64,000 nucleotides of DNA from Eledone cirrhosa (lineage: Eukaryota). The DNA lies in assembly GCA_964016885.1 (NCBI GenBank), contig OZ024758.1:2604001-2668000 (forward strand), read 5' to 3'. The notes under the pieces are model-generated. The model saw nothing but the letters and a program-made list of their open reading frames with translations, was not told the origin of the DNA and did no database searches. Shown in pieces: positions 1-64,000 of the stretch. Position numbers and translations under genes: made by a program. Numbering within the stretch: the first letter of the stretch is position 1; every line of letters starts with the position of its first letter.

Positions 1-52
1 CTCCCGGCCTGTCCAGCCCCATGGATTGTGTCTATTATATTCCTTTGTTAAA

Positions 53-104
53 TTTCAAATACCTGATGATGTCACAGGATTCATACTGAACCCGGTCATT
101 GAAA
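53..104 (+). ncRNA. Degenerate type I hammerhead ribozyme motif (Penelope pLTR-type)
   Basis: CTGATGA at 63, then GAAC (vs GAAA)-CCGG-TC with palindromic loop III; flanks TTTCAA / TTGAAA can form stem I; stem II is weak. Confidence 0.4.
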
Positions 105-232
105 TGTTCATAGTATACTAAACCTTTAAGGAATTACACCAGTCCAGCCTCCTCTTATTTTATAATATATAAATATATATATAATAAATATATATATAAT
201 ATATATTGTGTTGTTATTTCTGTTTACCTTTT

Positions 233-263
<31 letters not shown>

Positions 264-514
264 CACACACACACATACATATATATATGTATATTATTAT
301 TGCCAGTGAATTACTAACAGTATATAGTGTAATATAGATAAGATCCACTTCAGACTTTCTCGTGAAATAGTATTTTAATAGAACCAATGGATGCTGTTAC
401 AACCGAGACAAAGGTTTGCTGATGTTTTCATCTAAATATCGATAGTTCATATTTACATAGTTTCCCATGAAGTTTCAAACACCCGATTATTGATGAACTC
501 AAACACTATATATG

Positions 515-569
<55 letters not shown>

Positions 570-660
570 TATGTATGTGTGTATATATATATATATATAA
601 ATATTATGTTTATATATATATATTATATATGTATCTCATATATCTTATATATATATATAT

Positions 661-1020
661 CGGTGGTGGTGATGGAGGGGGTGATGGTGGTGATGGTGGT
701 GGCGATGTGGGGTGGGGGTGGTGATAGTGGTGGTGATAGGGGGGGGGTGATGGTAGGACCAACGGTGGTGATTATGATGATGATGATGATGACGGTGATG
801 ATGTTGATGATGTATTTTTTAAAAGAAAAAGAAGACGAAGAAGAAGAAGAAGAAGAAGCAGGAAAAGAAAACGAAGAAGAAGAAGAAGAAGAAGAAGAAG
901 AAGAAAGCAAAGAAGACGAAGACGAAGAAGAAAAAGAAGGCAAAGAAGAAGAAGATAATGAAGAAGAAGAAGACGAAGAAGTAGAAGACAAAAAAGAAAA
1001 AGAAGGAAAAAAGGAAATAT
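661..1020. repeat. Compound trinucleotide repeats (GGT)n/(GAT)n/(GAA)n
   Basis: Directly visible; source of the poly-G/M/E/S pseudo-ORFs. Confidence 0.9.
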
Positions 1021-1374
1021 AAAGAAAAGCAATTACATTGTCAGTCCGAATGAGTGCCTTTTATATGTGAAACTAAATAAAAACAATGGAAAGATTACAG
1101 ATTAGAAAAGTTTGAAACGAGTATATTTAGAACAAACTAGAGTCTCTCTTTCTTACAGTTTAATAACAATCTTGATAGCACTGGGCCATAAATTGTTATG
1201 TAAAACATCAGAGTCTACTTGAGCAATCTTGGTAGAGATTAGTTTGATAGTGTGATAGGAGAAACTCTTCCTGTAATAAGTCTTTCTCACTAGCGAAGAC
1301 GCCGACCAATAAATCAGAGCATTTCTACTCAACACGTCTAACATCCCCTACATCATATATAAACACGTATATAT

Positions 1375-2790
<1,416 letters not shown>

Positions 2791-2794
2791 ATAT

Positions 2795-2832
<38 letters not shown>

Positions 2833-2869
2833 CACATATGCATACACTCAGAGGTATGTATTATATATG

Positions 2870-2923
<54 letters not shown>

Positions 2924-3215
2924 TCTATTTTCATATATACAGATGTATATACAGATATATATACAGATCTGTATATATTCCAAAGATACTTATGTTCTAT
3001 AGCCATACACGAACATACGAATATATTAATATATATACACAGGATGTATATACATAAATACAGAAGCACATAGCACACAAAGTATTACATTAAAACTCAT
3101 ATAAATACACGCATGAATATCATATACATACATATACATACATATATATTATATATATATATATGTATGTATATATGATATATGTATGGTATGTATGCAT
3201 GTATATATGTATATT

Positions 3216-3286
<71 letters not shown>

Positions 3287-4115
3287 GTGTGTGTATATAT
3301 GTATATATATATATATATATATATTCATATATATATATATATATTCATATATATATATATATATATTCATATATATATATATATATATTCATATATATAT
3401 ATATATATTCATATATATATATATATATATTCATATATATATATATATATTCATATATATATATATATAATCTGAAAAACCACTTAGAATTGAGAGTAAC
3501 TATAAATTCTTTCTATGACTCAATGATAATAAATCATAGCTTATATTACAGATACATTCCAGAGAAACTAACGAGTGGCAGGATATAATGGGGCAGAATG
3601 AATAGGAGAAAATGGAGGGCGAACAAGGGGGGATGTACTGAGAGAGAGAGAGAGAGGGGGGAGAGAGAAGGAGTTATTATTTACTGTTAGACACTAAATT
3701 AAGAAAGAAAAAGTGAATGTGATAGAAAAGAAGAAAAGATGGAAGGAAATTTGGCTGCAAATTTTAAGTGTTTGCATCGAAGGATATTCGCCTGAATCCA
3801 TTGTTGATCATGTGATATTCTGGAACGGTCTCACGAGAGAGTACGTTTTAATTTCAGTGTAAGAGGATTAAATAGTTTTTCAATATTTAATTTCGAAAGG
3901 ATGTCGATGTTTTGTCAGCTGATATTGGAGTGTTGGAGAGGAATTTATCAGTGTCTAATTACATTCGTTTACATTCTGAGTTCAAGTACCACCATTGTTG
4001 ATATTACTTTCAATTCTTCTGGGATCAATAAAATAATGCCAGTCAACAATTGTTGTAGTTGATCTTAATCGACTGTCACTCCTACTAAAGTGTGTGGCTT
4101 CGTACCTAAGTTAGA

Positions 4116-4268
4116 GGTGGCGAATTGGCCGAGTTGTTAGAACGTCGGATAGAATGATTTATGGTATTAGTTCCGTCTCTCCGCCCTCTGAGTTTAAATC
4201 CCGACGAGTTGAACTTTGCCTTTCATACTTTCAAGGTAAATATAAAAAGTACCACTCTAGTACTGGGG
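4116..4268 (+). mobile_element. tRNA-derived SINE, variant B
   Basis: A-box-like head, GAGTTTAAATCC B box, core AACTTTGCCTTTCAT...GTACCA shared with many copies in the window. Confidence 0.75.
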
Positions 4269-5165
4269 ACGATTCTTCCTCTCTCTCTCTGGAAGAAATT
4301 TTCTTCTTCTTCTTCTTCTTCTTCTTCTTCTAAACCATTTGGATGTTACCCATACACTTCAAGCAAATCGAACTAATGACAAATCAGTGAAAGTAAAAAT
4401 ATCACAACTGGGAATCGAACTCGTTTCACTGTATCACTTTATTGAAAACAAACCTACAACACATTGGGTTATGCATGAGGGAACCAACAATACATTAGTT
4501 GATAAAGAGGAGGCAAATGGAATGGCCGAATAAGTTGAGCGTCAAACAAACTGGATGTGTTTCTGGACATCCCTTTACATGCTAAGTTCAAATCTCAGCA
4601 CTGTCAGTTATGCCTTACATCCATTCGTAGAGTCGATAAAATAATTACACTCGTTCATTCAATTGACTATGCATATCCTATCTACATAAATGTGTGGCCT
4701 TTTGCTAGAAAAGTTAGAAATCAATATAAGTTGGTCAATAATTGATCTGTGCTTCTTTGCAGTAATAGATTAAAAAATAATAATAATAAAAACACAGATA
4801 CACAAAAAAATGAACAAAAAACAAACAAACAAGTAAAATAAAAGACCTGCGCAGTGATGTCATCTCTGCTGAGCAGAAAATGCAACGTTATCATTTTGTC
4901 TATCGATAATCACGAGGATAAATATCTTTAGAAAAAATTTATTCCAACGGCAAACTTGTTAAATCTGCTTCGCCAGATAAATCAATAGAAACTCCAGCAA
5001 GCTTATTTGTATCACAGGCCTACCACTAAGTAATATGATCACATCTTGCAACATGGAACCCGTGTACTGTCTGTTGGTAATACATGAACTCTGAGGCCGT
5101 AGGTATATAATAAAAGCGTCAACAAGTTTATTTCTATGACAGGCCTAGTAATATTATTACATCCA

Positions 5166-5505
5166 GGAGGATTGGCAGTATCGGTAGAGGGTTGGACGCC
5201 ATGCTTTGACGCATAGAGTTACGGTCCTTGCCATTCTGAGTTCAAATCCCGCCGAGGTTAACTTTGCCTTTCATCCTTTCGGGGTCGATAAAATAAAGTA
5301 CCAGTAATACACTGGGTAATTGCTGGCCTTGTGCCAAATGTAGAAACAATTATTACATCCAGGGTCGGACGCCATGCTTTGCAGCAAAGAATTACGGCCC
5401 TTTATGATCTGAGTTCAAATCATGCCGAGGTAAACTTTGCCTTTCATCCTTACGGGGTCGATAAAATAAGGTACCAGTAATTGCTGGCCTTGTGCCAAAA
5501 GTAAA
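5166..5505 (+). mobile_element. Two tandem copies of tRNA-derived SINE (second 5'-truncated)
   Basis: GGATTGGCAGTATCGGTAGAG head, GAGTTCAAATC B box, core GCCGAGGTTAACTTTGCCTTTCATCCTT..GGGGTCGATAAAATAA.GTACCAGT; each copy bounded by ATTATTACATCC. Confidence 0.9.
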
Positions 5506-5644
5506 ATTAATTATTACATCCTGCAACATGGAAACCGTGTGATGTCTGTTGGTAATACACGAACTCTGAAGTCGTAACTAATCGTCCGAGGAATATAAGA
5601 GAAGCGCCAACAAGTTTATTTCTATGACAGCCTTACTACTGAGA

Positions 5645-6165
5645 GGCAGCGAATTGACAGAGTCGTTAGAACGTCAGGTAGAATACTTTATGGTATTCGT
5701 TCTGAATCTCTGGTCTCTGCTCTCTGCTCTATATCCCCGCCGAGGTCAACTTTGCCTTTCAACCTTTCGAGGTTGATATAAAAAGTACCAATCAAATACT
5801 GGGGTCAATTCTCTCTCTATATATCTTTCTCTCTTCCGTTCTTTAACTCAAATTCTATCCTTCTCTGGAAGAAATCTGCTATATTCAAACCTGGAGAGGA
5901 GATGGGCTCGTTCATCCTTTCGAGGTCCTTTCTTCCTGTATACCTCTTTCTCACTTCCTCTCTATCATTCGAGATCGATAAAAATGTACCAGTCTCGTAC
6001 TGGGTCGATTCTTCCTCTATATCCCTTTCTCATGTCCTCTCTCTTACTTTCTATCTTTTCTCGAAGAAATTTGCTGTACTCAGACCTGGAGAGGGATGGG
6101 CTCCGTCAGACTTAAAATACCCAAGAAACGCCGTATGTCAATACGGCGCCCCTACGACTCTATCA
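5645..6165 (+). mobile_element. SINE variant B with extended 3' segment
   Basis: Same core; 3' segment GCTGTACTCAGACCTGGAGAGGGATGGG...CCGTATG...CTACGACTC also follows the copy at 34360. Confidence 0.7.
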
Positions 6166-6176
6166 GAAATTACAAG

Positions 6177-6320
6177 ACCACACCATACCATAAGATACCA
6201 TACCGTACCATACAATACCATACCATAGCGTACCATACAATACCATACCATACCATATCATATCATACCATACCATACTGTACCACACAATACCATACCA
6301 TACCATATCACACCATACCA
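6177..6320. repeat. (TACCA)n pentanucleotide microsatellite
   Basis: Directly visible. Confidence 0.9.
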
Positions 6321-6899
6321 CCAACCACGAAGTAATATCATTACAAGCAGCAAAGAGAACCCATGTGCTGTCTGTTAGAAATATACAAACTCAGAATCCT
6401 TAATTGATCGGCCCATGAATATAATAGAAGCGATGAAAATGGATGAAAGTGGCTGCAATATGACAGCCCTACCACTAAGTAATATCATCACATCATCACA
6501 ACCAGCAACCTGGAATCTATTTCTTAGTAATACACGAGCTCTCAAACCATAGCTAATTGCCAGAAGAATAAAATAGAATAAAATAGAAGGGCTGAAAAGG
6601 CTTAAAAGTGGCTTCAATTCCTCCTGTGAATAAACCATTTCAAAGAGGAAAAAAAAAATGCCCCATTCCTCACGAAAAATCAAGTCTTAAAGGGGATGTA
6701 GAACTATGTTAAATTGATTCAGCTTGGTCGATAGAATGGACGCTGGGATATTTCCTCGTCAATCTTTTTTTTTACAGCAATTGAATGGTGAAGAGATTTA
6801 CATATATTAATATTTGAATTACAGCTACCTTAGCAATCAAACTATATTCATATTCAATGTAAAAACAAACACACACGCGCACACACACACACAACCACA

Positions 6900-6948
<49 letters not shown>

Positions 6949-7117
6949 TTATATAGGTTTATATATGTATATATACATATATGTACACACACATGTATGT
7001 ATATATATATATATATATATATAGTGTATATATAACATATTTTAGTCTTCACATTTATTATTATTACTATATTATGTTATATACATATATATATATATAT
7101 ATATACACATACATACT

Positions 7118-7168
<51 letters not shown>

Positions 7169-7755
7169 ATATACATACATATATATAAGTGCATGTATAT
7201 ACAGGGTGTACAAAAAATCTATACTCACTTTCATTACTTGTACAGGCAATATTTATCAGAATGCTGTTTAAGTATGAATACATTTTTGAGGACACGCTTT
7301 ATATACATACATATGCGTGTGTGTGTATGAGTGTGTGAGTGTGTGAATATATCTACCATGATGTTATTAAAATCTAGAACTCATGAACATGCTGATGTTT
7401 CATAGAAAGGGGAAAGAAAAACTTCCTCTCGTATGAAACTCTTAGAATGAAGGATGATATCTTAAATGGAATATTTCTAGAGAGTTAAAGACTTTGGTTT
7501 GGTGAATACAATTCTGAAATCATATTATTTATCAAATATACATGTCTGTATCTCTTTTAGATTAACCCTCTCTTTCTAAACAGACTAGATCACTTTGTTT
7601 TCTCTCCCCCTATCTGTATATATATATATATATATGTATGTTTATGTATGTGTGTATATGAATGTATATGTATATGTGTGTATATATATGTATGTATATA
7701 TTTATATATATATGTATGTATATATTATATAAATATATATATGTGTATATATATG

Positions 7756-7868
<113 letters not shown>

Positions 7869-7908
7869 ATTTACACACATATATACACACACACATATAT
7901 ATATACAC

Positions 7909-7949
<41 letters not shown>

Positions 7950-8201
7950 TACATATATGTATATATAATATATACACTATGTATCTATACATTTGTATAT
8001 ACGGACTTTCACATACAAACACAGATACACATCCACACACACACACTCACAGACACACACACATATATATATATACACATATATATATGTATATAGCAGT
8101 TGAGCAGTTGAAGTATAAGGACGTGTTTTTACTTCTCTCCCCGAGTAAGCAGCAAGTCACACAGCCACAAAACAAAACCACAAGACAAAACCAAACAAAC
8201 A

Positions 8202-8302
8202 AAAATTGACCGGTTAATACATTTTCATACATCTATATTATTATATATTTGAAAATTGACCGGTTAATTCATTTTTCATACATCTATATTATTATATATT
8301 TG
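8202..8302 (+). repeat. ~50-bp tandem duplication in LINE 5'UTR
   Basis: AAAATTGACCGGTTAAT.CATTTT(T)CATACATCTATATTATTATATATTTG twice. Confidence 0.85.
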
Positions 8303-8316
8303 AAACCACGTGTTTT

Positions 8317-8809
8317 CGAACTTGTGAGTACATTTTCCTTTAACTACAAATTATTATTATATACTTTCGTCTTTTCATTAACTTAATTAATTTCAAATAA
8401 CCAGAATATACATATATATATATATATATATATACTCATATTTATATATATACGCTTCTCACTCACACACAAGAAAAACAAAAAAACAAAAATAAATCAA
8501 AAATAAATTTAAAAAAAAATATATATATATTGAAATACTTAACTAAAACACACACACACGAACTTGTGAGTACATTTTCCTTTAACTACAAATTATTATT
8601 ATATACTTTCGTCTTTTCATTAACTTAATTAATTTCAAATAACCAGAATATACATATATATATATATATATATATACTCATATTTATATATATACGCTTC
8701 TCACTCACACACAAGAAAAACAAAAAACAAAAATAAATCAAAAATAAATTTAAAAAAAAAAAAAAAATATATATATATATTGAAATACTTAACTAAAACA
8801 CACACACAC
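8317..8809 (+). repeat. ~242-bp tandem duplication in LINE 5'UTR
   Basis: Units start CGAACTTGTGAGTACATTTTCC at 8317 and 8559 and differ essentially only in A-run and (TA) lengths. Confidence 0.92.
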
Positions 8810-8820
8810 TCAAAACTAGA

Positions 8821-9996
8821 ATGGCTAACCAGCAAAAATCCAAACAGAACTGGTCTGATAATGAAATCGACATTCTAATAAACACATGGCATTGCCTTTC
8901 CCAAACAGAAAATATAGATGCTTCATCTCTGAACGACATTGCTAAACGTACAGTTCAATTTTTGAAAACTCGATCTGAACAACAGATTCAAAATAAATTA
9001 AAGCAAATCGAAATTGCTTTTAAATTAATCAATAAACATTTGGATAAACTACGGTGTGTTTTCTCTTCGAATGCTGTCCAGCAGCAGCAACAACAACAAC
9101 AGCAGCTACAACAGCAACAGCAACAACAGCAACAACAACAACATCAACAACAGCTACAACAACAACAACAACAGCAACAACAACAACAACAACGACAACA
9201 ACAGTGTGAACCACTCCTTGATTCATCAACAATGGCCGATCTACTAAATGAAACTATTGACCCCCCAGTAGCCTCTGTCTCACAGCATGAAACGCCACAT
9301 CCTTTCTCTGACCCAGCAGTCCAATCATCACCACTGCCAACATCTCTGCCTACTACTACTACTACTACTACAACATTTTTGTCTACTGCTATGTCAAGGA
9401 ATTTACCTTCTAATACCAGAACAAGAACTCTCCCTCCCACAGTCCACAAAGGTCGTCAAATCCTACCCAAACCATCATCTACACCTCTCACAACACCCAC
9501 ACCCACATACCCACCCACTCGAAACCCCATCATTTGCCGCTACTCTCTACGCTATAGAATATGTACGGATAGTGGCTGCAAATTCACCCATTTACCTAGG
9601 ACAAAACGATCTATCCCCACAAACAGCCACCACCATAATACATACTCTAATTTAACACCAACACAACCACCAATAACTCAAACAAGGAATCCACAAATCT
9701 GCCGTTTTTCCCTGCGAGACAGATTGTGTTTAGACCGGGATTGTCCCTTTACCCATCTCCCGGGGACCCGTCGGATAAATGAAAATAAAATTAAAAATAA
9801 AAGCAAAAACAAAAACCATAACCTACATAAAAATAACCACTACCACAGTCACCAACAGTCTTCTAAACAGGAAACTTCTTCCTCTTTTTTAGCCATAATG
9901 AATCTGGCAAAAGAACTGGAAAAAAACATTCGAGCTATCACCCAGCACCACCCTCCACTATCACCCCACTGCACAAACTCCCATTGCTGCCATTAA
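8821..9996 (+). CDS. LINE ORF1 protein: Myb/SANT(trihelix)-like N-terminus, polyQ, Pro/Thr linker, two CCCH zinc fingers
   Basis: 391 aa; NWSDNEIDILINTW...RSEQQIQNKLKQI; CRYSLRYRICTDSGCKFTH and CRFSLRDRLCLDRDCPFTH both fit C-x8-C-x4-C-x3-H. Confidence 0.85.
   Translation: MANQQKSKQNWSDNEIDILINTWHCLSQTENIDASSLNDIAKRTVQFLKTRSEQQIQNKLKQIEIAFKLINKHLDKLRCVFSSNAVQQQQQQQQQLQQQQQQQQQQQHQQQLQQQQQQQQQQQQRQQQCEPLLDSSTMADLLNETIDPPVASVSQHETPHPFSDPAVQSSPLPTSLPTTTTTTTTFLSTAMSRNLPSNTRTRTLPPTVHKGRQILPKPSSTPLTTPTPTYPPTRNPIICRYSLRYRICTDSGCKFTHLPRTKRSIPTNSHHHNTYSNLTPTQPPITQTRNPQICRFSLRDRLCLDRDCPFTHLPGTRRINENKIKNKSKNKNHNLHKNNHYHSHQQSSKQETSSSFLAIMNLAKELEKNIRAITQHHPPLSPHCTNSHCCH
9885..9927 (+). promoter_or_regulatory. 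Candidate -1 ribosomal frameshift signals (T TTT TTA at 9885-9891; A AAA AAC at 9921-9927)
   Basis: Both are X XXY YYZ in ORF1 phase; the -1 frame is open from 9867 straight into ORF2. Confidence 0.55.
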
Positions 9997-12900
9997 CAAA
10001 CAAACAAATTAACAACACACCAAAACAATTAAAACCATCCACTCTCGCCTCTACATTTTTGCTTAACGCCCAAGGCATCAGCCCTTCCACCAATACTCAA
10101 AAATGGAAGATCAAATTCCTGGAGGACTGGATTGATGTCCATCCAAACCACATCCCTTTCTTCGTCCTCACTGAAACCCATCTCAGTAACCTCCACTTGG
10201 AAGCCGAGGTGAAAGTGAAAAATTTCAAAGCCATCCGTGCTGATCGCGCTGGCAGAAGAAAGGGCGGAACTGCCATTTATGTCCATAATTCTTTCTCAAC
10301 AGAGGCTATGAACATATTCACTAATGGATACTGTGAGGCAGTCACTGTATTCAGTCAAACCAACAACCTATTAGTAGTTGGGCTCTATAGGCCACCCCAA
10401 ACGCCTGTACCATGCTTCAAGGAATGCCTCAACAGCATAAAGTGTTTCATCCAAGAGTGTCACCCTGACAACATCTTAATGATGGGGGACTTCAACCTCC
10501 CCGGAGTTGACTGGTCCACAAACACCCTGCCACCAGGTTCTTCTGCCTCAACCTCTGACAGGGAAGCTGTGGAATCGCTTCTTGACTTCATGGATGATTT
10601 CTTCCTATCCCAACTAGTGCTCGAACCAACGAGGTGCCACAAAAACGTCCTAGACTTAATTTTCAGCAATCACACTGACAATATCCACAATATTGCAGTG
10701 GAGAAAACTCTACTCTCTGATCATGACATGGTTCTCTGTGATCTGAGATTCCACCGTCCAATATACAAACCCAATGTCATTTCTCCTGTCCATCCGTTTG
10801 ACGCTATGGATTTCCACAATGCAAACTGGGAAGCGATCAGTCATGATCTTGCACATGTCGACTGGTCCTTCACGCACACTCATACACCCACTAACATCAA
10901 AAAGTCCTGGCAGACATTTGTGGACACTGTTACAAACATATGTGCTAAACACACCCCATTAAGAACTATAAACAAATCTAAGAGCAGAATCCCTAGAAAT
11001 AGAAAAACACTCATCAGAAAAATTAAGAGAACGAACAAAAAAATCAACAAGCTGAAATACTGTCAGCAGCAACACATCAACTTGACTGCCATTTCATCAC
11101 TAGAGATTAAAAAACATAACCTCCAAAACAACATAATGTCCCTCATCAACAATCAGAGAAGAGCTGAAGAGGCCTGGGCCATTGAGAAGATCAAACTCAA
11201 TCCCAAAGTGTTCTTTTCATTTGCAAAAAAACACAAAATCACTGGCTCTACTGTTGGCCCTCTAATTGATGAAAATGGCACTCTTCAAGACAATGCTAAA
11301 ACCATGGGTGAGATACTGCAGAAACAATACTGCTCTGTTTTCAGCAATCCTGATATGGCCGATCTGGGCTGTATCGGCGATGTTACTCCCCATTACACCT
11401 TATCGGACATAACGTTTGGCGCCCCTGATGTCTTGGCGGCAATAAAGGAAATCAAGCATAATTCAGCAGTAGGTCCCGATAGGTTCCCTGCTTGTGTCTT
11501 GAAGGCGTGTCAACACCAACTTGCTTCTCCTCTTGCCAATCTGTGGCGGAACTCACTGGATGCTGGATATGTGCCAGAAAACCTTCTATCCCAGTCTGTT
11601 GTCCCAGTTTTCAAAAAGGGAAACAAATCCCTTGCCGTGAATTACCGTCCAATCTCACTCACCTCTCATATCATTAAGGTATTTGAGCGAGTGGTGAGAT
11701 CGCGAATGACCCACTTCCTTGAGAGTAACAATATGCTGAACTCCAACCAGCATGGATTCCGTAATGGAAGGGATTGCCTGACGCAACTACTGCATCACTT
11801 TGATGACATTTTGAGAGCCTTGGGAGAGGGTTCCAACACTGATGTTATCTACCTTGATTTCAGCAAGGCCTTTGACAGGGTTGATCATAACATTCTACTG
11901 AGAAAGCTGTCCAATATTGGTGTCACTGGAAAGCTGCTGCAGTGGATCAAGAGCTTCCTGTCAAACAGAACCCAACATGTTGTAGTTGAGGTAGTCAAAT
12001 CAAGCCCAGCCAAAGTCAGTAGTGGAGTCCCACAAGGCACTGTGTTGGGCCCACTTCTCTTCATCATCTATATTAATGACATCACTGACATCATCAAACA
12101 CAGCAACATTAAAATTTTCGCTGATGATTCCAAGCTCCAAAAGGTCATCAATGGCGTGGATGACCGGATAAGCCTTCAGTCAGACCTACTGGCTGTTACC
12201 CAATGGGCAGAAAAGAACAACATGCTACTGAACGAAGACAAATTCGAACTGATCCACTTTGGAAAAGAGGATGCTCTGAAACTCCCGTACTCCCTTCCCT
12301 CCGGGGAAACTCTCGTGGCATCTAACAACATCAGAGACTTGGGAGTAACCGTGGACAGCAACATAAGCTGGACCACGCATATAAGCAGCAAAGTTGACAT
12401 GGCCCGCAGAATGTGTTCCTGGATCCTCAGAACCTTCCAGTCGAGAGATTCCCGCACCATTATCCTTCTCTTCTCTACTTTCGCCCGACCACACCTTGAA
12501 TACTGTTGTCCACTGTGGTCTCCCCACACGAAACAAAGTATCATGAAACTTGAAGCTCCTCAAAGGGCAATCACGAAAAAGATAGATGGCATGTCAGACC
12601 TTGACTACTGGGGTCGATTGGAAAACCTGAAACTTTACTCACTCCAACGTCGCCGTGAGCGTTATATTATCTGCATGATGTGGAAAATGTTCCATCATCA
12701 CTGCCCAAATGATGTTGGCATCGCCTTCAAGATACACCCAAGGCTTGGGCCCCGTGCTATCCGTCCCATTCAAAAATCTAAATCGCAACTCATAACAACA
12801 ATACGGCACAATTATTTCACCTCAATCGGCCCTGCTCTCTTCAACATCACACCAGGACACGTCAAAACAGAAACTGACCACACAAAATTCAAGAAGTCTT

Positions 12901-13004
12901 TGGACAAATTCCTCCAAGTAATCCCGGACAAACCACCCACACCCGGATATGTCTCCGCAAACAGTAATTCTCTTCTCGAATGGGCCATGGTGCCCAAATC
13001 CTGA
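9984..13004 (+). CDS. LINE ORF2: apurinic endonuclease + reverse transcriptase
   Basis: APE motifs LLNAQG, LTETHL, YRPP, GDFNLP, LDLIF, SDHDMV; RT motifs YRPISLTS, QHGF, YLDFSKAFDRV, GVPQGTVLGPLLF, FADD, DLGV; the track start is TTG and the frame is open from 9867. Confidence 0.96.
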   Translation: MLPLTNKQINNTPKQLKPSTLASTFLLNAQGISPSTNTQKWKIKFLEDWIDVHPNHIPFFVLTETHLSNLHLEAEVKVKNFKAIRADRAGRRKGGTAIYVHNSFSTEAMNIFTNGYCEAVTVFSQTNNLLVVGLYRPPQTPVPCFKECLNSIKCFIQECHPDNILMMGDFNLPGVDWSTNTLPPGSSASTSDREAVESLLDFMDDFFLSQLVLEPTRCHKNVLDLIFSNHTDNIHNIAVEKTLLSDHDMVLCDLRFHRPIYKPNVISPVHPFDAMDFHNANWEAISHDLAHVDWSFTHTHTPTNIKKSWQTFVDTVTNICAKHTPLRTINKSKSRIPRNRKTLIRKIKRTNKKINKLKYCQQQHINLTAISSLEIKKHNLQNNIMSLINNQRRAEEAWAIEKIKLNPKVFFSFAKKHKITGSTVGPLIDENGTLQDNAKTMGEILQKQYCSVFSNPDMADLGCIGDVTPHYTLSDITFGAPDVLAAIKEIKHNSAVGPDRFPACVLKACQHQLASPLANLWRNSLDAGYVPENLLSQSVVPVFKKGNKSLAVNYRPISLTSHIIKVFERVVRSRMTHFLESNNMLNSNQHGFRNGRDCLTQLLHHFDDILRALGEGSNTDVIYLDFSKAFDRVDHNILLRKLSNIGVTGKLLQWIKSFLSNRTQHVVVEVVKSSPAKVSSGVPQGTVLGPLLFIIYINDITDIIKHSNIKIFADDSKLQKVINGVDDRISLQSDLLAVTQWAEKNNMLLNEDKFELIHFGKEDALKLPYSLPSGETLVASNNIRDLGVTVDSNISWTTHISSKVDMARRMCSWILRTFQSRDSRTIILLFSTFARPHLEYCCPLWSPHTKQSIMKLEAPQRAITKKIDGMSDLDYWGRLENLKLYSLQRRRERYIICMMWKMFHHHCPNDVGIAFKIHPRLGPRAIRPIQKSKSQLITTIRHNYFTSIGPALFNITPGHVKTETDHTKFKKSLDKFLQVIPDKPPTPGYVSANSNSLLEWAMVPKS

Positions 13005-13071
13005 ATTGAAAGACTTCGCCAGGTGGTGCTATTAAGTTAGACATGGCCTGGGCCAATACTGGCCAAAACAT

Positions 13072-13101
13072 TTCAAAGTTATTCAAAGTTATTCAAAGTT
13101 A
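13072..13101 (+). repeat. LINE 3' terminal repeat (TTCAAAGTTA)3
   Basis: Three exact 10-mers after the short 3'UTR; short tandem tails are typical of CR1/L2 clades. Confidence 0.9.
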
Positions 13102-13222
13102 TATACATATATACATATATATATATATGTATGTATATATATATACATATATATACATATATATATATATATACATATATATACATATATATATATATAT
13201 ACATATATATATAAATATATAC

Positions 13223-13271
<49 letters not shown>

Positions 13272-13290
13272 CATATATATACATATATAC

Positions 13291-13327
<37 letters not shown>

Positions 13328-14308
13328 GATACACACATATATATATATATATATATAGATACACACATATATATATATATATATATAGATACACACATAT
13401 ATATATATACACACACACACATGCAAATATATATATATACATATATATTGATATATTATTGTATATTGATACACGTACCTATAAAATGCAATTGTAAACA
13501 TATTCTTACAAATAAGGGGAGGGAAGAGAAGACAGTAAGATGGCGAAGGTGGTAGGGGAAGATGAATATAAGAGATGAGCATAGTAAAAATGCCGAGAGA
13601 TTTCCTATCATAATAAACAGCAGATTATATTCTCATCTCCTATTACTGGTATATTCATGAAGTTCATTAGGCATCTTGATCGATATTAATATTTTAAGCA
13701 TTCAATCCTTCCCAAAGTATTTCTCTAGCTCTATTCAATTTTCATTTGATTTCTAAATTTCTGGTTGTGTTATTTTTTCTGTATATCTAAATATGGAAGA
13801 GAAATTCTTAAATGAAACATTATATTTGGGAAGTAGATTAAATGTATATATCAGCTTTAATTTATCTAGTTTCTATGCCATATTCTTCGCCCATGTTACT
13901 TTCCTTTTACACAGAATTCTTGTTTCTGCAATTATACATATTTCTAAGTAATATCCAGTTTTGTTTTTGTTACAAAGTAGTGAAAATCGAGAGTAAGAAT
14001 TGTGGTTTTGTAGTTGTTGTTACTGTTGTTGTCACCTTTGTGATTTCTGTTGTTGTTGTTCCACTACTAGGTCAGCAGTAATTGACAAATTCTAGGAACG
14101 ATCAAAGTTGTTCTAGACCTAACCAACCCGTCATTGATTTGTGACCCTGGAATTCACCTTCTTTTAACAAGAGACTGCATTGTAGAATTTGGTGTTCCTG
14201 TCTTAAATGGGTTTGATTCACAGATCTAGCTTATTCAACTCCCATAGACAATTAATACTATTAAGAAAAGCATGAACATTTCAACTTTTCTTTTTCCAGT
14301 ACTTGTGT

Positions 14309-14523
14309 TTAAGCCTTTAGCTTTTAAACCGGCCATATCCAGCTAGAATTCTCTCACCTCTTTCTTTTCAAACTGGCTGTAACTGGCCACTCATAGTAAT
14401 GTAAGGTATTGTTCTCAAAATACATAATATCAAAAGCTCATAGATTAGATATTATGTGAGATAAAGCCTTTACCATGAAAATACAATAGTAAATATAGAG
14501 TAATGTAAAGGGTAAAGGGTTAA
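14309..14523 (-). mobile_element. piggyBac-type MITE (TTAA-flanked)
   Basis: TTAA-GCCTTT...AAAGGG-TTAA; internally the reverse complement of the element at 36265. Confidence 0.7.
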
Positions 14524-15588
14524 GAAAAAAAGGCATATCATATATTGTATTTTAATATATTAAAATTGAATTCTGGTTGTAGCCGTGAAGGTAGGAACCC
14601 TGACGGATGAACCATCTTCCATTAGGCTGTTACTCATCTGGAATACCACATTCTGGGATACTTTCTCCGGTGCTAACCTTATCCCTTCTCTTATAAACCA
14701 AGACACTGGTACCCTCTAAGTAGAGGAGCGGAATATAATGAAATAATAGTCCTTAACAGAAAGATTTTATTTCATGGCGGTTACTGCTGAGAAAAGTCCT
14801 GTGTGTTCGGTCATCGGACTACCACTTTCCTTTACCAAATCGGGATAAGGGCATTAAAGGCTCGAGGAAGGAGCCCTGGAGGTGGAATGGATGATACAGC
14901 GGATATTACTGGCTGTTCTTTATGACAACGTGTTTTTGATATCTTCTCCGAAGGTCGTAGCTGACATAAGTTGTTAAAATTGGATTTGGCATGGGATTTT
15001 TAATTTATTTTGCTTTTGTAAAATAAATTAAATTACCCTTCACGTAATATTTTGAGGGCTATAGAGACCGAGAAAAATAAGTGAGGTCCCAAATCATCGT
15101 AATTGATATCATCCAAGGGAACGATGGCTGACTTATTAGGGCCATTGCTCAATAACAGGTGAAGTCCATCCGGTGAATCTCTGCAGAGATTCTAATTACA
15201 TATTTTCACGCTTAAGGCTTAGATCAAACCAAGGCATTAGAAGAAAATACTTGCTCAACATGCTGTGCAGTAGGATCTAACGTAGACACAACGGTACAGA
15301 TAAACTGCACAACTATACATGTGTACATTGCTGGAGGGTAAATCTTTGTCAAACATTCCAACAATGTTACTCTAACAATGTTACTCAATTGAACATTATG
15401 TACATCTGTCTAAGATGTAAAACTTTGAGATTTGAACGTAATTTCGTTGGAAGAGAGCACCCATAAAAACGTGTACGTCAGCAGTATTTCGAATATTGCA
15501 TACACACTTGTTTTATCGGTGTATGTATAAAAGTTTTATGTCAGTGACGAATATGTATAGATGTATCTCACAGTGCCACTTACTTTTA

Positions 15589-15637
<49 letters not shown>

Positions 15638-15654
15638 CATATATATATATACAC

Positions 15655-15688
<34 letters not shown>

Positions 15689-15706
15689 CCATATATATAT
15701 ATACAC

Positions 15707-15746
<40 letters not shown>

Positions 15747-16605
15747 CCATATATATATATATACACCCATATATATATATATATACACCCATATATATAT
15801 ATACACCCATATATATATATATATATAAGTAGATAGATACATACAGATAAATACATACATACATATATATATATAAATACATACACACACACACATATAT
15901 ATATATATATACATGTATAGATACTTACATACAACCATACATATATAGATACATACGTGCAAACATATATATATATACATACACACATACACGCACACAT
16001 ACATAGATACATACATACATAGATACATAGATACATACATGCATACAAACTTACATAATACATATATATACATACACACATACATACACACAAAATTACA
16101 TACATATATATACATCCATCCATCCATGCATACATATATACATACATATTTTCTGTATTTTTTCCGATGGTGAATGGACACACACACGCACATCTATATA
16201 TGCTCGAGGATAAAATTATCTTCCATTATTTTCAAAAGAATGAATAACAAAACAAACAAAACAAACAAATACATAAAAAATAAAAATAAAAACAAAATAG
16301 CATGGAGGGTTGTTTTTTTCTTCTTTTCATTTTCAAAGAGATATCGATTTTCATTTATCATTTCTCTTTTCCTTTCTTCGAGAAGCTCAGAAGAAAGACA
16401 TGCTATAGATGGAACATGGTATATGTAACACATTTTACACTAAGGATAGTGATTACTGCAGAATAGCAGATTCTTTTATGTTGAAAATATTATTACAGAA
16501 ATTCGTGACATTTTACAAATATATTGTTCAGGATCGATAAGATTGAAATAAAAGAAGGTATCTGATTAGTTTTACTTATTGATAAAGGTTGGCCAATAGT
16601 CTATG

Positions 16606-16808
<203 letters not shown>

Positions 16809-16949
16809 AGAGAAGGAAAACTCTGATATAACACCTGCAACCCTGATGGTATCCAATGATGTTGACGTGTTCTTCTTTTTGGTAAATATCATCTTGGTTA
16901 AGAGAGTGGGACTGGCTTTGTGCAGTGCCTTTGCTCACTATAAAAGCTT

Positions 16950-17176
16950 CACAGCACAGGCATTGCTTTATATCTGGAGATCTCTCTGCACTTGTCATCA
17001 CATGGTACCATGGGCCCTGCACTATGTGTCAATAATGGTCACGAGTGTAGTCTTTGTGCCAGAGTTTTCAAGTCGCTGGCTGGACTAAAAAGTCACATTC
17101 GTTCAGCGCATCGGTAGGGGTTCTCCTACATGGATATAAAGTAGTGGCCGTACTCGAAAACGAGTTGGCAGCCACC

Positions 17177-17177
<1 letters not shown>
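16950..17177 (+). mobile_element. 3' end of an RTE-type LINE
   Basis: 17046-17117 encodes C2H2 finger [23 protein letters not shown], then hairpin ACTCG-AAAA-CGAGT (17152-17165) and a TA-based tail. Confidence 0.7.
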
Positions 17178-17259
<82 letters not shown>

Positions 17260-17275
17260 CGTATATATATATACG

Positions 17276-17343
<68 letters not shown>

Positions 17344-17391
17344 CGTATATATATATACGTATATATATATATATACGTATATATACATACG

Positions 17392-17422
<31 letters not shown>

Positions 17423-17738
17423 GTATAGTTTTGCGAGGTTTTTTATATGAAATCGTGTGTCGAAACAGATATTGTTATATTTGGGGAGGGTCATATTTGC
17501 GTAATATTGCCAGAATTAATAACAGAACACACTCACTGTTTGGTTGGTTTTCGCTTCTCGCTGTCTTTTATATATATATATCTGCGATCTAACTTACTCG
17601 GTCCTCAATGTTGCCATTGACTGACCGGCGGTCAAAAATAATACAGATACAATATAGACAAACACATATATATATAGTTTACATAAATCTTTCGTTGCAC
17701 ATCTGCAACATCGTCAGTGGTGTTATATTCATTGTTCC

Positions 17739-18138
17739 AATAGGAAATGTATCATATGTAAGGTGAACCCCCGGATAAACTGTAAAACTAGAAACGTAGT
17801 CTATAGCATAAGATGTACAGAGGGTACTTGCAGAAACACGACAACAACATACATAGGTGAGACAGCTCGTAGCATAGGTGAAAGGATAGACCAACACTGG
17901 GGGGAACTAAAAGGACGAAAAAAACGGGTCAGTACTATACGAACATGCTAGACAACACCATGACGGTAACATAGACAACATAGAAATTAGAATAATATCT
18001 AAACATAGGAATGACCCAGCAGATAGGCAAATCAGAGAGGCCAGTGAAATAGAAATTAGAAGACCAAAGCTAAACAGAAAGAATGAGTGGAACAACAACA
18101 ACACCCAAACAAACAACACTGACCTAAGAGAAGTATAA
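17739..18138 (+). pseudogene. Penelope GIY-YIG endonuclease domain fragment, one frameshift
   Basis: NRKCIIC...NCKTRNVVYSIRC...YIGETARSIGERIDQH; after removing one A from the A7 run (17918-17924) it continues GSVLYEHARQHH...RQIREASEI..RPKLNRKNEW...EV*. Confidence 0.88.
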
Positions 18139-18400
18139 ATAAATAAGTAAAGTAAATTAAATAAAATAAGATAAATAAATACATACACAAGCACATAAAC
18201 ACACACTAGTCACCCAGCAGACAACACTATACACACTAGTCACACATCACACATAACACTATACACACACGCAAACGCATGCGCAAAGAAGACAAAATAA
18301 AATAAGATAAACAAACAAGCAAATAAATAAATAAATATATAGACAGACTGAACAAAAAAAATGGCGTAGACATACAACACAACAGGAGGAACAATGAATA

Positions 18401-18446
18401 TAACACCACTGACGATGTTGCAGATGTGCAACGAAAGATTTATGTA
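18401..18446 (+). ncRNA. Minimal type I hammerhead motif in Penelope pLTR (mirror copy on - strand at ~17680-17725)
   Basis: CTGACGA-T-GTTGCA-GATG-TGCAAC-GAAA-GATT-TA; stem I is imperfect. Confidence 0.7.
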
Positions 18447-18657
18447 AACTATATATATATGTGTTTGTCTATATTGTATCTGTATTATTTTTGACCGCCG
18501 GTCAGTCAATGGCAACATTGAGGACCGAGTAAGTTAGATCGCAGATATATATATATAAAAGACAGCGAGAAGCGAAAACCAACCAAACAGTGAGTGTGTT
18601 CTGTTATTAATTCTGGCAATATTACGCAAATATGACCCTCCCCAAATATAACAATAT

Positions 18658-20022
<1,365 letters not shown>

Positions 20023-20849
20023 AAGAAATTTTTTAAATTTCCCGGCCTAAAAAATGAGATATGTTGAAAAATAATATTTATTTCGAATCCACTTGAATCT
20101 CATCGTAAAAGCACGACATGTTTTTATTGTATTTTTACTGCAAATGCTCAGCTTAGATTTCAGATTTGAAATTAGAAAATAGTAACTGAAAACCAAATGG
20201 AGGCTGTATATGATATGGAAACCTGATTTCCATGGAACTAAAATTGTCTTCCTTTCAGTAGCTGATGTATAAACCAGTGTATGTTTGTGAAGGATGCACA
20301 CCTCTAAGATTATGTGATGTAATGGAACTCCGTAATTGCTCTAGCAAAGATGCAGAATATGCAGTTTTAACTGCATTGGTCTGTGTCTCGATGAAATAAA
20401 TGTGTAACCTTTTCTCATATTCACCATACGGGGTTACCGTGATGTTTTTGAGTGTGAACGAGGCCCTAAACTTTCTACAGAAGGTCACCTGAGCTATGTC
20501 TTTGCATATATTCATTTGGTGCAAATATTGTGCCCCACGCCCTATGATTCTGCTAAGCCACCACCTTTATGGTAATAATACTAATAATAACAACAACAAA
20601 AATAATAAAAATGGTTTCTTTATTGGCCACACGGGCTAACATGAAGAAAAGCATTACGAATCACACAGAACGGTACATGACGGTACAAAGTGGCTTTTGG
20701 CCGTGTAAAAAGGTTATAACAAGAAAATAGAATGTGTAAAAACAAATTAAAAAATTCAAACAAAAATCCCCTGATAAGGGGGAAACCTCCGAGAGTCACT
20801 CGTGGCGAAAACCATACAAAAAAAAAAAATAATAATAATGATGATGCCT

Positions 20850-21048
20850 TCTACAATAAGCAAAAGGCCAGCAATTTGGGGAGAGAAGAAAGTCGATTAA
20901 ATTGACCCCAGTGCATTACTAGTACTTTATTTTATCGGCACTGTAAGGATGAAAGGCAATGTTAACCTCGGCGGGATTTGAACTCAGATAAAAAAGGGCC
21001 GTAACTCAATGCTGCAAAGCATGGGGACCGACCCTCTACCGATACTGC
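20850..21048 (-). mobile_element. tRNA-derived SINE (long-tail variant)
   Basis: Reverse complement of the SINE core and head. Confidence 0.85.
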
Positions 21049-21586
21049 CTAAAATAATAACTAATAAGATGAACGAAAAGAGGCAATAGCAATGAAAGCC
21101 GGACAGACGTGCATGATGCACACACTACACCCTGCAGATAGATAGTTAGATAGAGATAGAGAGAAAGAGGGAGAGAATTTGACAAATGAATTAATTAGTC
21201 GATTAACCAAATGATTGATGGATTATGTACTTAATTAATAATAAAGCTAAAGTGTAACACAACCGGTGCGCCTGTTTTGATTGGCAGCAAAATGACCCTC
21301 CCAGAATATAATATTTATATCAACGCACCACTTCACATCAAGAAGCTCGCAAAACAAAAATAAATTAAAAACCAACATTAATTCTGTTTAATTGCCATAG
21401 TAACACACCCACTCTCACAACATGCTACTGACTCATTATTTAAACTTATCCCCCCTTTAATTTGTTTTTCTAATTACAATAACACTTATATTTACATATC
21501 AATCTTCCTGCCAACTCTCGCATAATCCCACGCCAACTCAGATATAATTACTGCCTTCAAATAAAAGCAAATAGAAGCAAATAAAC

Positions 21587-21621
<35 letters not shown>

Positions 21622-21717
21622 CACACACACACACACACATATATATAGATAAATATATATATATATATATAAAATATATATATATATATAAAATATATAA
21701 AATATATATATATATAT

Positions 21718-21751
<34 letters not shown>

Positions 21752-22346
21752 AAATATATATATATATATATATATACAAAATATATATATATATATATAC
21801 ACATACACACACACATATATAGAGATAAATATATATATATATAAAATATATATATATAAATAAATATATATATATATATATATATACATACATGTGTTTA
21901 ATGTATTTATATAATATATACCAGAAATATTAACAGTATTGAGTATATTTTCCATATTTCATTTATTCCAACAGATACCACTGTGCGACCATACCATATG
22001 TATGTATATACACGTATATATATACACATACACACATATATATATATATATATGTATACATATATATGCACACATAGGTATGTCTATTTGCTCTTCACAT
22101 TTATAATTATATATATATATATAGTTTCCAAAGAAAGCCCGCAGAGTTAAGTCTTTAGAATATGATTCAAATTAGGGGACGCGTGCCCCTAATTTAAAAT
22201 ATATATAGTGTAACGTAGGGGTTCCTAACCTTTTATGCACCATCGCCCACTTTCACATGGAAACATTTTCCACGGCCCACCGTGTATAGTAAATATTCAA
22301 AAGTGTACCAAATATATTTGGTAAAATTTGTTAACTGACTTTTAAT

Positions 22347-22533
22347 AATTGTTTCTACTTTTGGCACAAGGCCAGCAATTATATCAGTACATTACTGGTA
22401 CTTTATTTTATCGACCACGTAAGCATGAAAGGCAAAGTTAACCTCGGCGGGATTTGAACTCAGATCGTAAAAGGACGTAACTCTATGCTGCAATGCATGG
22501 TGTCCGACCCTCTACCGATACTGCCAATCCACC
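22347..22533 (-). mobile_element. tRNA-derived SINE
   Basis: Full reverse-complement copy; GACTTTTA(A)TAAT-like direct flanks. Confidence 0.9.
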
Positions 22534-22960
22534 GACTTTTATAATGTAGTTAAAAATACCAAAAGGTGTTAACAAATAAAGCTGGTGCTGGTACTACTAC
22601 TACTACTACTACTACTACTACAAGCAAACTTGACTCTTTAAAACTGTATTTTATTAAATTTAATTGTGATATAATTTAGTTTTAGGAGTAGCGTGTTAAG
22701 TGAAAAAAAAAAAAATTAAACAATTTTTGTTCATAATTATAAAATTAAAATTACTTTTAGCAGCTAATAAAACTTCAGAGAATATTTATTATTATTTTGT
22801 TTGTTATGTTTAATAGTTTTTCAATTATATTTTACTTTATCACCTACCAAATACCTAACCACTGTTGAAATAACTGTTGAATAACTCACTAGATGTTAAA
22901 AACTGTGTACAACTATAGTAAGTACCGGTCGTTCTCCGACAGGTTCGTGGTCGTGCCCTT

Positions 22961-23195
22961 GGCAGTGGAGACTTCTGGTGTCCTTGGCCCTAGCGCCACC
23001 TGCCTACTCACCACCATAGGCGCTGAGCTGGCTAGCCCTAGCAGTGGTGACTTCTGGTGTCCTTGGCCCTAGGGCTACCTCCCTACTCACCACCATAGGC
23101 GCTGAGCTGGCTAGCCCTAGCAGGGGAGACTTCTGGTGTCTTTGGCCCTAGGGCTATCTCCCTTCTCACCACCATAGGCGCTGAGTTGGTTAGCC
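22961..23195. repeat. GC-rich ~79-bp tandem repeat x3
   Basis: GCAG.GG.GACTTCTGGTGTC.TTGGCCCTAG...CACCACCATAGGCGCTGAG three times. Confidence 0.9.
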
Positions 23196-24934
23196 GCAGA
23201 TGTGAGTCTCGCGAATTGGAATGGCTCTTCTAGCCCTTACCATCCTCCGGGGAAACGCCTTCACTATTCTGTCCGCCGGGGCTGTGGGGAGGCCAGCACG
23301 TGTGACCCCATTTGTTCATCATACGGAAAGATGGGGAGGGTGAGAGAGATGGAGGTGATGACAGTGGGAGTTCGGCTGTTCTTTCATGTTTACTTAGATT
23401 ACTATTTTCTATTGTATATTGTTGTGAGCAATGTTGTTGAGACTTTAGTGTGACGTTTTAAGATCGAGTGAGCGAGAGTGTGGAACATCCATTAAAGAGA
23501 AAACTGAAGTTAATTCATGAGAAGATCCTATTTTCGAACCACAGGTGCGAAAATGAAATAGCGATTAATATTTCCTCAACAAATCAATGAATAAATAACT
23601 TCTCTAAAACTATATTATAAAATAATTAAATTTATTAAAATACAGTTTTCAATTATTATGGCTTTTAAAGCTTTCAAAATCTACTAAAATCGACTCAAAA
23701 TAATGTTTTTATGTACGGAAGACGTAAACAGAAAAAAATAAATAAAACTTTCCGTGCATAAAAATATTACTACGAGAAGATTTAAGTTGATTTTGAATGC
23801 TTTAAATGGGTGTCGGAAAAGTAAATAAAGCCGCTTCAAGAGTTTTACGTTTATTCAGGCTGTTAAAGGAAATGAAAAAGAAGCAACTTAAAAAAATATA
23901 TTAAGCTGAACGTAGTCATTAAAATTCATTTCATTAGATATTTTAAATTGGTGAGGAAAAAGGGAATAAATAGGACTGTGCCCCAGCTACCCAACTTATC
24001 ACTCCGAATAAGGACATTCACGAAAGACAACAAAGGATAATAGGTACATTGTATTTTCATTGCTTTGCCGCGCTTATTTCTTTTTATTTCACACTCACTC
24101 AGAATTCCAATCGTTGCTCTCTTGGCTAAGTTGTGCCAAAAGCTTTTAATACTTATAACATTTTCTTGATAGGTAAATTATATTTTGACGGGCAATTTTT
24201 CTTGCCTTGACAAACACGAGATGACCGTGTGATAAAAAAGAAAGGGAAAACAATTTTATATTAAAGTAAAACGAAAAGAAATAACAGATCTCATGAAAGA
24301 ACAGCAGAAAGAAGCTGTGCCAAATGTTTTTATAATGATGGGCAAAAAACGTTGGAAAAAAACAAAGAAACATGTTTTTATTAATTAAAAAATGAAAAGA
24401 AATAAGAGAATTTATGAAAGAAAAACAAAGGTTGTGTCAAGGGGTTTTAATAAAATCTTATAACATTTCCCGAAAAGTATATGATGGGCAAATTATATTG
24501 TGATGGGCACTTTTCCTACTTTGATAAATTCGAGTTGGACAGTTTTCCAGATAGGCAATTTTCCAGCCAATAAAAAGGTATAACCGCCATAAAATTCAGT
24601 TTACAAACCAGTAACAAACAGTTACCAATTTTCTAAAACACTTACAAACAATAAAAGTGAATAATTTTTGCATTACAGGATTCTTTATTGAAAGTAATTT
24701 AAAAATAATAACATAAAATATTTTGGCACACATACATACCATTTTATATATCAGCAATGTGACCCTTGTATCATATTTAACCGTAAGTCACCTCACTTGT
24801 TTATACCCAGCCTACTTCTACTTCAGATAATCAGGTATTCACGTGGCTGTAGTCAGTTTCTACCAAGTTGGGAAGGTAAGCAAAATTATATTGGGATAAG
24901 TCTAAAGTCTAATGTCTGCCTTAAGCCTCATTTG

Positions 24935-25058
24935 GCCGGTGCTTATCCCGGTTACATGGCGTGAAGTGACTGAGACTACAAGACCCCCCACCCTGAACAG
25001 GACGTCAGTCCATCGCAGGGTTAAACCTCAAGCTATATCTGGTGCTCATTTTCAGCTT
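24935..25058 (-). mobile_element. Fragment of a second, older SINE family
   Basis: GCCGGTGCTTATCCCGG...CCCTGAACAGGACGTCAGTCCATCGCAGGGTT resembles widespread metazoan SINE bodies (from memory). Confidence 0.45.
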
Positions 25059-25227
25059 AGTATATATAACTAATCCAGCAGGAATGAGTTGGGGCCCAGA
25101 ACCCAACGAATCTTGAGTACCTGTTTAAGTCACTGTTGTAATTATTCATACTAACCGTGTCCTATAGACCGTGTGCTCTTACCCTTGGATATTTCCACCT
25201 AACTATATATATATATTATTGTCGTTA

Positions 25228-25270
<43 letters not shown>

Positions 25271-25375
25271 TATCATTGCCATCATATATATATATATATA
25301 TATCATTGTCATTATATATATATATATATATATATATATCATTTATAAAAAAACATAAAAAAGTATAAGAAACCA

Positions 25376-25433
<58 letters not shown>

Positions 25434-26346
25434 CATTGTCATCTTAGTAATTCTATCAGTGCCACGTTCCTCTACTTTCTCCTCATACTTATCATCATTA
25501 TCCTCATCGTCATCATCGTCATCATCGCCATAAACACCATCAACCTCACCACCACCATCATCATCATCACCAGATCCCAAATGTAACCAGAATGTTCATG
25601 ATATAACTCAATAAACGTTATATGGCGTATCACTACTCTGCTTTAGGCTTTTTGGCAGTCTCTTAATACAATATGGATATAGATTAGGTTTTGATGCATG
25701 AACAAATTACTCTGGCAATCCACATCTCGAATACAACGGAAGAAAGATTTGTAGCATAACATTCAGCGTGGAATATTTAATTAACATGTATACAAACTAT
25801 TGAGATTTATGTTGTTTTAGCAGCGAGATAACTACAGCTAACAGGCGTTAGCAATATGGTTTCCACCATATCTCTGAAACTTCAGCAATGCCAACTCTGA
25901 TTGCTAAATTAGGGTTGTAAAATAGTTAACGGAAGGAATTGTAAAGACCTTATGTAGGCAGAATTAGCTTTAAATGTATCCGTTCTTCACATACGCACAT
26001 GTATATATTAAGAAAATACACACCGAAAATGATGTCACAGCATTATTAAATTCTAACCTATTGTCGTTTATGGATTCCATAGAAATACGAAAGCTTGATA
26101 TTTTTTCTCATGAATATTCTGACGATTGTTTTCAAATTAAAGGAAGTGGTTAAGTTGCGGTAAATCAAGTTGTGAGCAGGTCACACTGACATCGTTGCAA
26201 TCTTGCTGTATATCTAGAGTCTTCTAAATTATGGCTGTCGTTGTTTAGCCACAGCTTATCCATAATGGAGCAGACCTATGATCAACATAATTCCAGCCGT
26301 GGCCACCTCTTTTAAAGACGGTTGTATTTGATTATTTGATATAAAC

Positions 26347-26532
26347 GGCGAATTGCCAGAGTCGTTAGAAGTTCAGATAGAATGCTTTGCGGTATTCGTT
26401 TTAGCTCTCTGGTCTTTCAGCTAAAATCCCGCCGATGTCAACTTTGCCTTTCATCCTTACGGGGTCGATAAAATAAAAGTACCAGTAATACACTGGGATA
26501 ATTGTTGGCCTTGTGCCAAAAGTAGAAAAAAT
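26347..26532 (+). mobile_element. tRNA-derived SINE (variant-B head, standard tail)
   Basis: Core and tail match the other copies. Confidence 0.85.
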
Positions 26533-27154
26533 TATCACACACACACACACACACACACACGCGCCAGAGAAAGAAGCATAAAAATAAACATGTTAGCATT
26601 TTGTTGATATTCTCTTCTAAACTGTTGATTTGTGTTCTCATATACTCGATGCCTGATACTTCCTTAAAGCCATACTATAACTATAACCAGAAAGAAATAA
26701 AGAACAGAAAACAAGAACAGAATAAAAGTCAAGATTATTTCCCTAGATTCTCTGTTGGTATGTTTACATTGATATAATAGTTCTCCATTTATGATCAAAT
26801 CCGAACCGTTTCTATGATTAGTCTTTTTCTCAAAGCGAATCAATGAAAATTGTCTCAATGGAAAATATAAGGAAAAGTGAAGTGATCTTTCAAATATATT
26901 CTTCGAGAGATTTGTGTAAAACAAATATTGGAGAGAGTGTATGGCTGTATAATTATGTTTGGGAAAATAAATGTCTAAAAGTTATTCTGGATATGTTTGC
27001 GATCAGAGATTCCAAAAGAGAAAATCTAAGTTGAAAACATTATTTTTGTTTCATACAAGTATACACGAGATTTAAAAATATCTAGCTATTTCAGAATGTT
27101 TACCTCTTAGAAATAAGTATATTTGAAACGACACACACACACACACAAACACAA

Positions 27155-27214
<60 letters not shown>

Positions 27215-27399
27215 GCGCGCACATTAATATATATATATATATATCTACATATATATACATATATATACAAATATATATAAGTATATACATATATACTTAC
27301 GTATATATATATATATAATACATATATAAATATACATATATATAATACATATATAAATATACATATACTCATAAAATACCATTATATATATTATATATA

Positions 27400-27452
27400 T
27401 ACACATATATATACACATATATATACACATATATATACACATATATATACAC

Positions 27453-27485
<33 letters not shown>

Positions 27486-28134
27486 CATATATATATACAT
27501 ATATATATACATATATATACATATATATATACATATATATATACATATATATACATATATATATACATATATATACATATATATATACATATATATACAT
27601 ATATATACATATATATATACATATATATACATATATATACATATATATATACATATATATACATATATATACATATATATACATATATATACATATATAT
27701 ACATACATATACATATATATACATACATATACATATATATACATACATATACATACATATATATACATATATATACATATACATACATATACATACATAT
27801 ATATACATACATATACATACATATATATACATACATATACATACATATATATACATATATATACATACATATATATACATATATATACATACATATATAT
27901 ACATATATATACATATATATATACATACATATATATATATATACATATATATATACATACATATATATATATATACATACATATATATATATATACATAT
28001 ATATATATACACATATATATATATACACATATATATACATATATATACATACATATATATATACATATATATACATATATATACATACATATATATATAC
28101 ATATATATATATACATATACATATATATACATAC

Positions 28135-28165
<31 letters not shown>

Positions 28166-28217
28166 CATATATATACACATATATATATATATATATACAT
28201 ATATATACATATATATA
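27400..28217. repeat. (TATATACA)n-type compound microsatellite
   Basis: Directly visible. Confidence 0.9.
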
Positions 28218-28673
28218 ATGGTATTTTACATTAGAAATATATCGATGGTATTGGAGAAGTAAATCTAGAACTATCTTAGATAGTTTAAGATATTTAGTTT
28301 CATAACATACCTTTTTTTCAATTTAAGTAGCTATCGCTGTCAATTTTATTTCTTATTCTCGAGGCTATAGAAAATAGAAACTCGTAGTAAAAGGGCTAAA
28401 GGAATGGCTACGTGGTTAATAGATATTCCTTGCAACCACTTGGTCACGGATATGGTATTACTGTCTTGGACCTTATGTAGTAATAATTTATCATAATTTA
28501 TCATATCAGTAATATCAGCAATACCATGTGTAAGGTACTCGGTAGACAGAAACTGCACGGAAGCCCGTTGTATATGAGTATATATATATACCAATATAAA
28601 ATTATATATATCAAAAATTCTTCTAATATCTCCACTCACCGAAGACTATATTTTTCATGGTGTCACACTTGCT

Positions 28674-28706
<33 letters not shown>

Positions 28707-28707
28707 T

Positions 28708-28738
<31 letters not shown>

Positions 28739-28805
28739 TTATATATATATTTATATATTTATATATATATATATATTTATATATATATTTATATATATTT
28801 ATATT

Positions 28806-28836
<31 letters not shown>

Positions 28837-28868
28837 TTATATATATATATATATATATTTTATATATT

Positions 28869-28902
<34 letters not shown>

Positions 28903-29313
28903 AAAATAACAGATTAAATTTTAAGCAAAGATTCGCTGGTTTCACCCTTAACGGGATCTTCTGAAATATTTGCTCTAGGGTTCTTATATATTTGATATAT
29001 ATTTATCCTTTTAAAAAGTTCACTGTGCCTGCTGTAATTACCCTTGCCGTACGGTTTCAAGTCTCAAAATAAATGGATAATCCATGCGGAAATCCATTGA
29101 AAAGGAAGACTCTCGTCAGAGGGTTCTTTTGGCTCGGAGAATATAAAATTCCCGAGTTCAAATCATGAACTGGCGCTATTCAAAATTGTTCCTGAGATGA
29201 GAGTGTATGATGAAGAAGCAATTCTGTCTAGTGCCGTGTGTAAAGATAGAAGGCAGAGGCGGAAAGGTCAATCTACTGCCACTAGAAATATATATGTATA
29301 TATACAGATATAT

Positions 29314-29525
29314 ATGTTAAAGAGTTAAACAAGATTCAATGAGTACATCAAATAATGAGTTTTACAGTAGATTGGAAGCACTCTACAGTCAATCATTTTC
29401 CAGAGTTATTAATATTAAAATACAAATGTTTGATGAGGACGTACTGTTGTACCTCTGAAATATGTACAATAAAATTTAATTGATCAAAAAAACATCTATT
29501 TTATTAATATTTGTATTTTAATATC
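29314..29525. mobile_element. Penelope-derived non-coding fragment with inverted segment and degenerate hammerhead
   Basis: 29431-29500 matches 38801-38880 directly (TGATGAGGACGTACTG...GTACCTCTGAAATATGTA); 29314-29420 is the reverse complement of ~38900-39000. Confidence 0.6.
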
Positions 29526-30381
29526 ATATATATAAATATATATATATATACACACATATATATATATATGTATATATATGTATATACATATTATATATAT
29601 ATAATATAATGTATGTATATGTATACACATATTATATATATATATAGTCGACTGATTTTTATACGTGTATTACGTTTCCTATCTAATATGAATCTGCAGG
29701 GATGAAAACTAGACATATATTTGAGAGATGTACTTGGGATATATTGATTATACTGACAAGTACTCTACAGCAAAGCTATAAGCTTCCGACATGTTGAAGC
29801 TGTGACGTAGATCAATTTCGCTTGTTAAATATAATACGCTTCACTTCTGGCGCTAATAATGTTGGAAAAATGAACGGACATTAGATTTCCTGTTTCAAGC
29901 CATCTGACATCTCAGGACTTTATAGGGATATAGAGATATAGTCCTAATGAGTAGAAAAATCAACACAATTTATATTCCCGATTAATCACATTCACTTCAC
30001 TTACCCCCTTAATGATCGCTGTTTATTCTTCACTTTCTTAGATTCCACCTTCAACGCCATTGTCCCCTAGATTGAAACATTATCCACAACAATACTTTAC
30101 AAGTTTCCCTAATGTCAGAATATTTCAATATGGTATCAATAAATAAGAAACACTTTTAAAACTATTTTTATTTACAACTTACCTTTTATTTAGAACTTAC
30201 CTTTATCAACTTAACACTTTTTTTTAGATTAATAGAGTCTACTTAAGAAAGTACATTCAGATAGAATATATTATATTTTCTGGATGAAAGATGTGCTGCT
30301 CATTCGATTTCTGGTGCTTTTTATGGCAGGACAAAGAAACATTTCTAAATATTCAATGCTAAACAACAAACAATATATTTT

Positions 30382-30567
30382 GTGGATTGGCAGTATCAGT
30401 AGAGGGTCGGACGTCATGCTTTATAGCAAAGAGTTACGACCCTTTATGGTCTGAGTTAAAATTCCGCCGAGGTTAACTTTGCCTTTCATCCTTACGGGGT
30501 CGATAAAATAAAGTACCAGCAATACACTGGGATAATTGCTGGCCTTGTGCCAAAAGTAGAAACAATT
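30382..30567 (+). mobile_element. tRNA-derived SINE
   Basis: Full copy. Confidence 0.9.
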
Positions 30568-30880
30568 ATATTTTCAACCAATTGCTTTTGGAACCAATGG
30601 TGTTCAGCGGTTCTTTAACTGAAGCATGCTTTACAACTGAGATAACTGGGGAACGGTGAAATGTCACATATCTTCCTCAAAGAATCTCACTAGCTCCATT
30701 GTATAAGGCATTACTTCCAACATCCTGCCTTATGTATTTTCAAGCGAACTGTTTTCGTTCATTAGTATGTCATATATTTTATACAAACTGTCATTGTATG
30801 AACAACAATGGCATCCCACTTTACTATAGATCTTCACAAGCAGAGTTTGTCTATATATGTTGCTAAAGAAATGAACAACA

Positions 30881-31009
30881 CAATATATAACTAATCCATT
30901 ACCAAAGGTTTCAGGACCCTAGACAATATTAACATACGTCTTAACGATCCAGACGTATATTATATAGTCTAGGATCCAGAAACCTTTGGTAATGGAGTAG
31001 TTTATATTG
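30881..31009. repeat. Imperfect palindrome / hairpin (~60-bp arms)
   Basis: CAATAT..AACTA.TCCATTACCAAAGGTTTC.GGA.CCTAGAC...ATACGTCT and its reverse complement, ~9-nt loop. Confidence 0.85.
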
Positions 31010-32869
31010 CTAAAGAGAAAGATATTTACTTTACTCAGAATTGTTCTCTTAAACCATTACATAGTGGAACAGTAATAGTAGTAATTTAAACACACTCATA
31101 TACTATAGTACTATAATAACCATTTTTGGTTCGCTTGTTGATGTGATAGAGGTCAGCTGCTTTGCACATGCGAACATTTAAAAAAAAAAAAAAAAAAAAA
31201 AAAAATCAATGAGGAAGACAATATTTACCGACAACAGTTTCGAAAGCTACGACTCTAACAGCCACATTATATATTAACAGTTTATAATAGTTATTGCTGC
31301 AGCTGGTTGTGTTAGTAAATGTTTAAGCGGCAATCTTGAAAAGATTGAGTTTTCTTGGAAAATAAATTAAACAATATCAATAAAAGAAATGTAATTGAAA
31401 AGCTCAGTTGGTTGTCAATTTATCACAACAGAATACCGTCACGAAGCGATAGTACTGATACGTTTAAAGAACTGATTAGAGACTTATGAAATAAAACGAA
31501 AAATACACACAAAAAAAAAACGAAAAAATATTTTTCACTTATATAATTGAAACTGAAGTAAAATGATTATTTCTGAAAAGTGATTCATAACGAAGATTTC
31601 GAGTGAAAATTTTGGCGAGTGTTGGGAGTTCTCAATTAGGATTTTCTAAACATTTTTTTCCGTTTTTGTTTTTATTTTTGCACCCGCTAAATAAAAGATA
31701 ATTGAATTCGTGTAAAAAAGAAACTAACCGATAACTCGAATGGTGTTAAATGTAAGCAAATGAAGCAGAAAGTGTTGTTGTTGAAGTAAGTGCACGTGAA
31801 AATGATCAAAGCTCTAATGATTCCATGACTTCAGTTATATTCTCTTGCTCTTACGGAAGACATTTAGTTAATCAGGAGAGCGGAAAGCTGACATCTATAT
31901 CGTATTTCTCCCATCTCTTTCTAGTTTCTTCTCTTTCTCTCATTCTGTCATCCGCTCTCTCTATCTCACTCTGTCTCTCTTTCTCTCTCTCTATCTGTCT
32001 CTCTCTTATACATACACTGAAACACAAATACACCCCCTCACACACTAAAACATATTCAAACACAAACCTGTATATATATATATATATATATATATACAAG
32101 TTGATGTATTCACCAATTTACACATCACATTATGCAGTTGCATAATAGACGCGCATAGATAAAAGATGCAACGAAGAAGAAGAAAAAGAAGAAGAAGACG
32201 AAGAAGCAAGAATAAACGAAAGAAAAAAACGAAGGAGAGAAAAATGACATGTAGAAGAGAAAGTAATTTTGACGATTTCTACTGTGAAATATATTAGCGA
32301 TAGCAATGAAATGAGAAGTGGTATAAGATAACAATAAATTGTTAAATACTCCGTCTGGAGTGGAGCGAATGGTAATAAATATAATATAATTATAACAGAT
32401 ATAAAGTCCGATGAGATATATAATGTAACATTTAGATCTGTCTATATATAGATCATTCAGACTCTATATAATACATTATATATAACTACCGTGAAGAAAA
32501 AGACAAAAAAAAAACGCTAACAGATAATAATAATGAAATAAACAAACATAGACTTGAGATGTTTTCAGTTTCTCTCAAAGTCATAAAATACATGCTAAGT
32601 TATCAGCGTTAAAATTATTGGGTGTATCTTATCTATTTATTACTAACACTCTGTGATTGTTTGCTTGCTTGCTTGCTTGCTTGCTTACTTGCCTGTAATG
32701 TAATATAGCCAAATAGGCGCATAATGGGAAAATACTTTGAAAGGAAGTTGATCCTGAAATGGGGATACAAATAGAATAAAACGGGTTTCGCGTAAATCGG
32801 AACATGGGTTCCCGAGATATGGTTTTTTTTCGGGTATCTTCATAAACACAGAAAGAGAGAGAGAAAGAG

Positions 32870-32900
<31 letters not shown>

Positions 32901-32983
32901 GAGAAAGAGATAGATAGATAGTGGTTGTGAGAGAGTAGATTGAAAGAGAGATATTGAGAAAAGGAGAGGGGACAGAGAAGGAG

Positions 32984-33023
<40 letters not shown>

Positions 33024-33150
33024 GGTGGAACAACATGAAATATGACAAAATCTGTTTCAACACACGGTTTCATATCAAATCAACTCAAACCAAACCAAAC
33101 CAAATAGTGAGTGTGGTTTACTACATTTTTCTGGCAATATTAGAACAACA

Positions 33151-33295
33151 TGGCGGTGAAAGCGGTGAATTGACAGTATCGGTAGAGGGTTGGACATCAT
33201 GCTTTGCACCACAGAGTTACGGCCCTTTACGTTCTGATTTCAAATAAAGTACCAGTAATGCACTGGGATAATTGCTGTGCCAAAGTAGAAACAAT
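33151..33295 (+). mobile_element. tRNA-derived SINE with internal deletion
   Basis: Head joined directly to tail; flanked by direct repeat CAATATTAGAACAACATG. Confidence 0.8.
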
Positions 33296-33373
33296 ATTAG
33301 AACAACATGACCAAATATAACAATCTATTTTAATACAAATAAAAAAGAAAATTTTCGCTCTACATGGCTGAAT

Positions 33374-33857
33374 ACAATAAATGTAATCTTAGTTTTTCGA
33401 ATATTAATAATTGTTTCTACTTTTGGCACAAGGCCAGCAATTATCCCAGTGTATTACTGGTACTTTATTTTATCGACCCCGTAAGGATGAAAGGCAAAGT
33501 TAACCTCGGCGGGATTTGAACTCGGACTGAAAGGGCCGTAACTCTTTGACTCAAAGCATGGCGTCCGACCTTCTACCGGTATTAATAATAACAATCGATT
33601 CGTTTGCAATTTGCAAACAAGCCTGATTTTTATAGCCATATCAGTAGAATGAACCCTTGCCAACACAAGAGCAAGAATGAAGGGTTCATTCTACTGACAT
33701 GGCTATAAAAATGAGGCCCGTTTGCAAATTGCAAACGAATCGAATGTTATTATTAATATTCGATAAAGTAGCAGTAATGCACTGGGGTAATTACTGGCCT
33801 TGTGCCTAAAGTAGAAACAATTATTAATATTCGAAAAACTCAGATTACATTTATTGT
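33374..33857. repeat. Foldback structure containing SINE sequence in both arms
   Basis: Inner arms 33581-33658 / 33680-33757; outer arms 33374-33468 / 33763-33857; near-full SINE (-) at 33408-33578 in the left arm. Confidence 0.85.
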
Positions 33858-34359
33858 TTCAACACACGGTTTCATATAAAACATTTTGCAAAACAAAATC
33901 AGAGAATTTTATGGAAGCAGAGAATAGAGAAAATTCTCGAGGAGGTTATACGTTATACGTTATGAATGTGTTAGAATATTCCAGTTGACCAAAATAGAAA
34001 TTAATGACTTATTGGAAATGTTTAAAATAATAAGAAATAACTAAGAACATTGTTAAGTATAATTTCACAATATATTATTTATTTGAGGCAAACCATCTGC
34101 AAAAAGAGTTTTCTTCCTTCATAATTAATTGTTTCAAAGTATGTGTGTGAGTGTGTGTGTGTTTGTATGAGGGAGAGAGTGTGTGTGTGAGTATGAGGGA
34201 AAGTGTGTGTGCCAGTGAGTGTGTGTATTTGTGCGTGTGTGTGTGCGTGCGTGCGTGTATGTGTGTGTGTGTGAAAGAGAGTGTGTGTTTGTTTGCCATT
34301 ACCTCCCCTTCCCGTATTTTTTCTCTTTCTCTTTTTACTTTACATTTTATTCGTTTCAA

Positions 34360-34620
34360 GGCGGCGAATTGGCAGAGTGGTTCAGACGTCAGATAGAATG
34401 CTTTACGGCATTCGTCCAACCTCATTGCGCGCTCTGAGTTCAAATCCCGCCGGGGTCAACTTTGCCTTTCATCCTTTCGAGGTCGATAAAAAAGTACCAG
34501 TACTGGGGTCAATTCTTCCTCTATGAAAAAAATCGGCTGTGTTCAGACTTGGAGAGGGTTGGGTTCCGCTAGGTTTAAAAGTGCCCTAGACACACCGTAT
34601 GACAGTACCTCTACGACTCC
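34360..34620 (+). mobile_element. SINE variant B with extended 3' segment
   Basis: GGCGGCGAATTGGCAGAG head, B box, core, and 3' segment shared with 6070-6160. Confidence 0.85.
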
Positions 34621-35403
34621 ACAAGCAGTTATGGCATCTTTATTTTTTATCCTTCTCAATCTAAAGTTCTTTTTTCTCTTTCTAATAAACTGTATTTATA
34701 TGATATATGTTGATATAATAAATGTTTTAGGTTTTAATACTTAATCATCAGACCTAAATATGGTCGACTGTGATCATCTCTAGGAAGAACTCATACGTAT
34801 AGTTAATATTTCATCATCAGAAAGAGATATGGTCGACTGGATTTTACAAAAGGTACTGGTTTAGTAATATTAATGACGTTTAAATGCTATTTGACATGGA
34901 TAAGAAAATATTCACATTAACATCTTGCCTGAATATGAAAGAGATACTAAGATTAAAAAAAAACGCCAAACATTTAAAATGAGTTAATTTTAAATGAGAG
35001 CAAAAGTTCTTTAATAAAATTTTTAAAATCCATAGGGAAATAATATCTGTAAGATAGGTGACTGTTTTGAACGAATATTCTAATTCACCTAGATTAATAA
35101 TTGATGAGTTGAAAGCAGAAAAATGTCTGGGGAACGTTTGTAATTTGATTGGTTATTGATATGACTAGATATTTTATTTAACTGTCAACTATATACAAGC
35201 ATTGTAAGAGATAGTCAATGAGGAAGGTAATGTTTCTTTGCCTTAAGTTGTCTTCTGCAACATTCCATTTGAAAATAAAATACCAAACTAACTTGATAAG
35301 AGAATATGATAAAATATTATTGACTGTTGACTGAAATAGAAGTTAAGATGCAACATTAAGAAATATAATATTTAAAAATGAAAAGAAATGCTCACACACA
35401 CAT

Positions 35404-35457
<54 letters not shown>

Positions 35458-35533
35458 TTGGAGGCGGTAAAAACCAGTTAGACCATTACTTTCTAGAGTA
35501 CTCGATACTTGGTATAGTAGAGTGGGTAATATG

Positions 35534-35591
<58 letters not shown>

Positions 35592-36264
35592 TTTTTGTTT
35601 TATGTAGGTTTTAACTACAATTATAGGTAGTTCGCCATTTCTACGTTGTTACGCTATTCCGTTTTCGAAGCAACTTTTAAATCATTTATTTTAGTATTCG
35701 GCAGTGTTGTAAATTTGATGAAAATAGAATTTTGATATTTTCATGACAATATACCTTATTTGCCGGCCATCTAGGAACATAACCCTCACGAATACCGTGG
35801 GACAACTGTATATAGGAACTATGTCAGAAAAAAGTGATGATCTGTTGATAAACAACTGCATTAAGAGTTGAACTTTATGGCTTATTTAGCAGAACTCTGA
35901 CACCTTTTCAATCTCATGAAACGAGTTGAGACGAAAAGTTTTAGTCTTTCTTATAGTTTGTTTTATATTAAGCTGATGTTTCGCTGGATTCTTAGTAAAG
36001 TATTTATTTGCTTATTTTTAGTAATTTTCTTTATTGAAATATATTATTGTAAGACATAAAAATGTCATATGATGAATTGGTAAACATTCTAAGTTGAAGA
36101 AACTCTCATCTATTTATAGAAGATATCATTAGTTATTTGATGAACTTTAGCTACCAGTGGTTTTATGTTCAGTTTATTTTACTTCATATTCATTAAAGCT
36201 TCCTTAAATGCAGTGACATATATGTCGACCAATTTATCATATTCTTTCATAGTGTCAATCTCAT

Positions 36265-36577
36265 TTAACCCTTTAGAATTTACATTACTCTCTATATACT
36301 ATCATATTTACTATCATATTTTCACGGTAAAAGTTTTACCTCACATGATTATCTCACATAATATAGAATCTATGAAGTTTGAGAACAATACCTTAACATA
36401 AGTATAAACGGCCAGTTACAGCCGGTTTGAACAGAACGAGGTGAGAGAATTCTGGCCAGATATGGCCGGTTTGAACATAAAGAAGTGAGAGAATTCTGGC
36501 CAGATATGGCCGGTTTGAACAGAACGAGGTGAGAGAATTCTGGCCGGATTCGGCCGGTTTAAATGTTAAATGGTTAA
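36265..36577 (+). mobile_element. piggyBac-type MITE with internal ~44-bp tandem repeat x3
   Basis: TTAA-CCCTTTAG...TTAAATGG-TTAA; internal GGCCGGTTTGAACAGAACGAGGTGAGAGAATTCTGGCCAGATAT repeats at 36420-36560. Confidence 0.75.
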
Positions 36578-37305
36578 GACTTGCTCGATATCTGCTTTAA
36601 AAATGTGTTGTGTTTAGATTATTTATACAATAACTTTACAAAATTATAATTATTTAGATGGTTGAATCTCATTGCTTGCTGCAATAGAAGATACCAAAAC
36701 GATATTGAAGTTTTGCTATTATTAAACCAAGTTTACGTTCATTTTTAAACTCATTGAATAAAATAGGAAACGGAACAGAGAAAAATTTGTTTTCATTGAT
36801 CGTTGTTTTGTTTATTACTATCAAGAATATCTTGAGAGAATATCGCGAAAGTTAGGAGAAGAATGGAATAGATTATGATTAATTGGATATTGTCGTTGTT
36901 AAAACCACCACATATGTATTTTTAAAATATATTTTGTTTGTAGATTTGGTTCTTCAGTGTTGTTCAAAGCATCTAGAAATAAAAGCTATTCATCTTGTGG
37001 AGGAAGGGAAACTACTTCAATAAAGATGAATGCTGATGATGATGATAACTAGAAAAAAAACAACAACAATACTATTACTACTACTACTACTACTAATGAT
37101 GATGATGATGATGGTGATGATTAATTATTACTATCAATTTCGATGAATAAGGATATGTATGGTTAATAGTGAGAGGAAAAAAATGTTGCCTTATTTTATA
37201 TTTGTAATGCTTCTATACATAAAACTTATAACATTTAGTTGCTTAGAGAGACGGCCATATTGTTTTTACACACAACTTGGTGGGGAAGACAGCGTTGGAT
37301 ATGTT

Positions 37306-37768
37306 ATGGTGGTGTATCCTAAATATATCATGTAGTATAGTGGTGTATGTATCCTAAATATATCATATAGTATGGTGGTATATTCTGAGTATATAATATA
37401 GTATCGTGGTGTATTCTGGGTATATCATATAATATGGTGGTGTATTCTGGGTATATTATATAGTATCGTGGTGTATTCTGGGTATATCATATAATATCGT
37501 GGTGTATTCTGGGTATATAATATAGTATGGTGGTGTATTCTGGGTATATAATATAGTATGGTGGTGTATTCTGGGTATATCATATAATATCGTGGTGTAT
37601 TCTGGGTATATCATATAGCAAAGTGGTGTATTCTGGTTATATAATATAGTATCGTGGTGTATTTTGGGTATATCATATAGTATGGTGGTGTATTCTGGGT
37701 ATATAATATAGTATGGTGGTGTATTCTGGGTATATCATATAGTATGATGGTATATTCTCAGTATATCG
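37306..37768. repeat. 31-bp minisatellite, ~15 copies
   Basis: GTGGTGTATTCTGGGTATAT(C/A)ATATA(G/A)TAT(G/C). Confidence 0.92.
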
Positions 37769-38701
37769 TGTGTTATGCAGTAAAACGTCTATGATTTAAA
37801 ATATTAGTTCGAATTATAGTAAACGTACAAAAGCATGTTAAGAGATGTGTTTGTAAATATGTGAAATGAATTACAAAATATACCATTGTTTTATACAATA
37901 TAATGGAGAAAGAAAGAAGCTCAGATAACATGATATTTTATAATCTGCCAAAACCATGTTTTTGGCAAGTTAAGAGGTTGTGATAAAAACCATTAAAACC
38001 TTACTATTTTCCAGCATAAAACTTTAGCTTCGCTCATACCTGCTACACACGTTTTTCTTTTACTCCTGTCCATTCAAAATTGAAAGTTCGCCAGTCAAAA
38101 GAAAATACTGTTAGCAAAAATATTCTCGCCTTCATGATAATTTTCACTTTGTCTCAGAACCAAAACTGTCTTTAAATTTGTTCTACCATAGTGTGATCCG
38201 ACTGATTTTCCGCTTGGATTCCTACACCCGTTTTTAATGTTTGTCTTTTTCATTGATGTTCAACGATGCATCTGAATTGAAATTCCATTTTTTGGTACGG
38301 GTATTGAGCAAGCCAACAGCATTTTAAAGTCATTTCTGGAATGCGTTAAATGAGGACAAGAAATATAATGCTGACACATGTTTCAATCTAAACATGTATT
38401 CTTAAAAAACAATGATTTTATAAAGAATATTCTGGAGATTCGCCATATTCTCCACATTTTTCTTCGATTCTCCTCAAAATTTGCTATGCTAAATTTTTGT
38501 AAACTATATGATTGTTCCCAAGAACTTTGTGTATTCAATCTTTATTAAATCCATATATTTAGTAAAACCATATGTTTTGAACATAAATATACTTCGATAA
38601 ATAGAACTTTTGAATTTTTATATCTAGTGCAGTAATACATTCTTAAGGATTGCCATGACAACACTCTCCTTTCTCTGCACAAACACTCATATATGTATGT
38701 A

Positions 38702-38738
<37 letters not shown>

Positions 38739-38792
38739 GTATAATATATATCTTAAACATCTACTATGTCAGGGTATGTCATGCGTCATGCT

Positions 38793-38857
38793 ATTTTATC
38801 TGATGAGGACGTACTGTTGAAGATAGCTCAGTACCTCTGAAATATGTATAATAAAAT
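38793..38857 (+). ncRNA. Type I hammerhead ribozyme motif
   Basis: ATTTTAT-CTGATGA-GGAC-GTACTG..CAGTAC-CTCT-GAAA-TATG-TA..ATAAAAT; followed by ~140 bp of repeat body and (TA)n. Confidence 0.65.
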
Positions 38858-38996
38858 ATACCTGATCACACGAATATCTATTTTTGTTAATATTTTGAAT
38901 TAATATTAATAACTCTGGAAAACCATATTTGTTGAGTTCTTCCAATCTATTGTAAAACTCATTCTTTGATTTATTCATTGAACCTTGTTTAACCTT

Positions 38997-39033
<37 letters not shown>

Positions 39034-39069
39034 ACACGCGCACACACACATACAAACACACATATATGG

Positions 39070-39119
<50 letters not shown>

Positions 39120-39485
39120 GTATGTTTGCTTCGAAGTATAAAATCCGTATATTGTAAAAACAACTGACTACCAGTTTATAGGTTAGTACAATATGATATA
39201 TTTATTTATAATAGCCGAAATATGTGGATTACTATCTTCACATCCGTTAGTCTTCTTGAATATTTAATTTCATCAACTTTAAGCTTCTTCTTCCTTGCTA
39301 CTTCAACAAGATCGATTACTCATTTCGTGTTTTTACTTGTCACCTTTATTTTTCTGTATTTCAGCACTTAGTTTGCTTCCATATCGTGTTGCAGTTGTAT
39401 AAAGACATGTTTTTATACTAAAAGTGGTGCAAATTATCTCATTGTCTATATCTTAAATTCCTCTGTCATGGCCGGGTCTTTCAAG

Positions 39486-39544
<59 letters not shown>

Positions 39545-41420
39545 TTTGCATATTTATGGTTTTTATTCAAAGTTCCTGATCATTGTCTATAGAAAGATTC
39601 GTGTTTTGATCTTCCGGAGTGATATTAAAATTCACATTATACAGTGTGAGCTTAAAGTTTTCCCCTGATTACAAAATACCATATCTTGGATACTATTTGA
39701 GATTTTACTTTTCCATTGTTTTAATTTATTAATTTTAAGTTTAAATATTTTTTTAAGATGTTTTATATTTTCTCTTCTACAGGAAGAAGTTGTAATTTTC
39801 CGTAACAGAATGGCTTCTATGAAATCAAAAGCTCAGTATGTTTTGTAGTTTCAAATGCTTTATGCTCCCCCTGTAAATCCTTCAATCCTTCAAGTTGAAT
39901 GTCATTTTATTATTCCTGAAAGGTTGTGCTGATATATTTCACCTGCAATTGTTAGTTTATATTATTTTCCAAATTCTAATAATCATATTCTTCCATTATC
40001 TTTTTACCAACTTATATTGAATATTTGTTCCTTCCTACGTAACAAGCCTCTGATCCAAGTACCTTCAATTATATCTATATCATTTTTATTTTGTCCTCCA
40101 ATAAACCTTTCTATAAAATGATCCAATGTCATGATTCCTTTGTCATTATAATTCTTAGATGGAACCTAAATTGGAATGATTAACGTATTATATAACTTAC
40201 CTGACAGTCCTATTCTACATATTCTGCAGAAATCAGTATGGAGGATATAATTGGCGTTTAGATATTTTTATGCACAAAGAAACCTACACATATGTTATGC
40301 TTGAATTCCCTCCCACTAAACCATATTTCCTGCACATTATCTATAATAAACCATTCATATTTCGTTCATTTTGAGCAATCACCATAATGCTCCACAAGAT
40401 ACCTCTCCTCTCATAATTTAGTTATTGTATTTCTCCAGATTCAAACTATTCATATATGCCAAGTTCAAAATATAAAGGAATATTTAAATATTTTAAACTC
40501 ATGGTTTTCTCCTTTGCATATTTATCGACACATTTATTTGAAAAAAAAAAGAAAGAATGCGTCCGTTTTTATACCGTGTCCTGGTCAATCCTGTTTAGCA
40601 TTTGATTTTGGCTACGTTATAATTAGAAAGAAAATCTGGCGTTGTCAATCTCGTCTCCAGAAATATTTTAGGAGCGTCTTCGGTAATGTTTGAATGTGAT
40701 GGTGGGCTTTTGATTCTGGCAGAGACAGCTATTGGCTGGTGTTTTGTACGGCAGAGTGAACTTACTGGATGTGATGGGATGCTAGTCTTTCTTGGTTTTG
40801 AATGAGAGGACATAGATACATACATTATGTGAATATTTCATGTCTATGTGTATGAAAGGCAACTCTGTGCAAAGAGATTTGTGTGTCTTTATAAACGAAA
40901 GAAACAACAGCCACAACAAAAAATCAAAACAAAGATTACCAGGTAACTTACTTTTTTGTTACCTCCATCTTACAGTCTAATTTGCATTGTTTAGCTTTCT
41001 ATCTCTTTCTATGTTATAAATCATTATATTGATGTACAATAATTGTTTCTGCTTTTGGCACAAGGCCATTAATAATCTCAGTGCATTACTGGTACTGATT
41101 TCTAGTTTAGGTATAAGGCCAGTTATTTTTTGGGGTGGGGTGGGTGGGGGAAGTCAATTAAATCGACCCCAGTACATTACTTGTGCTTTATTTTATCGAC
41201 CCCGTAAGGATGAAAGGCAATATTTGTTTATGGTGACAGAGAGGAAATCCCAGGAAACCAACAACACGAAAATTAAGTCACATTAGGGCCACAATACTTA
41301 ATGTAGTTTGACAGAAATGTGCACAATTGTGGCTCGTATTTGCCAAGGTCAAATTGAATTAATATTTGTAAATGAATTAATGTTTTATTCTCGTTAACAT
41401 CTAAGAATTATTAACAAAAG

Positions 41421-41612
41421 GGCGGTGGATTGGCAATATCGGTAGAAGGTCGGATGCCATGCGTTACATTACATCATAGAGTTACGGTCCTTTATGATCT
41501 GAGTTCAAATCCAGCCGAGGTTAACTTTTCCTTTCATCCTTACGGGGTCGATAAAATAAAGTACCAATAATATAGTGGGATAATTGCTGGCCTTGTGCCA
41601 AAAGTAGAAACA
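41421..41612 (+). mobile_element. tRNA-derived SINE
   Basis: Full copy, TTATTAACAAA direct flanks; further fragments at 41040-41220 (-). Confidence 0.9.
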
Positions 41613-42118
41613 TTTATTAACAAACTGGTCTTTCTGTCAGTACTACAGTAACTTAACAGAGATCCTAGTTACATTGGTATCGCCTAACTTGACTTCAAAG
41701 AGTTGTAGAATCTAAATGAATCTTAACACAAAGGTGAATGAAAATATATTCAGAATTTATAGAATTTATAGATATAACTGAAAGTTCCAGTTAGTGAGAA
41801 AACCATTTGCAGACATGAAGTCATTTCTTAAATTATACAAAGGAAAGATGACAGCTTCTTAACCAAAATGTCATCTCAGACTATGAAGGTTTTCCCTGTC
41901 TTCACAGATATCTATTATAGTTGTCAGACAAGAAATGAAAGTTCCAGAAACGTTTACATAAAACTGACAAGAACATTTAGAGTTGTCACACATTTGCAAA
42001 CATCCTTGAAATGTTCTCTTTTAAGATTATGGTAGAAGAGGAAAGTCTGCGATTCGATTGCCATTTAAAACAAGAGAATGGATTTAGATGATTTTTCATA
42101 TATATACACACACACATA

Positions 42119-42161
<43 letters not shown>

Positions 42162-42332
42162 TATACATATATTTGTAATCTCGTATATTGTTAATATACA
42201 TGCATAAATTCATACATATATATATATATATATATATACATATACATACATATATATATGTATATACATATGTATATATATATTTATGTATATATATGCA
42301 TATATATATGTATATAATATGCATATATACAT

Positions 42333-42364
<32 letters not shown>

Positions 42365-42522
42365 ACATATATCAGATGGAGCATCTGCTCCTAGTTAAAA
42401 TTAATTAAAAATATTTTACATTTAAACATTGTGCCTGCGAGTTAAACATATTTTCTCGTAATTTATGTAAATATTTCTAAATTTAATAATAATAAAAAAA
42501 TACTAATATTACAACTATCAAT

Positions 42523-42870
42523 AATTGTTTCTACTTTTGGCACAAGGCCAGCAATTACCCCAGTATATTACTGGTACTTTATTTTATCGACCCCGTAAGG
42601 ATGAAAGGCAAAGTTAACCTCGGCGGGGCCGTAACTCTATACGTCAAAGCATGGCGTCCGATCCTCTCCCGATACTGCTAATCCATCACCCTATTACTAC
42701 TAATAATAATGATTTCTTATATAGGCACAAGGCCAGCACTTTTGGGGGAGGGGAAAGTCGATTAAATCGACCCCAGTGCGTGACTGGTACTTTATTTTAT
42801 CAACCCCGTAAGGATGAAAGACAAAGTTAACCTCGGCTGGATTTGAACTCAGACCATAAAGGGACGTAAC
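42523..42870 (-). mobile_element. Two adjacent SINE copies (standard with internal deletion; long-tail, truncated)
   Basis: Cores at ~42570-42625 and ~42785-42850. Confidence 0.85.
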
Positions 42871-42954
42871 TATTTGTTGTAAAGCAGAGCAGAAACCCTT
42901 ATAGCAGAGTTCTGGTAATTTAAGTTATTTATTTTGTTTTCATTCTTCACGATT

Positions 42955-43260
42955 TCAACAACAATAACAACAATACGCACAACAACCACCACAACAGCCA
43001 CCATCACCACCACCACTACAACAACCACCACGACAACAACAAGCACAACCACCACCGCCACCACCACCACAACAATCACAACAACAACAACCACAACAAC
43101 CACAACAACAACCTCCACCACAGCCACCACCACCAACACCACCGCCACTACAGCAACAACCACCACCACAACCAAAATCACAACCTCTACCACCACCACC
43201 ACCACCACCACCACTATCACAGCAACAAAATAAGCAGCAACAGCATCAACAACAATAACA
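42955..43260. repeat. (ACA/ACC)n trinucleotide repeat
   Basis: Directly visible. Confidence 0.9.
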
Positions 43261-43989
43261 GCTGATACATAATCCATAGTTTTTATATATTTAGATGAAA
43301 ATCAAACAGGATATCCGGAAAAGTTTGTAATATAATCAAATAAATTGAATTGTTTTAGTTCCGGTTGAATGAGTTTGATGTTTCTTCTTTTAAACTTTGT
43401 TATCGGCTTTAGCAAAGTTGCTCTGGTCAACAACAACAGCAACAACATCAACAAGAGCTGCTGCTTTTGTTACAACAACAACTACTACTACTACTGCTAC
43501 TATTACTACTACTGCTACTGCTACTACTACTAAATTATAACTAAGTTTAAAGTTGTTATTACTGTTTGTTTACTGCAGGGTCAATCCTGATCAAAGCAAA
43601 TGAAATATATCTCCAACCATGACCTTCCTGTTTATCTATGCAATGTTATGTATTATCACCCTCCTTTAACTCCATACCCAACTGATGCCACGCAATATAG
43701 GTTTATTCAGGCTGAACACCAAGCTTCTCTCAGTTCAAAGACTGACCTCCGTGGTAAGAAGCCACATCCTATATGAGGTGCCCCTAATATGGCTACCATA
43801 GGATAGTCTAGTAGAACAGGTCGGATATAGAAGAGGTGGTTTGTGTGACCACATAATATCCCTTGTCTCGGTAAATTACGAGGTTGATCCTACCGACGGA
43901 GACATGAGATTTAACCCTATTGGTAATTTCTTTTAACTCAAATTTCCAGGTTCTTAATTATTATGTCCCATAATTTCTTGAACAATTCT

Positions 43990-44086
43990 TTTAGTTCCAA
44001 GTTTAATACTGTACTTTAATACTTTAGTTCCAAGTTTAAAACTGTAACTTTAATACGTTAGTTCCAAGTTTAAAACTGTACTTTAA
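43990..44086. repeat. ~33-bp tandem repeat x3
   Basis: TTAGTTCCAAGTTTAA.ACTGTA(A)CTTTAATAC. Confidence 0.85.
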
Positions 44087-44109
44087 TGTTCTTTTCGGAG
44101 TCTACTTTA

Positions 44110-44848
44110 CTGCAATGCTCCAGTCTTTGTCTTTAATATGAGGAAAACTTCCCCGTTTCTACCCTTCACAGGGGCTATGGATGGAGTCAGTCTTCCATTT
44201 CTGACTGAGCAATTAAACAAACAAAGACACAAAATGCTCGGATATGTTACAATCTTTTCTGTTTTTTTCTTCGTCTCAACGATCAAAAGTTACAAAAAAA
44301 TTAATGTAATTTATTTTGGTTGTTCTGCATCATAACCATATCTTATCTCTATTCCTCTACTCTATAATCCGTTTGTACTAAGAAATCCCACAGGATCAGA
44401 TATGAATAATTTTCAATAACAATGTCTAGTTAGTGTTAATACTATTTTCATCTATACTATATTTAGATTTCTTACTATCAACATCATCCCAGAGTAACCC
44501 CACCTTCTTACTTTTTTTCATATTCCTTTGGCGCTAAGCTGCTCTTTATATTCACAGATTTTACACTTGATATTTTTGTGTACCTTGTCACACAAAGGAC
44601 ATTTACCTTGCTGGCTTCTATTTATTTTTACTAAATTAGTTCTAAAAAAATTATTGCAAAAGTGTGATTAAGTTATTTGTTTCCTTCTAAAATCCTCCAT
44701 CTGATTACTCGCTATATCTGATAAACAGACCATGTTAAACTTTTCAATCTAGCTTTCCATATTTTGGATATTCCTTTACTGCTTCAATGCATTTACCATT
44801 GTTTTCCCGGCTGCGCGTGTAGCACACTTTAGACTTGACCCAATATTA
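44110..44848 (-). pseudogene. Possible eroded LTR-retrotransposon gag/protease remnant
   Basis: Minus strand GKCPLCDKVHKNIKC (C-x2-C-x3-H-x4-C) at ~44563-44607; protease-like LIL..KTGA near 44115-44140; many stops. Confidence 0.35.
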
Positions 44849-44866
44849 TACTCTAGCTTCTAGTAA

Positions 44867-45055
44867 GGGCGGTGGATTGGCAGTATCGGTAGAGCGTTTG
44901 ACGCCATGCTTTGCAGCAAAGAGTTACGGCCCTTTATGGTCTGAGTTCAAATCTCACCGAGGTTAACTTTGCCTTTCATCCGTACGGCGTCGATAAAATA
45001 AAGTACCAGTAATACACTGGGATAATTGCTGGCTTTGTGCCAAAAGTAGAAACAT
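44867..45055 (+). mobile_element. tRNA-derived SINE with 12-bp TSD
   Basis: Full copy; TACTCTAGCTTC at 44849-44860 and 45059-45070. Confidence 0.92.
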
Positions 45056-45221
45056 TTCTACTCTAGCTTCATGATCTGTAAATGTACTGCGTCTGATACG
45101 TCGAGTAATATCGTTTCTCCTTCTTTGTTATTCATATATATATCGTTTGTTATATTGTTTGTATATTTTTTATTCTTAACAGCTTTCTGATGTGATTATT
45201 GTCCATTTCAGCTACACCATG

Positions 45222-45490
45222 CACGGACCCGTAACAGCTGACCTTCCCCGTAAAATCAGAATGACATCAGCCCGTCTGAGGAAGGAGCCTTGCGACGTGA
45301 AGTGGCTGTTGTAGGCGGTATCGCTGGCCATTATCCGCGGTAATGCACAACAGTCTAATTTGTTTTGCCTCCCATGACACCAAACCACCGACTTTCTGCC
45401 GCACAGAATCCAGTCAGCTCATATATACTTCCGTCCGCACCACAGGGTTGAAAATCCGTCTGGTAAAACGCGCGTCCTCAACTATGGTTT
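45222..45490 (+). mobile_element. 3' remnant of a CRE-like (restriction-like endonuclease) non-LTR element
   Basis: HGPVTADLPRKIRMTSARLRKEPCDVKWLL*AVSLAIIRGNAQ resembles the C-terminal (Q)RLSVAIQRGNA motif of that clade; GC-rich island. Confidence 0.6.
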
Positions 45491-46320
45491 GCTAATTTGT
45501 TGTGGAACCCCCCCCCCCCCACCTCTCTCTGTTTATATATATATATATATATATATATGTATAATCATACCGTATTTCTTTAGAAATGCGAAATTTCTAT
45601 ACATACATATATATATATATATATGCATGCAGACATACACAACATACAGACATAAATATAGGCTTAAGTGTATTTCAGACAATATATCTATATATATATA
45701 TATATATGTATATATGTGTGTGTGTGTTTATCTTCTCTTTGCACATCTTCCCACACTGCTCATATCTCTTGACCTTTTAATAAATTATACTTTCAACATC
45801 ATTACTTATTAATCCATTAGCAAAAGGCTGCTACAGACAAAAGCTTCTTTATAACACATGTTAATATATAGGGAAAGATTAAGTAAGAGATGTTCAGCTT
45901 AAAGATAAGTGGTAGTTTAACATTGTTAGACGTAAGAAAATTTAACATATGAAACCTGATCGCTCTGCTACGTAGAAATAGCAGCCATGTTGATTAAAAT
46001 TTTATCCTTCTGTTTTTAAAATGAAAGAACTCATTCAAATGTGTATTTTAAGATATACAAGAAAAAGGAGTTCGCATGATTGAAATATCTTTGTTTATAT
46101 CACTGCTCTATCAGAGCTGATTTGGGAGTAAATTTAATAAAACAGCATTTAAAAGGGGTAATGACGCCATTACTTATAATATAACGTGTATCTATATTAC
46201 ATTATCCTTTCCGTTTTTAGATGATAAGGTATGATTTGAGAGAATTTGGCTGCTAGATCTAGTAGGTTAAGCAACCAGATAGAGGCTGCATCATTAGCTC
46301 ATTTCATTGTGAGTTTCACA

Positions 46321-46504
46321 TGGATTGGCAGTTTCGGTAGAGGGTCGGACGCCATGTTTGAAGCATAGAGTTACGGTCCTTTACGATCTGAGTTCAAATC
46401 TCGCCGAAGTTAACGTTGCCTTTCATCCTTACGTAGTCGATAAATTAAAGTACCAGTAATGCACTGGGGTAATTGCAGGTCTTGTGCCGAAAGTAGAAAC
46501 AATT
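46321..46504 (+). mobile_element. tRNA-derived SINE
   Basis: Full copy. Confidence 0.9.
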
Positions 46505-46688
46505 ATAGCAGAATCTGGAGAACGTCTGAATATCATTTATGGCATTCATTTAGATTATTTAACGTTCGAAGATTAAATAGACACAGACGTGGCTATGGAG
46601 TTAAACAATTTAGCAGCTTCATTGTTTTCATTGTGCGGTACCCCAAGGCAATTAAGTGTCTTTCAACACAGCTACGTGTCGATCAAAG

Positions 46689-46731
<43 letters not shown>

Positions 46732-46734
46732 TAC

Positions 46735-46779
<45 letters not shown>

Positions 46780-46802
46780 CATATATATATATATATACAT
46801 AT

Positions 46803-46833
<31 letters not shown>

Positions 46834-46838
46834 CATAT

Positions 46839-46869
<31 letters not shown>

Positions 46870-46874
46870 CATAT

Positions 46875-46915
<41 letters not shown>

Positions 46916-47092
46916 TATGGTAGTGAAAGAGTGAAGAATAATATGGACGTCTGTAAAAAAAGGGTTTTATTTACAATATTAACAATTGTTTCATTGATCA
47001 GGTGAGTCAAACAACTCCGTACGTTAAAACTATCCACAGTACAGAGCACTCACAACCTCCAACTAGATTACCTAAAACGATATTAACTTGTT

Positions 47093-47124
<32 letters not shown>

Positions 47125-47284
47125 CACGTGTGTGTGCGTGTGGGTGTGCGTGTGCGTGTGCGTGTGTGTGTGTGTGTGCGTGTGTGTGTGTGTGTTGGTA
47201 AAAGGTAAACAGAAATAACAACACAGTTGGTATAGTATAAGGAAGGAATATATTAAGTTAACGCTTGAAATAGTAGGAAGAGGG

Positions 47285-47320
47285 TCTGAACATTTCGGAC
47301 GCTAGTCCTTCACCAGAAGA
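47285..47320 (-). ncRNA. Minimal type I hammerhead motif, one core substitution
   Basis: Minus strand TCT-T-CTGGTGA-A-GGAC-TAGC-GTCC-GAAA-TGT-TC-AGA (CUGAUGA changed to CUGGUGA). Confidence 0.6.
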
Positions 47321-47434
47321 AATAATGTGAAATTAGAAAGATTGAAGGGACGGATATATATACACACACACACACACACACAGATACACACACATACATA
47401 TATATATTTACATACATACATAACATACATACAT

Positions 47435-47495
<61 letters not shown>

Positions 47496-47962
47496 AAAGA
47501 CTTTATAACAATGTTTGAAATCAATGTAAACTTGTTCTTCAAACAGGCTGAAAAGGAAATGCGTTTAAATTTTTGGTAGCTTAAACACACACACACACAT
47601 GTAAATCTACGTCTAGATATTTCTTGGTTAGCGCTTTGTCAATAACTACACTGGTTTGTGCATTACTACACTGGTTTGGTAGCTTGGTGAATAACCTCGC
47701 GTGGTCACAGTTCACACATAACTATGCTTATGAGACTTGCTTTTCACACAGTACTGTTTCAAAGTATTGACTTTAATATGATATTTCTAACATCGATTAG
47801 ATAAAGTTTCAAATAGAAATGTTTATGTCTCGACAGTAAACTACGTGAATATCTAAAGGAAATTTTTTTACTATACTCTTAATGTATTTTCTAGCCAGAA
47901 GTATATATATCAAATATCTCTGATCTTTCACGTGAGATATATATATATATGTGTGTGTATAT

Positions 47963-48066
<104 letters not shown>

Positions 48067-49015
48067 AACACATATAGGCATATATCTTCCCCCCTTTATG
48101 TATATGTAAATATATATATATATATATAAATATATTTATATATAAATATATATATACAAAGATTTTATTATCCACTCTACTACCCCAAGTTTCGAGTACT
48201 CTGGTCGGTTATGGCTAGGGTTAGGGTTTCACACCACACCCTATCTGATATATATATATATATATGTATGTATGTCTCTCTCTATATATATATGTATATA
48301 TATCTCTCTCTCTATATATATATATACATACATATATACATATATGTGTGTGTGTGTATTCGTGTGTGTATTTATGTACGTATATGTGCGTTTGAGTATG
48401 TGTGTGATCTTTCATAGCGCAATGCACAGTATGTCGAGGATAATTTAGTGAGAGACATTTTTTAAAATAAACATACAATTTCAACCTCGCTATGAAATAT
48501 AAACAATGGGTTTTCACAACAGATTTTATCTTTTCGTGGGAAGAAAAAGGAGAATTCATTTTATTGCAATCTAGCCTAGTTTATGTAGCAATTTCACAAA
48601 AAAGGAACGCAAATTCAGTTCACGGAGAAATTAATAGCTAATAGCTTTTAATACTGCATACGTGGGAATCACTTAAAGTGGTTATACATATTTGAATAAC
48701 AATGCAGACGTTGTCAGCGGAGAATAATTAACTATTTGATTCATATTGCATTATGAGTAGACCTAAGCTAGTAATTTTTCTGTGGATATAAACTGGCGAT
48801 TCATTCACTGCTGAATGTCTGTGTAGACCAAACAATTACCAGATTGTGATTGCATTTTCTCCCTCGGAGTGTTAATATCTACGTTGTAGCAACTTGATTT
48901 GCTTTTCACAATAAGGTTAAAATTATTTGTTTACTAACAAAAGGTATACCTCCATTAACGTCCACTAAATAGACAAAACACAAAAGATATATAATATGTT
49001 ACGAACATTTGAATG

Positions 49016-49227
49016 ATTTCTAGTATAAGCACAAGGCCAGTAAGCTGGGGGGAATGGAAAGTCGATTGAATCGACCTCAGTACGTTCCCGGTGTTTTATT
49101 TCATCGACCCCGTAAGGATGAAAGGTAAAGTTAGCCTCAACGGGATTTGAACTCAGACCGCAAAGGACCGTCACTCTATGCTGCAAAGCATGGCGTCTGA
49201 CTCTACCGATACTGCCGATCCACCGCC
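49016..49227 (-). mobile_element. tRNA-derived SINE (long-tail variant)
   Basis: Full reverse-complement copy. Confidence 0.88.
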
Positions 49228-49962
49228 AGTTGAATTAATATTAATTAATTCACGCTATCTGGGAATGCACTACTATACAAAATTACACTGACTATAAAGA
49301 CAAATCATAGTAATATACATTATAGATAGCTATAAATATCCACTGCTCGATCCGTTGAGGTTTTCTCAGATGTTGTTCAACAAAGACTAAACACTATTTA
49401 GATAGATGTCAAATTTTATCTGTAGGAAGATAAAAACCAGATCTGTAACAACTTTGGATAATTTTTAGCCCGGTGAGGCTAGAAATTGTATGTTTCTTAA
49501 AAGTAGAATGCTTTATATACATACACATTATATATAAATATTTATAGAAAGGTAGGTAGATCGATAGACAGAGAGAGAGTCTGCAGCGCTGGGATCTGGG
49601 AGACCACTAATCATGGGAGCACTCTCTATGTATATATATATATATATATATATCTGTATAAACACATACATATATATATATATACAAACATATACATACA
49701 TACATATATCTATGCATATATATATATGTACATATATATATATATGTATATATATGTATATATATATATATTTAAATATATATATATATATTTGTGTGTG
49801 TGTGTTTTGTGTGTGTATGCATGTATATATGTCTGAATGTGTATGTAAAATGTAAACAGAAATAACAACACAATCGGTACAATGTTTATATAAATATGTA
49901 TATATGCATACCTATATACACATAAACATATATATATATTTATATAAACATTTATATAAACA

Positions 49963-50002
<40 letters not shown>

Positions 50003-50379
50003 TATACACACACATGCATCTCCACATCTCTACATCTTTACATGCCTGTATACATTTCTTTACATTCTGCTTTGCTTACCTGATACAATCTTTATAAACA
50101 CATTTATATATGATGTGTACGCTGTTTATACAAGAGGAAAATAGTTATCTATTTGTTCCATCATTCCATCCAGCCATTTATTTATACTTCAACTACTCAT
50201 CGTAAGTAGCTATTTATCTTGGCAGTTTGTCTATCTGAAGTATTATGTTTTGATAAAGAAAAGTCAGTTTTGTTTAACAAATTGAAGATATATATTTTCT
50301 ACCATTAGATTTTTTAAACACCACACATCAGTTTCTAATTTCTTACTCTCAAATATAAATCAAAGAGAATTCTTAAAGA

Positions 50380-50399
50380 TTATATATTATATATATATT

Positions 50400-50455
<56 letters not shown>

Positions 50456-50960
50456 CATACATATATATATATTATACATATATATATATATATATTATAC
50501 ATATATATATATATATATTATACATATATATATATATCATACATATATATATATATATTATACATATATATATATATCATACATATATATATATATATAT
50601 CATACATATATATATATATATCATACATATATATATATATATCATATATATATATATCATACATATATATATCATACATATATATATATATTATACATAT
50701 ATATCATACATATATATATATATATATCATACATATATATATATATATTATACATATATATATATATATATATATCATACATATATATATATATCATACA
50801 TATATATATATATTATACATATATATCATACATATATATATATCATACATATATATATATATCATACATATATATTATACATATATATATATATATATAT
50901 TATACATATATATATATATATTATACATATATATATAAATATTTATATATATATACACTA
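50380..50960. repeat. [(TA)n-TCATACA/TTATACA] compound microsatellite
   Basis: Directly visible. Confidence 0.9.
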
Positions 50961-51010
50961 TATATTATATATCTATCTATCTATCTATCTATCTATGTAT
51001 CTCTCTCTCT

Positions 51011-51049
<39 letters not shown>

Positions 51050-51100
51050 CTATATATATAATATATAGTGGATATATATATATATATATACACACATATA

Positions 51101-51142
<42 letters not shown>

Positions 51143-51521
51143 CTATATTCATATGTAAAATAACTAAATGTCATATAGAAATTCAGAATATAATTAGTTA
51201 CTTTTTTAATATTCATGAATTCAAAAATATATGACCGTGTGTGTGTGTATATGTGTGTCTTTATGTGTGTATATGTGTGTGTTTATGTGTATATATGTGT
51301 GTGTGTATACGTGTGTGTTTATCTGTGTGTCTGTGTATTTGTGTGTTTATGTGTGTGTATACGTGTGTATGCGTGTGTGAGTGTTTTCGGGTTCCTGTAT
51401 CTATGGCTCTATCAACTTATATATCTCTATGCAGCTGAATCCTAACTAACTCCTTACACAAAACAGACACACACACACACACATATATATGTATATATAT
51501 ATATATATATATATGTATGCA

Positions 51522-51870
51522 CACCTATTGAACAAAACTCACCAACTGTAATTCACATAAAAACACCCTTCACGCACACTTATATACACACACTCTTACA
51601 CATAAACTCACACACACACTCACACACATATTCACACACAGACACACACACACATATACAAACACATATATATATATACCTATTGAACGAAACTCACCAA
51701 CTGTAATTCGCATAAGAACACTCATCACACATACATACACTCACACACACACACTCACACACTCACACACACACACACACACACATTCACCTGCACACTC
51801 ACACATACATACAAACAAATATATACACACTTATAGAACGAAACTCACCAACTATAATTCACATAAAAGC
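51522..51870. repeat. ~45-bp unit x3 separated by variable (CA)/(TA) spacers
   Basis: TAT.GAAC.AAACTCACCAACT.TAATTC.CATAA at ~51525, 51681, 51832. Confidence 0.8.
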
Positions 51871-51877
51871 ACTATTT

Positions 51878-51922
<45 letters not shown>

Positions 51923-52599
51923 ATATATATACACATAGCTACAATATTTATGGTGATTTTTCGGCATATTGCATAACAAAATTTTAAATATTCACAGTAA
52001 ATATTTGTGTGCCAAACGCAAACATATGAATACAGAGTTGTTATTTTTTTTTACTCATTGGTATGACGCTGCATAAAAATTATATTTTGTAGCATAAATT
52101 TATAATATTCAGGCAAGGCAAAAAGAAAACATCTTTGGCTATAAATCACAAGGAGAAATAATCCTGTTAGCTGCCTGAAGAAAAATATGAAGTGATTCGT
52201 TCAAAATCATTAAAAAATATATATTTCTTTACATTCATGAAATATTCTATTTTAAATGTAAATAATTTAAATAAAACGAACAAATTAAGCTAAAATATAA
52301 TTTCGTTTTGAATTAATACAGTCACATATTCTTTGTGTATTTCAATGTAAAATTGAAATCTAAATTGCTGATTCCAATAACTGCTGAAATAAATAAATTC
52401 TTTGAGTTTATCTTTTCATTGTATACCACAAGAATATGGTAGGTGTTTTGAATAATAAAACTGGTCGGTCCAACTGTGAGAAATTTCAAAGAATGAAATG
52501 TAAGTAAAACAAGAAGAGGAGAGGAAAAAGAAGCAAATTGTGTTTAATGGTATAACTGTCGCTTGGAATCAACTAGAACTGTGTATTCAGTTGGAATTC

Positions 52600-52905
52600 T
52601 ATTAGTGTAATTAGACGACTGCAGAGAAACATTAGATATCAGTTATATAGTGTTCAACATTACTAGAGGTTTGCTCTGCAGAGAAAAATCAGAGATCAAG
52701 TATATATTCACAGTTACTAGAGGTTTGCTCTGCTGAGAAACATCAGAGCTCAACTGTGTAGTGTCCATTATTACTAGCGGTTTGCTCTGCTGAGAAACGT
52801 CAGAGCTCAACTGTATAGTGTTCAAGATTACTAGAGGTTTGCTCTGCAGAGAAAAATCAGAGCTCAACTGTGTAGTATTCACGATTACTAGAGGTTTGCT
52901 CTGCA
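52600..52905. repeat. ~57-bp minisatellite, ~5 copies
   Basis: TTACTAGAGGTTTGCTCTGC.GAGAAA..TCAGAGCTCAACTGT.TAGT. Confidence 0.9.
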
Positions 52906-53377
52906 GCAGATTTTCAAGTTAATACTTTGCCCTGGGCAAACCGGTAAGAACGACTTCAATCAAGGACTTCTGGAGTAATATGGGCAGGGTGAGAATCTCA
53001 GACGTTCTACTGTGGAATAACTATCTGAAATGGTTAGTGTAAGGCCTGGAGATGCAGGTGGACATTGGTGAGAACGACATGAATGTGTGACGAGAGGAAG
53101 AGAAAGGAATATGAGAAGAACATAATTGAGAAATCGTGGCTTGAGACTAGCTAACTTTGAATAATAGAAGCCACTAAAGTTGAAGAAATTGGCTGAGTGA
53201 GGAAACCAGTAGGTCTGTGCTCCAGAAGATGCAGTTTGTTGGGGAACGATATTATACTAATCAAAGCAAGAGGAGTCAATCTAGATAAAACATATTTATC
53301 TTGGCGTTTCGTCGTTATCGAGAATATTTCAAAGTTGTTTAATCATGCCTGTACCTTCCTATGTTTGAGATTAAATA

Positions 53378-53695
53378 TTGGTTTCTGATTTAGACACAAG
53401 GTCAACAATTTTTGAGAAGGGAAAGTCAATTCAATCGACCCCAGTACATTACTGTACTTTATTTTATCGACCCTATAAGAATGAAAGATTACATATTGGT
53501 TTCTTATATAGGCACAAGGCGAGCAATTTTGGGGGAGGGAAAAGTCGATTAAATCGACCCCACTGCGTGACTGGTACTTTATTTTATCGACCCCGTAAGG
53601 ATGAAAGGCAAAGTTAATCTCGGCGGGATTTGAACTCAGATCATGGAGGGCCGTAACTCTATGCCATGAAGCATGTTGTCCAACGCTGTACCGAC
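53378..53695 (-). mobile_element. Long-tail SINE plus tandem partial duplicate
   Basis: Two successive ATTGGTTTC...CACAAGG...AATCGACCCCA...TTTATTTTATCGACCC blocks; another partial copy (+) at 53944-54041. Confidence 0.85.
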
Positions 53696-54518
53696 ATTGA
53701 TTGGTCACCGGATAGGCATAGAATCTTCGGGCTTTTGGCATAGATGCGGCAGGATTTCCTCAGATTTGAAAGTGGATCAAACTGACAAGCATCCACTTAT
53801 CTCCCATCGAATATTCGGGAATATTATAGCGTAAAGCTACTTAATATGACTGTAAGTTAATAATTTGATCTCATCCGCACGTTTAGTAAACATATTCATC
53901 ACGAAAATTACGTTTGCCCTCTTTCAAGATGTGAATAATTCAACGCCGAGGTTAACTTTGCCTTTCATCCTTACGGGGTTGATAAAATAAAGTACCAGTA
54001 ATGTACTGGGTATTTGCTGGCCTTGTGCCAAAAGAAGAAATAATTAATTACGACCTTGTATCAATGTGGAAATAAATTGTGTGATACATAATTATATTGA
54101 AATCTAAAATGTAAGTCGTTGTGGTCTTGATATCCCTGCTGTTTCCCTGTATCATCTGTTTCATGCTATAATATATTTAAACCGAAAAACTGAACTCAGA
54201 ATATCTTTGCCTCATTGCTGATGAAGCGAGTAAGTCATCATATACATCTATGATCTCAACCGTTAGAAACACACGCTGTTTCAATAATGGGTACACTTTC
54301 ATTTCAATATATGGTTTAGCTTACTTTCAAGAGCCATATCGTTTTTCTTACACTTTCATCCTCTCCATCTCTCTCTTCCTTATGTATGTATGTATGTATG
54401 TATATATGTATGTATGTACGTATGTATATATGTATGTATATCTCTCTTTCTCTTAATTTCGAGTACATTTTTGACCGGCCACCATCCTGGTGGCAAAGTT
54501 GTAAAAGAAAAGAAATTA

Positions 54519-54797
54519 TCATCCCTTGAATCGCAAGAATGTTTTGCAGATTTTTAAGATGCCAGCTATCGCAGCCATTTGTAGTCTATGAATTTGGGAT
54601 CTGTGTTCTTTGTCCACAAATCCAAGTTCAGTTATACTTTGGTCCAAACGGGTTGGTATATAACCTGTAGCTCCAATAATGATGAGTATGAAGCTGAAGG
54701 TATATCTTGGATACTGGATCTGCAAACTCCTCATTAATGACCCGCACATATCCTTCTCTTGTATTTTTCTTACAACATTGACATCAAGTGGGCAACT
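54519..54797 (-). pseudogene. C-terminal restriction-like endonuclease fragment of an R4/Dong-type non-LTR retrotransposon
   Basis: SCPLDVNVVRKIQEK..L..L...YP.Y....IIIGATGYIP..L......LG...LQMAAIAGILKICKTFL* fits the R4/Dong C-terminus; its 5' end abuts (TACA)n. Confidence 0.75.
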
Positions 54798-57090
54798 TGT
54801 ATGTATGTATGTATGTATGTATGTATGTATGTATGTATGTATGTATGTATGTATGTATGTATATATGTACGTGTGTGTGTCTATGTATGTATATATATAT
54901 AAGTATGTATGTATACATGAATTTATGCATGCATATACACAGCCGGTCAAATGTTCAGTACTTCTACGTAACCGCGAGCTCTATGTGTATAAATAAAAAC
55001 CAAAGAAGCCGATCATCAGATTGAACCAAGGACACAATGTTTCCATTTGACATTCTATTGCTGATGCTATCTGCCCGAGTCAAGTCTTGACAGAAAGAAG
55101 CGTGATCTGAACTCAAAACCTACGGAACTGGTTCAGATACCACAAACCATCCTGTACGTCTCTTTTAACAATTCCGCCCATCAATCACTCTTGGTCTGGT
55201 GATTTACCTATCGACCCTAAAAAGATGAAAAGTAATGTTGAACACGGCAGAATTTAAATTCAGGGCGAACAAAGCCAGAATGGAACCCGTTATCGACCCC
55301 GTTAAGAATAAAAGCTAAGATGAACTCGGCAGAATTTAAATACAGAGCGAAGAGAGTCGAAGTTAGCCGAAGAGAGTCGAAAACGCTCTAATGACCAAGA
55401 GGTATAATTAAGAGGAAATATAATCTGGTTTTTATGTATAATACAGTTCATACCTGGAGGCTGAAGATAATTTCTTCATATCTTCATATATAAGGATTCA
55501 CTAATATGAAGATTTCGTTGAAGAAAAAATAAACTCGTACAATAACTGTCTTTTTTTTACATTCAAAATCTTTATTAAGAAGTTGAGAATTAAGATTATC
55601 AAGTTTTATCGTTATCATCAGCCAATCGGCTTGTCTAGTACTGATAACTACTACTTCTTCCCTCGGGAGTTACAGAACCATACTGTTCTTCTTCTTCTTC
55701 TTCTTTGTTTACTACTCCCCCCCACCCTCGGGAGTTACATAACCGTACTGTTTACATACGAAGCTGTTTAATATGTTTCTAATTTAGACAGGATTAATTG
55801 TCAGAGGCCCTATGGCCTAATGGCTAGAGAATTCAGCCTGCATTGTGAGGTACTGAGTTTGGTTATTCTTAGCGGATGTTAGCACCCATTCCCGTCTCTA
55901 GGGTTAAAACAAGGTTTTCTAAGCTTTCGTTTATCGCAGTCGACTGTAACTACATTTATTTTCTGAATTTTGGATTCCTATATTTAGGAATTTGAAATCT
56001 AACAAAACGCTTCGATACTTCATATTTACAATGTTGTATACACACACAGACAAAGAAGCACACACACTCACACATACACAGGCACAGATACAACATACAG
56101 ACACACACACAGGCATCCATACACACAGACGCAGACATAGAAACACATAAACAAACACACACACACACATTATATATATATACATATACATACATATGGC
56201 ATTTGCTCGAAAAATAGTGAACATTTCGAAGAAGAAAATGTACGGCAAACGTTTCCGTTTTCCATCACAACACACAACATGGCAGCTATTTCTTTTATTA
56301 AAAAAACAATTCTAATGTTTCCTTTGTGTTACTATGTCTTACCGATCTTATATATTTTCTTCTTACATTTGAAATACATCGAACATTTCAACATTTATTA
56401 CTATGCTAGGAAATTTATTGAACATTTAAATTTTCTGCCATATTTTTTTCCACTATGAAACTTTTCCCTGATTGTTTTTTTTTGTCTTTTAAAATGCTCA
56501 TCCCATCTATTTCAATATTTAAAATAAGACAAATAATAAAAAAGAGAAACCGGTCTGGAATCGTAAATTTAATAAACACAAAAATAAATATAAAAATTAT
56601 TTAAGTGCATTTGCAACCTAAAAATCATTCCTTATATACATGGAGTAAAACCAATGTGAGGAATAAAACCAATTTTTCCTTTGTCTCTCATTCCTCAGAT
56701 TTAGTAGGTAACAAATCTATATTTGGTAGGTATAACTATATTCCTTTGACGAAAGTCTATATTTTATCATTTTCATAATATCTTATGTTTTAATTCAGTC
56801 ACGAGTTTGTTGCTTAGATAATTCTAGTCGTTATTATTTTATGTATGTATTACTGTATCTGTCGAAATATATCTGTACATTTTTCTGTCTATCTTTTGTT
56901 GTGATATTATCTCACATACATCATATCTACAGAGTGTTTCTCAAATTTCTCGCTCTAAAATAGATTAGAAGTGGCATAATGTGTGAAATTGCACACCACA
57001 AGGTGGCTGATGAAATAGTTATGCAGTTGTCTGTTTCTATTATCTAACTGTTTTTAATGAGCATTTTATGCTGATACACACACATACACA

Positions 57091-57132
<42 letters not shown>

Positions 57133-57410
57133 CTCGTGTATATATATATATATATATATATATAATAAGGATGCTATACTGTTATATCATTCGTTTATTA
57201 CTATTATTATCATAATACTCCAGATAAAATTTACTTGTCGAGTTATATATATATATATAAATAAGGAGTTGACGGACCCAGCATATTTATCAATGCCAGG
57301 ACCGGTTCTATCTCAGCGTACTCAATAGGCAATGTAAGATACATTCCCAGAGTATACACCTAGTTATTCGCTTCAATACAACACACGTAAAACGGGTGCC
57401 TGTAATAGTT

Positions 57411-57524
57411 CCCGGACTCGAGTTTCGGCCACCATACTTAATGCAGCAGTAGGGTGCACTGCACCCTCTGTCTGCATATATTATGCAACAATGCATAATC
57501 AGCGTATGTGGCTTCATCAGCGGA
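57411..57524 (-). ncRNA. Type I hammerhead ribozyme with extended branched stem II
   Basis: Minus strand TCCG-CTGATGA-A-GCCAC...GTGGC-C-GAAA-CTCGAG-TC-CGGG; palindromic loop III. Confidence 0.75.
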
Positions 57525-57744
57525 TATCGCCTAATCAATAACCAATCGATCGACAGAATCCAAACCCCAGCCCATGCCGGCTATGACTGTTTGTGACGTG
57601 CGTGTAAAATGAACAAACGTTGTATCATGTCAATGAAATCTGTCAGTTTGTGTGCAATTAGTCATTTAGTTGTTTTAATGAGTTTATGTCAATTGTAAAA
57701 CCTATTCTGTTTTATGTTTATATATATTTGGATTGTGTTATTGA

Positions 57745-58105
57745 TACTGTTGTTGTTGTTGTTGATTGTTGTGGTGGGGTGTGTTTTGTTGTTGGTGGTA
57801 GTGTTGGTGTTGGTGCTATTTTGTGTGGTGTTGTTGCTGGTGCTGGTTGTGGTGGTGGCGGTGTTGGTGGTGATGTTGGTGGTGTTGGAGGCGGTGTTGC
57901 TGATGGGGGGGTTAATGGTGGTGGTGCTGCTGGTGGCGGGGCTGGTGGTGGTGGTATTGGTGTTGGTGGTGTTGGTGATGGGGCTGGTGGGTGGAGGTGG
58001 TGCTGCTGGTGTTATGTTGACTGTTGTGGTGGTTGGGTGTGGTGCTGTTGGTGAGGCGGGTCATGTTGGTGGAGAAGCAGATGCTGGTGGGGGGTTGTGT
58101 TGTTG
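57745..58105. repeat. Degenerate (GGT/GTT/GCT)n repeat
   Basis: Directly visible. Confidence 0.85.
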
Positions 58106-58334
58106 CTCTATGTGTTATTGCTATAGCTGTTATATATTGTCATACCACTGATTGGTTTATGTAAAGAGAAAACCCTTAATTGTGATCGGAGTACCGCAGG
58201 GAATGTGTTGATAACTTGAAAGTCTTGTAGACATATTACGGATTAATTACCCAGAAAGAAAATTAAATATTTACTTGTCGCTCTTACCGCCACCTTACGG
58301 CAGAACTATAACTACAACGAGAGAATAAGTAGCG

Positions 58335-58379
<45 letters not shown>

Positions 58380-58613
58380 ATAAGTAGCGATTATATATAT
58401 ATATATATTTATTAAAATAACAGATTAAAGTTTAAGCAAAGAATCGCTGCTTTCACCCTTAGCGGGATCTTCTCTCTCCATCTGTCTATCTATCTATCTA
58501 TTCATCTACCTATCTATCTATCTATCTATCTATGTATCTGTCTATCTATCTATCTATCTGTCTACCTTTCTATCTATCTTTCTATGTATCTGTCTATCTT
58601 TCTATCTATCTAG

Positions 58614-58859
58614 CTGTTAAAAATCATGAAGGACATGGCATACTTTAGCTTTACTCTGAAGATAAATACGTCGACGTTTACCAGAAGAAATGAAATAATG
58701 TTATATACAGATTCTTCTGATGTACACGGCGTTATATACACCAGGTTTCCACCAACAGGGACGGTATTAGGAGTATGCAACTGCAGGGACTTCAAGTCCT
58801 TATACAGGGAAATAAGGCAATATTTTAGCGCACAGTCCTCAAAATATGGCACCATTGAG
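58614..58859 (+). CDS. Candidate internal coding exon of an unidentified host gene
   Basis: Pyrimidine-rich tract + TAG acceptor, 246 nt (phase 0/0) open in one frame only, donor GAG|GTAACA; non-repetitive peptide. Confidence 0.45.
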
Positions 58860-59185
58860 GTAACAAAAATTAATTACGTAAAATAATTAATTGATGAGTT
58901 GAGATTTAACTGTTAGTGAGATCATTGTTAATTCTTACACGATGAATAAAATTAGTACCAGTAATACACGTTGGGTGGATTCAATCGATTATACGTCCCC
59001 CCAACAATAATTGACTTTGTGCCAAGTGAAAACAAATCAAATTTGTTTTTTGTTTTGCTTTTAACGTTTGTTGTATTCATATCTGCTATGAAATATTTTC
59101 AGTCGAAATATTGCTTTTCATCTATTGTGTGTGAGTGTCTGTATATATATATATATATATATATGGATTTGTATACATCGTTATA

Positions 59186-59230
<45 letters not shown>

Positions 59231-59254
59231 ATACATCGTTATATGTGTGTATGC

Positions 59255-59302
<48 letters not shown>

Positions 59303-59613
59303 TTGTATATATCGTTATATGTGTGTGTATATATATATATATGTGTGTATACATCGTTATATGTGTGTGTATATATATGTGTGTATACATCGTTATGTGT
59401 GTGTATATATATCTATATATACATATCTTTGTATATATCGTTATTTAGTAATCTAGGCTTATGTAAATGTGTGTATATATATGTGTGTGCGTGTGTCTGT
59501 GAGTGTGTGTGTATTTGAGGGTCTGTGTGTATATGTGTATATTTGAGTGTGTGTATGTATATATACATGTCTTTGTATACAACGCACTTTAGTAATCTAG
59601 GTTTATGTAAATG

Positions 59614-59651
<38 letters not shown>

Positions 59652-59932
59652 GCGCGACGGGCGTATATGTGTGTGTGTGTGTGTGTATAAAATATATGTA
59701 GGTTATTATTGCTGCCGTTACTGAGTTATTTTTTTGTGACGACGATGACGAAGATGATGATGTTGATGATTATGATGATGATGATAATGATGATAACTCC
59801 GACAAGTGAGGATGCTGCTACTCCTACTGCTGCTGTAAACATCTTTATTGAACAGCTTTATGATAAATATTGAATTGTGATAGATTTTTCAGATAACGTA
59901 GAGTTTCATATTTTCAGATTAATGTAGAGTCT

Positions 59933-60467
59933 TGACATAGTTGTATATAGTTGTGAATAGTATTGTAGTGGAATATAGTAGTTTTTTAGTGGTTTGTCTG
60001 TTTGTCTCTCTGTCTGTATGTCTGTCTGTATGTCTGTCTATTTTGACATAGTTGTATATAGTTGTGAATAGTATTGTAGTGGAATATAGTAGTTTTTTAG
60101 TGGTTTGTCTGTTTGTCTCTCTGTCTGTATGTCTGTCTATTTTGACATAGTTGTATATAGTTGTGAATAGTATTGTAGTGGAATATAGTAGTTTTTTAGT
60201 GGTTTGTCTGTTTGTCTCTCTGTCTGTATGTCTGTCTATTTTGACATAGTTGTATATAGTTCTGAATAGTATTGTAGTGGAATATAGTAGTTTTTTAGTG
60301 GTTTGTCTGTTTGTCTCTCTGTCTGTATGTCTGTCTATTTTGACATAGTTGTATATAGTTCTGAATAGTATTGTAGTGGAATATAGTAGTTTTTTAGTGG
60401 TTTGTCTGTTTGTGTCTCTGTGTGTCTCTCTGTCTGTTTTGACATAGTTGTATATAGTTCTGAATAG
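59933..60467. repeat. 99-bp minisatellite, ~5.3 copies
   Basis: TTGACATAGTTGTATATAG at 59933, 60043, 60142, 60241, 60340, 60439. Confidence 0.93.
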
Positions 60468-60882
60468 TCGAATGACGTCGAGTACATGTTTAGTAGTGGA
60501 GTGTAGTAGTTTTACTGGTCTGTCTGTCTATCTATCTATTTATCTGTCTGACTGTCTATCTCCCTACCTGTCTGTCTGTCTGTCTGCCAGTAACCCTAAC
60601 CCTAACTCTAACTCATACAAATTGAAAACTGTGGTTAAGGGACAAAGCCACAAAAGCCACCACAACAACGAAAATACAATCAGGTTATATGAGACCCCAG
60701 TATTGGTTAGCTTGACACCTTATTTATGGCCCTGCATGGACTTTGGTGGGACTTGAAATTAGAGCACATTGAACCGCATGAAATACCGAGACATTTTTGA
60801 TTCGACACTAAAAACTCTGTCAAGTTGCCTTATATAGTGAGAGTGTAAGAGAGTATGGAAGTCAGTATAATATTGCCTATAT

Positions 60883-60917
<35 letters not shown>

Positions 60918-62209
60918 TAGAGATAGAGATAGAGATAGAGATAGAGATAGAGAGAGAGAGAGTGAAAGAGAGTGTAAGATTAAGTGAGAGATATAGATCT
61001 ATTAGGAATGATGTTAAAGGAATACCAATATTTTCTATAATTCATAGTTTCTCCGACTTTCACGTCTAGAATGAAATTAAACAATACTATCTATATTAAT
61101 ATAAATATTGAATTTATATTAAAACTGAACGTTTATCTTTCGTTTGTGAATTTAAATATCTTTAAATTCTAACTTATGCTCTTTGAAAACTACTTCCTAT
61201 AATTCAACAAACAAAAAGAAAAAAAAATGGCTGCAATCAATACATTTCAATGATGATACAATGGAAAATTAAGTTGGGTTTGTGTGTATTTGTGTAAGTG
61301 TTTGTATAAACCTGTTTGAGTGTATTCATATATAGTTGTTTGTGAGTAGAAGATTACAAGAGCAGTGGTGCTTGTGATAACAGAATTCTTATTCAAGCAA
61401 CTTAAAACAAAGAATGGTATTATCGGCTGTTCGCTTTTGGAAACATTGAATGAAGCAATAAAGAAAACAATTCTATAATGTTGAAAATAACAGCAGGACA
61501 CGAGGCAAACATTTATATTTCGAAAATTCATTACAAACAAATATCAAGTTTAATTCACTATTTTCCTTCAATTGTGGATTGTGTTTATTTAGTACCATTG
61601 TCTTTCCAAGATAAATATTTCCTTCTCTTATGTTTTTTATATATTATTTTGCTTTCTTTATTGATGTTGGAACTAATTCTGTTTCTGTTATCTTAAGATA
61701 AAAGGAGAAAATATAAATGGATGTTAATGAAAGAGTATAAACTACATACTGTATTCTCTAATGAAAACTATCATTCATTGATACAGAGAAAGCGATACTG
61801 TATTAGATAATAATATTTATAATTGCTTTGACATGTTTCTGATAATCTTTCGTTTTGTATACACTGAGAAATAAATAAGAAAGTGTAATCAGAAATATTT
61901 ATAACATTGAAGCTGTTTAGATTATCGCATAAGTATGTATCTATTAATTTTTTATGTATCTTGTCAACCCAAATTATATGAAGGAAAATAAAAAAAAAAG
62001 ATTGTCTTGCATGCGTAAACATTCGTATTAAATAACTTTTATAATTCTAGCCATCGCAATCTTTACTATTTCAATTTAGTCTTGTATCTCTATCCAACAG
62101 CTAGACAATGTTTAGATAGACGCACAAAATACAGAATAAACGAGGACGAAATTATTTTCTCAGGGAGGCAATAAAACCTGCGATTTTCTTTAGCCCTGTT
62201 TGTCTAAAG

Positions 62210-62524
62210 TATGGGTGTGCAACATATTCCATTGGCGGGCCACTTTTGAACATAGGAACAGCTATTAGGGTCATTAATATTTATTAAGCACTATTCCAAA
62301 GATTCACCACAACTTCTTTCTATAACATGGAACTGGGAAATTATAACACACATAACCCTATCATTGAAGCCTTTTAAGTCAACTAACAGAAAATTGTAGT
62401 ACGGTTAGGAAAAAGATTCTAAATAAGCCTACAAGGTGAAAATTAAAAAACAGTCATGACAGGCCACACTGTCTGGCCTGGTGGGCCGGATTGTGGCCCG
62501 TGGGCCGCCTGTTGCAAGCCCCTG
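62210..62524. mobile_element. hAT-type MITE
   Basis: Degenerate TIRs TATGGGTGTGCAAC / GTTGCAAGCCCCTG, subterminal GGCCCGTGGGCC, 8-bp TSD GTCTAAAG / GTTTAAAG. Confidence 0.75.
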
Positions 62525-62651
62525 GTTTAAAGGGATTGCATTTATACCTGTATTTTGATCTATATATACAAATATCCTTCCATTTTTAAGAGGGTATTCA
62601 AGAGTAATTTTAAGGCGATCTTGCTGATATTTCTAGAGAGCCGAGTGAGAC

Positions 62652-62758
62652 CATTGAATATAAAAATACACAGATTCATTGAATATAAAAATACACAGAT
62701 TCATTGAATATAAAAATACACAGATTCATTGAATATAAAAATACACAGATTCATTGAA
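62652..62758. repeat. 25-bp tandem repeat x4
   Basis: CATTGAATATAAAAATACACAGATT. Confidence 0.92.
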
Positions 62759-64000
62759 GAAATGAAATGTTTCTGTGAAACATTCCTGCATTGTGATATC
62801 AGGGGAGACAATTCAGTCTAATATATCCGCCAAGATCAGATAGTTGTATATCTGGCTGACACGTTATAACTGATTTTATATATTAACACACAGACACACA
62901 CACACACACACGCCCACCCACATACCCACACACAGATGCACACATGCACACACATATGTATGTATGTATGTTGTCTTATAACCCCAGGCCTAATCTGATT
63001 GTGTGTATACGTATGTTGGTGTCTGTGTGCTGGTGTGTGGTGTGTTTGTGTGTTGGTGTGTGTGTATACGTATGTTGGTGTGTGTGTGTATATGAATTTT
63101 GGAGTGTGTGTGTGTTGGTGTGTGTGTGTATGTTGGTGTGTGTGTATATATACGTATGTCGGTGTATGGTGTGTGTTTGCGTATACGTATGTTGATGTGT
63201 CTGCGTGTGTTGGTGTGTTTTGGTGTGTGTGTATGTCTGTCTGTTTCCTTTTCTGTACTTTATTCAAAGATAGGTATTTACCGACACGTCCATGTCTAGT
63301 ATATTGTAATCTAGCTTGTCTTGTAGTGTTTATTGATTAGTAATCTTTTCCTTCTCAGTCGTGTCAAGTGGAAAACTAACAATTTGTGTCCATCAAATAA
63401 TTGTGTAATAAAACTTTATGTAAAACTGAATTGTAAAACGAACGATTCAATCGAATTTCATTCCTTATTTTTCAATGTACTAGTAGCAGACTTTTATGCA
63501 GATTTACTGTAATAACAGACTTCTAGTTTAAAGTGGAGAGTTTCTAGGTTATGTTAACCAGACAGTCTTTGCTTGAAGTATTAGAAGTCAGCTAAGGAAA
63601 TTGCATAATTAGTATGTTAAATCTAACGATTGAAAGGAATAGCAAAGATAGATATTAAACTCTAAGCGTAAGTACTGTTTGAAACTATAAAATTAGTTCC
63701 AAATTGCAATAATGCAGAGCAGAGTGGTATTTATATAAGGTTGTTTTCTGATAGTTTAATGAACTTTGCAACAAACTAAAATAAACAGAATTTTCTAAGA
63801 GCCGGTGATTTTACCAGCGAAAATAACATCTCATCAAGGAATGAAAGCTACGTCGAACATCATTAGTGCGGACTTGAAACATATTTTTTTTTTTAACGAT
63901 TTTTTATCTCCTACTTACCATTTCTGTGATGTCGAACAAATTGTTGTCTCTAAACCCATTTAGATGTGACTTATTTCCTTATATTGGGTACAACATCAAC

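Follow-up and report, generated by a model that had tools for sequence, protein, structure and literature searches.

The window analysed here, 64,000 nucleotides of contig OZ024758.1 of Eledone cirrhosa, contains one intact copy of a two-ORF LINE, in which ORF2 is in the -1 frame relative to ORF1 and has its first in-frame ATG (10308) inside the APE endonuclease. This raises the question of how a complete ORF2 product could be made. We put the probability at about 0.85 that ribosomes gain access to ORF2 by a programmed -1 frameshift at U_UUU_UUA (positions 9885–9891), giving a predicted ORF1-ORF2 fusion of 1,394 amino acids. On this model, translation would usually end at the ORF1 stop (9996) and yield a protein of 391 residues; less often, the ribosome would back up by one base at the Phe-Leu codons, pass through a low-complexity linker and go on to translate the endonuclease and reverse transcriptase. 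The predicted fusion would consist of 357 amino acids of ORF1 followed by another 1,037, with the ORF1 zinc fingers retained and the last 34 ORF1 residues lost. What the sequences show directly is the layout, the copy number and the conservation; that ribosomes shift, what they then make and how often are inferred from these.

Organization of the element and its genomic copies

All features described are on the forward strand. The 5' UTR (8100–8820) has an approximate 5' boundary, the longest copies aligning from about 8100, and contains a 242-bp tandem duplication (8317–8809, from tandem-repeat analysis). ORF1 (8821–9996, 391 amino acids) starts at the ATG at 8821, in a frame spanning 8797–9996. 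From the amino- to the carboxy-terminus, it comprises a weak Myb/SANT-like region (Pfam PF13837 at an E-value of 0.0022, under Pfam's own cut-off), a poly-Gln stretch, two C-x8-C-x4-C-x3-H fingers, a Phe-Leu pair and a helix-like tail; the x-F-L near the carboxy-terminus is kept in homologs. The ORF2 frame (9867–13004, 1,045 codons, ending in a TGA at 13004) encodes the APE endonuclease and the reverse transcriptase, the latter domain being located at 11619–12350 (Pfam PF00078, E-value 1.4e-30, residues 585–828). Downstream, a 3' hairpin with a 5-bp stem and a 4-nt loop is predicted at 13051–13064, in a region (13005–13075) that folds with a z-score of -2.39, and the element ends in a tail of 3.1 copies of a 10-bp unit (13072–13102, tandem-repeat analysis).

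The junction is as originally predicted in all its coordinates. The -1 frame is closed by a TAA (9864–9866) six codons before the slippery site, opens at 9867 and overlaps ORF1 by 130 nt, and its first AUG does follow both LLNAQG (the first APE motif, 10059–10076) and TETHL. Two heptamers are present in ORF1 phase, T_TTT_TTA (9885–9891), the likely shift site, 18 nt after the -1 frame opens, and A_AAA_AAC (9921–9927); ORF1 has no other canonical heptamer in phase. The first fits the X_XXY_YYZ pattern when read in the ORF1 frame, and the -1 frame is open through the APE and reverse transcriptase. Across its 1,045 codons, ORF2 has six canonical heptamers in phase with its own frame, a rate at which about 0.25 would be expected in 43 codons, with a chance of about 0.2 for at least one and about 0.03 for at least two. 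Judged from the window copy alone, the heptamers may thus have arisen by chance, and the case for frameshifting rests on conservation. An ORF1-frame AUG at 9898, just 3' of the first heptamer, and a resemblance of 9875–9892 to a 3' splice site did not figure in the original prediction.

The LINE family is young and abundant. The site is matched exactly by 572 genomic copies, with one extra T in five others, and over 9600–10400 all 40 scored matches are 100% identical to the window copy. The family thus has neither an AUG-started ORF2 nor a single fused frame, and the -1 layout is the design of the family, not a peculiarity of one copy. A diverged older subfamily is also present, of which 18 decayed copies were compared. 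Damaged heptamers are common to pairs of copies (L230 and L231 in the window family; L299 and L306, and L311 and L314, in family D), an observation that counts against the -1 shift: copies lacking the site had been duplicated, either by mobilisation in trans or by segmental duplication.

Conservation of the first heptamer in related LINEs

Relatives were picked by APE similarity alone. Sixteen metagenome loci group with the element, in a clade with a support of 100 in a quick tree and 99 with FastTree; one of them, L126, was left out of the junction counts, as its contig begins 3' of the site. The 17 relatives with a junction are the other 15 loci and two families from the same genome. T_TTT_TTA is present in ORF1 phase at the opening of the -1 frame in 14 of the 17, another slippery heptamer in two and none in one. 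Among the metagenome junctions, 12 have T_TTT_TTA, L136 has T_TTT_TTG, L118 has G_GAT_TTT and L132 has no slippery site; in L132 the ORF1 frame is closed nearby and in-frame AUGs are present. The two own-genome families, with ORF2 sequences 37–39% identical, also contain T_TTT_TTA. No relatives of the element were found among viral contigs.

The residue after Phe-Leu varies (Glu, Ala, Gly or Val), so the DNA word is not fixed by protein constraint, and its conservation (14/17 exact, 16/17 slippery) exceeds what the protein needs. Elsewhere in 15 elements, 16,958 codon positions contain not one in-phase TTTTTTA. For the encoded amino acids, the probability of the codons used at the site is 0.008–0.055 per element; the product over 13 elements is 1e-22 if they are independent and about 1e-13 counting only eight deep lineages, values to be read knowing that related lineages are not independent. 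Between heptamer and ORF1 stop, the -1 frame has no stops in 1,420 codons, versus 275 in 2,967 codons upstream and 75 in 1,375 codons for the +1 frame. Openness as such is partly by construction, which does not apply to how far the frame extends and where it ends. The -1 frame closes 0–13 codons 5' of the heptamer in all 15 elements. The ORF2 frame is free of AUG upstream of APE motif I in 12 of 17 elements with a slippery site, including the window copy; the other five have an AUG somewhere before the motif. Together with the 572 exact copies, the conserved word, phase and offset in 14 of 17 relatives support the originally proposed fusion by a putative -1 shift.

The proposal of two tandem sites found no support. 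Conservation of A_AAA_AAC is confined to the window family and the older subfamily, where 11 of the 18 decayed copies have it. Of the 14 metagenome relatives whose site was identified, none has it 3' of the first heptamer; it is at most a secondary site.

Candidate stimulatory sequences

In the window element, no stem-loop or pseudoknot was found 5–9 nt 3' of the heptamer (z-scores from 0.23 to -0.82, with folding that is not pseudoknot-aware). The short GCCA..TGGC stem noted originally does exist, but starts a single nucleotide past the heptamer and is not more stable than shuffled sequences (z-scores of 0.38 and 0.23), and was rejected as a stimulator. Folding of 9892–9975 gives a z-score of 0.28, with no stable stem-loop beside the shift site to display pairing bases. 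Over 15 elements, the fold downstream of the heptamer has a mean z-score of -1.1 and is below -2 in four; in a 45-nt window, hairpins with z-scores below -2 are seen in L122, L125, L127, L130 and L136. The shift may need no more than basal slippage, or a signal that is weak or acts from a distance.

A 9-bp complementarity links AGCACCACC (9944–9952) to its exact complement GGTGGTGCT in the 3' UTR (13022–13030), about 3.1 kb away; the corresponding position in family D reads GGCGGTGC. This pairing is the best of 42 ORF2 tiles and is equalled by 2 of 42 other queries. Complementarity between junction and 3' end is strong in the window element and L123, modest in family D, L119 and L131 and lacking in family C and L120; the combined p-value over these seven elements is 0.001 with the tile control or 0.036 with the query control (L121 was excluded, as its contig stops before the 3' UTR). 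A scan for gapped duplexes was so permissive that its output could not be interpreted. No compensatory base changes were found in the older subfamily, where 9945 is A in 18 of 18 copies and the C of the 3' arm is retained in five of six aligned old 3' ends, so that 7 bp remain. In the 3' UTR fold as predicted, part of the 3' arm is engaged in pairing. The match may act as a long-range stimulator, with modest support. It is a tentative and rather doubtful extension that a whole invertebrate CR1-type LINE lineage makes a Gag-Pol-like fusion by a -1 shift stimulated by its own 3' UTR, 3 kb away. If so, enzyme would be made from full-length RNAs only, and reverse transcriptase binding or copying the 3' end would turn off further enzyme synthesis, a traffic-control design described for plant RNA viruses (PMC5009743).

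Other routes to ORF2 were weighed against the -1 shift. A separate ORF2 protein might be made by termination-reinitiation, the mechanism supported for L1 and SART1 (PMC2881922), or from a non-AUG start such as CUG 9969, UUG 9984 or CUG 9987, near-cognate codons that lie 9–27 nt 5' of the ORF1 stop and are kept in most older-subfamily copies. We judge this unlikely: it leaves unexplained the fixed heptamer, its phase and a -1 frame open for 37–204 codons back to it; the ORF1 stop coincides with APE motif I in seven relatives; and the window copy has no stop-start AUG at the ORF1 stop, initiation at 10308 giving no complete ORF2 protein. Still less probable is that TTTTTTAG is a 3' splice site and that spliced RNA joins an upstream start to the ORF2 frame. 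The pyrimidine tract and AG at 9875–9892, the G that follows TTTTTTA in 15 of 15 elements, thus spelling an acceptor, and the donor-like GTAAGC and GTGAGT in the 5' UTR are in its favour. Spliced RNA would, however, be expected to be copied back into the genome, yet no spliced copy was found in a search limited to the acceptor at 9893 and to upstream exons ending otherwise than in TTNG: 572 copies are unspliced, and of the five with a change immediately 5' of 9893, four carry point mutations and one is truncated at its 5' end. ORF1 yielded no donor-like site in the required phase. In several relatives the site is directly preceded by purines and AG, C never occurs at the six positions in the 15 TTTTTTA elements, L118 lacks YAG at the site and L136 has its AG in a different phase. 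Two loose-end patterns from contigs aligned to the element had no match in the own genome.

It is very improbable that A_AAA_AAC is the main shift site, or that ribosomes started at AUG 9898 shift there to give an ORF1-free ORF2 protein. A_AAA_AAC ranks with the most shift-prone heptamers for mammalian ribosomes (PMC5009743), all 18 older copies have an intact AUG 9898 and the 9944–9952 arm starts 16 nt 3' of this heptamer, but relatives lack it 3' of the first heptamer, the closest ORF1 homolog, P0049, has KEIQRS instead of KELEKN at its place, and there is no evident route to internal initiation at 9898. Least credible is a frame break caused by an indel in the window copy, or RNA polymerase slippage on the T-run giving fused transcripts. 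One of the five copies with an extra T, L065, does have a single fused frame of 1,274 codons; six T in 572 copies refute the indel form, and slipped RNAs as source of ORF2 protein would predict many new extra-base copies, while L065 is the only fused one among 12 long-frame copies fetched, the other 11 being 5'-truncated or broken upstream. The long open frames are mostly 5'-truncated copies read into their flanks. Two database proteins with long amino-terminal extensions fused to APE (P0026 and P0027) were not used as natural fusions; P0027 shows internal deletions of the kind that gene prediction produces. The -1 shift at 9885–9891 is the reading carried forward here.

Comparison with known systems

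The element resembles the CR1 clade (Jockey superfamily) in its APE and reverse transcriptase, upstream ORF1, 3' hairpin and short-repeat tail, and differs in its ORF1, with CCCH-type fingers and a weak Myb-like domain. Compared by eye, ORF2 has long motifs in common with the reverse transcriptase of O.sinensis_156_LINE, labelled Jockey/CR1 (PMC10294476). A Proto2 identity was rejected, the reverse transcriptase motifs of Proto2-1_BF and Proto2-1_CS1 being plainly different by eye; our trees contain no named reference elements.

The gag-pol site of HIV-1 has a stem-loop, while the window copy has no normally spaced one, and its -1 shift is inferred from the nucleotide sequence. In both systems U_UUU_UUA (PMC5009743) is followed by G and is located where an ORF for a nucleic-acid-binding protein overlaps a -1 reverse transcriptase ORF; the LINE, in contrast, is a non-LTR element with APE and without protease or integrase. 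As in the long-distance elements of BYDV, RCNMV and PEMV2, a stretch 3' of the shift site complements the 3' end, about 3.1 kb away here and 4 kb in Barley yellow dwarf virus (PMC5009743). Our element differs in having no stable adjacent stem-loop, a 3' arm predicted to be partly paired and no compensatory change.

If the -1 shift is true, an HIV-type site conserved across a deep LINE lineage would represent a retrovirus-like strategy, with a fixed ratio of ORF1 protein to fusion and the reverse transcriptase tethered to the ORF1 zinc fingers. Annotation would change as well, AUG-less "frameshifted" ORF2s in such elements being intact. The site, seven defined bases in hundreds of identical family copies, is directly testable. 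LINE ORF2 translation has been studied mainly in L1 and SART1, which make a separate ORF2 protein by reinitiation or coupling (PMC2881922). These share with our element a bicistronic RNA and, as predicted here, a dependence of ORF2 on ORF1 translation, but here the frames overlap and the AUG is inside APE. The original view of how studied LINEs translate ORF2 needs one amendment: a review (PMC5911963) states that a -1 frameshift is required for ORF2 of the Dictyostelium non-LTR retrotransposons TRE5-A and TRE3-A. Those are likewise two-ORF APE and reverse transcriptase elements, of another lineage and targeted to tRNA genes. For CR1-type LINEs, the literature searched contained no description of a conserved slippery site.

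Organisation of the element and of its copies

The intact LINE occupies positions ~8100–13102 of the forward strand and is flanked on both sides by TA microsatellites; no second copy is found within the 64-kb window by tblastn. ORF1 (8821–9996, forward strand) encodes 391 amino acids, and the ORF2 frame (9867–13004, same strand) encodes the APE endonuclease and the reverse transcriptase. ORF2 is in the -1 frame relative to ORF1, with which it shares 130 nt; the first AUG of the ORF2 frame, at 10308, is located downstream of the first two APE motifs. A scan of ORF1 reveals only two in-phase canonical heptamers, T_TTT_TTA (9885–9891) and A_AAA_AAC (9921–9927), confirming the positions and phase of the original prediction. 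At ORF2's own rate about 0.25 heptamers are expected per 43 codons, and the single window copy, taken alone, is weak evidence. The 5' UTR contains donor-like GTAAGC and GTGAGT sequences (8145, 8324, 8566), with GTGAGT inside a 242-bp duplication. In run X1, summed contig depth is ~40x higher at 9670–9940 than over ORF2, although contig depth cannot rank regions. The distant ORF2 relative P0041, a database protein, has a 2A-like DIHPNPGP motif ahead of APE; no motif of this type is present in the window element.

When the region 9600–10400 is compared with the E. cirrhosa genome, all 40 scored hits, from 1,488 candidates, are 100% identical. An exact 37-base pattern spanning the first heptamer has 572 matches in this genome, versus five with one extra T, which disposes of the concern that the window copy merely carries an indel. 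Among 12 copies with long frames, one is fused through the extra T, the rest being truncated or broken upstream. The -1 layout and the first heptamer are the design of the whole family. An older subfamily, ~78–87% identical to the window element, keeps the same layout and has the window's base as majority base at every heptamer position; in its decayed copies the first heptamer is intact in 9/18 and the second in 11/18.

Two other young families of the same lineage in the E. cirrhosa genome, C (loci L253–L281) and D (L282–L292), have ORF2 sequences 37–39% identical to that of the window element, and both contain T_TTT_TTA. Family D has many intact ORF2 frames of 1,076 codons, and its ORF1 carries a carboxy-terminal Cys/His cluster, SHQCCC, as in the window ORF1 (SHCCH). 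An ORF1-frame AUG (9898–9900), 6 nt past the first heptamer, is intact in 18/18 older-subfamily copies, and a Met is likewise found at most two codons from Phe-Leu in family D and in P0049, the closest ORF1 homolog. A dinucleotide microsatellite, mostly (TA)n, lies within 50 nt of the 5' end in 34 of 36 distinct 5'-truncated copies (L009–L072, L229). The window element has its TA-microsatellite flanks at 8000–8097 and 13103–13440, and TA repeats likewise terminate families C and D. Read from own-genome copies alone, this suggests a strong target preference for microsatellites.

Conservation of the first heptamer

Related loci were chosen by APE alone, blind to the ORF1/ORF2 junction. In metagenome contigs, APE patterns picked out 437 stretches that were confirmed, drawn from 23 of the 64 collection parts, and genome contigs added 30 loci. 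Sixteen of the resulting 110 loci (the best 80 of the 437, plus the 30) cluster with the window element, with 31–51% APE identity and a clade support of 100 in a quick tree and 99 with FastTree when L136 and families C and D are included. L126 begins past the junction and is left out of the junction counts, leaving 15 loci. Twelve of these have T_TTT_TTA in ORF1 phase, 0–36 nt past the -1 frame opening; L136 has T_TTT_TTG, L118 has G_GAT_TTT at the junction, and L132 has no slippery site there. With families C and D added and the window left aside, 14/17 have the exact heptamer and 16/17 a slippery one.

In-phase TTTTTTA occurs at none of the 16,958 other codon positions of 15 elements. The ORF1 proteins maintain an x-F-L motif at the heptamer, and the probability of T-TTT-TTA by each element's own codon usage is 0.008–0.055; the product for 13 elements is 1e-22 if independent, and ~1e-13 when eight deep lineages are counted. 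From the heptamer to the end of ORF1, the -1 frame contains no stop in 1,420 codons, compared with 275 in 2,967 codons of the upstream stretch and 75 in 1,375 of the +1 frame; this openness is partly by construction, because the heptamer was sought inside an open frame, but this bias affects neither how far the frame stays open nor where it ends. The -1 frame is closed 0–13 codons upstream of the heptamer (26 in family D). An AUG before APE motif I (10059–10076 in the window) is absent from 12 of the 17 slippery-site elements, window counted, and the other five have some at unrelated positions. Judged from these sequences, the heptamer is a real and conserved feature.

The two tandem sites originally proposed fare differently. 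The first is conserved, while A_AAA_AAC is absent downstream of it in all 14 metagenome relatives for which a site was identified, and P0049 has a different sequence at that position. By these comparisons A_AAA_AAC is not the conserved signal, although it may add some shifting in the window's family. More distant LINE loci also show a -1 overlap, others having a 0 or +1 offset. Near the -1 opening, A_AAA_AAC is found in L139, L152, L164, L165, L169, L175, L179, L185, L191 and L198, and G_GAA_AAC, by eye, in L158, L163, L167, L181 and L182. Frameshifting by -1 may be widespread across the LINE group that includes these loci.

Proposed shift and candidate stimulators

From the observed layout and conservation we infer, with a probability of roughly 85%, a -1 shift at 9885–9891, together with its rate and product. 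Most ribosomes would probably read ORF1 to its stop, yielding the 391-residue ORF1p, and a minority would probably slip at the Phe-Leu codons, giving a predicted ORF1-ORF2 fusion of 357 + 1,037 = 1,394 amino acids.

Folding of the sequence downstream of the first site reveals no stable structure at normal spacing past the heptamer in the window element. Hairpins with z < -2 within the first 45 nt are present in 5/14 relatives, the mean over 15 elements being only -1.1. L127 and L136 have a strong hairpin 5–70 nt past the heptamer (z -4.5 and -2.9, respectively); in both, its GCGAA loop matches a TTCGC further downstream, which by eye might form a pseudoknot. Residues 9944–9952 are the exact complement of 13022–13030 at the 3' end, a better match than 42/42 ORF2 tiles, equalled by 2/42 other queries. 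In L123 a 12-bp helix between junction and 3' end beats both controls; pairing is modest in family D, L119 and L131, and this test gives nothing in family C and L120. The combined p is 0.001 by the tile control, which errs on the liberal side given the G-rich 3' ends, and 0.036 by the other-query control. One junction base of the pairing arm differs in 18/18 copies of the older subfamily, with no compensating change found. Long-range pairing of the junction with the 3' UTR is a doubtful candidate stimulator, a lead rather than a result.

Alternative routes and known systems

The sequence TTTTTTAG equally resembles a 3' splice site; a G is next to the heptamer in 15/15 TTTTTTA elements. Spliced RNA would, however, be expected to leave genomic copies, and of the five copies that a pattern search found to differ just before 9893, four carry point mutations and one is truncated at its 5' end. 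No donor-like site in the needed phase is found in ORF1, purine-rich sequence precedes the T-run in several relatives, and L118 and L136 do not match a fixed acceptor. Reinitiation, the route of L1 and SART1, leaves the heptamer unexplained, and the ORF1 stop of seven relatives coincides with APE motif I. Against frameshifting stand L132, without a site, and damaged heptamers common to pairs of copies, for which mobilisation in trans or duplication may account. With layout and heptamer conserved, and with splicing and reinitiation fitting worse, the evidence argues for the originally predicted ORF1-ORF2 fusion by -1 frameshifting.

The literature searched, mostly outside subscription papers and Repbase reports, yielded no description of a conserved slippery site for CR1-type LINEs. 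Those sources may treat overlapping ORFs in T1, Q, Tad and R1 elements. The nearest labelled reverse transcriptase found, compared by eye, is O.sinensis_156_LINE, labelled Jockey/CR1 in supplements of PMC10294476; a Proto2 identity was rejected, as the reference reverse transcriptases seen differ from the window ORF2. PMC5009743 gives U_UUU_UUA as the HIV shift site and G_GAU_UUU as that of pea enation mosaic virus and describes a long-distance frameshift element in BYDV; of non-LTR elements its matching passage names only HeT-A and TART. For TRE5-A and TRE3-A a -1 shift is stated as needed (in PMC5911963), and for Paramecium LINEs +1 shifting or readthrough is suggested (in PMC5405496). In L1 and SART1, covered in PMC2881922, ORF2 is expressed by reinitiation. 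A deep CR1-type LINE lineage likely uses frameshifting of the retroviral -1 type.
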